DNA from: Lophium mytilinum
Lineage: Eukaryota
DNA: 64,000 nucleotides
Assembly: GCA_010093605.1 (NCBI GenBank)
Contig: MU004189.1
Coordinates: 255,834 to 319,833 of the forward strand
Reading direction: 5' to 3'
Below, in pieces: positions 1 to 64,000 of this stretch. Positions within the stretch are counted from its first letter, which is position 1, and every line of letters begins with the position of its first letter. The translations under genes were made by a program, and so were the position numbers. The notes beneath the pieces are model-generated. The model was not told the DNA's origin, searched no databases, and worked only from the letters and a program-made list of their open reading frames with translations.

Positions 1-1514
1 TGCAGCGAGCGAGACTGACATGCACCCAAGCAGAAGGCACCACGACACCACCATTTCGGTGGGAAGGTGTTACAACCCCACCAATTCCATCGTCGTCCCC
101 CTGCTTCGCACCCGACTCGATGGACATCTCGCCTCTCCCCCACAAGGCGCCCTTCTCGTTCGTCAGTGATCTGAGCATTCCATCGCCCACCCCGGAGTCG
201 AGAAACGATTGCGAGGACATGCTGTCGCCATGCACACTTCCACCAGCGAACCCTCTCCTGGAGGTCCCTAGGCCTGTGTCTGCTGCAGAGTATGTTGGTT
301 GAACCTGCTGTTGTAGACGAGTACTGATCTTTCATAGTCGTAGGAAGTCGGCCCTGCTCCGACCTTCCCTTTCACGTACCAAGAACTGGTCTACCAACAC
401 AGTATCCCTCAAGACAAAGGAGAACCCATGTCCACCTTTCAGATTCGGGTTGGGACAGAGCGGGCTATCGAATTCGTCGACACCCACGCTTGACGAGTGC
501 TTCGCTGCCTCTCCACCACAGGACCGGAAGATGTTCGGAGGTCCCCTCATGGGCGCCCCAAAGCCCAAGCAGCCTTTCACCCTCAATCCTAGCTTCGGTC
601 GTGGGAATGGCTCGCCGTTGAGTGCACACATCCGAAAGCCTGCTGGAGTTCCTTCCCGGCGCCCCAGCAAGTTCAGGAGATCTCTCAGCATGTACGAAAA
701 CCCCGGGGATATCATGAACCAAGACAAGGAGAGCTATTCTTCTACTACGCTCAACCCTGTGATGGATGTGTGTGATGACACGCCGGCTCTTCGGCTACCT
801 CATTTCGTACCTGCGAACGAACCCGACAGCATCCCGCGTATATCTGATACCACATTAATCAGCGTTCTTGACGGCGAATTCAATCATGTCTACGACAAGA
901 CGGTCATTGTGGACTGCCGTTTTGAATATGAATACAAAGGTGGCCACATCGACGGGGCTATTAACTTCTGCGAAAAGGAGCAGCTTGCCGAGGAACTCTT
1001 CAACCAAGTCTCACCACCCAACACACTACTAATTTTCCACTGCGAGTACTCCGCGCACCGCGCACCCCTAATGTAAGTTCTTCATACCTACTTGTTGATG
1101 ACTCATCTAACCCATCGCAGGGCCAAAGCTATCCGTGGCAGAGATCGTGAAGTCAACATTGAAAGCTACCCTCGTCTTACCTATCCCGAGGTATACATTC
1201 TCCAGGGTGGCTACAGTTCTTTCTACGAATCGCACCGGCCCCGCTGCATAGGGGACTACTTGCGAATGGACGCCAAGGAGCATGAAAGCGCTTGCGAGCG
1301 CGGTATGAACAAACTCCGCCAGCGTACAAAACTAAACCGGGCCCAAACATTTGCATTTGGTCAGCAACAGTTTGGCCAGCAGTCCTGTCAGATGGAAGAC
1401 AGTCCCACTGCGCACAGCAGATCTAAAACCGGCGGTATCCTTCCGATGGGAATGGAGTCCGATAATTGCTTTAATCCTGGACGATACGGCACTCGTCGAA
1501 TGGCCTCGTATTAG
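1..1514 (+). CDS. cdc25: M-phase inducer phosphatase Cdc25/NimT (5' part lies outside the window)
   Basis: Rhodanese-fold motifs IVDCRFEYEYKGGHI and catalytic HCEYSAHRAP, then YPEVYILQGGYSSF. GT-AG introns at ~290-337 and 1073-1120; stop TAG at 1512-1514. Confidence 0.95.
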
Positions 1515-2723
1515 GTCGACGAGACCAATGACCGAACACAATGCTTATGGCGAACGGATTTACGGAGTTATTGATGGACCACTTTTCCCTGATTTCAGCA
1601 TTACGGCGTTGCGAGCAGATTCCGGTCCTATCCTTGCGGCGTTCAAGCGGCGACCTTTTGCTATTGCTCGTGGAGAGCTACTCTTGGCTTCTTGGTCTGC
1701 TTCCGGAGAAGTACTCAATTGCTCCTGGTCCTGCGATCGATACCTCCGGGACAAAACTTGGAGTCTTGTTCTACTTCTTAGCTCTTTAGAGCTCCTTTTT
1801 TTGCATCACATTACTCGCGGGAACTGTACCTCTCCAGGCACTTTGTCCAGGAGGTCGGTACTGTTGGCGCAGCTGTTGCCTGCTGCTTCGCGATCTTCAG
1901 ATTTCCTTTGTTTCTTCCTCGTCGACATTACTCCTATGATCATCACAAACATCAGCACTGCTCTCATGACGCATGTTGCAACACTGCACGCTCATGACGA
2001 ACTACTTCTCCGGCCTCTGCGCCCCACCCAGTTCACACAAACGGTACACACTCCGCCTACCTTTCTCATCCTGTCTCGAGAAGCTTTCTACACAATTCGC
2101 CCGGCTCTTTATCTACCTCACCGCGTTCCTATTGCAAACAGATACCCTTCAAACCCCCCAAAACCCCCCCTTTTATACCAACCCCCTCTTCTTGGCATGT
2201 TTCTTCACAGGCCATCCAAAAAGGACGGACTACCCACTTTTTCTGCTGCTTTCCACTTTCCATGGTTCCTGTTGTACTTATCTGCTGTCTTGTTCTTGCC
2301 GGACGGGGAGGGCGTGTAGATGCTACAACGGCTGTATATACCGCGTGGAGGAAGGCTCGGAGATTGGGGAGCCCTTTTCTTCCTGCCGCTGTGGAGAGAG
2401 AAGAGTGATGGTGGTGGTAGGCGAGGATGCCTCGTCGTTGTAATGGGTGGAGTGGGGGTTGGTGACATGATGGTGATCTGGTTGTTTCGTCGTTAGAGCT
2501 GAATTGGAAGATGTTACAAATGAGTTGAGGTGTCTATGGATGACGTGATTGGTTTTGGTGAACATGTGAATTGCATTCAGATGCTGGGTGCTTATTTACC
2601 CACTCATGGGACGGTCATCTCACGGTCACAGCCATGCGATGGGTAGCGTCTCTTCATCTAAGATTCGGTTTGTTCAAGGGCCTTACTGTCCATGCACTAA
2701 TCCTTTCCGGCTCCTTTTTCATA

Positions 2724-2884
2724 CATTACTCCCATTACTCCCATTACTCCCATTACTCCCATTACTCCCATTACTCCCATTACTCCCATTACTCCCATTA
2801 CTCCCATTACTCCCATTACTCCCGTTACTCCCATTACTCCCATTACTCCCATTACTCCCATTACTCCCATTACTCCCATTACTC
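2724..2884. repeat. 9-bp tandem repeat (CATTACTCC) x ~18
   Basis: Directly visible near-perfect array with one variant unit (CGTTACTCC) near 2823. Confidence 0.97.
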
Positions 2885-3006
2885 ATCCTACACCTCCCCT
2901 TCCTTGCACTCAGCCACCGCCTAGTGGCCTTATCTCGAACCATCAGACCCCATCCCAACTCCTGCCCGCCTTCATTAGAAATAGAACCCACGCAGCGTAC
3001 CCCGCC

Positions 3007-3612
3007 GCATCTATGAAAACCTGATCCCCACGGTTAGGTCTAGGACTCTTTCCAGCATAAGCGGCGGGAGTGTCAAACAAGCAGACACGCCGCGTAGGCA
3101 CTTTACGTCTATAAAAACCTTGCTCCGCGCCGTCAGATCTGGGAGTATTTGCAGCTCAAGGGGCGAGAGTGTGGAGGAGTGGTATATAGGCACCTTATTA
3201 CGCGTGGGGTATGCGGCGTTTATAAGGGTTGGATTTATGCGGTTGGATTGGTGATGATTTGTAGTATAAGGGGCGGGAGTGTCTACTAAGGATATATGGT
3301 GTAGTACGCCGCGTAGCATGCTACGTCTATGACTCGATTCACACGGTTAGATTAGTAATTTCTTGTAACATTAGACGCGGAAGTGCACACGTCAAGCAAA
3401 TACCCCGTAGCGCCTAGCGTGGACACTGCGTCTTGGAGAATTTGACTCACGCGGTTAGATTCGTGATTCTTTGCAACTTATGGAGCGAGAGCGTGTAGAA
3501 GTAGTTACTATATACATCCAGTGTGGTACACTTTGTGGCACGCTGCGTCTATGAATATCGGATTCACGAGGTTGGATGTGGTGCTCTCTGCAACTCGACG
3601 AGCGGAAGCGGG
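3007..3612. repeat. Repeat family A: six diverged tandem units of ~98-117 bp
   Basis: Units start at 3007, 3105, 3216, 3323, 3428 and 3545. Each has RCGTCT-N12-16-ACGCGGTTAGAT-like boxes followed by TTGCA and GCGRRAGYG boxes at fixed distance. Confidence 0.8.
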
Positions 3613-4154
3613 GAGGAGGACACGCTGTGTGAGCCCCTACGCAGCTGCGCTGCCGTAGCCCTCGACGTGCAAGAGCTGGGGGAGATGCAGATGCGTCTCT
3701 CCGCACCTATTCCCGGCCTGGAGGAGTGGGAGGTGGCGGTGGTATTGAGACTGGTACTTGTGGTAGACTATATGTTTGACTTCGAACCATTCCCTTGGTC
3801 TAGCTTACTTCGGCATCCTGTAATCAGGCTATACTAGGTGCCGTAGAGTCTATTTTAGGCGGAGGCGGAGGGGGTATGGATGTTCGTCGACGAATTCCTT
3901 GTCTTGGAGGATGGGTGCCAGGGCCTAGTCGAGGAGGTGACGAAGTTGGGGCTTCTCGTGGATCAGGTTCAGCTTCTTGTTGTGAGTGTGATGAAGCTCG
4001 AGGCTCACGAGGAGGGGCTGGCTTCTCAGGCAGCGGAAGTGGCGGTGGCGGTGGTGTATTTCCAGACCGAACGTATGTGAATTCGTCGGTTTCACCACTA
4101 TAGTGAGTGGTAGGCTGTCAGCGAAAGCACGTCAAGATTCAGGAATTGTACTTA

Positions 4155-5039
4155 CTAGTCAAAGTGGTTTACAGTGGTCACGCGACGCACTAACTCCATA
4201 AGCCATTTCTCTTCCTCTGTTATACCAAGCTGCTCTGTGACTAGCTGCTTCAATGGCTCCGCGTATTCAGGATCATAAGGGTTGAGAAACGACAAGGTAA
4301 GTGGCTCAAAGAACCTTGGGAATAAGCCCGCGCAACCAAAGTCGACTACACATATCGATCTGTCCTCGAGCATGATCATGTTCCGACGGCAGAGGTCCAA
4401 GTGGCAAAATACAAGGGCTTGGGATGTAAGGTCTATGTTCGTAGATAAACCATGCTCGAGAACGCGGTTCCGTTCTTCTTCAGTTTTGGATAGTCTTAGA
4501 CGTTTTTCTTCTATCTGACGGCGCACTTCAAGTCTCTTGTTTAACCAGGTATTCATGTCTTCGATGCACGTGAACACAGTGCGAGTGCCATCTATGCCCC
4601 AGAGATAGCCGTGTAGCTTACCACCACCAATGGGCCCTGGGACCTGGCCGCCAGATATGGTTCCAAAGTGAGTGATGATACTGGCCACGCGTGGTATGAT
4701 GTCGGTGTGCACGGTGAGGTCAAGGTCGTCCAAAGTCCAGCCGCGGAAGTACTCCATGAAAATATATCCGATCGGAACTGTGCCTGACGTATCCGTGAAG
4801 AAGCGGTACACTTCGGGAGTGCGAACTATGCTCTGGTTGATATGCTGGTGCGCGAACTCAAGCGTGGCAAACTCCTGTGCAGTCACTCCGAATCCATATT
4901 TGACTGCTATTTTCTCAGATATTCTGACTACTACCGTGCCTTCTTCAAGGCCGCCGGCGAGATTGTCGGCTCTCATGCGTTGGACGTAGTCCTTGAGCCG
5001 CTCCTCGCTGGTTGTGCGGACTTCCCATATCATTGCCAT
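4155..5039 (-). CDS. Aminoglycoside phosphotransferase (APH)/choline kinase-like protein, intronless
   Basis: IAVKYG, YIFMEY, Brenner-type FCHLDLCRRNMI and VVDFGCAG motifs. Likely start is MAMIWE at 5039. Confidence 0.85.
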   Translation of the reverse strand: MAMIWEVRTTSEERLKDYVQRMRADNLAGGLEEGTVVVRISEKIAVKYGFGVTAQEFATLEFAHQHINQSIVRTPEVYRFFTDTSGTVPIGYIFMEYFRGWTLDDLDLTVHTDIIPRVASIITHFGTISGGQVPGPIGGGKLHGYLWGIDGTRTVFTCIEDMNTWLNKRLEVRRQIEEKRLRLSKTEEERNRVLEHGLSTNIDLTSQALVFCHLDLCRRNMIMLEDRSICVVDFGCAGLFPRFFEPLTLSFLNPYDPEYAEPLKQLVTEQLGITEEEKWLMELVRRVTTVNHFD

Positions 5040-5715
5040 TGACGGCTCAAAGACTGTGCGGTGCGGGTGAATTAAAGGAGTGGGTGATGTTCTTGTGAGT
5101 GGCAGAAGGAATGAACAGCGATATACTGAAGTACGACAGCTTGAGAGAGCTCTTGAGGAGTATGCTGTAGCTACATGGAAGTTTCTTAGAAGCCGTTCAT
5201 TGGAGCGAACAAAGAGGCTGATTGAAAGAGGAAGGCTAACATTGAAGGCCTCGATGCGGTGTAGGAAGGAAGACAAGAGGGCTGTAAGAGAAATTCCGAT
5301 AATGTGTTGTTTGAGTGTATCTGTGGTAGATATTAAGAATGTAGCGTAAGTAGAGCCCAGCACCAGCTCTTTCTCCTTCACAGTGATGAAAATCGTGGTG
5401 TTGCATTTGCTTTGACGGGAGTGCGGTTCAAGCCCTCTTTCTTCTTCGCCAGATCTCGAGACTTGGAATCAGCCTCGCAGAACACTTTTCAACTCCTCTA
5501 GATAAACTATCAGGAAGCCCTTCACCGTCGTTTCATGCACTCCACAAGTTGCATCAACAGACGTGAAGTCAGACGGCACTAACGCCCGCTCCCGTTCACC
5601 CCTCAGCCCCACACCTGCGATCTGCCCCACTCACCTTAATTTCACTCACCACCACCGCACCCCACGCGCCCAATCCGTTTTCCCAGCGCACACATGACGC
5701 GCCTAAAACACGACC

Positions 5716-6511
5716 ATGGATATCGATGATATCCTCGCCGAAGCCCTGCACGTCTCCGCGCCCCAGGAAACCCTCGACCTCCAGGAACTGACCCGCGCAT
5801 GGGTCGCCGAGCGCGTCGCGCCGGAGCTTTTGCCGTACCCGGACGCATTGATGGAGAGGGTGTTAGGGCGGATTAGGAGGCAGGTGGGTTACCCAATTGC
5901 TCTGGAGCAGTGGAAGAAGTTTGGACGCTGAGCAGGGCTAACGCGTGTATTTGGGTAGATTGAGACTGTGGAAGAGCAGACGGGAAATATGGACCCGAAG
6001 ACGAACTTCAAGCTTATTGTGATCCAGACGGAGTTGGAGAGGTTCAAGTTTCTTGTGCGGTCGTTTTTGAGGGCGAGGGTCGCGAAGGTGAGGAAGTCGC
6101 TCATCTTTCCTATGGATTCGCGTCCTTTGGTAATACATAGCTAACATAGTGGTGTCTTAGATTGATAAATACCCTCTCCATGTACAACAGAATTCCGCCG
6201 AATACCTGTCCTTGAGCGAATCGAAATATCTCACGGCACACCAGAATCTACTCGCCTCGCATTACCAGTCTTCCTTCCTTTCGCAGTTTCCGAATTCGTT
6301 GCAGAAGCTGGATGATACGCAGGGCGGGATTAGCATGATCGACGCACCGGATCCGGACACGGCGGTCTTCTGCAGGGCATTAAGGGATGTCGGGGAAATC
6401 AATGTTGTGGGGACTGGGAGAGCGTTCGTAATGAAGAGGGGCGATGTTAGAGTTGTAAGATGGAGTGCTATTAAGGAAAAGGTCTTGGCTGGAGACATTG
6501 AGTTGGTGTGA
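5716..6511 (+). CDS. SLD5: GINS complex subunit Sld5
   Basis: MDIDDILAE...[41 protein letters not shown]-terminal [19 protein letters not shown]. Introns 5884-5958 and 6088-6160. Confidence 0.93.
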
Positions 6512-6685
6512 TTGTGGGCATTGCATGGAGTTTGGAGCAATTGGGGGGCAATGGGACAAGATCTTATGAAGCCATGAGACTGTTCGAAATCCATAATCTC
6601 GTTTTGGAAGTACAGTGCCAGCCGTATCCACCCAAACGCCCGAGACACATGCAAAAGACAGCGGACCCAAGACCTGGAGAGACAC

Positions 6686-7991
6686 TTAGTGGCCTTGTAT
6701 CCAACCGAGCATCTGTCCAAACGCTTGTGTTTGAGACTTCTTGATGTTCGGGTCTTCGTAGTCGCCTAGGACAGCGAAACCATGGGGCACACCTGAGAAT
6801 ACTTGGATCTCGTGCTCGATGCTGTTCTTCTCGAGGCCCTTCCGCCCTTCCTCCAGCACATCCTCGGGGAATAAGGGATCGTCCTTGACGCAAGCCATGT
6901 AGAGCGGTACTTTGACCGCCTCAATCTCCTCTTGCGCGACCATAGTACCTGCTCATGTAAGTGAACGAAGTCGAGAGCTAGGGATAGCCTTACCGTGAGC
7001 AATTGCACCAGCCTTGATGACTGGGGCATTTTTAACTACCCCTTGTTCCTCGTCTCCGGGCGCAGCCTGGCCCCATGCCACAGTATCGGGGTGCTCTCCG
7101 GCCAGTATCACAATATACTTCGCCCCGAAGCAGTACCCGACACCGTATATGCCACCACCGTTCGCAACGGCATCTGCGAACTCCTCTTTGGCTCCTTCAA
7201 TGACCTTGTGTAGGATCGGTAGAACCTTCTCGGGGGTGTGTCGGGCCAGCCACATATCGATCAGGAAAGACTTCGCGGTCTCGCCTACACGGAGCTTGAT
7301 TTGTTCGATGACGGAAGGATGCTTGTCATGGGCGCTCTGGTCAACGCTATTCGGGGCTGGGTCACCTCCAAATCTACGAAAAGTCAATTGACTTTGACGA
7401 GATTGAGGAGTTCAGAGGACTGACTGATCAGGCATAACCACCAAGAATCCCTCAGATGCGTATTTGTCTGCCTGTAGTTGATTGTTCGCAGACTTAACGC
7501 CGGTTCCGCCGGTCAATAGGAGTAGGAGCTTCGAGGGCGAATGAGGATAATCGGCGGGCTTGGAGATGTAGACCTGAGAAGCCGTTAAAAACTAATAGCT
7601 TTTGGGGACCTATCATGTTCTTACATCTACGCCTCCAAGCTTGGATATTTCCTACGACACATGAGCTTTAGAATATTGTTCCGAGCTTCTTTGAGGAATC
7701 TTAGGAGGAACCAACGCCAGTGGGGACCTCGCCCGAAGCTACATCGCTGTTAACAGACGTTCAGGATATTGGCTCATAATGCGTACGGGTTGGTCTGTCT
7801 GTTGTGCAGTGTTCCTATCCATCGTTAGCTATTCGTCCATATGTGACGTCTGGCGTGAGCAGTCTTACGCCCATGCTGGCCCCCGCTTGAGCTCTCGTGT
7901 CGCCAGGAAAGAGGCTCTGTTCTGCGCCTTCAGCGGCAGTAGGTTGCGCATCGCTCTCCGGAGCTCTGGTAGCAACTTCGTCGTCGGCCAT
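6686..7991 (-). CDS. Dienelactone hydrolase family alpha/beta hydrolase (multi-exon)
   Basis: Nucleophile elbow GVGYCFGA, EDD-like KDDPLF and catalytic His in VPHGFAV. Several short GT-AG introns; internal exon boundaries are approximate. Confidence 0.88.
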
Positions 7992-8413
7992 GGTGAGTGC
8001 GGGTGATGTTCGTGGTGCGAGAGTTGTTTCACTGTTCGAGCACCGCACCCCTTGCCCCGCCATCCTTCCAATGGCGGGGTTTCGAAAGTGGCAGTTGCAC
8101 CTCCAACGTCCTTTCTATGTGAACAGACAGCCAATAGTTAGCGTGTAAAATACTGCCCGCTGTCTCATTCAATTCAAGCCATCTCTAAGTCCCACCAAAC
8201 ACGAGTTTCTATCTGGAGGTAGTCGGTCTGGACATTCAAGGGTATGTAAAACTGCTGGTAATTGACATCACGTGATTGGGACACGAACCACAAATCCGAA
8301 GTCGCGTCGCGTCAATCCACCATTTCTCTCCCGCCACAACCTCCACATCTTGCTCCAGCATTCACGCCCTCACCTCACCTCTCTGAGATACAACGCCCAA
8401 AAGTCTTGCAATC

Positions 8414-10528
8414 ATGGCCGAAGCAGCAATCAGCCAGGGTTCGCTCAGGTAAGGCTTTCAGATTGCCACATCAGGCTGCCCTTCTCATCATTATATACAG
8501 GGCGATCTTCGAGCGAGGCATCGAGGCAGCGCCCAGCCCGGTCATGCAATGCGTCCAGATCAAGCCGATGGATTCAAAGACTGGCGGTGAAGCCCAGAGA
8601 TACCGTGTTGTGCTGAGCGACATTCAGAACTTCATCCAGACTATGCTGGCAGCACGTTTGTACCTCATTGGCCTGATCAAAGATGAGGGGAATGCTAAAC
8701 TGCGGCAGCGCTGGCGCCCTTGGTAACCGAAGGGACGCTCAAGAAGGGCTCTATCGTGAGACTGAAGCAGTTCCAACCCCAGGCTGTCAAGGGACGACAG
8801 TAGGTATTCCCTTGCCTCTCGTTTCACTGTCGGTCTAACCCCTAGCAAGGATTCTGATACTTGTCGATGTGGAGGTGCTGGAAGAATATGGCGAGCTTGA
8901 GAAGCTCGGGATGCCAGTCCAGCTGGAGACCACCGAGCCTGTGGATCAGAAGCCACAGCCTGCAGCTATCTCCGGCAACAACTTCTACGGGAACCAAGGG
9001 AATGGCAACACCAAACCACAAGGCCGATCGTTACCATCTCATCCACAACCCAACTCCGAGCACGCTAGCTTGTATCCGATCGAAGCTCTCTCGCCATACG
9101 CGCACAAATGGACCATCAAAGCGAGGTGTACACAAAAAGGAGAGATGAAGACGTGGCAGAACAAGAACGGGATGGGCAAGCTGTTCAGTGTGAACTTGCT
9201 GGACGAATCTTCAGAGATTCGAGGGACCGCTTTCAAGGAAATCGCCGATGATCTTTACGATGTGTTCCAAGTAGGAACGGTTTACTACATCTCAAACTGC
9301 AAAGTAGTCTTTGCGAAGAAGCAGTTCTCAAACCTGCCCAACGACTACGAACTGCACTTCGAGAGGGACTCGACGGTAGAGAAGGTACAGTGACTTCATT
9401 CATTCTAACATTGGTTTGAATGACTGGCGCTAATCTCACGCAGACCGAGGACCAAGAGGGTGCTCCAAAAGTGCGCTACAATTTCACCAAAATCGGATCT
9501 CTAGACGCAGTAGAGAAGGATAGTACGATCGATACCGTTGGCGTACTCAAAAACGTCGGAGATGTGGAGGAGATCATCGGAAAAAACAGCAACAAGCCCT
9601 TCTCAAAGCGCGAGTTGACGTTGGCCGATGACACTCTCACATCTGTCAGGCTCACAATTTGGGGTAACTCAGCGATGACTTTCGATGCTCCCTTGGAGTC
9701 TGTCATTGCCTTCAAAGGGGTCAAAGTTTCCGACTTTGGTGGTCGAAGTCTGAGCTTGTTAAGCTCTGGATCCATGGACGTTGATCCCGATATCGACGAA
9801 GCGCACAAGCTCAAAGGATGGTACGATGCCGAAGGCCGACAGGGAAATTACACTAGCCACGCAGGCCTGGCGGGGAACACTGGCGGCAGAAAGCAAGAGT
9901 ACAAGACTGTCCAGCAAGTCAAGGACGAAGAGGCTGGCTTAGGCGAGGAAACTGTCTACTTCAACCTCAAGGCTTCGATTGTCTACGTAAAACAGGACAC
10001 ATTCGCCTACCCTGCCTGCTCAAACGACGTCGATGGTAGAACGTGCAACAGGAAAGTTGTTGAAGACAACCCCGGAGAATGGCGTTGCGAGAGGTGCTCC
10101 ATCGCACATCCACGTCCAGTGTACAGATACATCATGTCTGCCAACGTCAGCGACTACACTGGTCAACTCTGGTTGAGTCTGTTTGACAAAGAGGGAACGG
10201 TGGTGATGAATATGACTGCAGATCAGTTGACGGAGATGAAGGCGAGCGACGAGGACCAGGGCACCACGGTGAGCCACGACGCGTTCCTGGAAGCTACTTG
10301 CAAGACGTACGACTTCCGCGTCAGAGCAAAGATGGAAACTTTCCAAGACACTCCAAGGTAACAGCCACCCTTTTATGACACTTAACGATATCTGCTAAGG
10401 ATTTTACTAGGGTTCGGTATCAAGTGCAATTCATCAACCAACTCGACTTCAAGAGAGAGTGTGCTCGGCTCATCGAGACGCTGAAGAAATACGACATCAA
10501 GTCAGAGGATAGTCTGTTCGTCCACTAG
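8414..10528 (+). CDS. RFA1: Replication protein A large subunit (RPA70)
   Basis: YPIEALSPYAHKWTIKARC, KLFSVNLLDES, KGVKVSDFGGRSLS, zinc finger YPAC...CNRKV...WRCERC. Five introns; stop TAG at 10526-10528. Confidence 0.97.
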
Positions 10529-11397
10529 CGAACGACTACGGCACCACAACCGACTTGACACCTAGTCCCCTGCCAAAGTCCGCTTGGACATCAGCAAATC
10601 GGATATGCAGGATAGTGTCTGCACGACCCGAACGCTGATATAGCAAGCACTCCGAATCCCTCCTCCGGACTCGAGTATCCCTGAATACTTATCTCGATAT
10701 TTGTGCCGCGCCATGGCATCACGTTTGTGATTTCCTTGTCTATTTCCCTAGTTTTGAAGGGGTTATGAGCCTTTCCCCTGTTTCTTATGATTGCGGAATC
10801 ATTCCGCGCTCGGAGCTGTATGATGTTTTCACGTGGATATGGCAAGAGGAAAGTAGATATGGATGGAGTGAGACTTCGATCCTTTACTTAGCAGTCGTAA
10901 TGTGCAGCCTGCGAGCTTTGTCATCACGTCTCTCCCGATGACCCTTTTTGCCGTTGGTGACTGGCGTACAGGTGAAGCCGAGAAGCCGGTAAGCTGCTTG
11001 ATATTTAGGGCGGAATTGGCTTACTCAGGTATCAATCGTTGCACGACCACGACCTACCACAAATTGCGCTGCATAACTGGCCTCATGCTGGATTAAAGTT
11101 GAAGGAAAGCTTGCGGATCAATGCCCCGCTCCGCAATGCTCCGCAGGTGACCTTTCCCGATCTGGCACCTAGCTTGGTGGAGCTTAAACCGCGTCATACT
11201 TTATAAATATTTCACGCCCGTCAAGCTCTCCTCTCTATACTCAACATAGCAAACTCCAATCGAGATTGCTGCTCTCCTGCAAATCCATATTTCGGCCTCT
11301 AATCTGTTGTTCTTTCTCAAATCACAAGCTTCTACAACCTCAGGAAGCTGCTTTTCTGCCCCACTTGGGACCCCCAATACCCCAAACATCTCCCAAT

Positions 11398-12578
11398 ATG
11401 CCCGAAACAATGCGCGCAGTAGGCAAGTCATTCCTCCTTAAACCCATCCATCCAAACCTCCGCTCTAACCTCATCTTCCAGATATCAAAGGCGACACCGG
11501 TCCTGCCGACTCGCTTTTCATAGCCTCGATCCCCAAACCGGTCCCAACCGCCGCGGAAGCCCTCGTCAAGATCAAGGCCTTTGGACTCAATCGCATGGAC
11601 CTCTTGCAGCGAGAGGGCCACTACCCCTTGCCACCACAAGCGGGGAAGATCCTGGGCGTAGAGTTCTCAGGCGTAATTGAGGGCGTTGGGGACAGCCCAG
11701 AGAAAGGTTTCAAAGTGGGCGACGAAGTGTTCGGACTCGCATACGGAGGAGCGTATGCAGAGTACATCGCCGTCTCAACGCACATGCTCGTGCACAAGCC
11801 GAAAGAACTGAGTTGGGAGGAAAGCGCGGGCATCCCCGAGGCACGTCACGCTCCATCCTCTTCAAACTACCCTCTACGATATATCTCTGCTGTAGAACAG
11901 CATTACTCTCCCCAAACCCACCCCCCCCCCACTAACGCACCTTCTTCCTAGACCTGGATCACCGCCACCCAAGCCCTCTACCTCATCGGCTGCTACACCC
12001 CCGGCAAATCCGTCCTCTGGCACGCCGGCGCCTCCTCCGTCTCCATCGCCGGCATCCAGCTCGCCCTCGGCGACTCCCCCGCCGCCGTCTTCGCGACCGC
12101 GCGCCAGGACGCCAAATGCGAGTTCGTCACGCAAACCCTCGGCGCGACCGCCGCCTTCAACACGTCCACCCAGGACTGGCCCGCCGAGGTGCTCAAAGCG
12201 ACCGGCGGCAAGGGCGTCGACATCATCATCGACTTCGTCGGCGCGTCGTATTTCCAGGGCAACCTGGATGCGATCGCGCGCGACGGCGTGATTGTCACGC
12301 TTGGGGCGATGGGGGGCACGAAGCTGCCGGCGGGCACGGATATTGGGGCGTTTGTGAGGAAGAGGTGTAGGTTTGAGGGGAGTAGTTTGCGGAGTAGGGA
12401 TGAGGGGTATCAGGGGAAGCTGCGGGATACGTTGGTGGAGCATGCGTTGCCAAGGTTTGTGGATGGGCGGTTTAAGGTGTTTGTGGAGAAGGTTTTCCCG
12501 TGGGAGGAGGTGGTCGAGGCGCATAAGCTTATGGAGACGAATAAGACGATGGGGAAGATTATTTGTCGGGTGGAGTAG
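11398..12578 (+). CDS. NADPH:quinone oxidoreductase, PIG3/zeta-crystallin (MDR) family
   Basis: AFGLNRMDLLQREGHYP, ILGVEFSG, WHAGASSV, GVDIIIDFVG, KTMGKII. The frame is restored by introns 11423-11481 and 11841-11951, both with GC donors. Confidence 0.92.
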
Positions 12579-12772
12579 GGGGGAGTGGGTTGAAGAGGGG
12601 GAGGAGGAGGGGTGCGGGTTCTTGCGGATTTGATCTGTGTCGTGGGACGGGGTGAGGTACATTGCGTCCCGCCTAGGTAGTTCAGGAAGTATCTCATACT
12701 CAAGTATGAAGCTGGGCCGGACTTACGAGCTCTGGACGAAGATTGTGACCTAGCCCCTAGGTGTTCTGATTC

Positions 12773-12845
12773 ACAATTTGCCCTGGTTACTTGCGAATAC
12801 GCCCCAATCAAACCGCTTCACACAACATTGCTAGACGCAACACGG
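12773..12845 (-). repeat. Solo copy of repeat family A, inverted
   Basis: ATCAAACCGCTT-N14-AGACGC at 12807-12838, preceded by TTGCGAA; this matches the reverse complement of the family A unit. Confidence 0.5.
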
Positions 12846-13060
12846 AGTCTGTTATGCCGCGACGCAAGTGCCAGACGATAGTGACCGGCACCATATAATT
12901 CCATCAGGAGCTTCTCATTCATCCAATTCTATTTCGACTGGAGCCAGCCCACGCCATTTGCGGCTGATAGTGTCACATCATTGCTGGACCCTGTATATTA
13001 AAGCACAAATCAGCTGGTAAGCCAGCCCGCCTGATTCACGCACCAAAAAGCATGTGAAGC

Positions 13061-14020
13061 TCCGGACGTTACAAATTAGGCTCGCGGAATAGGGAAGATT
13101 GCAGTGGGGTGAGAGGTATGAAGTGGAGCCAGTCCGTGCGATTTGGAGACTGTTTTGGCATGTTATTGCCTGGACTTGCAAATCAGACGTTGGATGAGGG
13201 TTTCGAGTGAGAGCACGATTTACAATGCTATTTCGCATGCGAGATCCGGACGTTGTAAATCAGGCTCGCGGAATAGGGAAGATTACAGTGTGGTAAGATG
13301 TATGAAGTGGAGCCAGTCCGTGCGATTTGGAGACTGTTTTGGCATATTATTGCCTGAAGCCGTGAATCAGACGTTGGATGAGGGGTTTGAGCTGGAGCTG
13401 ATCTTATGTCTTTATGCGAAGCTAAAGGGACGAGGTAGTCTACGCGATTTAGACTCTCTTTTAGGATGTAAGATCTAGGACGTCTTGAATTAGACCTTCA
13501 TTTAAGAGAAGATTATAGTATAGTAAGATGTATAAAGTAGAGCTAGTCCGTATAATTTAGACTCTATTTTAGTATATTATTACCCTAAAGCTATAAATTA
13601 GACTTAAGGATTTAGATATTAAGAGGGAGGATAATTTATAATACTATTTTATATGCGAGATCTAGATATTATAAATTAGGTTTAAGAAATAGGGAAGATT
13701 ATAGTGTAGTAAGATATATAAAGTAGAGCTAGTCTATGTAATCTAGACTCTATTTTAGCATTTTATTGCCTAAAGCTATAAATTAGGCGTTAGAATTTAG
13801 GTATAATGCGGGGACAAGTCCGGTGTCTCCACGTGGGGCTAAAGGGATTAGGGGTTCTGCAAGATTCACACTGTCCTATGGTATGTAAGATATGAGACGT
13901 TATAAATTAGGCTATAGATTGGGGTGAGTTTTTAGTGTGTTGAGATGTATAAACGGGAGCCAGTCTGTGCGATTTGGCCTTAATCTTGCAATGTTATTGT
14001 CGGACGTTAGGTATTTGGAC
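13061..14020. repeat. Repeat family B: five tandem ~185-230 bp units, partly RIP-mutated
   Basis: Units start at ~13061, 13245, 13474, 13661 and 13891, with core AAGTGGAGCCAGTCCGTGCGATTTGG...TTTTGGCATRTTATTG. Copies 3-4 read AAGTAGAGCTAGTC (CpA->TpA, TpG->TpA). Confidence 0.92.
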
Positions 14021-14369
14021 ACGGAAATGACGATGACGTGACGTAGAAGTGAGAGCCAGTTCTATGCCTGAGAGGACGAGGGTTGTATGGTTAGGTGCGT
14101 AGACTGTAGGTTCCGGGCATGTGCCTGGTGCGTTGGTATAACGAAATGGCTTACGATTTCCTTACACCACTGATACGTCACTGCATCGACGCCTTTTTAC
14201 CCAATGGTCGTGTGATCTCTCTCGGAATGAGTTAATCGCATGAAATTAGATAGGTATACCTGTCGGATCTTGAAACTCCAAAAAACTCCAATCCGAAACA
14301 ATACCACCAATCTATACAAACTCCGTGAATTGGTTTCGCGCGATTTGAAAAGCTGAACTAGTCGTAAAC

Positions 14370-15371
14370 TCATAGCAGCGTCCACAATCCCGCCGCTGCA
14401 ACAACCACACTCCACCCAGCAAAGATAGTCACCCGTCCTGCTGCACCCTTCGGCTTGTTATGCGTCGCCGCTCCACCCAGGTACCAGCTCCCAATATCGG
14501 TGAGCTTGCCATCCTGCGTCAACATAGCAACGTTCGGCCCGACATTCGACACACTACTTCGGAAGCCACCAAAGTAAGAGTAGCGCGTGATGTTCCTATC
14601 AAATCCAGATTAGCCCCATCTCAACCCACTCTTACTCCCCCAATCATGCGAAAAAGGTACAAAAAAAACTTACGCAACACGATCAAAATACTCGGAGCTC
14701 TGATTATAAAACAGCTGCGTCGTCTCCAAATCCTGATTCGGGTACCCATACTCAGTAACCCAAATCTTCATATTCGGATACGCCGCCATCTTCTGTCCAA
14801 TATGGCTCGCCATGCCCTCGAAATTCCCATACCAATGCACTGGCATGATATCCGGGTTGCAACCCCCATCGCAGAAATTGAAGAAATCCTGCAGCCATGT
14901 GAAGCCATCTGGCGACCCGGTGGTTGCAGGCGCCCCGAGCTTCACGCCGAGTTTCTTGAGCGGCTCAATCTGCTTTATCCACGCGTTCGCGGCTACGTCG
15001 GCTGCGATCCCGGAGCCACCCGTAGCGGAGGTCCCGTCGGGCTCGTTGAAGCCGAGGACGTAGGAGACGTTGGTGCCGGACTTTATCTGGGCTTTGACGG
15101 CGTCGAGGAAGGGAGTGCCGGTGTCGGCGGTGGATGCGCCCCAGAGCATGGGGACGAATTCGAGTTTGGACTTGCTGAGGGATGGAGTCGCCGCATAATT
15201 GTAATTGTAGTACCAGGTTAAATCGGACGTAGAGGAGTCCCAGATATTGTCGTCGTCGGGGTGATTTTCGGGCGGGACGTAGACGAGGCCGCGCTTGGCG
15301 GAGGTGGTGGTGAGGGCGGTGGGGAGGAGAGAGAGCAGAGAGACGGCGGGGAGGACGAGGGATTGACGCAT
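14370..15371 (-). CDS. Secreted, probably GPI-anchored GH128 (Asl1-like) beta-1,3-glucanase
   Basis: Signal peptide; KRGL, WYYNY, EFVPMLWG, LGFNEPD, HWYG, IWVTEYG and RYSYFG motifs; hydrophobic C-terminal tail. One intron at ~14597-14673. Confidence 0.88.
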
Positions 15372-15954
15372 GATTGATGTGATGGTAGATGGCTTGGAAA
15401 AGAGAGCGATGTTGAGTTTATTTTGAAGCTGTTGGCATGCCGCGAGTATAAGGACTGGTTAGATAGACAGAAAACGAGCGTGAATCGCGCAGAATAGCCA
15501 AAAACGAATGGATACAGCAGGCAACGGAAGCGTGCGGCTGCAGAAGTACAGAACGCGAGACAGAGAAAGGTGACAGAGGGGGGCGCGCAGTGAAAGGGGG
15601 ATGGGAGAGTGGGAGGCGCGTGAAGACTTGGAACTCGGCTTGCCGGTGCAGCAGCCCAGACAGCCCAGCTTGGGACCAAGGCCTCCGAGGGTCGATGGCG
15701 GCGCCGGACAGGAGTCTGGCGGTGCTGAAACGGAGAGAAACAGCGGCTGGGCGCGTTATCTATCGATTTCATGTGGTGGCGTCAGGCCTAGTTCCCGCTT
15801 CAATAAACTCCCGTCAGGGGCCATCCCAGCTGGAGATCGTTAAGCGTCAGGGGTAAACGCACGTGCATAGGTCTCGACTTCACTCCCAACTCCAGCTTCA
15901 ACCCTCAACATCTAATAATAGAATAGCCTATCCAAACCACACCAAAACACTTTC

Positions 15955-17805
15955 CTACAGCCTCAACGCTGTTTCAACGTACACCTGCCTCAATTCTGTA
16001 ATGGCCAAACAAACGGCCTCTCTCAGCTCCCTCCCAGTCATCGAGATGCCCCCCTTCAAAAACACCTCCTCGTCCCCCAGTCCCACTACCCCATTCTTTC
16101 GCCGATTCATCTGATCCGGATGCCATCTCTTCTGCTCTTTTCTTCGTAGATGATCTCTCAGCATCTTCAGTTTCTCTTGATCAGCCTGTCGGAAATCAGG
16201 CTTCCACTGCGGCGAGGACCCGTTCTCTAATCCTTCGAGGACCGTGTAGCGTACCCGGATCCCGAACGCGGCGATGAAGAAGCCGAAGATGTTGTAGCGG
16301 ACGACTTGGTGCGGGTGGATAGGAAGATTGGAATTAGGGAGCTTGGGTGCCCAGCCGTACCGGTTTGAGGACTTGATCTGCTGCATATATCTAGATCCTA
16401 CATCGAGTAGATCTCCACCGTTCCCTGATGGCGTGGGGTAGCGGATAGCGGCGTCGTTGATATCCAGCTGGTCCCAGTGTGTGTTGTACTCCTCGAACGC
16501 CTGCTGCGCTCCTGCCAGCGAAGGCTCTCGTTGGGCTGAGAAGCCGTTCCAGCCAAAGAACGGCGGGCCACGGTTGAAGGTAGGCTCGTCATCGTCGCTA
16601 GAGAGCATATCAAAATCCGAGTCCGTAAAGTGGTACGAAGATTGGCGCTGGCGTTCTGAGTGCCGTTGCTGGTGCCGCCATTCGCGCCATGATCTGTTTC
16701 GCTGTGCCTCGAATTCCGCTTTCTCTTGCCGAAGTCTAGCTTCAGCGTGCAACACTCTCCCGCGCTCTTGATGCAAAATCTCCTCCGCTTGTCGAAGTGT
16801 CGCTTCCACATCTCGCACTCTCGCTTCTCGAGCTTCAAGTTCCTCCAACCTCGCCGCGATCACCTCCTCTGGGAGCGAGTACCCCATCCCATTAGCACCA
16901 CCCCCATGATTGCAAGAACACCCACACCCCCGCGTCTGCTGCTCCCCACCCTCACCACGTCGAAACCTAGGCGGCGACGTATACTCGGGCGGAAACTCCC
17001 CCGCCGGCCTCGGCACCCTCGCCCCCGTATCCCCCCCAAAGAAATCATGCACACTCTGCCGACTCGACGACCTCGGCGGCTCGAAAAACCCCTTATCCCC
17101 ACCCGCCGGCATCGTCGGAAACGAATCCTCGGCCATGAACGTAGCATGCTCAGACTGGCTCGAATCACTCCCCGCATCACTCCCATTCCCATCTCCATCC
17201 CCATCTTCTTTCTCCCACCCCCCCCTCTCTCCTGGATTGATGTTCGCGTCCTCAAACTCCCCGCACCCGGACTGGCACTCCTCACTCCCACTCCTCCCCC
17301 CAAAACCCCCTCGCGGCTCCTTCGCGTCCATATCAATATCCGGCACCGCGCCCGGAGACTGCTCGCCGGCACAGCTCGCCCACGGCGTGTCTTCCCAACT
17401 CCCCTCCCTCTGCGCTTGCTCCGCAGCCTCCGCGGCCCACCACCACTGTGGCTGGAACCCCGCGTAGCCGGGCGCCGGACGCTGGTACAGCGGATCGACG
17501 AAGCCGAAGTGTCGTCGGCTACACCCGCTGCCCACCCAGCGCGTGCCGCAGCGGGTCCCGCCGCGGTGGATACCGTGCGGGTCGAGGGGTGGGATGTTCG
17601 GGGGGCTGCGCCAGTACGGTATTCCACCGTTGGTTAGGAACGGGTCTGCGAACGGGCGGTGTTGGGGGGGCGGGAACCAGTCTGCGGGGAGGGGAAAGTC
17701 GGTGTATCTGCGCTCGAAACCGGTGCGGGAGCGGAAGGGGAGGTTGGGGGTGGGGTTGGTGGCTCTGGAGGTGAAGGGGTGGTAGGTGTGGTGGATGTCT
17801 TCCAT
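15955..17805 (-). CDS. Hypothetical low-complexity/coiled-coil protein with C-terminal RWHPD motif, intronless
   Basis: Open frame of about 616 codons from MEDIHH (17805), with a central coiled coil (RLEELEAREARVRDVE) and a C-terminal KEQKRWHPD. Confidence 0.7.
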   Translation of the reverse strand: MEDIHHTYHPFTSRATNPTPNLPFRSRTGFERRYTDFPLPADWFPPPQHRPFADPFLTNGGIPYWRSPPNIPPLDPHGIHRGGTRCGTRWVGSGCSRRHFGFVDPLYQRPAPGYAGFQPQWWWAAEAAEQAQREGSWEDTPWASCAGEQSPGAVPDIDMDAKEPRGGFGGRSGSEECQSGCGEFEDANINPGERGGWEKEDGDGDGNGSDAGSDSSQSEHATFMAEDSFPTMPAGGDKGFFEPPRSSSRQSVHDFFGGDTGARVPRPAGEFPPEYTSPPRFRRGEGGEQQTRGCGCSCNHGGGANGMGYSLPEEVIAARLEELEAREARVRDVEATLRQAEEILHQERGRVLHAEARLRQEKAEFEAQRNRSWREWRHQQRHSERQRQSSYHFTDSDFDMLSSDDDEPTFNRGPPFFGWNGFSAQREPSLAGAQQAFEEYNTHWDQLDINDAAIRYPTPSGNGGDLLDVGSRYMQQIKSSNRYGWAPKLPNSNLPIHPHQVVRYNIFGFFIAAFGIRVRYTVLEGLENGSSPQWKPDFRQADQEKLKMLRDHLRRKEQKRWHPDQMNRRKNGVVGLGDEEVFLKGGISMTGRELREAVCLAITELRQVYVETALRL

Positions 17806-18319
17806 TGTTGGGCCTGGGGACGGAGTGGGCAGGTTTGGGGACGAGGTGGCGTGGGAGGAGACGCGGAGGTAAGCAAGGGGGATGGGGTGATCACGCAGTA
17901 ACAACAGGAGGACGGTTACGATGCGATGATGGATAGTCAGTTAAAGACTACGCGGCACACGAAGCCAAGTTTGCTTGCGTGCCAGCTTGACCGCGCCGTC
18001 TTAATTGTCCCAGTGCGCGAGTACCAATCCAAGTTAGTAGTGAGATGAAATCAACCTAGAAAAACGTAAGTCGAGAGGCAAACCGGAAGCCCTTCAGACC
18101 GAGTTCGGACATCGCAGGTGTGTGTTTGTCCGAGATTAGCCAGTGTTGTGGCCTTCCATTACGATCTAGATTAACTATGCAACGTGACACCCGCCCGTGA
18201 AAACTCGCAAACGCTACCATAATGCTTTTGAACCAATGAATCAAAGGGAAAGGGTATGCTCGCCTCGCCCATCTCAGCCTCTCTCCGGCCCCGCATCTCT
18301 GTCTCGGACTCCAACTCCC

Positions 18320-21300
18320 CTACTCAACCGGCTCGATCTCAGGAAACGTTTCCGAGAACTGGAAGAGTGAATGATAATCCCCCTTATCACTCTGGTCGAT
18401 ATCCAACTTCTTAGCTTTCTTGTCGTCGTAAAGCCATTGCTGTGGAACCAAGATTATGTCACCCTTCCGGTTATGTACCAGCTGTGTGTTTTGACTGCTA
18501 GCATCGTCCTGATCGTTCATGTTCATCGGGGTGAACTCCCCTTCCCGTAGCACGTTGGATCGCCTGTAATGCCGCTGCATGATGTCTACGTCAATGGTGT
18601 TCAGGGCCACGAAATGATAGACGTGGACCGTCTTCTTCTGACCATATCGGCGTGCCCGACCAATCGCCTGCTCCATCTTTGATTCGTGGTCGTGCTGGGA
18701 TACTTCCAGCAATGGGGAGAGGAAGATAACGTGGTTAGCAGTGAATAAGTTCCTTGAAGATGCAGTGGTCAGCGATGTTATTGAGAGCTCTTTTGGTATT
18801 GGAAAGACTTACAGCCCGGCAGCATTCGCACCATAGAGATCCAGTACAAGCACGCGCTTTCTCGTGCTAGTTTTGTTCTTCTGGAAGTCTGCGAGCAGCT
18901 CCCCAGTGTCGGATGAGTCCTCTCGAAGAGCTGAGTGCGCGATCTCCCGTTCCTCCAGGGCCTCGGCGACTTTGTCCAAGAGAAAGGCACTATGCACAAA
19001 CAAGACCGCTTGGTCCTCTTTGATGCTGTCCAGTAGACGAAAGAGACTCTCTAACTTTGCTCCTGGGGTGTGCTCTGATATGTGGTCGACTTTCTGGAGC
19101 TGTGCGCCGGTGGTGGGTAAACCATCTCTCGTCTTGGCTTTGCATCCTTTCACGGGACATTCGATGAGTCCCGCCGTGTTCCGTAGACACGTCGCGCAAG
19201 AAATGTGACCACACAGTGGGAGCACCGAACAACTGAGCGGATCGCTACGGGTCTGTTGGCATTGCGCATTTTGGCAGTGCTTGACACCTGTCGCACAGGT
19301 GTGTGTACCCTGCTTCAGTCTCTCTAGAGATTCAACCAACCTTCCCGATCTCAGCTGGCCCAAGAACGCACGTTCTTCTTCCCGTAGTTTGCCAGAAAGT
19401 TCTCGTAGCTCTTTTGAAGCGATGTCTCGGCTCGAATCCGTTGGGCTCGGCTCATGTTTCGCTTGCTGTTCTGCTTTTGAAATAAAAGTTTTCAACGCTC
19501 CCACTGCATCCAGATCGCCAAGATGATTATCCTTCTCATTCGTACTAGTCTTCCATTCGATGTAGTGGCTGTCAAGGGCACCACAATACTTCTTCAAGAT
19601 TTCAGCCTGGACCAGCGTTTTCATCAGCCTCTGTTGCGAAGCTTTCATTTCGCTGGCTCTGGCCCGGGCAGGATCCCCGGTAGATGTGAAGGAAGTATTG
19701 CAGTTCACCAGTGCCTCCTCTGCAGTCTTTGAAGTTCCGATAAGGCCCTTGAGTAGTGTTTTTCGATCGGAGGAGTACCCGTCAAACTTTCTCGACATTT
19801 GCATTTGCTCTTTCGCGAAATGGCTGAGCAAATTTAGGTATACTTCGTGATGGTTCAGGTGCAGTCGGCTCAGACGGAGAGTTTCCACAGTTGGAATGTC
19901 TTCAATGATTGGGGCGTTCTGTCGAGCAAACAAGTCAAGAAATCGCTGTGCGCTTTGGTGGCGTACCATATGCCACTCTTGACTTCTGGCCTCTTGAAAG
20001 GACAGGAATTTCTCCGCTGAAGTCATTTTCTCTGCCTTGATTTTTGTAAGATTGCGGGGTGTTATCACTCCCGCAACTTCTGTATCTCCGCCGAGATTGA
20101 CATGAAAGAAACTTGCCATGACCTTGACATCTCTGAAATCGTCAAGTCCAATCGTTCCAGATAGGATCCAAGTCTTTTCTGAGTGAAGTCTTACTGTGGA
20201 CATGTACACAGGAAGCAAATCGCTCTCCAGATACTGAAATTCATCCACGACAATTCTGTTCCATCTGAAGAGCTGAAGGACTGGAGCTTTATGTGACTCC
20301 CAAGTTGCGTCCGTGTTTTGTCCTTTCTTCGACTTAGACTTCGCTGCAGCTCTCGGTTTTGCTTTGGGTGCAGTCTTTGGAGCGTTCTCAACGTATTTCC
20401 GACCCGTTAGGCGTTTAGATGGCAGTACTGCGTTGAAATCAGAGCTAGCTGAAGTTTCCTCGCGTCGACGGTCAAGGTCTTCCTCGAATGAATCGATGTC
20501 CATACTCTGGAGATTTTCAATACTTTCAGGGAGCCGTGGTAGGGAGAAGTCTAGCCAAGAGGCGAACGCACGACTTGGCTTAGTGACTGGTTCACGCATC
20601 GCGCACAGTTCTGCAAGTCTCTTGTTGTATCTGTCATTGGCGAGCAACTTCCAATTCAGTATGACGAAACGCGCTTCGATGAAGTCCGAAATGCTGAGTT
20701 TCATGAAATGTTCCCATCGTTTGATCAGCAAGACTTTTGACGAATAGTCTTTCTCTGGAAGGAATTTGGCGATTTCTTCCTCCCATTGATTCGATATACT
20801 GTCGTTACAAATGATCAGGGTGGCGGATATGTCAATGAGGCCAGGAACTGCCGTGGCGCTTGATCGGTTCTCCTCGACAATTGTTTCTTGTCCCTTCTTG
20901 TTGAATTCGTCATGAGCCATCGCCAAGATCGTGACAGTTTTCCCGAATCCTACTTTTTCTGCGAGGACGCCGCCCTTGACTACAATGTCTTTTTGAGCTC
21001 TGACTTCCGCTCTCCAATTCAGTTGCGGAATCGAGACCTCTTCAATTTCTTGAAGGCGGAACTTTGGGGCGCCAGGGTCCTCTCGATCGAGCATCCATTT
21101 CAACGAGCGTTCCTGTTCTTTCCGCAAGGGAGGCGACATGTTTAGCGGAGTGGGACAAACAGGATCGCCGTCGTTGTTCCTGAGCTTGAATCTTGGGAAC
21201 GAACCGATCGCTAATGGATAAGCATCCGAGATCAGTCTCCAAGACACAACTGGAGGTCCTCCGACACCACCAAGTCGAGCAACAGCACGATGTACCATCG

Positions 21301-24300
21301 AGTGAATATTAAGACCGATTTCCATGTGCCCGATTCCGTCATCTACCTTGACACCGATCTGTACCGTGGCAGGGCGGTTCTTGAGACGAGATTCATATGC
21401 CGCTGCCTCCATGTGGTCTTCGAAGGGTGTTGCGGTAGTTTTGGCTGCATTCGACAGCCATTTGATACCCGGCAGAGTTGGTGCACATGACTCGCAGTGA
21501 ACAAGAGGTAGTCCTGTCAACTGTGTCCAGGAATCGTTCAGACCGGGTACATTTCGTATTCTATCCAAAACGAAGCGGAATGTTGCAAGAAACTGCTTGT
21601 CGTCAGGCTGCACAAACTGTCGTGTTTTCCACGCTTCTCCCATTTTGCCAGAAGCTTCGAATTTGCAAGCTAAAATTGCGCGCAGGCCAGAGCAAGGCCC
21701 TGAAATCAAAGATGCATTCCAGCATGGATCCAGTGGTGCCGAACGAAACGACATTTCGGTCGAGATAGGAACGAGCCTCATGTCAGACGCCGCGACACTT
21801 GACCATTTGCCTTGAACGCTGACTTTGCGTTGGGTTAAGATGTTAATTTTCCAAGGTTCCCAAGTACTGTCCAACCGAGCAATTACGTCGCGCGACTGGC
21901 CCCATGGTAGTCGGGAATGGTCTTTACTGAATACAAAATAGTCATCTCTGGGATCACCAAGAGGGGATGGATCGAAGAACAGATTGATGGGCTCGTTTTC
22001 ATCTTCTTTGAGTGTCGACGGCAGCTTCCTGTAAAGACTGTTTTTCGACGTGCCACATTTAGAGAGCAGTTGGTAGTTCCCAGACAGATCCACACCCCCT
22101 AGACCCGGCTTGCTCGAGTTGATTGATAGTACCTTCGGCACCGTCTCGTTTTGAAACTCTAGCAGGCCCATCTGAGCGCGCCACGATGGAGCTGTGTCGC
22201 CCGAGCCTCGGATCGATACTTGGAAGGTGTCTTCACGAGGAACCAAAACTTCCCAAGGCCATGCTAGCAAGTCATCGCCTCTGATGAAAGATCGTGCTAT
22301 TGGGTGGCTTAGAGATGCTCGAAGGGTGTCATTCGCTGGAAGGTTATTTGGAGGTTTGGCGTACAGTCGCCACTGCGGTTGATTGGAGAGTACAAGATCG
22401 AGTCTAGCTGTTGGGGAATCGTAATGCACTATCCAGTCTCTAGATCGGTCAAATGACTCTAGGCGCATTTCAACATCAAAGGCGTTAGTTATGGCATCCA
22501 CATACAACGCAGACTGTTGAGATTGAACGTCTGCCAAGAAACCTCGTAGCCTTTTGGAATCTCTCAGCAACCGGAAAGCGACGCGGCTAGGCAGGGCGCG
22601 TCTCCATTTGCGTTGAAAGTCTTGTGGTGTCATACGAGAGTCTGCCGGTATGACGGAACAGTAGTTGTGGGTAGGTCTGCCAGCACATGATGTGCAAGCA
22701 GTGTGACCACATGACTCGCAAACCTTGATTTTGTTGCGCACTGCGAAGCCGTTTCCTTCACAGTAACACATAGAAGCGCTATCTTTAGCATTTCTGAGAA
22801 GCTGTGAAAGCTTGATCTTGATACTAGAGGCTTGCTGGCGGGAAGCTGTTTCTAGCAGCTCTTCGCCGGTAATTGTAGGAGGCCCTCTTGGTACGCTAGC
22901 CATGACCGTGGCCGAACGTGCGGCGCTCGTTCGAGGGAAGAGAGACTTGTAGGAAACAATGAAAGCAGATATCATAGCAGCCCAAACACATGGACAGCTC
23001 ATGGCGTTGCCTCCAAGAGATCTGATCTGGGCATTGGTTTCGGTAGTGAAAACAATTTTGTCGATCGGAATTCCTTGGAGTAAGAGATATTCGTAGCCAG
23101 AAGCTCTAATTCCCAGGTGAGTGATATATGCGGTTCCTGAAGGTGTGAGACAGTTCGCCATTCCGAAGACTGGTTTGTCTGCCGCTCCACGGTCTACATT
23201 TTGAGACAGGTCCCACACCCGCATCTTAGAAGTCGAATCGTAGCTGAGCGTTTTATGGGCGGCGTTGCGTAAATGGCTGATATCCATAAAGTCCAAATCG
23301 CGTGCCACGCGCGTTCGCAGCATCGCTCTGTCCGTATAATCTAGAGGATCACACGAACCTCCTTCGATCCATTCGGTCAGTGGGCGCTTTTCCCCGAGCT
23401 TCCCGTTCTTTCGAGCTAATTCGTGGCGAGCTCGACACTTTTCCCAGGGTTTGCTTTTCTTATCACGTGCTTCTTGCACGCCAGTCAACCTGAGGCGTTG
23501 GAGACGAGGATCGTCAACTGGAAGGGTAAAGTCTGCGAATGGACTACTCGCTCGGCGTTGGAATGATTTGACCACGTCCACCCAGTCAGCCACTGCTTCT
23601 CGAACACCGTCTCCGAACTTTTCAATGTTGAGACAGACCATGTAGGTGCGAATTCTCGTCTGAGGTAGGTAATAGTCTTTGGTGTCAGCTCTGACCGTCT
23701 CGCTTTCGTAGCCGATGTTCCAGTACAGCTCTTTGAACTCGTCCCATTGCGTTCCTTTTCCCACAACATTTTCAAGAATGATGATGGGAGGCTGGTACAC
23801 ATTGGCGTATGATACGATAGCGCGGAAAGTATCGCCAGTCTCGCCCTTTTCGGTCAACTTTTTCTGGTAGTTGTTTAGAGGCGACCGATCTACGCAAGCA
23901 AATCCTGCCACGAGGAGGTCTATGTCTCCTGGTATAGCTTTCCGTGACCCCCATGCGGTGGTGCTGTTTGAACTTAGTAAAACGAGTCGCGCGTTGCGTA
24001 GACGAATTGGACTTACGCTTCAGTGGCTGCTTCACCATTGTTTGTCAGGTCTTTCACGTCCCGGAAAATAATTTCAGGCTGAAAGTTCCTCTCAATGTAT
24101 GCTTGCTTGGAGGGGACGATTTCCGCACTAAAACGGTGCTTGAAAGACAGCGTTTCGTGACCAATCCTGCCGAGTGCTGCAGTTGATGTTAGAATATCTC
24201 TTGATATGTAAATAGCAGTAAGGCCATACCATCATTCATTAGCTGTAACGCGAGCAGAGGAGCCTCGGTGCCGGAGCACATGGTTGCAACGTTTAGCGTC

Positions 24301-25438
24301 CGGCCTCTAAGATGTTCGATGCAATCCGCAAGTCCAGAGGTCAGCGCCTTTCCGGTCATCTCCTCAAAAATGTCATCGATGTTGGAAATGGGTGGCAAGT
24401 TAGGGTTGAGACCAGTCCCCTTGAAGTCACCCTTCTTCTTCTTCGTCTTGGGCCTCTTGGGCAGAGGCGGGCGGCGTCGATAGGCTGAATCTACGTCCAT
24501 GGGTTCACCATCTTCGACGGCGGGCTGGGGTCCTGATTTCTTCTTCGAAATGGGTAAGACGGATTTGGGTTTCGCAGATGGTGGCGACATTTCTTCCTCC
24601 GAACCAGCCTCCGAGCTCTCGCCAGAGCCAGCAGAGTCTTCGTCGTAGTCGCTACTTTCGTCTGGTTCCTCCTCTTCTTCTGCACAAAATGCCGACACAG
24701 ACTCGCTCTCTTCGTTATCCATTTCTTCGCTAGAATCGTCTGAGACTGGGATATCCCACGTTTCTACGTATGACACGCGAGGCCTTTTGCGGCGGGGTCG
24801 TGCAGATGAGTCGTCGTCGTCATTTTCCATTACGGGGATAGGCGGGGCAACTGTCCGGGCCACAGATCTGGGTGCAGGAAGTGGATTCATGCGTTTCTTT
24901 ATTACAGGGACTGTTCACTTGTCAGCCATGGCAATTCCATTGCGAGCACCTGCTGATATAGAGCACCGAGCGTGTGACTAGGGTTTGCGAACGACAAATC
25001 GCTTGCTCAAACTGTAAAATCATACATACTTTCTACATGGGATAACACCCATCGCGACTTGCGCGGGGGAGCAGTCGCGTTAATCCTCTCAGATGTGACC
25101 CCTACATTGTCTAAAGGCCTACGCGGTGCCGCGGGTTCGCGCGTTGTTTGTGGCTTGCGCGCCGGAGCGAGCTTTCGAGCAGGCGCTGCCGTTGGCTTTC
25201 GTGCATGTATTGGATTTTGAGCAGGTGCTGTCTTCCGCCTAGGTATTGTCTTCCGCGCAGGTGTTCGCGCAACTGTCGGCTTTCGGGAAGCTGTTGACTT
25301 GTGAGTTTGTGCTTCGTAGTCAGGCATCAGCTCGTCTTGGTCATCCTCAGTGCTCGATGCTGCGTCGCGTGCGAACTCCGCATGGTTCCTCTTCCTGCTT
25401 CGAAGCGGCGTGAAGAAGCTTGTAATCCGGCTGAACAT
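18320..25438 (-). CDS. DNMT5: DNMT5-type C5-cytosine DNA methyltransferase fused to SNF2 ATPase and RING finger (~2,277 aa)
   Basis: Exons 25438-25030, 24910-24230, 24176-24017, 23963-18813 and 18752-18320 splice in frame. MTase motifs: ATMCSGTE, FSAEI...QAYIERNF, LLVAGFACVD, IILENV, PQTRIR, LGGNAM. SNF2 motifs: GGVLAEKVGFGKT, IVVDEF, LSGT, QAIGRARRYGQ. RING: CGHISCATC...CPVKGC. Confidence 0.92.
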
Positions 25439-26567
25439 TCTGGCTACGAATCTCCGTGGAGTCAGCTAACATGCACTTGGGAGCTTCAGCACAGGATAAC
25501 AATTTACTTTCTTCAGGAAATGCGGAGTTCCTTGCGGTACCGTCTCGCGATCAGTCTAAACATGCATTGGTCATCGAGGACGTGGGTGAGAGTGTGAGGA
25601 TGCTGAGTTGAACGTCGCGTCGTCGCGTAGAATTGGCGATTTGCGGGATCGGCGGTTTAGCTCGGACCCTGTTGCCGAAAACACGCTAGTAGCCTTGTCA
25701 TGTGACCATCACACCAACCTCAGACCCCATCAATAAACAACACAAAGCGATTCTGTGTACAGCTGGTAAGTTCGATACTACCTGTCTAGCACGATTGTGT
25801 GGCAATACTGACCCATTGAAGAACGATGGAGTGCCACAGCCGATCTTTTCTGAAGTGCAGTGAAGCATCCCGGCCCAGATGGTGAACAGGCGAGAAGCTT
25901 CCTGGCACTGTGAAGTGAGGGATGAACGCGGAACGAGTCGTTGCTAGGATATGTTTCTGTGCCCCATTGCGATAAACTTCGTTTTGGCAGTTGTTTGTGA
26001 ACTTCGAGACCTGCTTTTTAGTTTCATCGTAGCGAGACGAGAGGCTGTGAGCGGAGGACAGTATCGAAAGCTGAGGCTGCTGAAGGTGATGCTGTTTCTC
26101 TGACAGCTCCAGGAAGTGCTGATTGAGGTGGCCTAGTGAGGATCAGCAGGTCAAAGTGATTGAGGTATGTCTTAAGCAGAATGATGAGACTGCACGAAGC
26201 ATGTCCAGCAGTAGCAGGTGAGTTGACAAACGTTCATCGCATTGTAGATTGATTTCCGGATGTCTTGCGCCTAGTGGTTCTTCAAAACGCTGAGCTTTCG
26301 AAGTCAGCGAGGATGTTACAAGGGTAGGAATTCCCGATCATCGGACAGCGAGCAGGATGTTCGGCTGTGCTGACTCTTTTTGTTCGTCGGCCCGATCACT
26401 GCATCCGCTTAGGTACTAATCACGCGGCGCCTATCTCAAAGTAGATTCCAAGCTCCGCAGCTTCGTATTCACACTATGACTATACTTCAGTATAACTACC
26501 TAGTGTAGTCACGCAGAGTGTGCACTCAGTCTCTCAAGACATCTCTGGCCATATTGTACCTTGCAAA

Positions 26568-27675
26568 ATGGCTCCTTTGACCTCCAACCCTGTTCACACA
26601 ACCAATACATTTGAAGATCTCAGCGGTGTTTCTACTGAAGCCTTTGACAACCCATATGATGCGATATTAGAAGCATGCCATGGCGACCCGGTAGGTAGTA
26701 TCAATGATACTTAGAGGTTATAGCCTAACGCTCTGTTCAGAAGGAGATCCAGGCCCGTTACCAAGCACACCGCAGCACCAGGAACGGCCAGCAGAAGATC
26801 AAACTGCTAGATGCACAATTCCCCGGTGTCAGCATAGATCCAGTGCTGCAGAAGCTATGCGATCCTTCGATCGAGCCAGGATACAGTGATCCTCGGCATT
26901 GCCTGGTATTCTGGGCTCGGCCAACCGCGACAGTGAAGAGTCTGATACATCAGGTACAGCAGAAGCTGCTCTCCGTTGCTCCAAGTAAGATTGAGCCCCT
27001 ATGACCACTTAAACACAGAAGAGGGAAAGTGTGAGGTGCTGTGGTGCACCTTTTGACCTGTTGATAGACCTCTGGCTCATGCCACAAGATTGCCTCCACA
27101 TGACCGCTCTCGAAATGACTCACTCTCGGACCAACGAGGAGATCGAAAAGCTTGTTCAAGCTATGAGGCCATCATTGCAGTCTATAACTGATTACACCTT
27201 TGATCACCGTGCTCGCCTCGTGAAGCCAATGATCGGATTCGACGCCTCCGCTCTCGCACTAAGCTTCGTACCCGCCGCAGGGGAAGGATCTGTCGATTCC
27301 CAGTCTGCCGACAGAGATGAGTACACATACCATCACCTCAGACGTGATCTTTTCAAGCTCTGTAGTGCCACAGGTGTTCCGGTCGATTCTCGATATGTGG
27401 TCCCTTCGAGTCATCTGACCATTGGCCGCTTCATCAACATCAGCGATACTTCGGACGACGAGGGCAATCCTGATCCTTCGAAGATGAAGACTCTTGTTGA
27501 GAAGATTGAGGAGATCAATCAATGGCTGGAAGGTGAATACTGGCCTGAATCTGTTGGTGCGGAGATCAAGGACGGAGGAGAATGGACTGTAGGAGAAGAA
27601 AAAGGGCTGAACTGCAGAATGGGGACTCTCTGGTACGGCGGAGGCGAGTCTATATGCCTGGGCAAAGGGTTTTAG
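26568..27675 (+). CDS. 2H phosphoesterase (RNA ligase/cyclic nucleotide phosphodiesterase-like) protein
   Basis: Two HxT motifs (LHMTAL and SHLTIG). Introns at ~26691-26741 and ~26985-27068. Confidence 0.8.
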
Positions 27676-28225
27676 AGATCCACGTCAGTGATTTCACATA
27701 GAGTTAGAAGCTCTTACATCTAAAAGCATCAGCGTAGACGGTTCTAAGCTCAAATATCTACATTTTAGATCTTAACAAGGCTCTTATGATGGAATAACCA
27801 CCATTTCCATGGCTAAGTTGATATTCAAAACTCATGTCGCCTTTCTAGGACAAGTACACAGATTGAAGTTAGGATTGAGGAGAACGATGCGCTGATAGTA
27901 GCTCCAGGGTCTGTGCGCAGTTTCAGCCCTACGGCAGCTTGCACCTCTGCAACCACAGCTGTGATGCTCTCTTAACGCTTACTTCTCTCTCCACTCCTCC
28001 TAGCAAGCAACACTCTTCTGGAAGATATCAGCGGCTTGCTTTTCTATTCACCTAGCCTCCCCATTACGTCACTTCTTACGAACACCTGCGCATAGACTCA
28101 GACAGCGGTATTCTACGCTGCTGCCTCTTTCCCTGCCATACGTGGCGACTTCGCCCACCGCTATATATATCCCCGAGCCCTAGCCGTCTGCCGCACACGC
28201 TTAGAAAGTAAACGTATTCTACAAG

Positions 28226-30770
28226 ATGTTTGGCCGCGACCGTGTCGCAAACCCCTTTGGCGCACGCCCTGACGGCGCCCCGCGCACTCCCGCCCGCAAC
28301 GATGGCTACGGTCGACCTCCCCAACAACCTCCACCCCCACCAGGCTATGGCGGGCCACCTCAACAACGGATGCCCACAGGGAGGGCGCCCCCAGCTATGG
28401 GTGGAGGGGGGCCAGCTCGCCAACTGAGGCCTATCAAAAGCCCCGGAGGCAATTCGTATGCCTTTGGTAACCTGGCCGCAGTGTCCCCGTCAGACTTCCC
28501 TCCTAGTCAGGATGGCGAGGACATATACATTCTTCTGAATGGCAGATATGTTCTGTCAGCAAAACCGACCACCGGATGTGGACCAGGAGAGATTGGGTTG
28601 ACGAACGAGCAGAGGACTTGGGCTGCAATAACGTTGGGGCCTCAGGACTTTGTGTCCGTGGAGCCATATGTTGCGTTCAGTGATGGCGGCGCGTCATATC
28701 TTGGTGCTTTGGAAGTAGAGGCTGGATATGCGAGCGCGAGGAAGACAACGGACGTGCCCTACGATCAGGACGAGCTCGCAGCGCAGTTTATCAAAAACTT
28801 CCAGAACCAAATTCTGGCTCCAGGCCAAATACTACTCATGGACGTCAAGAGCATCTATCTTCGCCTAACTATTCGAACTACTCAACTTGTAAATTTGGCC
28901 CGGGAGAAAGACGACGGACTACCTCCAGAAACCCAGACGGACCCTCGCGCGAGAGGAATCTTGACGAAACATACCAAGATAGACTTTTTCAAAGACGCAA
29001 AGTCAGACTTGAAACTGAAGGCGTCTAACCGGAGACCAGCTACGAACTCCATTGTACAGCCCGGGTTCAAGTTCGAGGACATGGGAATCGGTGGTCTCGA
29101 TACCGAGTTCAGCGCCATCTTCCGGAGAGCCTTTGCTTCTCGTATATTCCCTCCGGGTCTCGTAGAAAAACTAGGCATCCAGCACGTTCGTGGTATCCTA
29201 CTGTATGGACCTCCGGGAACCGGCAAGACGCTCATTGCTCGTCAAATTGGCAAGATGCTGAATGCTAGGGAGCCGAAGGTCATCAATGGCCCAGAAGTGC
29301 TCAACAAATATGTCGGACAGTCCGAGGAGAATATCCGAAAGCTCTTCGCCGATGCAGGTAAGGTCGAAATCGTGGACATCTAGGGAAAGCACTACTAATT
29401 CTGTATCAGAAAAGGAATACAAGGAGAAAGGCGATGAGAGTGGCCTTCATATTATCATTTTCGACGAACTCGATGCGGTATGCAAGCAAAGAGGTAGTTC
29501 CGGAGGAGGAACCGGCGTCGGAGACAGTGTAGTGAACCAGCTGCTCTCGAAGCTTGACGGTGTCGATCAACTGAACAACATCCTGCTCATCGGTATGACC
29601 AACCGAATGGACATGATCGACGAGGCGCTGCTTCGTGCTGGACGTTTGGAAGTTCACATGGAGATTTCATTGCCGGATGAATCGGGCCGTGCACAGATTC
29701 TCAAGATCCATACCACGAAAATGCGGAACAACAACATCATGGCACCTGATGTCAACCTAGAGGAGCTTGCTCGGATGACAAAGAATTTCTCAGGTGCCGA
29801 AATCAGCGGGTTGGTAAAGGCAGCGTCATCGTTTGCTTTCAGCAGGCACATCAAGGTCGGCACGATGGCGGCCATCAACGAGGACGTGGTGAACATGAAG
29901 GTCAGCCGCGAAGACTTCATGCACGCGCTAGATGAGGTGAAACCCCTTTTCGGCGCGGCCGAAGAAGAACTATCGCGGAGAATTCTAGGCGACATTGTCC
30001 ACTATTCAAGGCACATCGAAGACATCCTGGAAGAGGGTCGTCTTTTCATCAACCAAGTCAGGAAGGATGAGTCTTCGCCCGTACTGTCCGTCGCGCTGCA
30101 TGGCCCTCCCGGCAGCGGTAAAACAGCACTCGCAGCAAGCATGTCGATGGACTCAGGGTTCCCCTTCATCAAACTGCTTTCGCCGGAAGACATGGTGGGG
30201 TATAGCGAGATGCAGAAGGTACAGCAGATTGAGAAGACGTTCAGGGATGCGTATAAGAGCCCGCTTAGCGTCATTGTCATCGACGATATTGAGATACTGC
30301 TTGATTGGGTGCCGATCGGCCCTCGGTTCAGCAACAGCGTATTGCAGGCGCTGAAGACGCTGCTGAAGAAGCAGCCGCCAAAGGTGAGTGGCTGGTCCCA
30401 CGAGGTGGTACAATGGTAAAGCTTGAGCTGACCGGACATGCAGGACCGGCGACTACTGATTTTCGCCACAACATCGCAGCGGTCTGTGCTGCACCAGCTC
30501 CAGCTCGTCTTCAACGCGCAAATCGTTGTGCCGAACGTGAACACGCAGGAGGAGCTGGCGCATGTGCTGCGTCACTCGGGCGTCTTCTCAGATCGGGATC
30601 AGCAGCAGGCCATCACGGAAATCCAAGAGATGACGGGTAGCACCGAGGTAGGGGTGGGCATCAAGCAGATCTTGGAAGGCATCAGGACAGCCAAGCAAGA
30701 CAAGGATGTGGCCGGCCGCTTCGCTCGCATAATGTCCCAGGCGATAGCCGACAGGACCGCGTTCGCATAG
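28226..30770 (+). CDS. SEC18: Vesicle-fusing ATPase Sec18/NSF
   Basis: MGIGGLDTEFSAIFRRAFASR, D1 GPPGTGKT and IIFDELDA, D2 GPPGSGKT, VPIGPRFSN. Introns at ~29358-29409 and 30384-30443. Confidence 0.98.
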
Positions 30771-32528
30771 TAGGTAGGAGTATCGGAACCGGAGGTTCTA
30801 GCATGCCGTCATGCTGCACAGGCTGCCTGGAAGTGGTGCGCAGAGATGTATGCAGAGACGCGAGCAGTCACGTAAAGCAAATGCAGCAATTTTACCGACA
30901 GCATATTCTATTTCCTATGTCAAAGTCTCAGATTCACATCCCCACTCACGGCCTTCACAGCTCCCAAGACGGTAAGTCTGTTCCCTCCAAGAGCTGTCAA
31001 AATGCTGCGGCGTGTTCCTGCGTTCGTCTGTGCCATGAGACTCTCTCAATATGCCCGAGGGGCGTAGCACGACCTGTTCTGTCTCAAGTTCTCCCTATGT
31101 GCAGCTCACATGGTCGTTGACAGCGGCGCACGGCAGATCGCCACGGGGATAGCCTGTCGGGTGCGCTCGGACAATCTCCACGCCCCTGGGAGCATACTAC
31201 GACGGCTCCTGATGCAGGGCTCTGGCTTGGAGGGCCCGACGTCGGCTGACGGAGCGGCTGGCGAGCTCAGAGCTGGGGTAGGTGAGGCGTTCGGGATTGT
31301 GGCAGCGCGGTTGGCACACGGCGGGCAGGCTGAGGGCGTGTGCAGCGGCCTGAAGCATTTTGGTGACTGCCGGAACGGATAGCAGCAGACGCAGAGCCCT
31401 AACGAAGCCAACGCAAGGGGGATCCGCCGCGTGGGAAGCTGGACGCTTTGCAGACCCACGGCCGGTCACATGGGGCCCTCGTCTTTTTCTCTCGTCTTTT
31501 CTCACCGCCACTAATCGGGCCTGGCTCCACGCGGCGTGTTGGAGCGGGCAGGCCGCGTGAAGGGGCCGTAGGGGCGGTAGGGGCCGTTTGAATGGCTGCG
31601 GGTCGTGTCGGTAGGGGCGTGCAGGTGGTGTTTGTGGGACGGTGGCACTGCTGGGATAGGCGTCTGCCGTAGGGCATCAATCAGCTGGAGGACTGACACC
31701 GCCATGCCGACTCTGGCTTCGCCAGGCTAGCCAATAGCCTTAGGGCTCCCCGGCGCCCCCCAATGCGTCATGGCGCGCAGGGCCCAGAAAATAATGCCCC
31801 GGCCTCACGCTTCGTGAACGTCCAACTGCAACGACGACGCATCGGATGGCCCCCCGCAGCATCCTCCAAACCTGCCCGCACCCACCTGCGGTCCCATGGT
31901 CAGCAATGCAATGCGGGCTGCACGCCGAGCCCGTTGCGCTGCGACTCCATGCCTCTTCCAGCCATGACAGATTGCATGTCCTGAAGCGTTGGCGAGCTGG
32001 CGAGCCAACGCATCAACACTGACAGCACTTAGCCCTCCGTCCCAGCATGCTACCCATGCACCTACAGCCTCCGCCGTCGCTGCTTTTGCCCGCCGCCGTG
32101 TCTACGCGCTTGCGCGCTTGTCGTTGCTCGCTGCCTTACGCCTCTCACCATGGCCGGCACCGCTGCCGTCACCTTTCTCGCCCTCCACCCCTCCGCCAGC
32201 CCGCCAATCTTGCTCCGGCGGCCGCGTCCTGCTGATACGAACACCGTACGGCTTTGCTAGCTCTGTGCCAGTGGCCAATGGGCCCGCTGCTGGGCGCCCC
32301 ATCGCGCCAAGCTATCATGGATCGGCTGCGGCCTACGCCTTGGGGGATTCTTCCAGCCCGGCCTAAACGGCCCTCTAGGGCTCGGATAGAGCGGGATTGG
32401 TTTCCGTGCTCGTAGGACTATGCAGCTTTATCACGGCTGGAGCGGGGTCAGAAGCTCGCGGTGCCGTGAAGGGGTCAGCGCGATGCCCCCGTCGACCGAG
32501 ATGCTTGCTCTGCCCGTGCCGGCAAAGG

Positions 32529-32536
32529 TATAAAAG
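32529..32536 (+). promoter_or_regulatory. TATA box (TATAAAAG) upstream of the KXD1-like gene
   Basis: Canonical TATAAAAG followed by a CT-rich tract, about 235 bp before the ATG at 32764. Confidence 0.55.
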
Positions 32537-32763
32537 GGGGTCTGAATCGAGCATTCAGACCTTTCTTCCTGACTTCTCTCATCCTCCGTTTGACATACTT
32601 ATCCAAACATATTTATCTCGCAAGCAAACACTGTCCCATCTTGTGCCGGCACTAGTTCATTGACTCCCTTCTCCTCACACTCTTCTATCCAACCATTACA
32701 TTAGCTCCCCGTCACATCCACACTCTCGTCCTCGTTGTCCTACATTACTAGTGTCTCATCATC

Positions 32764-33452
32764 ATGTCTACCACTCACGCTTACTACCACCCCACCACCC
32801 TCCCAATCAACATGCCCAAAAAGGCAGGCTACTACCCGACTACCCACCACCCTGTCTATAGCCGGGTGTCTGTCTCGCCCCCCGAGGCTCCGGAGAGCGC
32901 TACGACCTCGGGAGTCACCTCCTACGAGCCGTCGGCGACGTCGAGCAGCTACGCTGGCAGCGCGAGCGAGTACGAATCCACCGGCGCTGCTTCTGGCGTC
33001 GACTTGATTGAGTATATGGGCGATCGCCTCCACGGCGCTTTCGACCAAATGCCTCTTGACCGCAGTCTCGCCAAACAGGCGCAAACGTAAGTCTTAACCT
33101 GCGGAACCAGCACCAGCGGCAGCCGGGAGTCAGTGACTGACGGCGCATGCAGATCCGGCGAGCTCAACGCCAAACACCGCGAACTCCTCGAACTGCAAGC
33201 ACTTGCACAGCGCCGCCTCGCCGGCGCGCGCGCCAACTTCGCAGATGGCATGCGAACAGCAAAGGAAGTCCAAAAAGATCTCCAATGGACGCAAAAGCGC
33301 GTGACGTAAGTCTCTCCCCAACTTTCCCCTTACCACCCACCCACAAAACCGCTAACAACCACACCAGCTCCCTCAACGAACGCGCCGCCCGCAAATACCC
33401 CAACGAATACAAAGTCGCCTCCCAGCGATACCCAGCCCCCGTCGACTACTAA
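32764..33452 (+). CDS. KXD1: KxDL-domain protein (BLOC-1/BORC subunit Kxd1-like)
   Basis: LDRSLAKQAQTSGELNAK...AKEVQKDLQWTQKRV...ARKYPNEY. Introns at ~33087-33152 and ~33306-33367. Confidence 0.78.
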
Positions 33453-34546
33453 AAAAAAGTGCTTCGTTTCCAACCCTTTTCCTTAAACTCTGCCCGTCTC
33501 ACGAGTTTTCGATGGAGCATTTTCTTGGCATACGCAACACCAACAACCAACCTTCGTTTCTTGTATACCCCTATTTCCCCTCCCCTTCCACCTCTGTCAG
33601 CGGAGCAAGCGAGCGGAACCGGTCGTCAACGCTCGCTCGTCGATCACTCTCCCACCCCCCTTTGCCGGCTCCGCTCCGCCGCTCGCTGCTTTACGTGCGT
33701 GTCGGCGCCTAGCGCAACGCCCCAACGCAGCGGGGCCGCCACGGCTCGGTCCGGCGCGCGGCGCTTAGCGGGCTAATCGCGCTGTGCTGGCTGGCTGGCT
33801 GGCGATGAGATGGGTGGGGATTGACATTTTTCGATTTCTTGATTGGGCGGGCTGGGCCCAATTGGGGGGGGCTTTGGTGCGTTCATTTGTCCGCTTAAGG
33901 ACGGTTTTACCACTTCTTTGGGTTTTCTTTTCAAGCGAAATGGGGTGGGAGTGGCTTTCTGCGGGTAACTTGGCGTTTTGCTTGGATGGCTGGGTTTCGT
34001 GACGGCGGTGGAGGCGGATTTGGAAGATCCCGGCTGGCTAGGGCGCTGGGCGGGAGGGTGCTCTTTGTTGTAACGGACGAATGAAATACTTGTTTCTGTT
34101 GATTTGTGGCCGTGGGAGTTGCTGGGGTTGGGGCGAGGCGATGTGATGGGTTGCTGTGATGAGTGATGTGATTGGTAGAGGGGTTGGTGTGGCTGGGTGA
34201 GATAGGGCCGGGGAGGGGGGCGTTAAGACGGGATTAGTCACATGGGTGTGTGAGGAGTGGAAATGGTGGTGTGGTGGGTGCGGCTTTAGGCGCGAGTGAT
34301 GATGTTGTGAGGCACGTGCCGGAGACGGTAGTGGGAATGTTTATGGGTTAGTGTGGTGTTGTTAGCTGAGACCAAGATGGCCGATGTGAGAGTGTGTGTG
34401 GCTGTGATAAGGTGCAGTTGTTCGTGCTATTTGCTGCTATAGTACATCATATACAATTCGTTTCGAGAAAGAAGTCGTTGCTCCACTGCTTGTCGATCGC
34501 ATGAAGCCGGTCAGCCAAAGTAACATGGAAATGGCGGTCGTTTTCT

Positions 34547-35143
34547 TCATCCCTTCCCCTCCAACCCTTTCCACGGATCCTCGATAAAGCTGGGGAGGAA
34601 GTAGAACGTATCCCCGCGGGCATTCTTGACCCCTTTCGCTAGCCTGTGCAGGTCATTTCCACCCGAACCGCTCCCCTGCTCCTCAGGAATCGACGTCGGT
34701 GGTTTAGCAGGTAGTGACGCGTTCGGCTGTAAACTGGGTACGGATACTGCATTCCCAGTCGGCAGCACATACTCCCTCATAGCAGGCGGCGCACGATCCG
34801 GAATCTCCTTCGCTCGTTGGAGAAACGCAGCGAGGCCTGATGAGGCTTCTTCCTTTCCTTTCCCCTTCCCCCGTGCTTTGGCTTTCGCATCGGAAATGGT
34901 GAAGTCGGGATGCGTAGTCTTGGGATTAGGAGCATCTTCTCCTTGATCGGGCGCGTCTGGGGACCGCTTTTTATGCCGCACTCCGAGCTGGATCGTGTTT
35001 GCACCTGACGAACTTTCTTTTTCGGCGGAGTCGCCGGTGAAGGTGTCGTTGTGGTTGTATTTTCGTTTCTTGACTTGGTTGCCGAAGGAGCTGAAGCCCA
35101 TTGCTGCGGCTATCTCAGGATCGATTTCCATAGAGTCGTCCAT
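34547..35143 (-). CDS. Conserved fungal hypothetical protein
   Basis: Open frame MDDSMEIDPEIAAAMGFSSFG...YFLPSFIEDPW; the terminal motifs resemble those of conserved fungal hypotheticals. Confidence 0.75.
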   Translation of the reverse strand: MDDSMEIDPEIAAAMGFSSFGNQVKKRKYNHNDTFTGDSAEKESSSGANTIQLGVRHKKRSPDAPDQGEDAPNPKTTHPDFTISDAKAKARGKGKGKEEASSGLAAFLQRAKEIPDRAPPAMREYVLPTGNAVSVPSLQPNASLPAKPPTSIPEEQGSGSGGNDLHRLAKGVKNARGDTFYFLPSFIEDPWKGLEGKG

Positions 35144-35757
35144 TCTGAGGCTTAAAGATGTTGTATTGAGTACGAGTTCTGAGTTGGTGGCTGGGGTTGA
35201 TGGAGGATGTTGGGTGAACCTTGAAGAGATGAAGGAGAGTTCGCTAAAGTTGGCCAATGGGAGTCGGGTCCAAGTCTTCAAGGCCTGGTCGAGGTCCAGT
35301 GAGTTACTTTAAGCTTTATGGTTCCTGCAAAATTATCTAGCCAAAATACAAAGTGGAGACAACTATTTAGTATACAGAGTACCATCAGGAGCGCCTCCAC
35401 AAGGTTGCAGGTGTTCAACGAGCATTGAGCCTGGGCCTTCTAAAGCGTGTCTTCGCTTTTCAAGCAATGATAAGCATTTGTATGTACACTGTTTTCAACG
35501 AGCAGCGATGTAAAAGGCTCGGCAAATAAGAAAATGTGTGATCACCTACCGCTCAAGTCTGGCGGCAGAGGCGTAAACGGCCGTGGAGATCCCCCGACCG
35601 ATTGCATCCTTGAAAACGCGGAGAAGTCGCTGGCCCAAGCTCAACCTGCAGGACGAGCTTGTGAGCAGGGCCCGACACGTTGTTCTCCTCTTATCCACAA
35701 TACGAAGGCCATGACAGTAGACGGGTAACCGGTGCTTCTTCTTACGACGGTACGGAG

Positions 35758-38700
35758 ATGAGCGAACCGTCCCAGTCGTCGGCAGCGCGCCGTTTCATGC
35801 GGCCCAGTGTAAGTGTTCCTCAAGCTCGTGCGTAAGCTTCAACTCACCCTTCACAGCTACGACAGGCTACGTTAATTCTCCCACGTACGGGAGAACGCGT
35901 CAAGAAGAGCTTTACGCTTCGAAGACCTGCCAGGAGCAACTCGAACGGTTACAGCGACTACGTCGACGAACGAAGCGCCCTCCTCTCCGGCGAACGCTCT
36001 TCTTCAGCATACAGCGGGCGCACCGGTGCCATTATCCGTCGATCCAAGGCTACCTGGGACTCGGCATACAAATACGCGACGTCGAAAACAGGGCAGGGCA
36101 TTTTGAAATGCTCTATAGCATATGTTCTGGGCAGCTGTGCCACCTTCGTCGCGCCCATTTCAGGCTTCCTGGGCCACAATGACGGGAAACACATGGTGGC
36201 GACCGTGACCGTGTACTTCCACCCTGCGAGGTCCGCCGGGAGTATGGTAGAAGCAACACTGCTGGCCCTTGTTGCGTTCTTCTATGCTGCCTTTATATCC
36301 TTCACCAGCATGGCTGTGTCCGTGTTCTTCGGCAGTCAGGACTTGCTTGTCTTAGGTCACATCTTGGTGCTGATTATATTCCTTGGGGGTGGACTGGCAC
36401 TTGTGGGATGGACCAAGCAGAGCTTAGGAAGTCCGTTGGTCAACGTCGCATGCTCGTTGACCTCTCTGGCCCTCATCACAGTCTTGACGAAAGAGGGGGC
36501 GGTGCAGGACGCTACATTCTCCTACGTAAAAGTCTTTCAAGTGCTGAAGATGGTGATAATGGGTATCACTGCGACTACTTTGGTGAACTTACTTATCAAA
36601 CCGATATCAGCGAGGAAAGAGCTCCGAGACGACCTCAGAAATGCGACCAACTCCCTAGGCGACATGTTCACTAGGATCACCAGGAGTTTCCTCTCTGGCT
36701 CCGAAGAAGAGCTTCGAGATTCTGGATTTGTCACAGCGTCGAATCGATACAAATCGAAATTCAAGTCGCTCGTGAAGAATCTAGGGGAAGCGAAATATGA
36801 GCATTACATCTTAGGCACTGAGGAAGAGTATAAGATACAGTCAAGAATGATCAAGTGTCTAGAACGCATGGCACAAGATATCGGAGGCTTGCGAAGCTCC
36901 GCAGAGACACAGTTCACGTTAATAGCAAAGTCAGTCGTAGAAGGCGTAGAACTGGGCGACTCATCGTATTTCGGGTTTGCCTCTCCAGCAGTCGAGTCAC
37001 CAAGCCTCAGTATAGTTGAGAGAAGGACCAATATTCTCGCCTCGATCGACGAGCTTCCAGAGGATGTTGACTCTGCAGCCGAAGAAAGTGGCGTTTCGAC
37101 GCCAGGGAATATTCCGCATGATCTACAGTCGTCTTTGACCGCCGCGGATATGTTTTCTATCTTCATCTCGCATCTGGGCCCGCCGATGAAGTCTCTTGCG
37201 TATACTCTGCGAGATGTTCTCGATGAGCTGCCGTTTGGACCTCCCCCAGCCTATGCTATGATGGTCAACAGCCATTTTCGAAGTAGTCTCGTAGATGCAA
37301 ATGATTTGTTTGCGTCCGCGCGGAAAGAAGCTTTGGCTCTCGTGTACAAAAACAAGATTCCTGAAAATGCCAGCTCGGTTGAAGTTGCAGCAGATTACGA
37401 AGAAGTGGCTGCAAGTTGTGGGTATTTTAGTTCTTCATTGCAAGACTTTGCAGAAGACATGATAGTATACCTGGACATTTTAGAAGAACTCAAGGAGAAT
37501 CGCACCCGATCTCCTAGGAGACGAACTTGGAATTGGCTCAAGTTCTGGCGCAAGTGGGGAACAGGAAACAAGAAGAGTTCTTCCAGTCAGTGATCCTCTC
37601 TTGAATGTCGAATCTTTCTAATGTATCAAAGATCAGCCAAGTCTGATGGCAGAGACGGTCGAACAAGGCCTCTCCCAGGAGATCCCTGGGCCGACGCACC
37701 AACTGAATGCAGCGCAAGAGGCAGGGAAACCTGATAAGACACGGCCATTCAGACACCATGTTTGGGAGGCTCTCAGACTGTTCCGGAGGGATGATATCAA
37801 GTTCGCTCTGAAGGTTGGAGTAGGCGCAACGCTGTATGCGATGTGGGCCTTTGTTCCCGCGACAAGACCAGTTTACAGCCACTGGAGAGGGGAATGGGGC
37901 TTGCTGTCGTATATGTTGGTTTGCTCAATGGTATGACTAGGTGAAATTACGAAACTAGAGGACCTAGGCTAACAGTTTAATTAGACGATCGGCGCCTCCA
38001 ACACCACAGGTTTCCAAAGATTCGGCGGCACCTGCGTAGGTGCCGTCTTCGCCATCGTCGCTTGGATCGTCGCCCACGAGAATCCTTACGTGCTCGGCTT
38101 CCTAGGATGGCTGGTTTCACTCATCTGCTTCTACATCATTGTTGGCCAAGGCAAGGGGCCCATGGGCCGCTTCATCTTCCTCACATACAACCTCTCCGCA
38201 CTCTACGCCTATTCCCTCTCCGCTAGGGACGACGAGGACGATGACGACGAGGGCGGCGTATCACCCGAGATCTGGGAGATCGTACTCCATCGCGTTGTCG
38301 CCGTCATGGCCGGCTGCATCTGGGGCATCATCATCACGCGCCTCATCTGGCCCATCTCCGCGCGACGGAAATTCAAAAACGGGATCACGCTACTCTGGCT
38401 GCGTATGGCCATCGTGTGGAAACGGGGCCCGCTTCAAGCGCTAGAAGGGTTCAACGACAGCTCGCAGGCCTCGTACTTGGATCTCAATGAGGAGCTGGAG
38501 ATGCAGCGATTCTTGACGCATCTGGATACTTTGAGGGCGTCTGCTTCGTCGGAGTTCGAATTACGGGGCCCGTTCCCGAATAAGTCGTTTAAGAAGATCT
38601 TGGATGCGACGAGTCGTATGTTGGATAACTTCCATGCGATGAATGTGGTGATTGCGAAGGATTTGAAGGCTAGTGAGGGGGAGAAGGCGATACTGCGATA

Positions 38701-39133
38701 TACGAAGCATGAGTGGACGCAGCTGAGTTGGCGGATTAGTCATTTGTTCTCAGGTATGGCGATGCGGACTCTAGTCAGGTTGTGGGAGTCAAACGGATGC
38801 TAACGAGCGCAGTCATGGCTTCCTCAATGAAGTTGGAATATCCTCTCAACGACGCGCTCCCTAACATCGAGCACACGCGCGACCGGCTCTTAGCTAAAGT
38901 TTTCGAGTTCAGAAAGAGTGGCGAGGAGCGGGAGAAGGCGACTGATGAGGATTATGAGCTGTTGTACGCGTATGGTGAGTAATTCCTTGCTTTGATTAAC
39001 TGGGGTTTGGGTATATGCTAATGGGTTCTCAGCGCTTGTCACTGGTCAGCTAGCACAGGATATCACGGTGGTTGGGCAGGAGATCGAACAGCTCTATGGG
39101 ATTCTGAACGAGGATGATTTGAAGCTGCAGTGA
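35758..39133 (+). CDS. FUSC/aromatic-acid-exporter (ArAE_2) family membrane protein
   Basis: LKCSIAY, VYFHPARSAGSM, FALKVGVGA, RGEWGLLSYM, IWPISARR and ELRGPFP motifs with two TM bundles. Multiple introns; stop TGA at 39131-39133. Confidence 0.88.
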
Positions 39134-39372
39134 GCCGGTTTGGATAGGAATAGTGCGAATCTATGATGTAACAGAACGTCCAATTGTGTTAATAGTGACT
39201 GGCTATGCGCATCTCCCTCCCAAGTGCTAGGATCGCACACTTCTATACCTGCCACAGTCTGCCATATGCAACATCAGTACGGAGCTGAACTCGCTGTCTT
39301 GATAGTGTTCAGGCATTGTTGAAAATGGTTACCCTCAGCACCTACAAGAGCTTAGGAGCTGGTCGCTAAGGC

Positions 39373-39776
39373 TTAGAGTGACGGTGCCCTTTTGATGGTG
39401 TAAATCGTGTAGCTAGCAAAACCGAAGCAACCGAGAGTAGCAAGACAACTGAGTGTCCCGATGAAGGCGGTGTAGCAAGGAAAACTGCAGCAGCAACAGC
39501 AAGAGTCCCGCCAAGAAAAGCTTCTAAAGAAGCCAAAGCGCCTATAGTATGCCTGTTGTATCTCGAAGTCGGTGAAGTGGCCATAGTTGTCGAAGTCGTC
39601 GAAGTCGTCTGAATCATCTACGTGCCGTCTGGGGGGAGGTGATTGCCGACGTTTAGACGCCGCGAACTGTGCTTCGGGGTCCCTTTCGCTGCGATTCTTG
39701 TTGGTTGTGTCGCGAATTGGAGGGCTGTTACTGACCTGTATGGAGGAGGAATAATTCGAAGATGCTCGTCGTTCAT
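39373..39776 (-). CDS. Small putative tail-anchored protein (~118 aa) with PPPY motif and Cys cluster
   Basis: ATG at 39776; a 47-nt GT-AG intron (39735-39689) joins MNDEHLRIIPPPYS to ERDPEAQ...SCCCCCSFPC and a TM helix. Confidence 0.55.
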
Positions 39777-40809
39777 TGCGACCTCTTACTGCAGCGCAGC
39801 TGCTGGTGATAAATCTGCTCACAAGAGCGTGCCGTTCAGTTGTCCCTTGCACACGCTTGGTAGACGATTGTCTGCGATGTGTTTTCACAAGTCAAGTTGG
39901 TTACGTGTTGCCATGGGATGGTTGTCCTGTGGGTCGCGTTTTTACTTTGGTACCATGACGTACGCCACATTTTAAACATGTCAATGTGCTTGAGGCGAGG
40001 GAAACTCTAACACCGGCTTATAAGATGGGCTTGTGTTTCATGTCCTTTTTGCTTCCTCGGTCGTGAACTCAGCAACACATGGCGTGGGAAGACTGGACAA
40101 AGATGTGAGGCATAAGAAATTCTACCTAGACGTGTCCAAAAACGAGTTGAGTGTCTGCTTATACATGGCTCGTCATAGAAATCCGTACACTCGTTGACCA
40201 CCGCATGAGGGCCTCAAAGCGTTTTCAGCACTCTGAATATGAAACCGATTGAGCATAATGAATAAATAGTAACCCACGGTATTACTCCAGACGGCGGCAA
40301 CACGGAGTACGAAGATTGGAAGCGCATGCGCTGCCTCCAGCTTTTGATAGTACGTGATAGCTAATAGTGATAGGGAAGCGTACGGATATCTATGGCAAGT
40401 CATTGTAGCGTGAAAGACTTGAGACTGGAGAGGAATCTGGCGGATATATCACTTGGGGGTAGATAGCTGATGGAACGTATGTATTTAGCTCTTCTAGACT
40501 CTCCTAGGATCGTTGCATAGCCGAATCCTATTTTGATATGTGCACCTTCTCAATTGCTAGGCTTGCATCGTCGAAAGACTCTGCCCGGCTTTTAAAGCTA
40601 AGGAAGAAGGCACTGGTATAATCTCCGCCATCCGAGTGGAGTCTCAACATTCAAAGTGAGTAAGACCATGGAAACCCAAAGAAGATGGCGGTTTAGATGA
40701 GAGCACATGGACGAGACGTCCACAGTCGAAGCAGGCAATGCTTGGACTCATAAGAGAGCAATTGGTTTATGTAATGCTGCGTTCCAAACGAGCACGCCAC
40801 ACTTCGTGT

Positions 40810-41265
40810 TCATATCTTGAGGAACTTGGTATGGCTTCCTGCAGCAACGACGGGGCCGGGCTTGTCATCGACGACCTTGTATATCGTGGTGGTGGTATAC
40901 GCCATTGTCCCGCCAACTCTATTCGTCTTCCCCTCGACCTCAATCCAGTCGCCCTTCCGAGCAGAAGAGGCGTACGAGATGTGTATATCGGTGCTTACGC
41001 CCGTCTTTCCGCGGAGATCGTAGGAAGCGATGGCGAGGCCTCCCATCCAGTCGACGAGACAGGCGGACACAACGCCGTGGATACCTCCGTGGGAGTTTAC
41101 ATGGTTCTCAGTCAGCTGAAGACGGGCCCGAACAAGGCCTTTAGAGGCAGAAGTTAAGGAGATGTCAGAAAGGAGGAATTGGTAGATGGGGCTTTGTGGT
41201 TTCCTGCCGGCCCAAAAGCGCTCCACATGAGCTAGAATCTCAGAATCTACCACTTCGGTTGACAT
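40810..41265 (-). CDS. Hotdog-fold acyl-CoA thioesterase (PaaI/ACOT13-like)
   Basis: HVNSHGGIHG, GVSTDIHISY and AAGSHTKF motifs; start MSTEVV. Confidence 0.9.
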   Translation of the reverse strand: MSTEVVDSEILAHVERFWAGRKPQSPIYQFLLSDISLTSASKGLVRARLQLTENHVNSHGGIHGVVSACLVDWMGGLAIASYDLRGKTGVSTDIHISYASSARKGDWIEVEGKTNRVGGTMAYTTTTIYKVVDDKPGPVVAAGSHTKFLKI

Positions 41266-41579
41266 TTTAGACAAGACCGTTTGAGGTTTGATATGATGGC
41301 TTTTGAATGGTGATAGAGGATGAATTGTCGTCGTTGCACAGGTGATGCAGAATGGAGAAACACTGGGGGTTTTGTCCCACGTTTCGCTGGCGCATCGGAG
41401 GTTCGGCCAAGACATCCCGGGAGTGAGTGAGATGAGGGTTGAGACCGCGAATGCGAAGTCAGCCGCGGACTTGTGGCCACTCATCCCTATTTACAGCCTG
41501 GAAGACGACTCTGCAATAGCGACCGAGGACTCCTGTCCAACGACACACCCTCAGATGTCCGCAACGATTCCATGAAGCC

Positions 41580-44500
41580 ATGACCGAACCATCCTCGCAG
41601 CCTCCCCTCCCCCTAAATGAAACCCACGGGGAGAACAAAGCGCAACCTGCGAGCGCGGAGCAGCCGGAGGAGCACACAGCTATACCAAAGGCCTCAGAAA
41701 CAATACAGAATGCGCAAACTACTGCGCAAGCCCTGACGAATCGCGCTTTGCACTTCTTGGCAACGGCGAGCAACGAGTCCCTTGGGGCATGTCTTGTAGG
41801 ATTGGGCGCAACGACATACTTAGTACTCGGGAGGGTGGGATTGGTGCTCATTGGAGTCGTGGGCGGAGTGGTGCTTCACGCGACCTGGGAGAACCAGAGC
41901 AATGGCAAAGAAGGTGCTCGAGACCATGATGCGAGACGACGGGAGACGGGGCTGGATGTTGTCCACCGAGTCCTTAAATGGCGAGGCGCTGCTGCGGAAT
42001 CGAAAGAGAAGGGAACCGAAGACGATTCTGGTACTGATATCAAGTTGTACTCTGGGAAAAACCTGGACTATTCGGATTTTAAGCCACAAACTGCGTTGGC
42101 TCTCACTGAGTTCACTGATGCCGTGGTGCGGGACTATGTCAAGTACTTCTTCTGATCTATCAACTACGGTCTCGCAAATGCTAACCTTACGGCAGATGGT
42201 GGTATTCGCCCATACTCCCTACCGAGCTATCTTTCCCCAACGCTGCCCGTCAGACCTTGACTGCATTCATCCTCTCCGTTTCCTCACATCTGTCCCGCAA
42301 GAGGCCGGCCGACACTTTCCTCGACTTTGTTACTAATTCGTCCTCCATCTTGATTGTATTCTTCACTGAACTCTCAACCGCCTTGGCAGCGTCACCAAGT
42401 ACGGCTCCTTCTGACGCCATCGATACATACCTACAAATGAAGCCGGATAGTAATCTTGCTAGTGTCTTAGACCCAAAGCATCAGGCTACAAAGTTGGATT
42501 TAGTAGCAGAAGATATTCTGCAAAACTATCTTGAGCCGAAGACATATAACTGTCAACCTGCGCGTGTATTCCTACGGGAAATACTCGCCAAAGTTATCCT
42601 TGAGATGACCGTAGCGAGCTGCTCTAAACCGGAATGGATTAATGGTTGGATTGTATATTTACTTGAAGATGGGGAACCGGAATTGTTGAATGCAATAGAC
42701 GCTGGCGTCGAGGGTTCATCGGGCGAGCGCTTACAAAACGTCACGAATCAAATAAAGCAGCATGAGGAAATCGTCAAGTCGGAGGGGACCGATGAAGAGC
42801 GAAGGAAGACTGCAAATCACAAAAGAGTGGTGAGCAAGGCACAAGAGGCGATGGACGAAGCGATGAGAGAGGCTCAAAGACTGACTGAACTCATCGCTGA
42901 AGAGGATGCTAAAAAGCTCCGTGGTCAGAAACAGCATGCATCGACTAGCAGCATAAATGACGATGTATCCGAAAGCACGACCCAAGGAATGGCAACCCCT
43001 ACTTCATCTCAAAGCGACGCCGCCAACGATCACGATAACGAAGGAACGACATCTGGTAATGCCTCGATGGAGACATCTCGATCTGTGCCCTTGGAAGCGC
43101 CATCGTCACCTCAGAAGACAGCGTTTACAAGCTTCGACCAACTTGTACCTAATCAGCCGCCTACCGCATTATTGGCCAACCCCCCAGAGAAGCCTCCGCC
43201 TTTAACGCTATATAATGCCAATCTCGTGATATTCGATGATTCAATGCCTGGGGACAAAGCCATAATCCGGACGAAACCGAACCCGGAATACCTAATACAG
43301 ATCGAACCGTCCTCCTCTCATCATCCTGGCTGGATGATAGCGAGGAAATTCCCCGACTTCGAAACCCTGCATGAAATTCTACGGCGGATCGCCACTATCT
43401 CTGGGGTGCCTGGATTCACCGAAACTCATCCCACCCTACCTATGTGGAAAGGGCACACTAAGGCCTCGTTTCGTGGTGAGCTAGAGAGATATCTGAATGA
43501 CGCAGTGCGCTTCAAACCTCTAGCTGAGAGTGAGGGCATGAAAAGGTTCCTCGAGAAAGATACCGGTCTCAGCCGATCCCCAAACACCACTGAGAAGGGC
43601 GGCTTTCCTGGTATTGGATGGCCAACACCGGCTGCCTTCGAAACCATGGGCAAGGGTATGTTTGACATTCTCACTAAAGCGCCCAAAGAGGTTGCTGGTG
43701 GTGGCAAGGCTCTTTTCGGTGGAGTCACGGGAGTATTGGGCAATGTGGGATCCCAATTAGGGCCCAAGAAGAGCAATTCCGTACAAAGCACCAGCAGTCT
43801 AAGTCGCTCGACCACTGCCTCTCCAGCTGCGAAGCATGCTCGGGCCGAGAGCACCGTTTCTGAACTGCCGACGCACATCAGAACGGAAAGCTCTGTATCC
43901 CTATTTCCTTCTCGGCGCGCAAGTCAAGATAGCCTCCGCGGTTCTCCGATTGTGGATACACAACCTGCTCTAGTTCCTCAAATGGAGAGGAGACCAAGTT
44001 ACAATCCAGAGCGCCGGCCTAGTTCGTCATCCTACGAGCGAAGCCGAAATAATAGTCGAGCACCATCGCTAAGAGAAAGCCTGGAGTTCTCGCCGATCCA
44101 CGGCGGAGATCAAATCTTGACCCTTCCACCACCTCCAACCGACATGCCTGACGACTACGGCTCACCAACATCATATGGCCCTCCCCTCCCATCCCGAAAG
44201 ACCTACCCAGAAAACGAACCCACCCACTCCCACCACCCCTCCCGCGCATCCAATGCAAGTCTCCCCCTGCCTACAGACGGCCCTACTCTCCCCGCCCGTC
44301 GCCTCTCCACCGCATCCACTACCTCCACCAACCCTCCCAAATCCGCTCGCGCCTCTACCACGAAACCCCCGAAAACCTATCCCCCCTTCTCAGAGCAAGA
44401 GACCCAAGTCACCATCGAGCTCCTCTTCGCCGTCATCAACGAACTCTACACCCTCTCCTCCGCATGGCAAATCCGACGCACCCTCCTCAACGCCGCGAAG

Positions 44501-44878
44501 ACCTTCCTGCTACGCCCGGGGAACCCGCAGCTCGACTCCATCCGCCAACTCCTGCAGTCCACCGTGCTCGACGAAAACACGTCGGATGCGGGCGTGGCTT
44601 TCCATATCCGCAAGATGCGCGCGAATGGGCTGCCCACGGAAGCGGAATTGAAAGCGTGGCCGAAGGAGATGACGGCGGAGGAGAAGGAGAGGTTGAGGGA
44701 TAAGGCGAGGCGGTTGCTCGTGGAGAGGGGCATGCCGCAGGCGCTGACGAGTGTGATGGGGCAGGCGGCGAGTGGGGAGGCGTTGGGGAGGGTGTTTGAT
44801 TGCTTGCAGGTTGAGACGGTGGCGAGGGGGGTGATTTTTGGGCTTTTGTTGCAGGGGATGAGGGCGGTGGTGCAGTGA
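41580..44878 (+). CDS. PXA-PX-Nexin_C domain membrane protein (Mdm1/SNX13-related superfamily)
   Basis: N-terminal TM pair; PXA region (RDYVKWWYSP...FLREILA...PEWIN); PX (WMIARKFPDFETLH...MKRFLEK); C-terminal LYTLSSAWQIRR. One intron at 42144-42195. Confidence 0.88.
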
Positions 44879-45412
44879 GGATTGGGGGGTTGGACTTAGT
44901 TTTCTGTGTGTATTAGTATTTGAGAACGGTTTTGGGAGAGGGGTAGAAGGTATGGTTCATTGAATGCTGGTATGGGGGAATGGTTTTGGGCGCTGGGATT
45001 GGTGTCGAGGTTGCGAGCGTTGATGTAATATAGATTTTAGGTCGCTAGGGCTGAAAGTAATACTGTAGTCCATTCTTGTAGACAAGGGACAGACCACGAG
45101 CAGATACTCTCCATGGCAGATATGATTAAACTTGTTTAGTGTAAGAGGGCCTATATCCGAGTGCTTGTAACTTCAATCAAAGTTAGAGCGTGGGTTACTT
45201 CGTATAATCAACGGGATGTATGGCATTGAGGGCGTTAAGTGGGTGTAAAGGGTACGATACTCTAAAATATCGGCCTAGTGTCTTTACATTGTCATCTGCT
45301 CGCTAGCCCGAGTTCCATAGCTGGATCACTGGCCCTGGTATCCTTCTATTCAGACAAATATTCCTCCCACTGGGCGGCTACGATCTTAGGAGGTACGAAC
45401 TAGCCTCTCGTC

Positions 45413-47608
45413 CTACATCCTTTTATTTGCTACAGCAACTCGATTCAGATCCTCTACAGTTCCGCATGCCATGTGCATTCGATTCCACCAAGCCTTCCAT
45501 TCAGGGTTTGTATGTACCAGACCCCTTGGGAGCCTCTGGACCCTTTCTTCGATACTCAGCCCTGATGTTGTTACATAGCTCCATCGCGTCAAGAGAGCAT
45601 CGATCTGAGCGCGGACAGTTGGGGCTATTTCCACGAAGTCCATATCAAAGCTCCCCTGAGTGCTCCCATTAGACCCAAACCAGAAGCGGTGGTGTTGGAT
45701 GTACTGTAATAACTAGTCAGTAGTTGTTATGGCGATGTAAAGGCATATTAGATAAGTGCGATTGAAAGAGAAGATTGGGAATTGAAATCACGAACCAAGA
45801 CTTTGATGGCCTGTCCCTTTTCAAAGGATAAGAGAAAAGAAGTTTTTTTGTCGTATGTCTGATTAGCAGTCACAGTAATGCCTTGAGGAACCGGTATTCG
45901 GAGAATAATCTCATCGCGTTTGAAGTACCCAGTCTTGCCAGTATTCTTGTCGCGACCCCACCAGCGAGGTCCTACTACCTTCAAATCCATTATCATGTTA
46001 AATTTTGTCAAGCTTAACTCTTCGTCGTTTTTCTTGTCACGATCGATGGGCGAAAATGCCTGGAAGCCATCATCCAAAGACAGCGTTTCCGGATATGCAC
46101 TCCGGAGCTTGCCTTCTTGCTCATTTCTGAGGTCTTCAATAGCAGCGTCTTCGCTGGCGACGTGGTCGGGAGTGTCAACCAAATCAATCTCATGGTCTCC
46201 TTCACGAGCGGTGAAAAAGGTTTTGACAAGTGTCCCCTGGGAAATGTGAGGCGGCAGCTCAAGGAGGTTCTTCACATAACCATCTAGATTCGACCTGCGG
46301 GCCTGAGTAATGACATCGGTCACGTATTTGACCGGGCCCAGCATGTATGGCAAAGTTCGTTCGGCATTGCCCGATGTGCCAGCCTCCACTGGGAAGGACG
46401 CAATCAGCTGGATTTGTAGGTCGTAGAAGTCCTGGTAGAGACGCTGCAGTTCCCAACACCTCCCATCTTCCATCAGGCACTCAATGTTGAACCAGAAGGT
46501 GTCCTTTGCAAAATAGTAGCGGGGGACATACGCTTTAGTAGGGGCGAGCAGTTCGGGGGAATATAACAATCGTGACTTATTCGGGGTGGACACTGGTCCT
46601 AGCCCAAGCGAGAGTACTCCTTCGTTGATACCTGATGTTTCCACCAGATCGTGGGTCACTGCATTGGCGTCCACGAGATCAATCATGTCCGGGTAGGACT
46701 GTAATTGATCGAGGACTCGACGCCTTCCACCGTATCTTCGATAAGCAGGAGATTGCATAACGATATTATCGAACTCGAACCTGGTGATCTGGGAAGCGTT
46801 GTCATCAAACAACTCGAAGATGCTGTTACGGGGGTTGTTTTGCTCGAAAACTGATTCCGGTGCGTTTATCGAGGGATTCGCTGCGCGAAGAGATTCTGCA
46901 TCCTCTGCAACCTTCCTGATCATAGCGTTGTTCTGGCGGAGTAGCTGTCCGAGTTCGTTTATAGATGTCCTATAGTTCATTGGCTACCGTTCTGAGGCTT
47001 GTAGTAGCTTATCGTCACTTACATCTGCAAAAGTTGGATCAGAAGAGTCAACGCTGTTTGTTGGCCTCGAATCTGGGACAACAGTTCCCTCATTGTGTCT
47101 TCTTTCCATATTACACGCGCTTTCTTTTTCCAATTCACGCTTTTGGCGTCCATTGTACCCATCGTCAGATTCCTTACCTCTTCATCGAGGCAAGAAAACA
47201 CGACCATGCATCCTGTCAACGCAATATCGAATGTGGCTACAATATCAGGTCTTGATTTGATCTGTTCCGACCGGCTATTGATATCCTGGAGGAAAAGGGT
47301 CTGGATTTGCGAGAGCGATGCGCTAACGATGGTTGTCTCCGAGCAAAGGCTCCCGATAGTGAGTGACGCATGCTTGTACTGGCCTCGAAGTGAGCTCAGT
47401 GCTTTTGCAGAACTTACTCCGACCGCTGTTATCTTCAACTAACACAATACGTCAGAACATTGTCCGTGGTTCAAGATATGGAGACGCTTAGGGTGATCTC
47501 TAAATCACAGACAGGCTCGAGCAAGGGCCTACAAGCTAGTTTCCTCCAGCTTCGTACCACTACTGGGATCTTACTTACCACAGCAGCGGTGATTGTCAAA
47601 GGATCCAT
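45413..47608 (-). CDS. HeLo-like (fungal STAND N-terminal) domain + Bem1-like PX + two divergent SH3 domains (~636 aa)
   Basis: Exons 47608-47579, 47438-47023, 46969-45796 and 45703-45413 splice in frame. N-terminus MDPLTITAAV...LTGC...WKEDTMRELLSQIRGQQTALTLLIQLLQM; FEFDNIVMQSPAYRR; PX WELQRLYQDFYDLQIQL...RTLPYMLGPV; SH3-like ELSL...WWGRDKNTGKTGYF and LSFEKGQAIKVL...WFGS...GSFDMDFVE. Confidence 0.82.
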
Positions 47609-48624
47609 CACTAAGCGTCTGTTCTCAATCGGCACCCGACAATCAGCCCGGATGATCTGGTAGCTACGATGGGGGATAGAGAGTCATTTGATCGACAAGG
47701 CTGGAGGTGATCTACCGCTCAGCCTCACAGCCCAAAATACGCGCATGAGAATCCTGGGCATTTCTGAGAACTAACCGGACTCCTCTCTCCCATGTTTCAT
47801 GACGCTTGGGGCGGGACATCATCTGGTTAGAATCTCAAGCACTCTATAAATGTCTGATGAGAGAGAAGTTCTAGTCCGTTATGCTGTCAATTCTTGCCAA
47901 TGATGTCAATACTCCGCGCCTGACAGATAAGGATAGCTCTTTTGGAAAGATTGTTTGACTGTTCGTGGAGAAAACCTACTTGTATCGCTGTTCGCGTAGA
48001 ATATAGCAAGCATATGGATCAGTTCTTTGCTCCTCCAATTACCCGGGCTCAAGCCATTCGTAGATTCGCCAAAATAGAGCCAGTGTTGGTGGAGGAGTTG
48101 GAGCTAGGGCTGCTTAAACCAATCGCGCTATGAACCTTGACTTGGGCTAGCGCAATCTCTTCCAAGCCCCAACGTTTCATCGGACGCCAACAAAGCTTGT
48201 GCATGTCGATGAATGCTTCGCCCTCCCCCTTGAGGCCGAAAAGGGTGCCATTGAGCGTCTACGGACGTATCACAGCTGAGCATGGCCACAAGTCGATCAT
48301 TCACTGAATCTCTGCATGGCGGCTGGCGTGGCTGTGACAACACCAAGCTGAATCCGAGCAAAGTCGCGGACTGGCGTCGACCTTGAAATGACGACCGCCC
48401 CTGCAGTTGATATGAGGGGGAATACATATAAGATGCGGGCAGCTGTCTCATGGGCCATTATCCAGTGCAACGACTACTTTCAGTGCGTTTCTATTGTCAG
48501 CTATTGCAACTTGTTTCTGGCCCCTACCTCAGCCTTATTGCATCTCTTCTCGTTCGTTCCGTTATTCCTAAAAGACAGCCTTCCCCGGCTCTTCTGAGTT
48601 CCTTAGCTTTTGCCAACCGTCGAT

Positions 48625-49527
48625 ATGGCGCTCTCAAGCCATGGCATCGTTGCGGTCATCGAAGTCGCCGTATATATCCTCCTTCTAGCCCCTGCAATAC
48701 ACAACGTCGTCCACTTTGGCGTACGTCAACACACCGGATGGTTATTTATGTGTCTCTTTTGCATGGGTGAGTACACTCCCACATTTCACGTGGTGCTGTG
48801 CTGATTTATTGCAGTTAAAATCACTGGCGCATCCCTCCTTATCTATGAGAACGAAAACCCATCCAAGGCGTCCATCGGCCTCCAAGTTGCGACGCAAATA
48901 TTCTATCAAGTCGCCCTCGGTCCGCTCCTCAGCGCTACCCTTTCGTTCTTCAATGGATCTACCCCCACAAAAACTACTACGTCCTCGAAACGAGGCGTCC
49001 GCGGTGTTTTCACCAACCTTCCGCACTTCCTCCGCCTCATCCATCTTGTCGTCATCGTCGCGGTTGCACTGGGCGTAATGGGTGGTCTCAATCGCGCACC
49101 GACCAGCAACGGCGAGATCAACAAATCCAAATACGACAGCGGCGCCACTTACTCTAAGGTCTCTTCCTGTATCCTCCTCGTTGCTCTCCTCGGAATCACA
49201 TATGGCCTGACTCGCTATTGGAGCGCGCGCTCAATCATGTCCGAGCCGCAACGGACCCTCCTACCTGCCATCGGGGGCGCGATACCATTGTTATTCATGC
49301 GCGTTATCTATTCGCTATTGGCAAGCTTTACGCTTGACACTTCCAGCAATATGAACCGCACGAAGATATTTAATATGTTTACGGGGAACATTGCTGCTTA
49401 TATCCTGCTAGCGATGCTTCCCCAGATTGGTGTGGTTGTGCTCTACTCGGTGACGGGTTTTATCGCAAAAAGGAAGCACCAGCATACGAAGATTCCGGAT
49501 GGGAGCAATGGTAAGATACCTGTTTAG
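48625..49527 (+). CDS. Multi-pass membrane protein (RTA1/DUF7702-like)
   Basis: About 7 hydrophobic segments; GWLFMCLFC and PLLFMRVIYS motifs. One intron at 48767-48813. Confidence 0.75.
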
Positions 49528-50193
49528 TTCTCTCAAACCTTCTTACATGGTCTCCATGAATTGGCGCAATACATCAAGTTTTGGAATGGATTTGAATGGC
49601 GCTAATCTTTTTGTTTACATATAGAAATCTTGCTTGGGAATACCCATCCGCAAATGGCCTAGAATGATTGATGAGAGGTAGCCTTATGGTGTATTTGTAC
49701 GAATATATAAACGTGAAACAGCCATGATTATTTTGTTGTGACGTGCGAAGGTGGCTACAAAATGGTGAAAGAATCATCCGAATGATTCTGATAATGATCT
49801 TACCACAATTGGTAGCCAACTTGTATCCTAATAGCACCGCCATGATCAGTTTATTCTCCATGAAACATCACGATTAGCCATCATGCAAGGCCCGCGGTGT
49901 TTTGTAGGAATTAGTCTCAATTCAGTGATTGTTCTATTGTTCGCGACTATAACCACCGGAGTTTTAAGGCACCTCCGCCTGGCCAACCGCATCACCAACC
50001 TCACGCAACCACCACATGGCCGCCCTCGCACTTCTGCCATCAACTTCCCCCGCCCACCATCAATAACCCGGCCTTTCTCCATCAGACTTTCTCATAGCTC
50101 ACCTCCGCGGACCTGCCAGGGATTTGAAACTGCACGAAAACCGTTGCTTCGCGTCCTGCGCGCTGTCGCAATTCACCCTCCGCGTCGCCAGCC

Positions 50194-51719
50194 ATGGCGG
50201 GCACCATCCGCCCCGACACCATCACCGTGTCGACCTCGACTCCCATCATCTCCTCCAAATCTCTCCCAACCGCTGCGCCTGCTGTCAAACCGGTGGGAAA
50301 GCCTACAGTCACCGCTCCGCGCATTGATCTCGAGCCGCTGTACACGGCGCTCAAGTCCGCCGTTGGAGACACTGATTGGACCATTTACAAGGAAGCCATA
50401 AGATGTTTCGTTATAGGTACTGGCTCTCTTCATCCAAGCTGATGTGCCTGTTGCTGTGGACCCTGAATATCAAAGCTGACGCTGTTCCCAGGCGAGCTCA
50501 ACCAGGAGGAGCTATCCCGTCGCATCGACCCCTTCATATGTTGCGATCCCGCGCGCGAACACCTCCACAATCAGTTTATAACCGCAATATATGGGAACAC
50601 GTACCGAGACCCCCCAGAACCGGGCGTGGCAACATGGGTCAGCGCGAGTGACAAGCCGACTGCTGTTACCAAGTCTGCGACCGGTGATGAGGGGGAGGAG
50701 AGGTTAAAGAAGGAAATCATGCAGCTGCCAAGGAGGGAGCGGAAGAGGCTAAAGACACTTCAAGATGTAAGGGTTCAGCTACGCTACACTATTAGATGAT
50801 GGGTTGGAGTTATATTGGTCTAGAGAGCTGACATCGCGTTTGCGACAGGCGTCGCCTTACGACAATTTTCAACAGACGATGATGGATTATCATACCGCGC
50901 GGCAAATCAAGCCTCCCGACACCGGTCCTGCGTCCGCGGGCGGATACAGCAAGACTAGTAGGACTCTCTCTCATATATGCGCTTCACTGGTCTACCTATC
51001 AAATTTATACTAATCATCACCTGACAGACTGGGACCTTGAAATCCGGAAACGGTACGCCCAACCTCTATTTAGCGAAACGAACGAATTCCCGGACCGCGA
51101 AACTATTGCTGCACGCATGGTGCCCATATGCTACGAGGAGGGTCTCGCAAATGGCGCAGCAACAGGTGCTGCGGATTTCTTGAATATTGCTACAGAGGCG
51201 TACATCAAGGAAGCACTATCGAATATTCTCGGTCGCGTCTCTTCAAACGGCGCGCCATATGTCAAGACCGCTAGCTATAAGCGACGATTGGAGGCCGAAG
51301 AAGAGAAGTTTGCTCGCGGCGAAGTGGTTAAGAACCCCGGTGGCCGACTACCAGTAGAGGTTGAGTCTGCCGCCGCGAGACCACCATTAAGCATGGAAGA
51401 CCTGAAACTCGTCCTCTTACTTGGCGACGGCTACTTCGGTCAAGTACCCCTAATCGCGGGCCAGATCACAAATGGCGGTCATCTAGACGTCGAATTCGAG
51501 GGCCGCGAAGTTGGGGACGAGATAGCTAGAGCACCGGACCGGAGAGAAAGAGTAAACGGCGTCAACGGTGCTGCCAAAGGCCTCACTAACGGTGTTGGCC
51601 ATGGCGCTGGTGCTGACGCTGCACTTGACGACGCTGAATTAACATGGCAAGGTGGCTCACCAGCTGACCAAGGGTCTCTCAACTCGGTCCTCGACCAAGT
51701 TCTTTCTCTGGGAATTTGA
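50194..51719 (+). CDS. HFI1: SAGA complex subunit Ada1/Hfi1
   Basis: [38 protein letters not shown]...[23 protein letters not shown]. Three introns. Confidence 0.88.
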
Positions 51720-52949
51720 TCGCGTCACTGTTCTCCGCATTCACATTCTGGCGTCCTAACTTTCCGCTGGATTTTCATTCATGTCATTTGGCTTTTTGCA
51801 TTGGTCTTGGCGTTTTCCTCCCACTCTGCATACATGCAAGTGTGGTTTTAGCATATTCAGGCGTTGGTTTTCTTCTTCTCTTTTCTAGATTTCTCCTGGG
51901 ACTCTGCTGGTATGAGCTCTGTATAAATTTTCCTTGCGGCGCTTCAGGCTTTGGGTGGAAAAGGATCGCGGCTTGATACCCTGGATTTGCATGATGTTGG
52001 ATTGGACGGTTACATGAATATCCTGCGTGGGAGGTCATGCGTTCTGGATTCGAGAGACGAAATGGAGATGATTTCATATTTCTTGCTGCTGTCTTGCGTG
52101 CTTCGATGTCGGGAATTCTGACCGAGGCGGAAGGCCACTACTCCGAGAATCGGTAAACTCATCGAGGCAAATCGAGAAAGATATAATTAAACGGTAGGTA
52201 TCCATGACTGTGCATGCGTCATGTTTATTACGCTTCTACGAGGGTATGCCATCTGCTTTCTAGCAATCATCTCACGCATACATTTGTGGAAGAACTATTT
52301 AGCAAGCAGCACTCGTTCTGAACCTCCACGTGTAAGGTGTTTAGAAGTGTGTAGAAGAAGAGAATGTTCCCATGTGCGGTTCTTAAACATTCATAGGGTT
52401 TTGAAGACATTTTGAAGTAAGTAATATATCAAACAGTGCTCTTATTCTCTTCACTCAAACCAATCACTTAGCTTCAAACTACTCCTACGCAGAAATTAAG
52501 TAATATAAATTCAAAGCTCAATGAACAACTTGTCTATGATCTCCTACAACTATCCTGCCATGAACAAAAGCCTTGTCCAAGTCTATTCCGCATTTCCTAC
52601 CAAAAATAATATCCGTTAGCGTTCCAAGCATCAGTCCTTATATCCTGAAAGATAGCCGAAAACAAACACTCCGAACCCTCTCTAGATCGCTCGTCGCACA
52701 GGCTGTCGATGTCGTAATCGCATCTCTCTTTTAAAGCCACCTCACGGCACGGCAGCTCTCGAAGAAGGTAACTGCTCCACAACCTCAATACATTTGCGTG
52801 CCGCATCCTTAGCTACAAGGATCTTCTCCTTGAACTGGCCCCCATTGAACATAGAGAATGGAACGCCTGACTGCGTTGACTCCTCTACGCATAGTTTCAG
52901 ATCTGTCAAGCGCCGCGATCTCGATAATCTTTTACATCCTCTTCACGCC

Positions 52950-53236
52950 CGATTTATACCTGCTTCTAGGATGTAAGCATCCGAACGCCCCAGATCAGAT
53001 CATAGAAAAAGGGATAATGTTGCGGCTGTAAAGATGTGTAAAGTGGGCCAGTCCGTGCAATCTGAAGTCGATTTGGGCATGTTATTGTCTTGCATCTCAA
53101 ATCAGAGAATAGGATTCAGGTCGATTTGGGTGATGTGCGATGTATAAAGTGGAGCCAGTCCGTGCGATCTGAAGTCGATTTGGGCATATTATTGCCTTAC
53201 GTCTTGAATCAGGGCAAAGGATTCAGGTCGATTTGC
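52950..53236. repeat. Dispersed copies of repeat family B (two cores, ~110-bp period)
   Basis: AAGTGG(A)GCCAGTCCGTGCRATCTGAAG...TTTGGGCATRTTATTG occurs twice; the upstream TAGGATGTAAG also matches 13462. Confidence 0.85.
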
Positions 53237-53489
53237 GTACCCCAGGCAGCTCTTTCATGGTCTTCACCGGCCAGATACCAGGGGTTGGATGAGATACTGC
53301 ATTTGTTGCGCACTGCCTATGAATTGTCTTCCCAGCCATACTGATCACCCGTACACTTCCTTGCACCACACGATCCGGGGTATTAATCCTTTCCCAACTC
53401 TTGCCCATAGCCCTGATTACCATTACCAGAATGCGGAGAAGTGATACCACGATAAACGCCAAGTCTACCCCGGACTACTCTCATATCCC

Positions 53490-55688
53490 CTAAACGACAA
53501 GATACAAACTCGTAATCAAACTCGGCCCCACAAACAACCCGATCCAGAAGATCAGGTTACCAAGCGTGTCCCTCCCCTTCATGAACTTAGTCCTGCTCAT
53601 CGCCGCAAGCGGAATCTGGCTCAACTGCATCGCAAAGAGATACCCCCGCACCTTCTTGAACAGACAGAACATGAGCACCTCGTGGACGACAGCGCTCAAC
53701 AAGAACGTCACGAACGTCGCGCTAGACTTGCTGAGATGAAACGCCGAAATACTGGAATGGTACACATGGCGAAGGAGGAAATTGTGCACAGGCCGATTCC
53801 AGTCGCGGGCGTACTGGTCCCAGGACACGCTATTCCACCAGTCCCCGTAGAAGCCGCGGTCCGCGAAGCAGGTGACTTCGGCGAGGACGTTGAGCAGACA
53901 CTCCCAGATCACGTACCAGGAGAGCAGTTGTTCAAGGAGGAGCGGGAACAGCATGTCCGACACGACCCACGGGAAGTCGCGCCACCGCTGTTGCAGGCTC
54001 ATGCCGGCCTCCTTGGCGTGTACTGTCTCTGCCACGACGGGGTAGATGTAGGCTTGGGAGATGATGATCATGACAAAAATGACTCCGAGGGTTGCGCTGC
54101 CCTTCTCGGCAACGTACCACCAGTTGATGCGGTCCTGGCGTGGGTACTCGAGTTCGTATACAAGAGTGGGGAGACAAGTCCAGTCCGCGAAGTTGGACAG
54201 GGTGAGATTGTTGGGGTAACTGTTGGCTGTGTGCGTGCATTTGCCCTTGAGCTCGTCGGTGAGGCCAGCAATTTCGGATTTTATGACACGGCCGAATGCG
54301 AGGACTTGGTCGGCGTCGAGAGGTTCTCCGGATTCAATGGTGGAAGCCATAAGAGCGATTTCAGACTGCTCTGTTTGGAAGTTCGTAGAGGCTTTGGAGC
54401 CGACAGAGCGGCGTCGTTGAAATGCGTCGTTTGGATTAGAGTGGTCAACAGCCGTGGACTGGAAAGAGATACGAGGGCTCGAAACCCCTGAGGGACTGTC
54501 GATAGTCTCCATGTCTTCGAGCTGCTTGAGTTTCTGCTCGAGGAGGGATCTCCGACGGTAAACCTGTGATACTTGAGAGATGTTAGAGGTTTCATGGGCG
54601 AGGAGAAGGCTAGAACGACTTACGATATCCATTATAGAACGAATAGCTGTGGATTTTCATCAAAAATACAAACGCGTGGAGTACAATGAATACAGTATGG
54701 GTCCAACTATATATCATTAGCATACCCAATGGTCTTGGACTGCAGGGACTTACGGCCAGTCGCGATAAAACGTCCACTCAATAACACCGCCGATGAAACC
54801 AACTTCGAACAGCGACTGGATGATCCAACCAGAGCCATTCCAAGTCAGGTATCCCTTCGAAATGATCTTCTGAAGGACCCAGCACAGCATCGTGGCAAAA
54901 GCCATGGCACCATCGGTAACTCCCATGACGAACAGATCGCGATCAACCATCATATGCAGGATCTCGGCGCCGCCAAAGATGCTGCCTTGCGCCTTCAGGT
55001 TTTGCATTGCGACGCGCATGAGGAGAAGGCCCATAGCCAGCCAGAAGAGGGTAAAAAAACCGTGGAACGGAGACTGAGAGCTGAGAGGGTTTTGGCGGTC
55101 GAATGTCGTGAATTGGCGCGTGAAGACCAGATCCCGGAATCGCGACCTCCTCTTGCCTTTCCCGTCTGACGCATCTTGCTCAATCCTGTGTCTGAGTATC
55201 TCCCGTATATCTGGATCGTCTGCCGTCAAGGTGTATCTCCCTTTCTTGTTTGTTTTCTCTAATATAACCTGTATGCTCTTTGGCCGTTTATGTCCTTTCT
55301 CCTTGGGCGAAGGTGTCGAATGGGACGGAACGGGGATGGAAGAACGGCTGTGAATTGGCTCGTAGGCTTTGTCGCCGTCCACACTGCTCTCAACACTTGT
55401 CGAGCCCTCCTCTGAGTGTGTATCCTTTTCTTCAACTCCGCCTCCATGGCTGCCTCGCATTAAGGTCTCGGGGTCGAGTTGTAGGGTGTCGTAGTCTTCG
55501 GTCATTCCTGAGGATACGGAGGATGCAGGCGACTCTGGGGTCCAGTCACCGCCGTCGTTTCTTCGTTTTGAGGCGCCATTGAGGGCATACACCATCGCAG
55601 GCTTGCCATTCGTTAACGACGCGGCGGCGGACATTGCGCCGTTCGCAGTTCGGAGAGGGGTTTGGTCTGCTAATCCAGGTGCTGGCAT
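53490..55688 (-). CDS. ARE2: Sterol O-acyltransferase (MBOAT; Are1/Are2-like)
   Basis: MKIHSY, PTLVYELEYPR, FYGDWWNS, WNRPVHNFLLRHVY and SAVVHE motifs. Two introns (54753-54707 and ~54622-54571). Confidence 0.93.
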
Positions 55689-56627
55689 GGATATTCCTGC
55701 AATGATTTCGACAAGACGATCAATGAAAAGGCCTTAGGCCTGACAGGTATTTCAAGGTGGGTTGTGGGTAGTTTCGTGGTGGTTGAGGAGTTGGACCGGT
55801 AGCGCGCTGCCAACAGAAGATGACATCGGTGTCAGATGCCGAGATTCAGCGGTCGAATATGTATTTCTGAGGCCGGGCAAGGCAGAAGGCCACATGGCCT
55901 TTAAGGCTCCGCGAGCATCCGCAGCGGCGTTCCATGAGGTTCGTCTGGAGCTGGTCTGACGAGAGCGGCGGGCGAATAACGGCGTGAGGGACTTCACAAT
56001 CGGATCGAAGTGTCACCCGCGCGAGCCATCGCAGCATTCTTGGCGGCGCGGACTCGGGAGCAAAGTGGCAGATTACCGAGCCTGTGAAGCCCGACCGGCG
56101 CCGAGTGAATGAATAGACGGCCACATCTCATGACTGACTTGCTACCAGCCTATACCGGTCATGCCGTAGTCACAGTTTGTCTCACGCGTCCTTTGCGTAT
56201 GGTGTGTACGAAGGCGTATACGTATAGCAGCGGATACTGCTAACTCCAGTTCCGAGAGATGCCTAAAAGCATCTTGAGAGGGCATGGACAAGACGTTGCG
56301 TTGTTCTTCTCTCTAGAACTTAGCGCGGCATATGTAAAGACATTAGAGGGTATAGATTTACTAGTCCATACGTAGACACTTCAAAGGCTAGAGATGCGGA
56401 AGTGGCTACCATCACTTCTGATTGGTTCACCTCATGGAAAGGTGAAGTTTAGTCACGTGCGCGCGTATCATCGATTTCATCACGTCGCGTCTCCAGCCTC
56501 CGTCTAATCTTCACCTCCACTCAACCACCTCACCTAGCATCGCCTGCCATTTTATTACCCTGCTATGCAGCAGTGAGTATACGCTCTACTTACTTCATCC
56601 GCCCTCTTGGTGCACGCCGCAGCGACA

Positions 56628-58276
56628 ATGCTGAGACGCCACTCTCCAGACCCCCTGTCCACTCCGTCGACTGGAAATCCACCTGAAACTGCAAAGGTCA
56701 AGACGACAGTCAAGAGAACAGTCAAGAAAACAGTCGAGACAGTAGTCGAGACCCCCGTTGAGGTAACAGGGAAGGGAAAGAAACGCAAAGCTGCTGCAAC
56801 ACCAACGCAGCCAGCAAAACGTGCTAGGAAGGCCGTCGACACCAAAGCTGCCGCTCAAGGAAAAGACTTGGAAGCATCCCCAGAGACCACCCCAAAGAAA
56901 GTCCGCAAGACCAAGGCTAAAGCTTCTGTTGCGAACAAAAGCGCTGCGAATGAATCAGCTTCGCCAAACAATGAGGAGCCGAACGGCAACGTCAAACCCA
57001 AAACCCCAGTCAAGCGCAAGACGACATCAAAAAAGGCAGTTGAGACTATGCCGTTAGCAGCGAGGACCGTAGGATCGAAGCTCTTAGTCGGTGCACACGT
57101 CAGTGCTGCGGGAGGTAAGCGAAACCGCGTCTTTCATGTAGGTTTCTCACTAACGTATCTGACTGTAGGCGTTCATAATACCATTGCAAACTGCGTCCGC
57201 ATTGGGTTAGTAGCGCACAGTTTCCACATCGATCTGGACTCGGCTCTGATGTATCCTTTCTAACATTGTCCAGTGGAAATGCATTTGCACTGTTTCTCAA
57301 GTCGCAGAGGAAATGGAACAATCCTCCACTCTCGGAGGAACATCTTACGCTATTCCATGGAGCCTGCAAGACTCACAAGATCGAGCCTTCGAAGACTGCT
57401 GTTCCCCATGGATCCTACCTAGTCAATCTGGCGCATACCGACGCAGATCGCACCACTCAAGCCTACGATTGCTTTCTTGATGATCTTAACCGCTGCCACA
57501 GGCTTGGCATCAAGCTATACAACTTCCATCCAGGCAACAGCGCCAGCTCAACTCGAGAAGATGCCATTGCCCATATCGCCAGTAACCTGAACCGTGCCCA
57601 CGCCAATGAGACCAGTGGTTCCGTCATTACGGTCCTAGAGACGATGGCAACGTTGGGAAATACGGTGGGAGGCACTTTCGAGGATCTCGCAGCCATCATT
57701 GCCCTCATCACAGACAAGTCTCGTGTTGGTATTTGTATCGATACCTGCCACATCTTCGCTGCGGGATACGATCTTCGAAGTCCAGAGGCGTTTAAGGCGA
57801 CTATGGAGAAGTTTGACCAAACCGTTGGTTTCAAATACCTCAAAGCACTCCACGTCAACGACTCCAAGGCTCCTTTTGCGAGCTATCGGGATCTCCACGC
57901 TAACATCGGTACCGGCTTCCTCGGCCTGCGTGCTTTCCATAATCTCGTCAATGAGCCAAGACTCTGGGGACTCCCAATGGTCTTGGAGACTCCGATAGAG
58001 GTGGTCACTGCCAACGGCAAGAAAAGCGAAGACCAGGGCATATACGCCCGCGAAATAAAGCTCCTGGAGAGTCTTGTGGGTATGGACCTTGAATCGAAGG
58101 AATTTCTGGACTTGGAAAAGGATCTCCAGATTCAAGGGGCGAATGAGAGGGACCGAGTGCAGGACCAAGTCACTAGGAAGGAGGCCAAGGCAGTGAAGGG
58201 GGGCCAAAAGGGAAAGGGAAAGAAGACTAAGAAAGTCGCGCCCAGCGACGAAGAGGACTCCAACGGCTCTGAATGA
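56628..58276 (+). CDS. APN1: AP endonuclease, endonuclease IV family
   Basis: GAHVSAAGG, NAFALFLKSQRKW, PHGSYLVNL, YNFHPG, VLETMA, IDTCH, HVNDSK, DLHANIG and VLETP. Start position uncertain. Confidence 0.95.
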
Positions 58277-59248
58277 TCTGTGCTTTTATCACCGAGTTAT
58301 GGTTGGTTACTGCAGCGGCTCAACGTTTGGATTACGCAGCATTAGTTCTTTGCGCGCCGACTATTTCATTGGACGATAACGCCTGACCATTCTTCAGCAA
58401 TCTGACCACACCTGCCCTTTCGGAATACCAGCATTACCTTTGAGACCACGGTTCGGTCCCGTTCAATGCATTGAGAGCAGTTATTCTTGGCTTTGATTAT
58501 CGGCATTGCAAGGTTGGGTTGAAGGCATTGGAAATCTGTGCGGGCTGGCTCCGTACGACGGAAAAGTACACGATTGAATATATGCGAGTAGGTCGACTGA
58601 GGAGCACATACAGTACTAGGCCTTAAGTCTGGGCACATCAACTCATTACAGGTTGGATCCAATTTGCTCACTCGATACCACTGTTGGGGGTAGCGTGACT
58701 ACTAAGTAGCCAATTAGTCAAGAAGCAGTCTAATTTACACTGCTTGAACCTCGACATCACTCTAGGATCTTCATAATCCTGCAGGGGAGCCCCAAGCAGT
58801 GGCGAACCAATGTGCCCAGACTTGTGGCCTGTGACTGTAGCTAGTACTCAGGTCGTTTATCTAGGGACCTTTGATAGGTAAAATATTACCTACTCTTTTG
58901 CACTACTTGCAGCCATTTCCAGCTTAATTAAAGCCAGCAGATACGCTGCACGACACCATTCGCCCTCGGTTGCTCTTAGGTGCGACGGCCCCTTTCGTAT
59001 ATGCACCCTCAAGTGGAACCTACCTACATCTGTGCGTTTTGGCAGCCGGAGAAGAGCGGAAGGATTTGAGCGCCTTTTCGGTGACTCGGTGACCGCCCCG
59101 CCAAGAGGCCATGCGACATCCAGACGCCCTTCCACCCTCAAATATACCGTTGACGTCGATGCAACCCCTTGCAGCCTTGAAAATTCCTAAACCATCACGA
59201 GGGAAGGACCGCGCTCTATACTAGTCCTCGCCACCACATATTACTGCA

Positions 59249-60205
59249 ATGGCATCTCTAATCTCCGCTTTGGCATGCATTGGCCTTCTGTATTCCCTGA
59301 AGATATTATACCGCCTCCTCGTTTTGACCTGGGTTTATTTCATTCGGCCAACATCTGTTTCTCGGTATCTCTCCACGGATCCCTCGCACCCCTCCTGGGC
59401 TTTGGTCACGGGAAGCACTGACGGCATCGGCCTCGGTTTCTCGCACGAACTCTGTTCCCGCGGCTTCAATGTTCTTCTCCACGGCCGAAACCCCGAGAAA
59501 TTAGCACGCGTGCAAGCGGATCTGCTCCAGAAGTTTCCCGGCCGATCTGTAGAGACAGCCGTCGCCGACGCCGCCGCGTACGACAACGCCGGCCTCCGCA
59601 ACGTTGTGCAAAAGGCCACGAGCCTGCCAGACGGAGGCCGATTGAGAGTGCTAGTCCACAATGTTGGCGGCGGGGGCCCGCTCGTCGGCAAAGGAGTCTT
59701 CGAACTATTCTCAGATACGACGGTTGACGAGGTAGACACGCTCATCAACGTTAACGCGAGATTTCCGGTGCGCTTGACAGCAGCTCTACTACCGGTTCTG
59801 ACGGCAGAGAGCAATGCGCCAACGTTGGTTATGAATCTGGGCTCTATGGCCACGTATGGGCTGCCGTACTCGGTACTTTATAGCGCGACGAAGTCGTTCA
59901 ATCTGACGTTTTCGGCTGCGTTCGGGAGAGAGATGAAGTCGCGAGGGCACGATGTCGAGGTCTTGGGGTTCGTGGTTGGCACCACAAACACAACGGGCGC
60001 GCCGGCAGAAACGCAGGGAAATATGGGTGTTATGACTCCAAGGGAGCTCGCGAAGGCGTGTTTGGATAAGTCTGGGTGTCGGCAGTGGATTTTGCCGCCC
60101 TCATTCAAGCACTGGATCGTGTCTAACATCAACGATTCGGTACCCGAGGTTATGATTGTCAATCAGATGGAAAAGCTTTGGACGCTGGAGAAGAAGGGGA
60201 AATGA
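59249..60205 (+). CDS. Short-chain dehydrogenase/reductase (17beta-HSD/3-ketoacyl-CoA reductase-like), intronless
   Basis: N-terminal TM; WALVTGSTDGIG, HNVG and YSATK motifs. Confidence 0.9.
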   Translation: MASLISALACIGLLYSLKILYRLLVLTWVYFIRPTSVSRYLSTDPSHPSWALVTGSTDGIGLGFSHELCSRGFNVLLHGRNPEKLARVQADLLQKFPGRSVETAVADAAAYDNAGLRNVVQKATSLPDGGRLRVLVHNVGGGGPLVGKGVFELFSDTTVDEVDTLINVNARFPVRLTAALLPVLTAESNAPTLVMNLGSMATYGLPYSVLYSATKSFNLTFSAAFGREMKSRGHDVEVLGFVVGTTNTTGAPAETQGNMGVMTPRELAKACLDKSGCRQWILPPSFKHWIVSNINDSVPEVMIVNQMEKLWTLEKKGK

Positions 60206-61009
60206 GATTCGGAAGAGCGGATGTCTTGAAGTCCGTTAGAAGAAAGTAGAAGCGGTAAATACGATGCACCTTTCTTATCGTCTCGTTTCTTTTCTATTCA
60301 TTGGGCTGCAGTGATCGTTGCTGCCCCTTTATCCTCAAATACGAATCCAATAGCGCTACGCTGATTGCTTAACCCGAGCTACTCACCGATCAGTCGACTG
60401 TCCATTTCCTATCCTTGATTCAGTATGTAGATAAGATGTTAACTCTCCAGGGAAGGGGAGCAAGCATGCAGCTGTGTCCAAATCGGAGTACCCGGCCTTA
60501 TTTAAGAGAAGGCGGTGACGGCTCGAGTTGCGGTGTTTGACCTCGCCACTAGTGTTTGCTCAAGTCTGAAAATTACTCGGGGCTTTTTTACAATCCCCCT
60601 GCGGTAGTCTGGAGTAGGGCTGATGATAACCAGTGGCAGGGCTGCAGGGCCGCAGGGATACTGCCGCGACCTTCGTCATCTTTTCCGCATCGGGCACCAT
60701 TGTGCGAGAAGCACGTGTGGTCTCAATTCAGCCTTGCACTGGCATAGCCGACTACTTCGCCCCCCGGACGGCAGCCCCAGCAGCGACCACTGTCCTAGGG
60801 CTGCATCGATTATGGCGATCACACCGCAGCAGCAGCTTCATACCAATACAAAAGAGTCCAAAATGCAGTTCCTTTGGTCTATATAGCTATTTCGGTACTT
60901 CGATCTCGCATGAGCAAACTCTTTCTTCTTGGCGCAAAAATCTGTAGTAGTCCTTGTGTGACTATTAGCAAAAAGCATACTCCGCATTAGCCCGACAGTC
61001 ACATTCTAG

Positions 61010-62803
61010 ATGGTTGGCGTGCCAAAAAGCACCGGATGTATCATTTGCAGGAAAAGAAAGATCAAGGTTCGTAGTCCTGACCCTATCCTGGCGCCTGACT
61101 AGAACAACCTGACAGACGCGAGTAGTGTGACGAGACTTGGCCCGTATGTACGAACTGCCAAAAAAACGGAAAATGCTGTCCCGGACAGCCTGCACGTCAC
61201 ACGTTTCGAGACGTAGGACCGAAGCTCCAAGGACTCGTCGCTGATGAACTGGAAACTTCTTCCTTGAGTAGTCTTGACAGCTTAGACTCGGTTGAGGCTG
61301 GATCTACTTCTTCGAACACCGCAAAATCACGCGGGAAGATGACAATCGTGAACGAGAAATGGTCCAACGGATGTGTGTATCACAAGTGGAGGATTTGTGC
61401 TAGTGGAGACGATCTGCCGTCCCAAAAGGCCCAATCTCGGTCGCCGTCCCGACGATCATTGATGCCACAACAGCCATCGCTCTCAGTCGTAGAGAACTTA
61501 GCACGAGCACTGGTAGAGGGCATGTCAACTGGTGGCCACGGCTACAAGCTTTCGACCTTTGGTTCGTTCATAACCGATGTGCCCCGCCGTCTGGGCCAGA
61601 ATGCTGCATTAGATGCTGCTGTAGCGTGTCTAGTGAGCGCCCAAGCGTCCTTGATTCGCAGAAAAAGTGCAGAGGAGATCACAGACCCAAAGCTGTATCT
61701 TAGCGCTGTGCAGAATCTCCAACTGTCGTTGGAAGATCCGATAGAGGGCCTGTCGTCTAACACGCTTTGCGCCACCGTCTTGCTGAGCATGGTTGAAGTA
61801 AGACATCTAAACCACATCATAAGCTTTGAGCATGAGACACTAATGTATCGATGCAGGCGATGGCTGGGCCGAGACGAGGCAACAGATACCTTACCCACGT
61901 CGGAGGCGCTCGACGTCTGATACAGTTACAAGGACCACAGAGCTTCCAGGACTCCTTCGCAAAAGACATTCTAAGATTCAACCGTGGTTCTGTTGTAAGT
62001 AGTTTCCCCAACACCCTCACTTGTCAACTTCTCGCTCAACGTTACGCCAGATAATCCACGCAATCTACCAACGCCGCCCCTGCTTCCTCGTCGAGCCTGA
62101 ATGGCTCTCCATTGCCTTCGACACAACCGCCGTCTCAGATGACGACGCCCTCTACACCGAAGTCCTCCTCCTAATGGCGCAATTCCCCTCTCTCCTCAGC
62201 GCCTTCGCAGCCCTCGAATCCCCCCCCTCATCCACAAGCTACGACTCCCCCCACGCCTCCGCCCGCGCCGCCCTCCTCGCCCGCCTCCTCGACCTCAAAC
62301 GCGCCCTCTACCGCCTCGAACTCGCCCTTAACCCCCGCCTCGCCGACGGCCGCGCCGCCATCGAGCTACCCTCCCTCCTCGCCACCACTCCCGTCCCCAC
62401 CTCCTTCCACTTCACCTCGTGGCGCGTCGCCGTCGTCTACGCCTGCTTCTGGTCTCTGCTCCTCATGGCCAACAAACTCCTGCTGCAGATGCTGCCATCA
62501 GAGGACCCGTGCTCGCTCGCGGATGTCTTCGACCTCGAGCAGGAGTGCCGCGGCGTCAGCGCGCAGATCTGCAAGATGTGGGAGGATGCGTGGGCGCGGC
62601 GGCCGATTGGCGCGTTTCATACGGGGCTGAGTGCGCTGATGAGCTGGGAGTGGTGTGAGGACGGGGTTCGGGAGTGGGTGGTTGAGGGGCAGAATCGGTT
62701 GTTGGAGGAGCAGATGGGGGCGGGTAGGGGGTGGAGGTGGGATGCGGAGAGTTTTGGGGCGACGGCGGAGAGGTTGGTGGGTGCAGTGGATGGGGTAAGG
62801 TGA
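61010..62803 (+). CDS. Zn(II)2Cys6 transcription factor
   Basis: MVGVPKSTGCIICRKRKIK | CDETWPVCTNCQKNGKCCPG, split by an intron at ~61067-61125; middle region DVPRRLGQNAALDAAV; further introns at ~61798-61857 and ~61995-62050. Confidence 0.9.

Positions 62804-64000: not shown

What the first reader, a model, noticed from the sequence alone, without database searches (positions are those of the whole stretch)
45413..47608. HeLo-like cell-death domain fused to a Bem1-like PX and tandem SH3s: candidate NLR-like sensor with an integrated decoy
Seen: four exons with GT-AG introns splice into one intact ~636-aa frame. The first ~150 aa resemble the fungal STAND N-terminal/HeLo-like family (MDPLTITA..., LTGC, W-K-A-x-W-E-M-LL-IRGQQ-AL). 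Residues at ~46530-46185 closely resemble the PX domain of filamentous-fungal Bem1/BemA (VPRY.F..D.FWF.IEC.MEDGR.WEL.R.YQDFYD.QI.L...FP.EAG...RTLPYM.GPV.YVTD). Two degenerate SH3-like domains follow. Established: HeLo-like domains are effector domains of fungal NLRs related to membrane-targeting cell-death domains. Bem1 has the order SH3-SH3-PX-PB1 and scaffolds Cdc42/NoxR. PX-SH3-SH3 is the order of animal p47phox/NOXO1, which fungi are thought to lack. Inference: with no NACHT/NB-ARC, this could be a non-canonical immune or allorecognition protein that uses a captured polarity/NOX-scaffold module as a decoy or membrane-targeting unit. I do not recognise this architecture as described.
Basis: partly seen in the sequence, partly recalled or inferred. 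Interest (0 to 1): 0.8.

Follow-up and report, generated by a model that had tools for sequence, protein, structure and literature searches.

The report
HeLo-like protein with captured Bem1 PX
A wood fungus expresses a real four-exon gene that joins a helical domain of the kind that punctures membranes in fungal and animal cell death to a copy of the lipid-binding domain of the polarity protein Bem1 and two worn SH3 domains, an unstudied layout whose function is still unknown.

Summary
Contigs of one public run carry all three introns spliced out, and one contig joins the N-terminal domain to the start of the PX.

- **Domains:** a PF17111 (HeLo-like) N-module (residues 1-227), a PX 71% identical to Bem1/Scd2 PX, two degenerate SH3-like domains and a tail. 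There is no NACHT or NB-ARC, and no NLR gene nearby.
- **What is new:** the N-module defines a Pezizomycotina family (585 representatives). Its C-termini carry RhoGEF, LIM, MSP, kinase or other modules, never a NOD among the 67 scanned.
- **Origin of the parts:** the nearest subfamily already has the tandem SH3-like region and tail but no PX. Only the PX was captured from Bem1 and inserted into the linker. It is seen in two Mytilinidiaceae species and evolves far faster than Bem1's PX.
- **Reading:** 'NLR-like sensor with an integrated decoy' is untested. An MLKL-style layout fits better: a conserved membrane-acting head with targeting or regulatory adaptor domains. A non-lethal polarity scaffold remains a serious rival.

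Verdict: a new variant of a known kind, of moderate interest.

The parts
45413..47608 (-). Whole coding region of the 636-aa protein: 4 exons (47608-47579, 47438-47023, 46969-45796, 45703-45416) and the stop at 45415-45413.
   Evidence: Sequence read. Identical to deposited protein P0001. Splice joints seen in run X1 contigs.
45245..47892 (-). Extent of the two RNA-derived contigs that cover the gene: record 3 spans 47892-46426 and record 2 spans 46447-45245. This includes the 5' and 3' untranslated parts.
   Evidence: table 8. The two contigs overlap by 22 nt inside the PX codons.
47439..47578 (-). Intron 1 (140 nt, GT..AG)
   Evidence: joint 47438->47579.
46970..47022 (-). Intron 2 (53 nt, GT..AG; the cut is ambiguous by 1 nt)
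   Evidence: joint 46968->47022 (cut +1); sequence.
45704..45795 (-). Intron 3 (92 nt, GT..AG). It splits the second SH3-like domain. Read-through gives the short ending seen in the Mytilinidion model P0002.
   Evidence: joint 45703->45796.
46735..47608 (-). Conserved N-module, residues 1-227. It comprises a HeLo-like/MLKL-like helical bundle (1-150), two further helices (152-179) and the FEFDNIV.QSPAYRR motif. Introns 1 and 2 lie inside this span.
   Evidence: PF17111 match at residues 1-174. Family homology runs over residues 1-227. AF2 pLDDT is above 90 for residues 1-190. The domain model has pLDDT 89 and pTM 0.80. VIA matches to MLKL have Z 11.4.
46147..46557 (-). Captured Bem1/Scd2-type PX domain with short flanks, residues 287-423.
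   Evidence: tblastn with Bem1 of Mytilinidion, 70.8% identity; BLASTP 71%; Pfam PX above cut-off; yeast Bem1 PX structures at E 7.5e-25. Appears as an insertion relative to the sister subfamily.
45901..46050 (-). First SH3-like domain, residues ~456-505. It is degenerate: the WW is kept, and the usual ...FP..Y is replaced.
   Evidence: SH3_1 21.6 bits against a cut-off of 22.9. The subfamily profile finds only SH3 domains in the PDB, best E 0.016. ESM Atlas leads.
45620..45882 (-). Second SH3-like domain, residues ~512-568, split by intron 3.
   Evidence: SH3_2 23.4 bits against a cut-off of 21.8. Aligns to P0137.
45416..45619 (-). C-terminal tail, residues 569-636, predicted helical. No known family. 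Shared with P0137.
   Evidence: No Pfam hit for exon 4. BLAST alignment to P0137 runs into the tail. Low-confidence helices.

Best explanation
**Shown.** This is an intact, transcribed, lineage-specific chimeric gene.
[quoted passage not shown] The module models confidently as a helical bundle.
- The module heads a Pezizomycotina-wide family of NOD-less proteins. Their C-termini carry interchangeable adaptor modules: RhoGEF, LIM, MSP, SH3-like, kinase, Ank, TPR and others.
- The branch leading to this gene already had a tandem SH3-like region and a tail.
- The two Mytilinidiaceae proteins share a 137-residue copy of the Bem1/Scd2 PX domain, inserted into the linker between head and SH3s. Five shared derived residues point to a single capture before the species split.
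- This PX has since evolved 16-38 times faster than Bem1's own. It still keeps most of the residues that are invariant in Bem1.

**Inferred mechanism.** The protein works in the manner of MLKL.
- The conserved N-terminal bundle is the output part. It docks onto or perturbs a membrane through its N-terminal helix.
- The C-terminal domains decide where and when this happens.
- The acquired PX adds phosphoinositide-dependent recruitment to the membranes where Bem1's PX acts, and possibly Bem1-type protein contacts.
- The SH3-like pair has lost most proline-peptide-binding residues. It would serve as an atypical interaction or autoinhibitory unit.

Whether the output is cell death was not tested.
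For: **Gene and transcript:**

**The N-module belongs to PF17111:**
- P0001 scores 21.9 bits, E 1.3e-4, starting at residue 1.
- 37 of 84 family members match PF17111 at E<=0.01 (best 8.5e-9). Two match SesA and one matches HeLo.
- 25 of 67 longer members match at E<=1e-3, and 9 of 67 exceed the cut-off.
- These members are 33-50% identical to P0001 over about residues 1-227.

**Fold:**
- The AF2 domain model has pLDDT 89.1.
- A short helix sits between the third and fourth long helices. PMC9815663 (passages read) names this as a feature of MLKL and HeLo-likes.
- VIA against 48,161 chains: MLKL 4btf Z 11.4, rmsd 2.6, 97 aligned (rank 3); MLKL NTD 6ux8 Z 10.6; Rx CC 10.8; NRG1.1 CC-R 10.1; MLA13 9.7; AtMLKL3 8.9.

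**Family and partner modules:**
- 585 representatives at E<=1e-3.
- Among 67 scanned: RhoGEF 17, LIM 8, MSP 3, single cases of other modules, no NOD.
- Named hosts fall in three classes.

**PX insertion:**
- Sister clade without a PX (SH-aLRT 83).
- Colinear match of P0137 to residues 1-201 and 463-579.
- Alignment shows the PX as an insert.

**PX origin and rate:**
-.
- Tree: P0001 and P0002 form one clade, with branches of 0.64 and 1.52 against a median of 0.04.
- Of 74 Bem1-invariant columns, P0001 keeps 62 and P0002 keeps 52. Five derived residues are shared.
- Arg325, Arg373-Arg374 and the DFYD stretch are kept in P0001.

**Conservation gradient between the two species:** N-module 88%, PX 68%, SH3-1 56%, SH3-2 part 49%.

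**Published roles (passages read):**
- HeLo/HELL domains as membrane-targeting death domains, and MLKL release by its C-terminal domain: PMC12881547.
- Bem1 PX binds phosphoinositides. [quoted passage not shown]
Against: - P0001's own PF17111 score is below Pfam's cut-off.
- The fold matches are in the range the tool calls common for helical bundles. The top row is IncA at Z 13.1, and THATCH and talin bundles reach about 10.4.
- Foldseek found nothing at E<=1e-3 with either model.
- The family profile found nothing significant among PDB sequences.
- No member of this subfamily has been tested for toxicity or membrane binding.
- The partner modules (RhoGEF, LIM, SH3, PX, MSP) are those of ordinary cortical signalling proteins. 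That fits a non-lethal role equally well.
- PX and SH3 folds were not modelled: pLDDT was below 50 with an alignment depth of 2.
- The sister-clade support is modest (83), and the join of the two PX rows in the tree carries a long-branch warning.
- No single contig spans the whole mRNA.
Confidence: 0.45

Rival explanations
1. Non-lethal polarity or trafficking scaffold. The N-module would be a membrane- or cytoskeleton-docking or oligomerising helical bundle used in normal cortical signalling. The family would simply be fungal adaptor proteins for Rho GTPase and polarity modules. The captured PX would send this member to Bem1-type membranes, where it could modulate or compete with Bem1.
For: - Partner modules are typical cortical signalling parts: RhoGEF 17, LIM 8 (nearest solved structure paxillin), MSP 3 (nearest VAP/Scs2), PH and SH3.
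- The gene is expressed at ordinary depth in the one run found.
- Neighbouring genes are housekeeping.
- The fold search also lists the actin-binding THATCH cores of HIP1R and Sla2 (Z 10.4, 10.3) and talin R13.
- There is no NOD, and no NLR partner gene nearby. No amyloid motif was recognised by eye.
Against: - At sequence level the module matches PF17111, SesA and HeLo, and no cytoskeletal family.
- It starts at residue 1 with the MDPL.I.. helix, which is typical of the family consensus.
- The PX and SH3 parts evolve fast. That is unusual for a core scaffold.
Confidence: 0.3
2. One reading: a guard or bait protein. The Bem1-like PX would be an integrated decoy. When a toxin or effector that targets Bem1 binds or modifies it, the HeLo-like head would be released and kill the cell, without any NOD module.
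For: - The PX is a recent, lineage-restricted copy of a conserved hub protein's domain.
- It is fused to a domain family used as a death effector (passages in PMC12881547).
- It keeps most Bem1-invariant residues, including DFYD in P0001. A DFYD stretch was studied by mutation in mammalian GIV; for Bem1p the role is only inferred (PMC7322189).
- The head is conserved and the C-terminal parts evolve fast.
- Integrated decoys have been proposed for Sordariales NLRs (PMC12258605, section 20 passage).
Against: - There is no direct evidence at all.
- The SH3-like part is not from Bem1.
- The Mytilinidion orthologue has changed 22 of 74 Bem1-invariant positions, and DFYD has become DFYK. That is poor mimicry.
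- Other partners look like old, divergent modules, not recent copies of housekeeping genes: the RhoGEF of P0123 has no PDB match at E<=0.01, and 5 of the 17 RhoGEF matches fall below Pfam's cut-off.
- No polymorphism data could be obtained.
Confidence: 0.1
3. A young chimeric gene with little or no function in its new part. The PX insertion would be a tolerated accident that is decaying, and the protein would act, if at all, like its PX-less relatives.
For: - The PX branches are very long.
- The SH3 motifs are degenerate.
- The architecture was found in only two species.
Against: - The frame is intact and spliced in Lophium.
- The PX is kept in both species, with 47 of 74 Bem1-invariant columns unchanged in both, including the basic residues and the hydrophobic core.
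- The PX still passes Pfam's cut-off in both proteins (26 and 39 bits).
Confidence: 0.08

Closest known systems
HeLo / HeLo-like (HELL) cell-death proteins of filamentous fungi (HET-S, HELLP, HELLF; Pfam PF14479 and PF17111)
   Same: Both have an N-terminal helical-bundle domain starting at residue 1. Family members match PF17111, and a few match SesA or HeLo. The predicted fold is similar to the MLKL four-helix bundle.
   Different: Those proteins end in an amyloid signalling motif and sit beside an NLR gene. This one ends in PX, two SH3-like domains and a tail, and has no NLR neighbour. Toxicity is unknown for this subfamily.
MLKL (animals) and plant MLKLs: four-helix bundle, brace helices and a regulatory pseudokinase
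   Same: The layout matches: a conserved N-terminal bundle, two extra helices, then a C-terminal non-NOD domain that could regulate it. Structural matches are 4btf Z 11.4, 6ux8 Z 10.6 and 6ka4 Z 8.9. One family member, P0160, even carries a protein kinase domain.
   Different: This protein has no kinase. The C-terminus holds lipid- and peptide-binding adaptor domains. Sequence identity to MLKL is only 12-16% over the aligned parts. Homology is inferred through PF17111 and is not shown directly.
Fungal 'all-in-one' NLRs with a HeLo-like N-terminus (HeLo-like-NACHT-WD40/ANK/TPR)
   Same: Same kind of N-terminal domain (PF17111).
   Different: There is no NACHT or NB-ARC and there are no repeats in P0001. 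None of the 67 relatives scanned has a NOD, and the 150 listed relatives are 112-916 aa long.
Bem1 / Scd2 / BemA polarity scaffold (SH3-SH3-PX-PB1)
   Same: The PX is a clear derivative: 64-74% identity to 118 Dothideomycete Bem1 PX domains. Yeast Bem1 PX is the nearest solved structure.
   Different: There is no PB1. The SH3-like domains lie after the PX and are not detectably related to Bem1's. The PX evolves 16-38 times faster. The canonical Scd2 exists separately in Mytilinidion resinicola (P0017).
p47phox / NOXO1 (PX-SH3-SH3)
   Same: Same domain order. Weak PX similarity (1kq6 E 2.4e-4).
   Different: The order arose by insertion of a Bem1 PX in front of older SH3-like domains, so it is convergent. 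In the p47phox chain that includes SH3, only the PX region matched (8wej_C). No autoinhibitory or proline-rich tail was seen by eye. Fungi are reported to lack p47phox (PMC2121648 passage).
Integrated decoys of plant NLRs and putative ones of Sordariales NLRs
   Same: A copy of a conserved host protein's domain is fused to an immune-type effector domain.
   Different: Those decoys sit in NOD-containing receptors (PMC12258605 passage). Here there is no NOD and no evidence of bait function.

Membership tests
PF17111 HeLo-like (Helo_like_N / PigL_N) | Match to the Pfam model at or above its gathering score | tested here: inconclusive
   P0001 scores 21.9 bits and P0002 18.1, against a cut-off of 27.2. 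Nine of 67 longer relatives exceed the cut-off and 25 of 67 match at E<=1e-3. Of 84 members, 37 match at E<=0.01. These relatives are 33-50% identical to P0001 over residues 1-227, so membership follows by homology and not by the protein's own score.
PF17111 HeLo-like (Helo_like_N / PigL_N) | Domain at the extreme N-terminus, beginning with a conserved helix | tested here: met
   The match starts at residue 1 and profile position 1. M1, P3, L4, I6, T7 and V10 are invariant in the subfamily. A helix from residue 3 is modelled with pLDDT above 90.
PF17111 HeLo-like (Helo_like_N / PigL_N) | MLKL-like four-helix-bundle fold with a short helix between the third and fourth helices | tested here: inconclusive
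   The domain model has pLDDT 89.1, with helices at 2-20, 25-51, 53-61/64-96, a short one at 103-110, and 113-138. MLKL 4btf gives Z 11.4, rmsd 2.6, 97 aligned. Several CC/CC-R domains give Z 9.7-10.8. The tool warns that Z under about 13 is common for helical bundles, and Foldseek gave no E<=1e-3.
PF17111 HeLo-like (Helo_like_N / PigL_N) | Membrane targeting and cell-death induction | not testable with these tools
   Needs expression experiments.
Fungal NLR (STAND) receptors | NACHT or NB-ARC nucleotide-binding domain | tested here: not met
   No such Pfam hit at E<=1 in P0001 or P0002, nor at E<=1e-3 in the 67 relatives.
Fungal NLR (STAND) receptors | C-terminal WD40, ANK, TPR or HEAT repeats | tested here: not met
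   None in P0001. Single relatives carry Ank (P0257) or TPR (P0273), but without a NOD.
Amyloid-controlled HeLo(-like) executioners (HET-S / HELLP type) | Adjacent NLR gene with a matching amyloid motif | tested here: not met
   Sixteen long ORFs between 34.5 and 60.2 kb have only housekeeping-type Pfam hits. The C-terminus is an SH3-like domain and a helical tail. No amyloid motif was recognised by eye, and no dedicated motif search was run.
Bem1 / Scd2 | PX domain of the Bem1 type | tested here: met
   71% identity over 137 residues to Mytilinidion Scd2. Yeast Bem1 PX at E 7.5e-25.
Bem1 / Scd2 | SH3-SH3-PX-PB1 order with a PB1 domain | tested here: not met
   No PB1 hit. The SH3-like domains follow the PX. 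P0017 shows the canonical set in the same scan.
p47phox / NOXO1 | PX-SH3-SH3 order | tested here: met
   domain positions: PX 317-403, SH3 461-498 and 520-566.
p47phox / NOXO1 | Common descent of the PX and bis-SH3 unit | tested here: not met
   The PX is far closer to Bem1 PX domains (64-74% identity; yeast Bem1 PX E 7.5e-25 against p47phox PX E 2.4e-4). No p47phox sequence was put in the tree. The SH3-like pair predates the PX in the subfamily.
SH3 domain | Pfam SH3 model at or above cut-off | tested here: met
   Met for the second domain: SH3_2 23.4 bits against 21.8. The first domain is just below: SH3_1 21.6 against 22.9. In the subfamily profile search, all 55 listed PDB rows at E<=10 are SH3 domains, but the best E is only 0.016. 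Fold not modelled.

The most novel reading that the evidence does not exclude
The gene is one snapshot of a wider, undescribed fungal system. The system would be a family of NOD-less, MLKL-style death executors in which a constant HeLo-like head is wired to swappable copies of polarity and cortex machinery domains (Bem1 PX here; RhoGEF, paxillin-like LIM and VAP-like MSP elsewhere). These domains would act as baits or sensors for toxins and effectors that attack the Cdc42-Bem1 polarity hub. The Mytilinidiaceae PX capture would then show a bait being acquired.
Probability: 0.1. Interest if true: 0.85.

Novelty: new variant of a known kind. Interest (0 to 1): 0.5.

Why it matters
HeLo-like domains are so far discussed as effectors of NLRs or of amyloid-coupled NLR partners. 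Here the same kind of domain heads a large set of proteins that have no NOD. Instead they carry adaptor or signalling modules, which is the layout that makes MLKL a regulated executioner.

If the head is lethal, this family would be a second, NLR-independent way of controlling membrane-attack domains in fungi, and the C-terminal modules would point to what is being sensed. If it is not lethal, PF17111 has a non-immune cortical role, and that would temper genome-wide counts of 'immune' domains.

The gene itself is a dated example of domain capture. A 137-residue piece of an essential polarity scaffold was inserted into a linker, kept in two species, and then evolved much faster than its parent.

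Tried and rejected
- **Whole genome:** none is held for this window. A second bem1 in the same genome, strain polymorphism and gene conversion could not be examined.
- **RNA runs:** no holder is listed as RNA. The one run found is only guessed to be RNA, and its nature rests on the spliced joints.
- **Composite alignments A1 and A2** (N-family plus Bem1 fragments): Bem1 fragments were placed away from the PX, so both were dropped. A3 (PX only) was used for column counts, not for folding.
- **Full-length AF2**: PX, SH3 and tail came out below pLDDT 50, so there is no fold evidence for them.
- **Foldseek against the PDB**, with the full model and the domain model: nothing at E<=1e-3.
- **HET-s HeLo structures:** none among the 50 rows shown by VIA. 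This is no evidence against kinship.
- **Family profile A4 against PDB sequences:** nothing significant.
- **The listing of cluster members:** switched off, so most family members remain unnamed.
- **Bem1 search:** 992 hits, 120 listed, and no row named for Lophium mytilinum. The nearest row is an unnamed 629-aa protein, 85% identical to Mytilinidion Scd2.
- **p47phox orthology:** rejected.
- **Bem1 origin of the SH3-like domains:** rejected for lack of any significant match (best E 1.6).
- **Earlier findings of this scan:** nothing relevant.
- **Literature searches:**
  - Searches found no paper describing HeLo-like domains fused to PX, SH3, RhoGEF or LIM.
  - One search was swamped by 'piglet'.
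  - One search was a malformed query.
Full report
**Gene model**

The region holds one gene on the minus strand. From the sequence and the frames, the exons are 47608-47579, 47438-47023, 46969-45796 and 45703-45416, with the stop at 45415-45413. All introns are GT..AG. The spliced product is identical to a deposited 636-aa protein, P0001: 'hypothetical protein BU16DRAFT_527008 [Lophium mytilinum]', named 'PX domain-containing protein' in UniRef. tblastn of P0001 on the window gives 100% identity over the three larger exons.

**Transcription**

One public run (X1) holds 82% of the sampled words. Its kind is only guessed to be RNA, and no holder is on record as RNA.
- When laid on 45000-48000, its contigs skip 47439-47578, 46969-47021 (cut ambiguous by one base) and 45704-45795. 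Each skip has CT..AC ends on the + strand. All 8 laid pieces are at least 99% alike.
- One 1274-nt contig runs from the 5' leader through exons 1 and 2 into exon 3 as far as 46426, which is 44 codons into the PX. A 1111-nt contig runs from 46447 to 45245.
- The two contigs overlap by 22 nt, and none spans the whole message.
- So the N-terminal domain and the PX are on one spliced RNA-derived contig. A single full-length mRNA is the simplest reading but is not shown outright.
- The break lies over the codons for ELQRLYQDFY, which are identical to Bem1. The depth in that bin is 304 against 43-51 elsewhere. Words shared with a more abundant transcript would explain both. I could not test this.

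**Domains**

Pfam on P0001:

| Model | Residues | Bits | Cut-off |
|---|---|---|---|
| PX | 317-403 | 26.0 | 21.6 |
| SH3_2 | 520-566 | 23.4 | 21.8 |
| SH3_1 | 461-498 | 21.6 | 22.9 |
| PigL_N (PF17111, earlier Helo_like_N) | 1-174 | 21.9 | 27.2 |

- There is nothing else at E<=1, so no NACHT or NB-ARC.
- Against PDB sequences, the best matches are the yeast Bem1 PX structures (2czo E 7.5e-25, 2v6v). PX domains of p47phox, p40phox and NOXO1 follow at E 2.4e-4 to 0.017. Weak SH3 rows have E of 0.29-0.91.
- The ESM Atlas gives only SH3 families for residues 436-636. The score is 0.84, which is lead level.
- A profile of the subfamily finds 55 listed PDB rows at E<=10. All are SH3 domains, but the best E is 0.016.
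- I read the second SH3 as supported and the first as probable. By eye, both have lost most of the residues that usually hold proline peptides.

**The N-terminal module**

phmmer with exon 2 (139 aa) against 1.84 billion representatives gave 585 proteins at E<=1e-3, 299 at E<=1e-10 and 26 at E<=1e-30. The 150 listed are 112-916 aa long.
- BLAST of P0001 against the 149 relatives fetched from that list gave one alignment each. For 77 of them the alignment runs past residue 175, typically ending at 227, at 33-50% identity. Apart from P0002, no listed relative shares the PX; P0137 shares the SH3-like region and tail.
- Pfam on the 67 hits of at least 330 aa: PF17111 matches at E<=1e-3 in 25 and above the cut-off in 9.
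- Among 84 mostly short members, 37 match PF17111 at E<=0.01 (best 8.5e-9), 2 match SesA and 1 matches HeLo.
- The module is therefore homologous to PF17111 members, although P0001 alone scores below the cut-off.

**Predicted fold of the N-module**

- AlphaFold2 with 84 sequences modelled residues 1-190 at pLDDT above 90.
- The exon-2 domain alone reached pLDDT 89.1 and pTM 0.80, with a short helix between the third and fourth long helices. PMC9815663 names that helix as shared by MLKL and HeLo-likes (passages read).
- Foldseek gave nothing at E<=1e-3.
- VIA-align against 48,161 chains put MLKL (4btf) at rank 3: Z 11.4, rmsd 2.6, 97 aligned, 16% identity.
- Other rows of that search: Rx CC 10.8, MLKL NTD 10.6, NRG1.1 CC-R 10.1, MLA13 9.7, Sw-5b 9.4, AtMLKL3 8.9.
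- Generic bundles score as high or higher: IncA 13.1, and THATCH cores 10.3-10.4.
- The tool states that such Z values are common for helical bundles. The fold evidence is consistent with an MLKL-like bundle but does not decide it.

**A family with interchangeable C-termini**

Counts among the 67 longer relatives:

| C-terminal module | Relatives | Note |
|---|---|---|
| RhoGEF | 17 | 12 above cut-off |
| LIM | 8 | |
| MSP | 3 | |
| Weak SH3 | 2 | |
| Protein kinase, ankyrin repeats, MIT, ubiquitin, Vts1, Kelch, PH_5 | 1 each | |
| No Pfam hit at all | 19 | |
| NOD | 0 | |

- A word-based search with residues 1-230 returned 16 proteins. The named ones are from Dothideomycetes (Lepidopterella, Aulographum, Coniosporium, Lojkania, Clohesyomyces, Microthyrium), a Leotiomycete (Hyaloscypha, TPR partner) and a Sordariomycete (Podospora didyma, LIM partner).
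- The LIM partner of P0135 is nearest to paxillin (E 6.7e-14).
- The MSP partner of P0140 is nearest to VAP-A and Scs2.
- The RhoGEF protein P0123 has no PDB match at E<=0.01.
- On a tree of the N-module, partner labels are clustered but need 23 changes where 12 is the minimum. The shuffled mean is 35.6, reached in 0 of 200 shuffles. The tree used 69 of 78 rows; 9 were dropped for incomplete modules.

**Only the PX was captured**

- In the N-module tree, P0001 and P0002 (SH-aLRT 99) are sister (83) to a clade of four proteins (100): P0137, P0197, P0225 and P0234. None has a PX.
- P0137 (500 aa) matches P0001 colinearly twice: residues 1-201 at 45% (E 3e-55), and residues 463-579 against its 307-426 at 31% (E 1e-7). 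The alignment runs on into the tail.
- The six-sequence alignment shows the PX and its flanks as a block present only in P0001 and P0002.
- The tandem SH3-like region and tail are therefore older than the PX.
- The PX (P0001 287-423 = Scd2 316-448) was inserted into the linker.
- The PX-SH3-SH3 order is a by-product of this insertion. It is not a captured Bem1 module or a p47phox-like module.
- Bem1's own SH3 domains show no significant similarity to these (best E 1.6).

**Evolution of the PX**

- It is 64-74% identical to 118 Dothideomycete Bem1 PX domains, but only 65% identical to its own orthologue.
- In a 120-row tree the two proteins form one clade (SH-aLRT 96). Their end branches are 0.64 and 1.52 against a median of 0.04. 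The program warns that the two long branches meet.
- Of 74 columns invariant in 29 Bem1 fragments, P0001 keeps 62, P0002 keeps 52 and both keep 47.
- Five identical derived residues are shared (S370T, N371Q, I381V, G388P, Y408H). This argues for one capture before the species split.
- Columns invariant across all 31 sequences include Arg325, Arg373-Arg374 and the hydrophobic core.
- P0001 keeps DFYD, while P0002 has DFYK.
- Between the two species, identity is 88% in the N-module, 62% and 70% in the linkers, 68% in the PX, 56% in SH3-1 and 49% in the part of SH3-2 present in both.
- P0002 (553 aa) ends in what is intron read-through in Lophium, so its model is probably cut short. This is an inference.

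**Is there a separate bem1?**

Mytilinidion resinicola has both the orthologue P0002 and a canonical Scd2, P0017, with SH3-SH3-PX-PB1. For Lophium I could not confirm one:
- No genome is held.
- The window has no second copy.
- None of the 120 listed rows (of 992 hits) carries its name.

**Context**

Sixteen long ORFs between 34.5 and 60.2 kb gave only housekeeping-type families, and no NACHT, NB-ARC or HET. The families are a PXA-PX-Nexin_C sorting nexin lying tail to tail at 42185-44878, DUF7702, SAGA-Tad1, MBOAT, AP endonuclease 2, a short-chain dehydrogenase, a thioesterase and FUSC_2.

**How it most likely works**

*Shown:*
- The anatomy.
- The transcript.
- The family.
- The PX insertion.
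- The gradient of conservation.

*Established from papers (passages read):*
- HeLo and HELL domains target membranes and kill, and depend on their N-terminal helix.
- MLKL's bundle is released by its C-terminal domain (PMC12881547).
- Bem1's PX binds phosphoinositides (PMC6740199).
- A wider Bem1 region (aa 309-510), holding three-quarters of the PX and half of the PB1, binds Exo70 (PMC6740199; PMC7322189).

*Inferred:*
- The conserved head is the output.
- The C-terminal adaptors set place and time.
- The PX adds recruitment to Bem1-type membranes.

*Odds:*

| Model | Probability |
|---|---|
| MLKL-style model | about 0.45 |
| Non-lethal cortical scaffold | 0.3 |
| Decoy model | 0.1 |
| Tolerated, decaying insertion | 0.08 |

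**Novelty**

- Searches of the paper library and passages of PMC9815663, PMC12258605 and PMC12881547 describe HeLo-like domains in NLRs or amyloid-coupled partners. They also describe putative integrated decoys inside Sordariales NLRs.
- I found no description of HeLo-like domains joined to PX, SH3, RhoGEF, LIM or MSP modules. Subscription-only papers and supplementary tables were not searched.
- The protein itself is deposited, but only as a hypothetical protein.
- I rate it a new variant of a known kind. It has moderate interest for the gene itself, and more for the family pattern.

Noticed in passing
window 42185-44878 (+): The tail-to-tail neighbour, 535 bp away, is a PXA-PX-Nexin_C sorting nexin (Mdm1/Snx13-like). 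Two PX-domain genes therefore lie side by side. Its PX is unrelated at the level of tblastn with P0001 (no hit there at E<=1e-3).
   Followed up: partly
window 46414-46514: Contig depth in run X1 jumps to 304 (43-51 elsewhere), and the two transcript contigs break at 46426-46447. This is exactly over the codons identical to Bem1 (ELQRLYQDFY). It may reflect words shared with bem1 mRNA or gene conversion.
   Followed up: no
window 47892-47980: Two further GT..AG-type joints sit upstream of the start codon: skips of 87 and 60 nt, with short sides of 21-22 nt. This could be a 5'-UTR intron with alternative donors, or another transcript.
   Followed up: no
P0002 (Mytilinidion resinicola) and P0225, C-terminal ends: Both deposited or predicted models stop just after the position of Lophium intron 3, inside the second SH3-like domain. 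P0002 ends in residues that match the Lophium intron read-through. These are probably truncated gene models.
   Followed up: partly
P0160 (617 aa, unnamed family member): The same N-module is fused to a protein kinase domain (Pkinase 91.9 bits). This is a fungal protein with the MLKL domain order.
   Followed up: no
P0123, P0135, P0140 and other family members: The N-module's partners are almost all cortical or polarity-type modules: RhoGEF 17, LIM 8 (paxillin-like) and MSP 3 (VAP/Scs2-like) of the 67 scanned. The reason is unknown.
   Followed up: partly
window 45416-45619 (residues 569-636): The C-terminal tail after the second SH3-like domain has no Pfam family but is shared with P0137 (CGTVEDL against CGSVEEI). 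It is an unnamed conserved element of the subfamily.
   Followed up: partly
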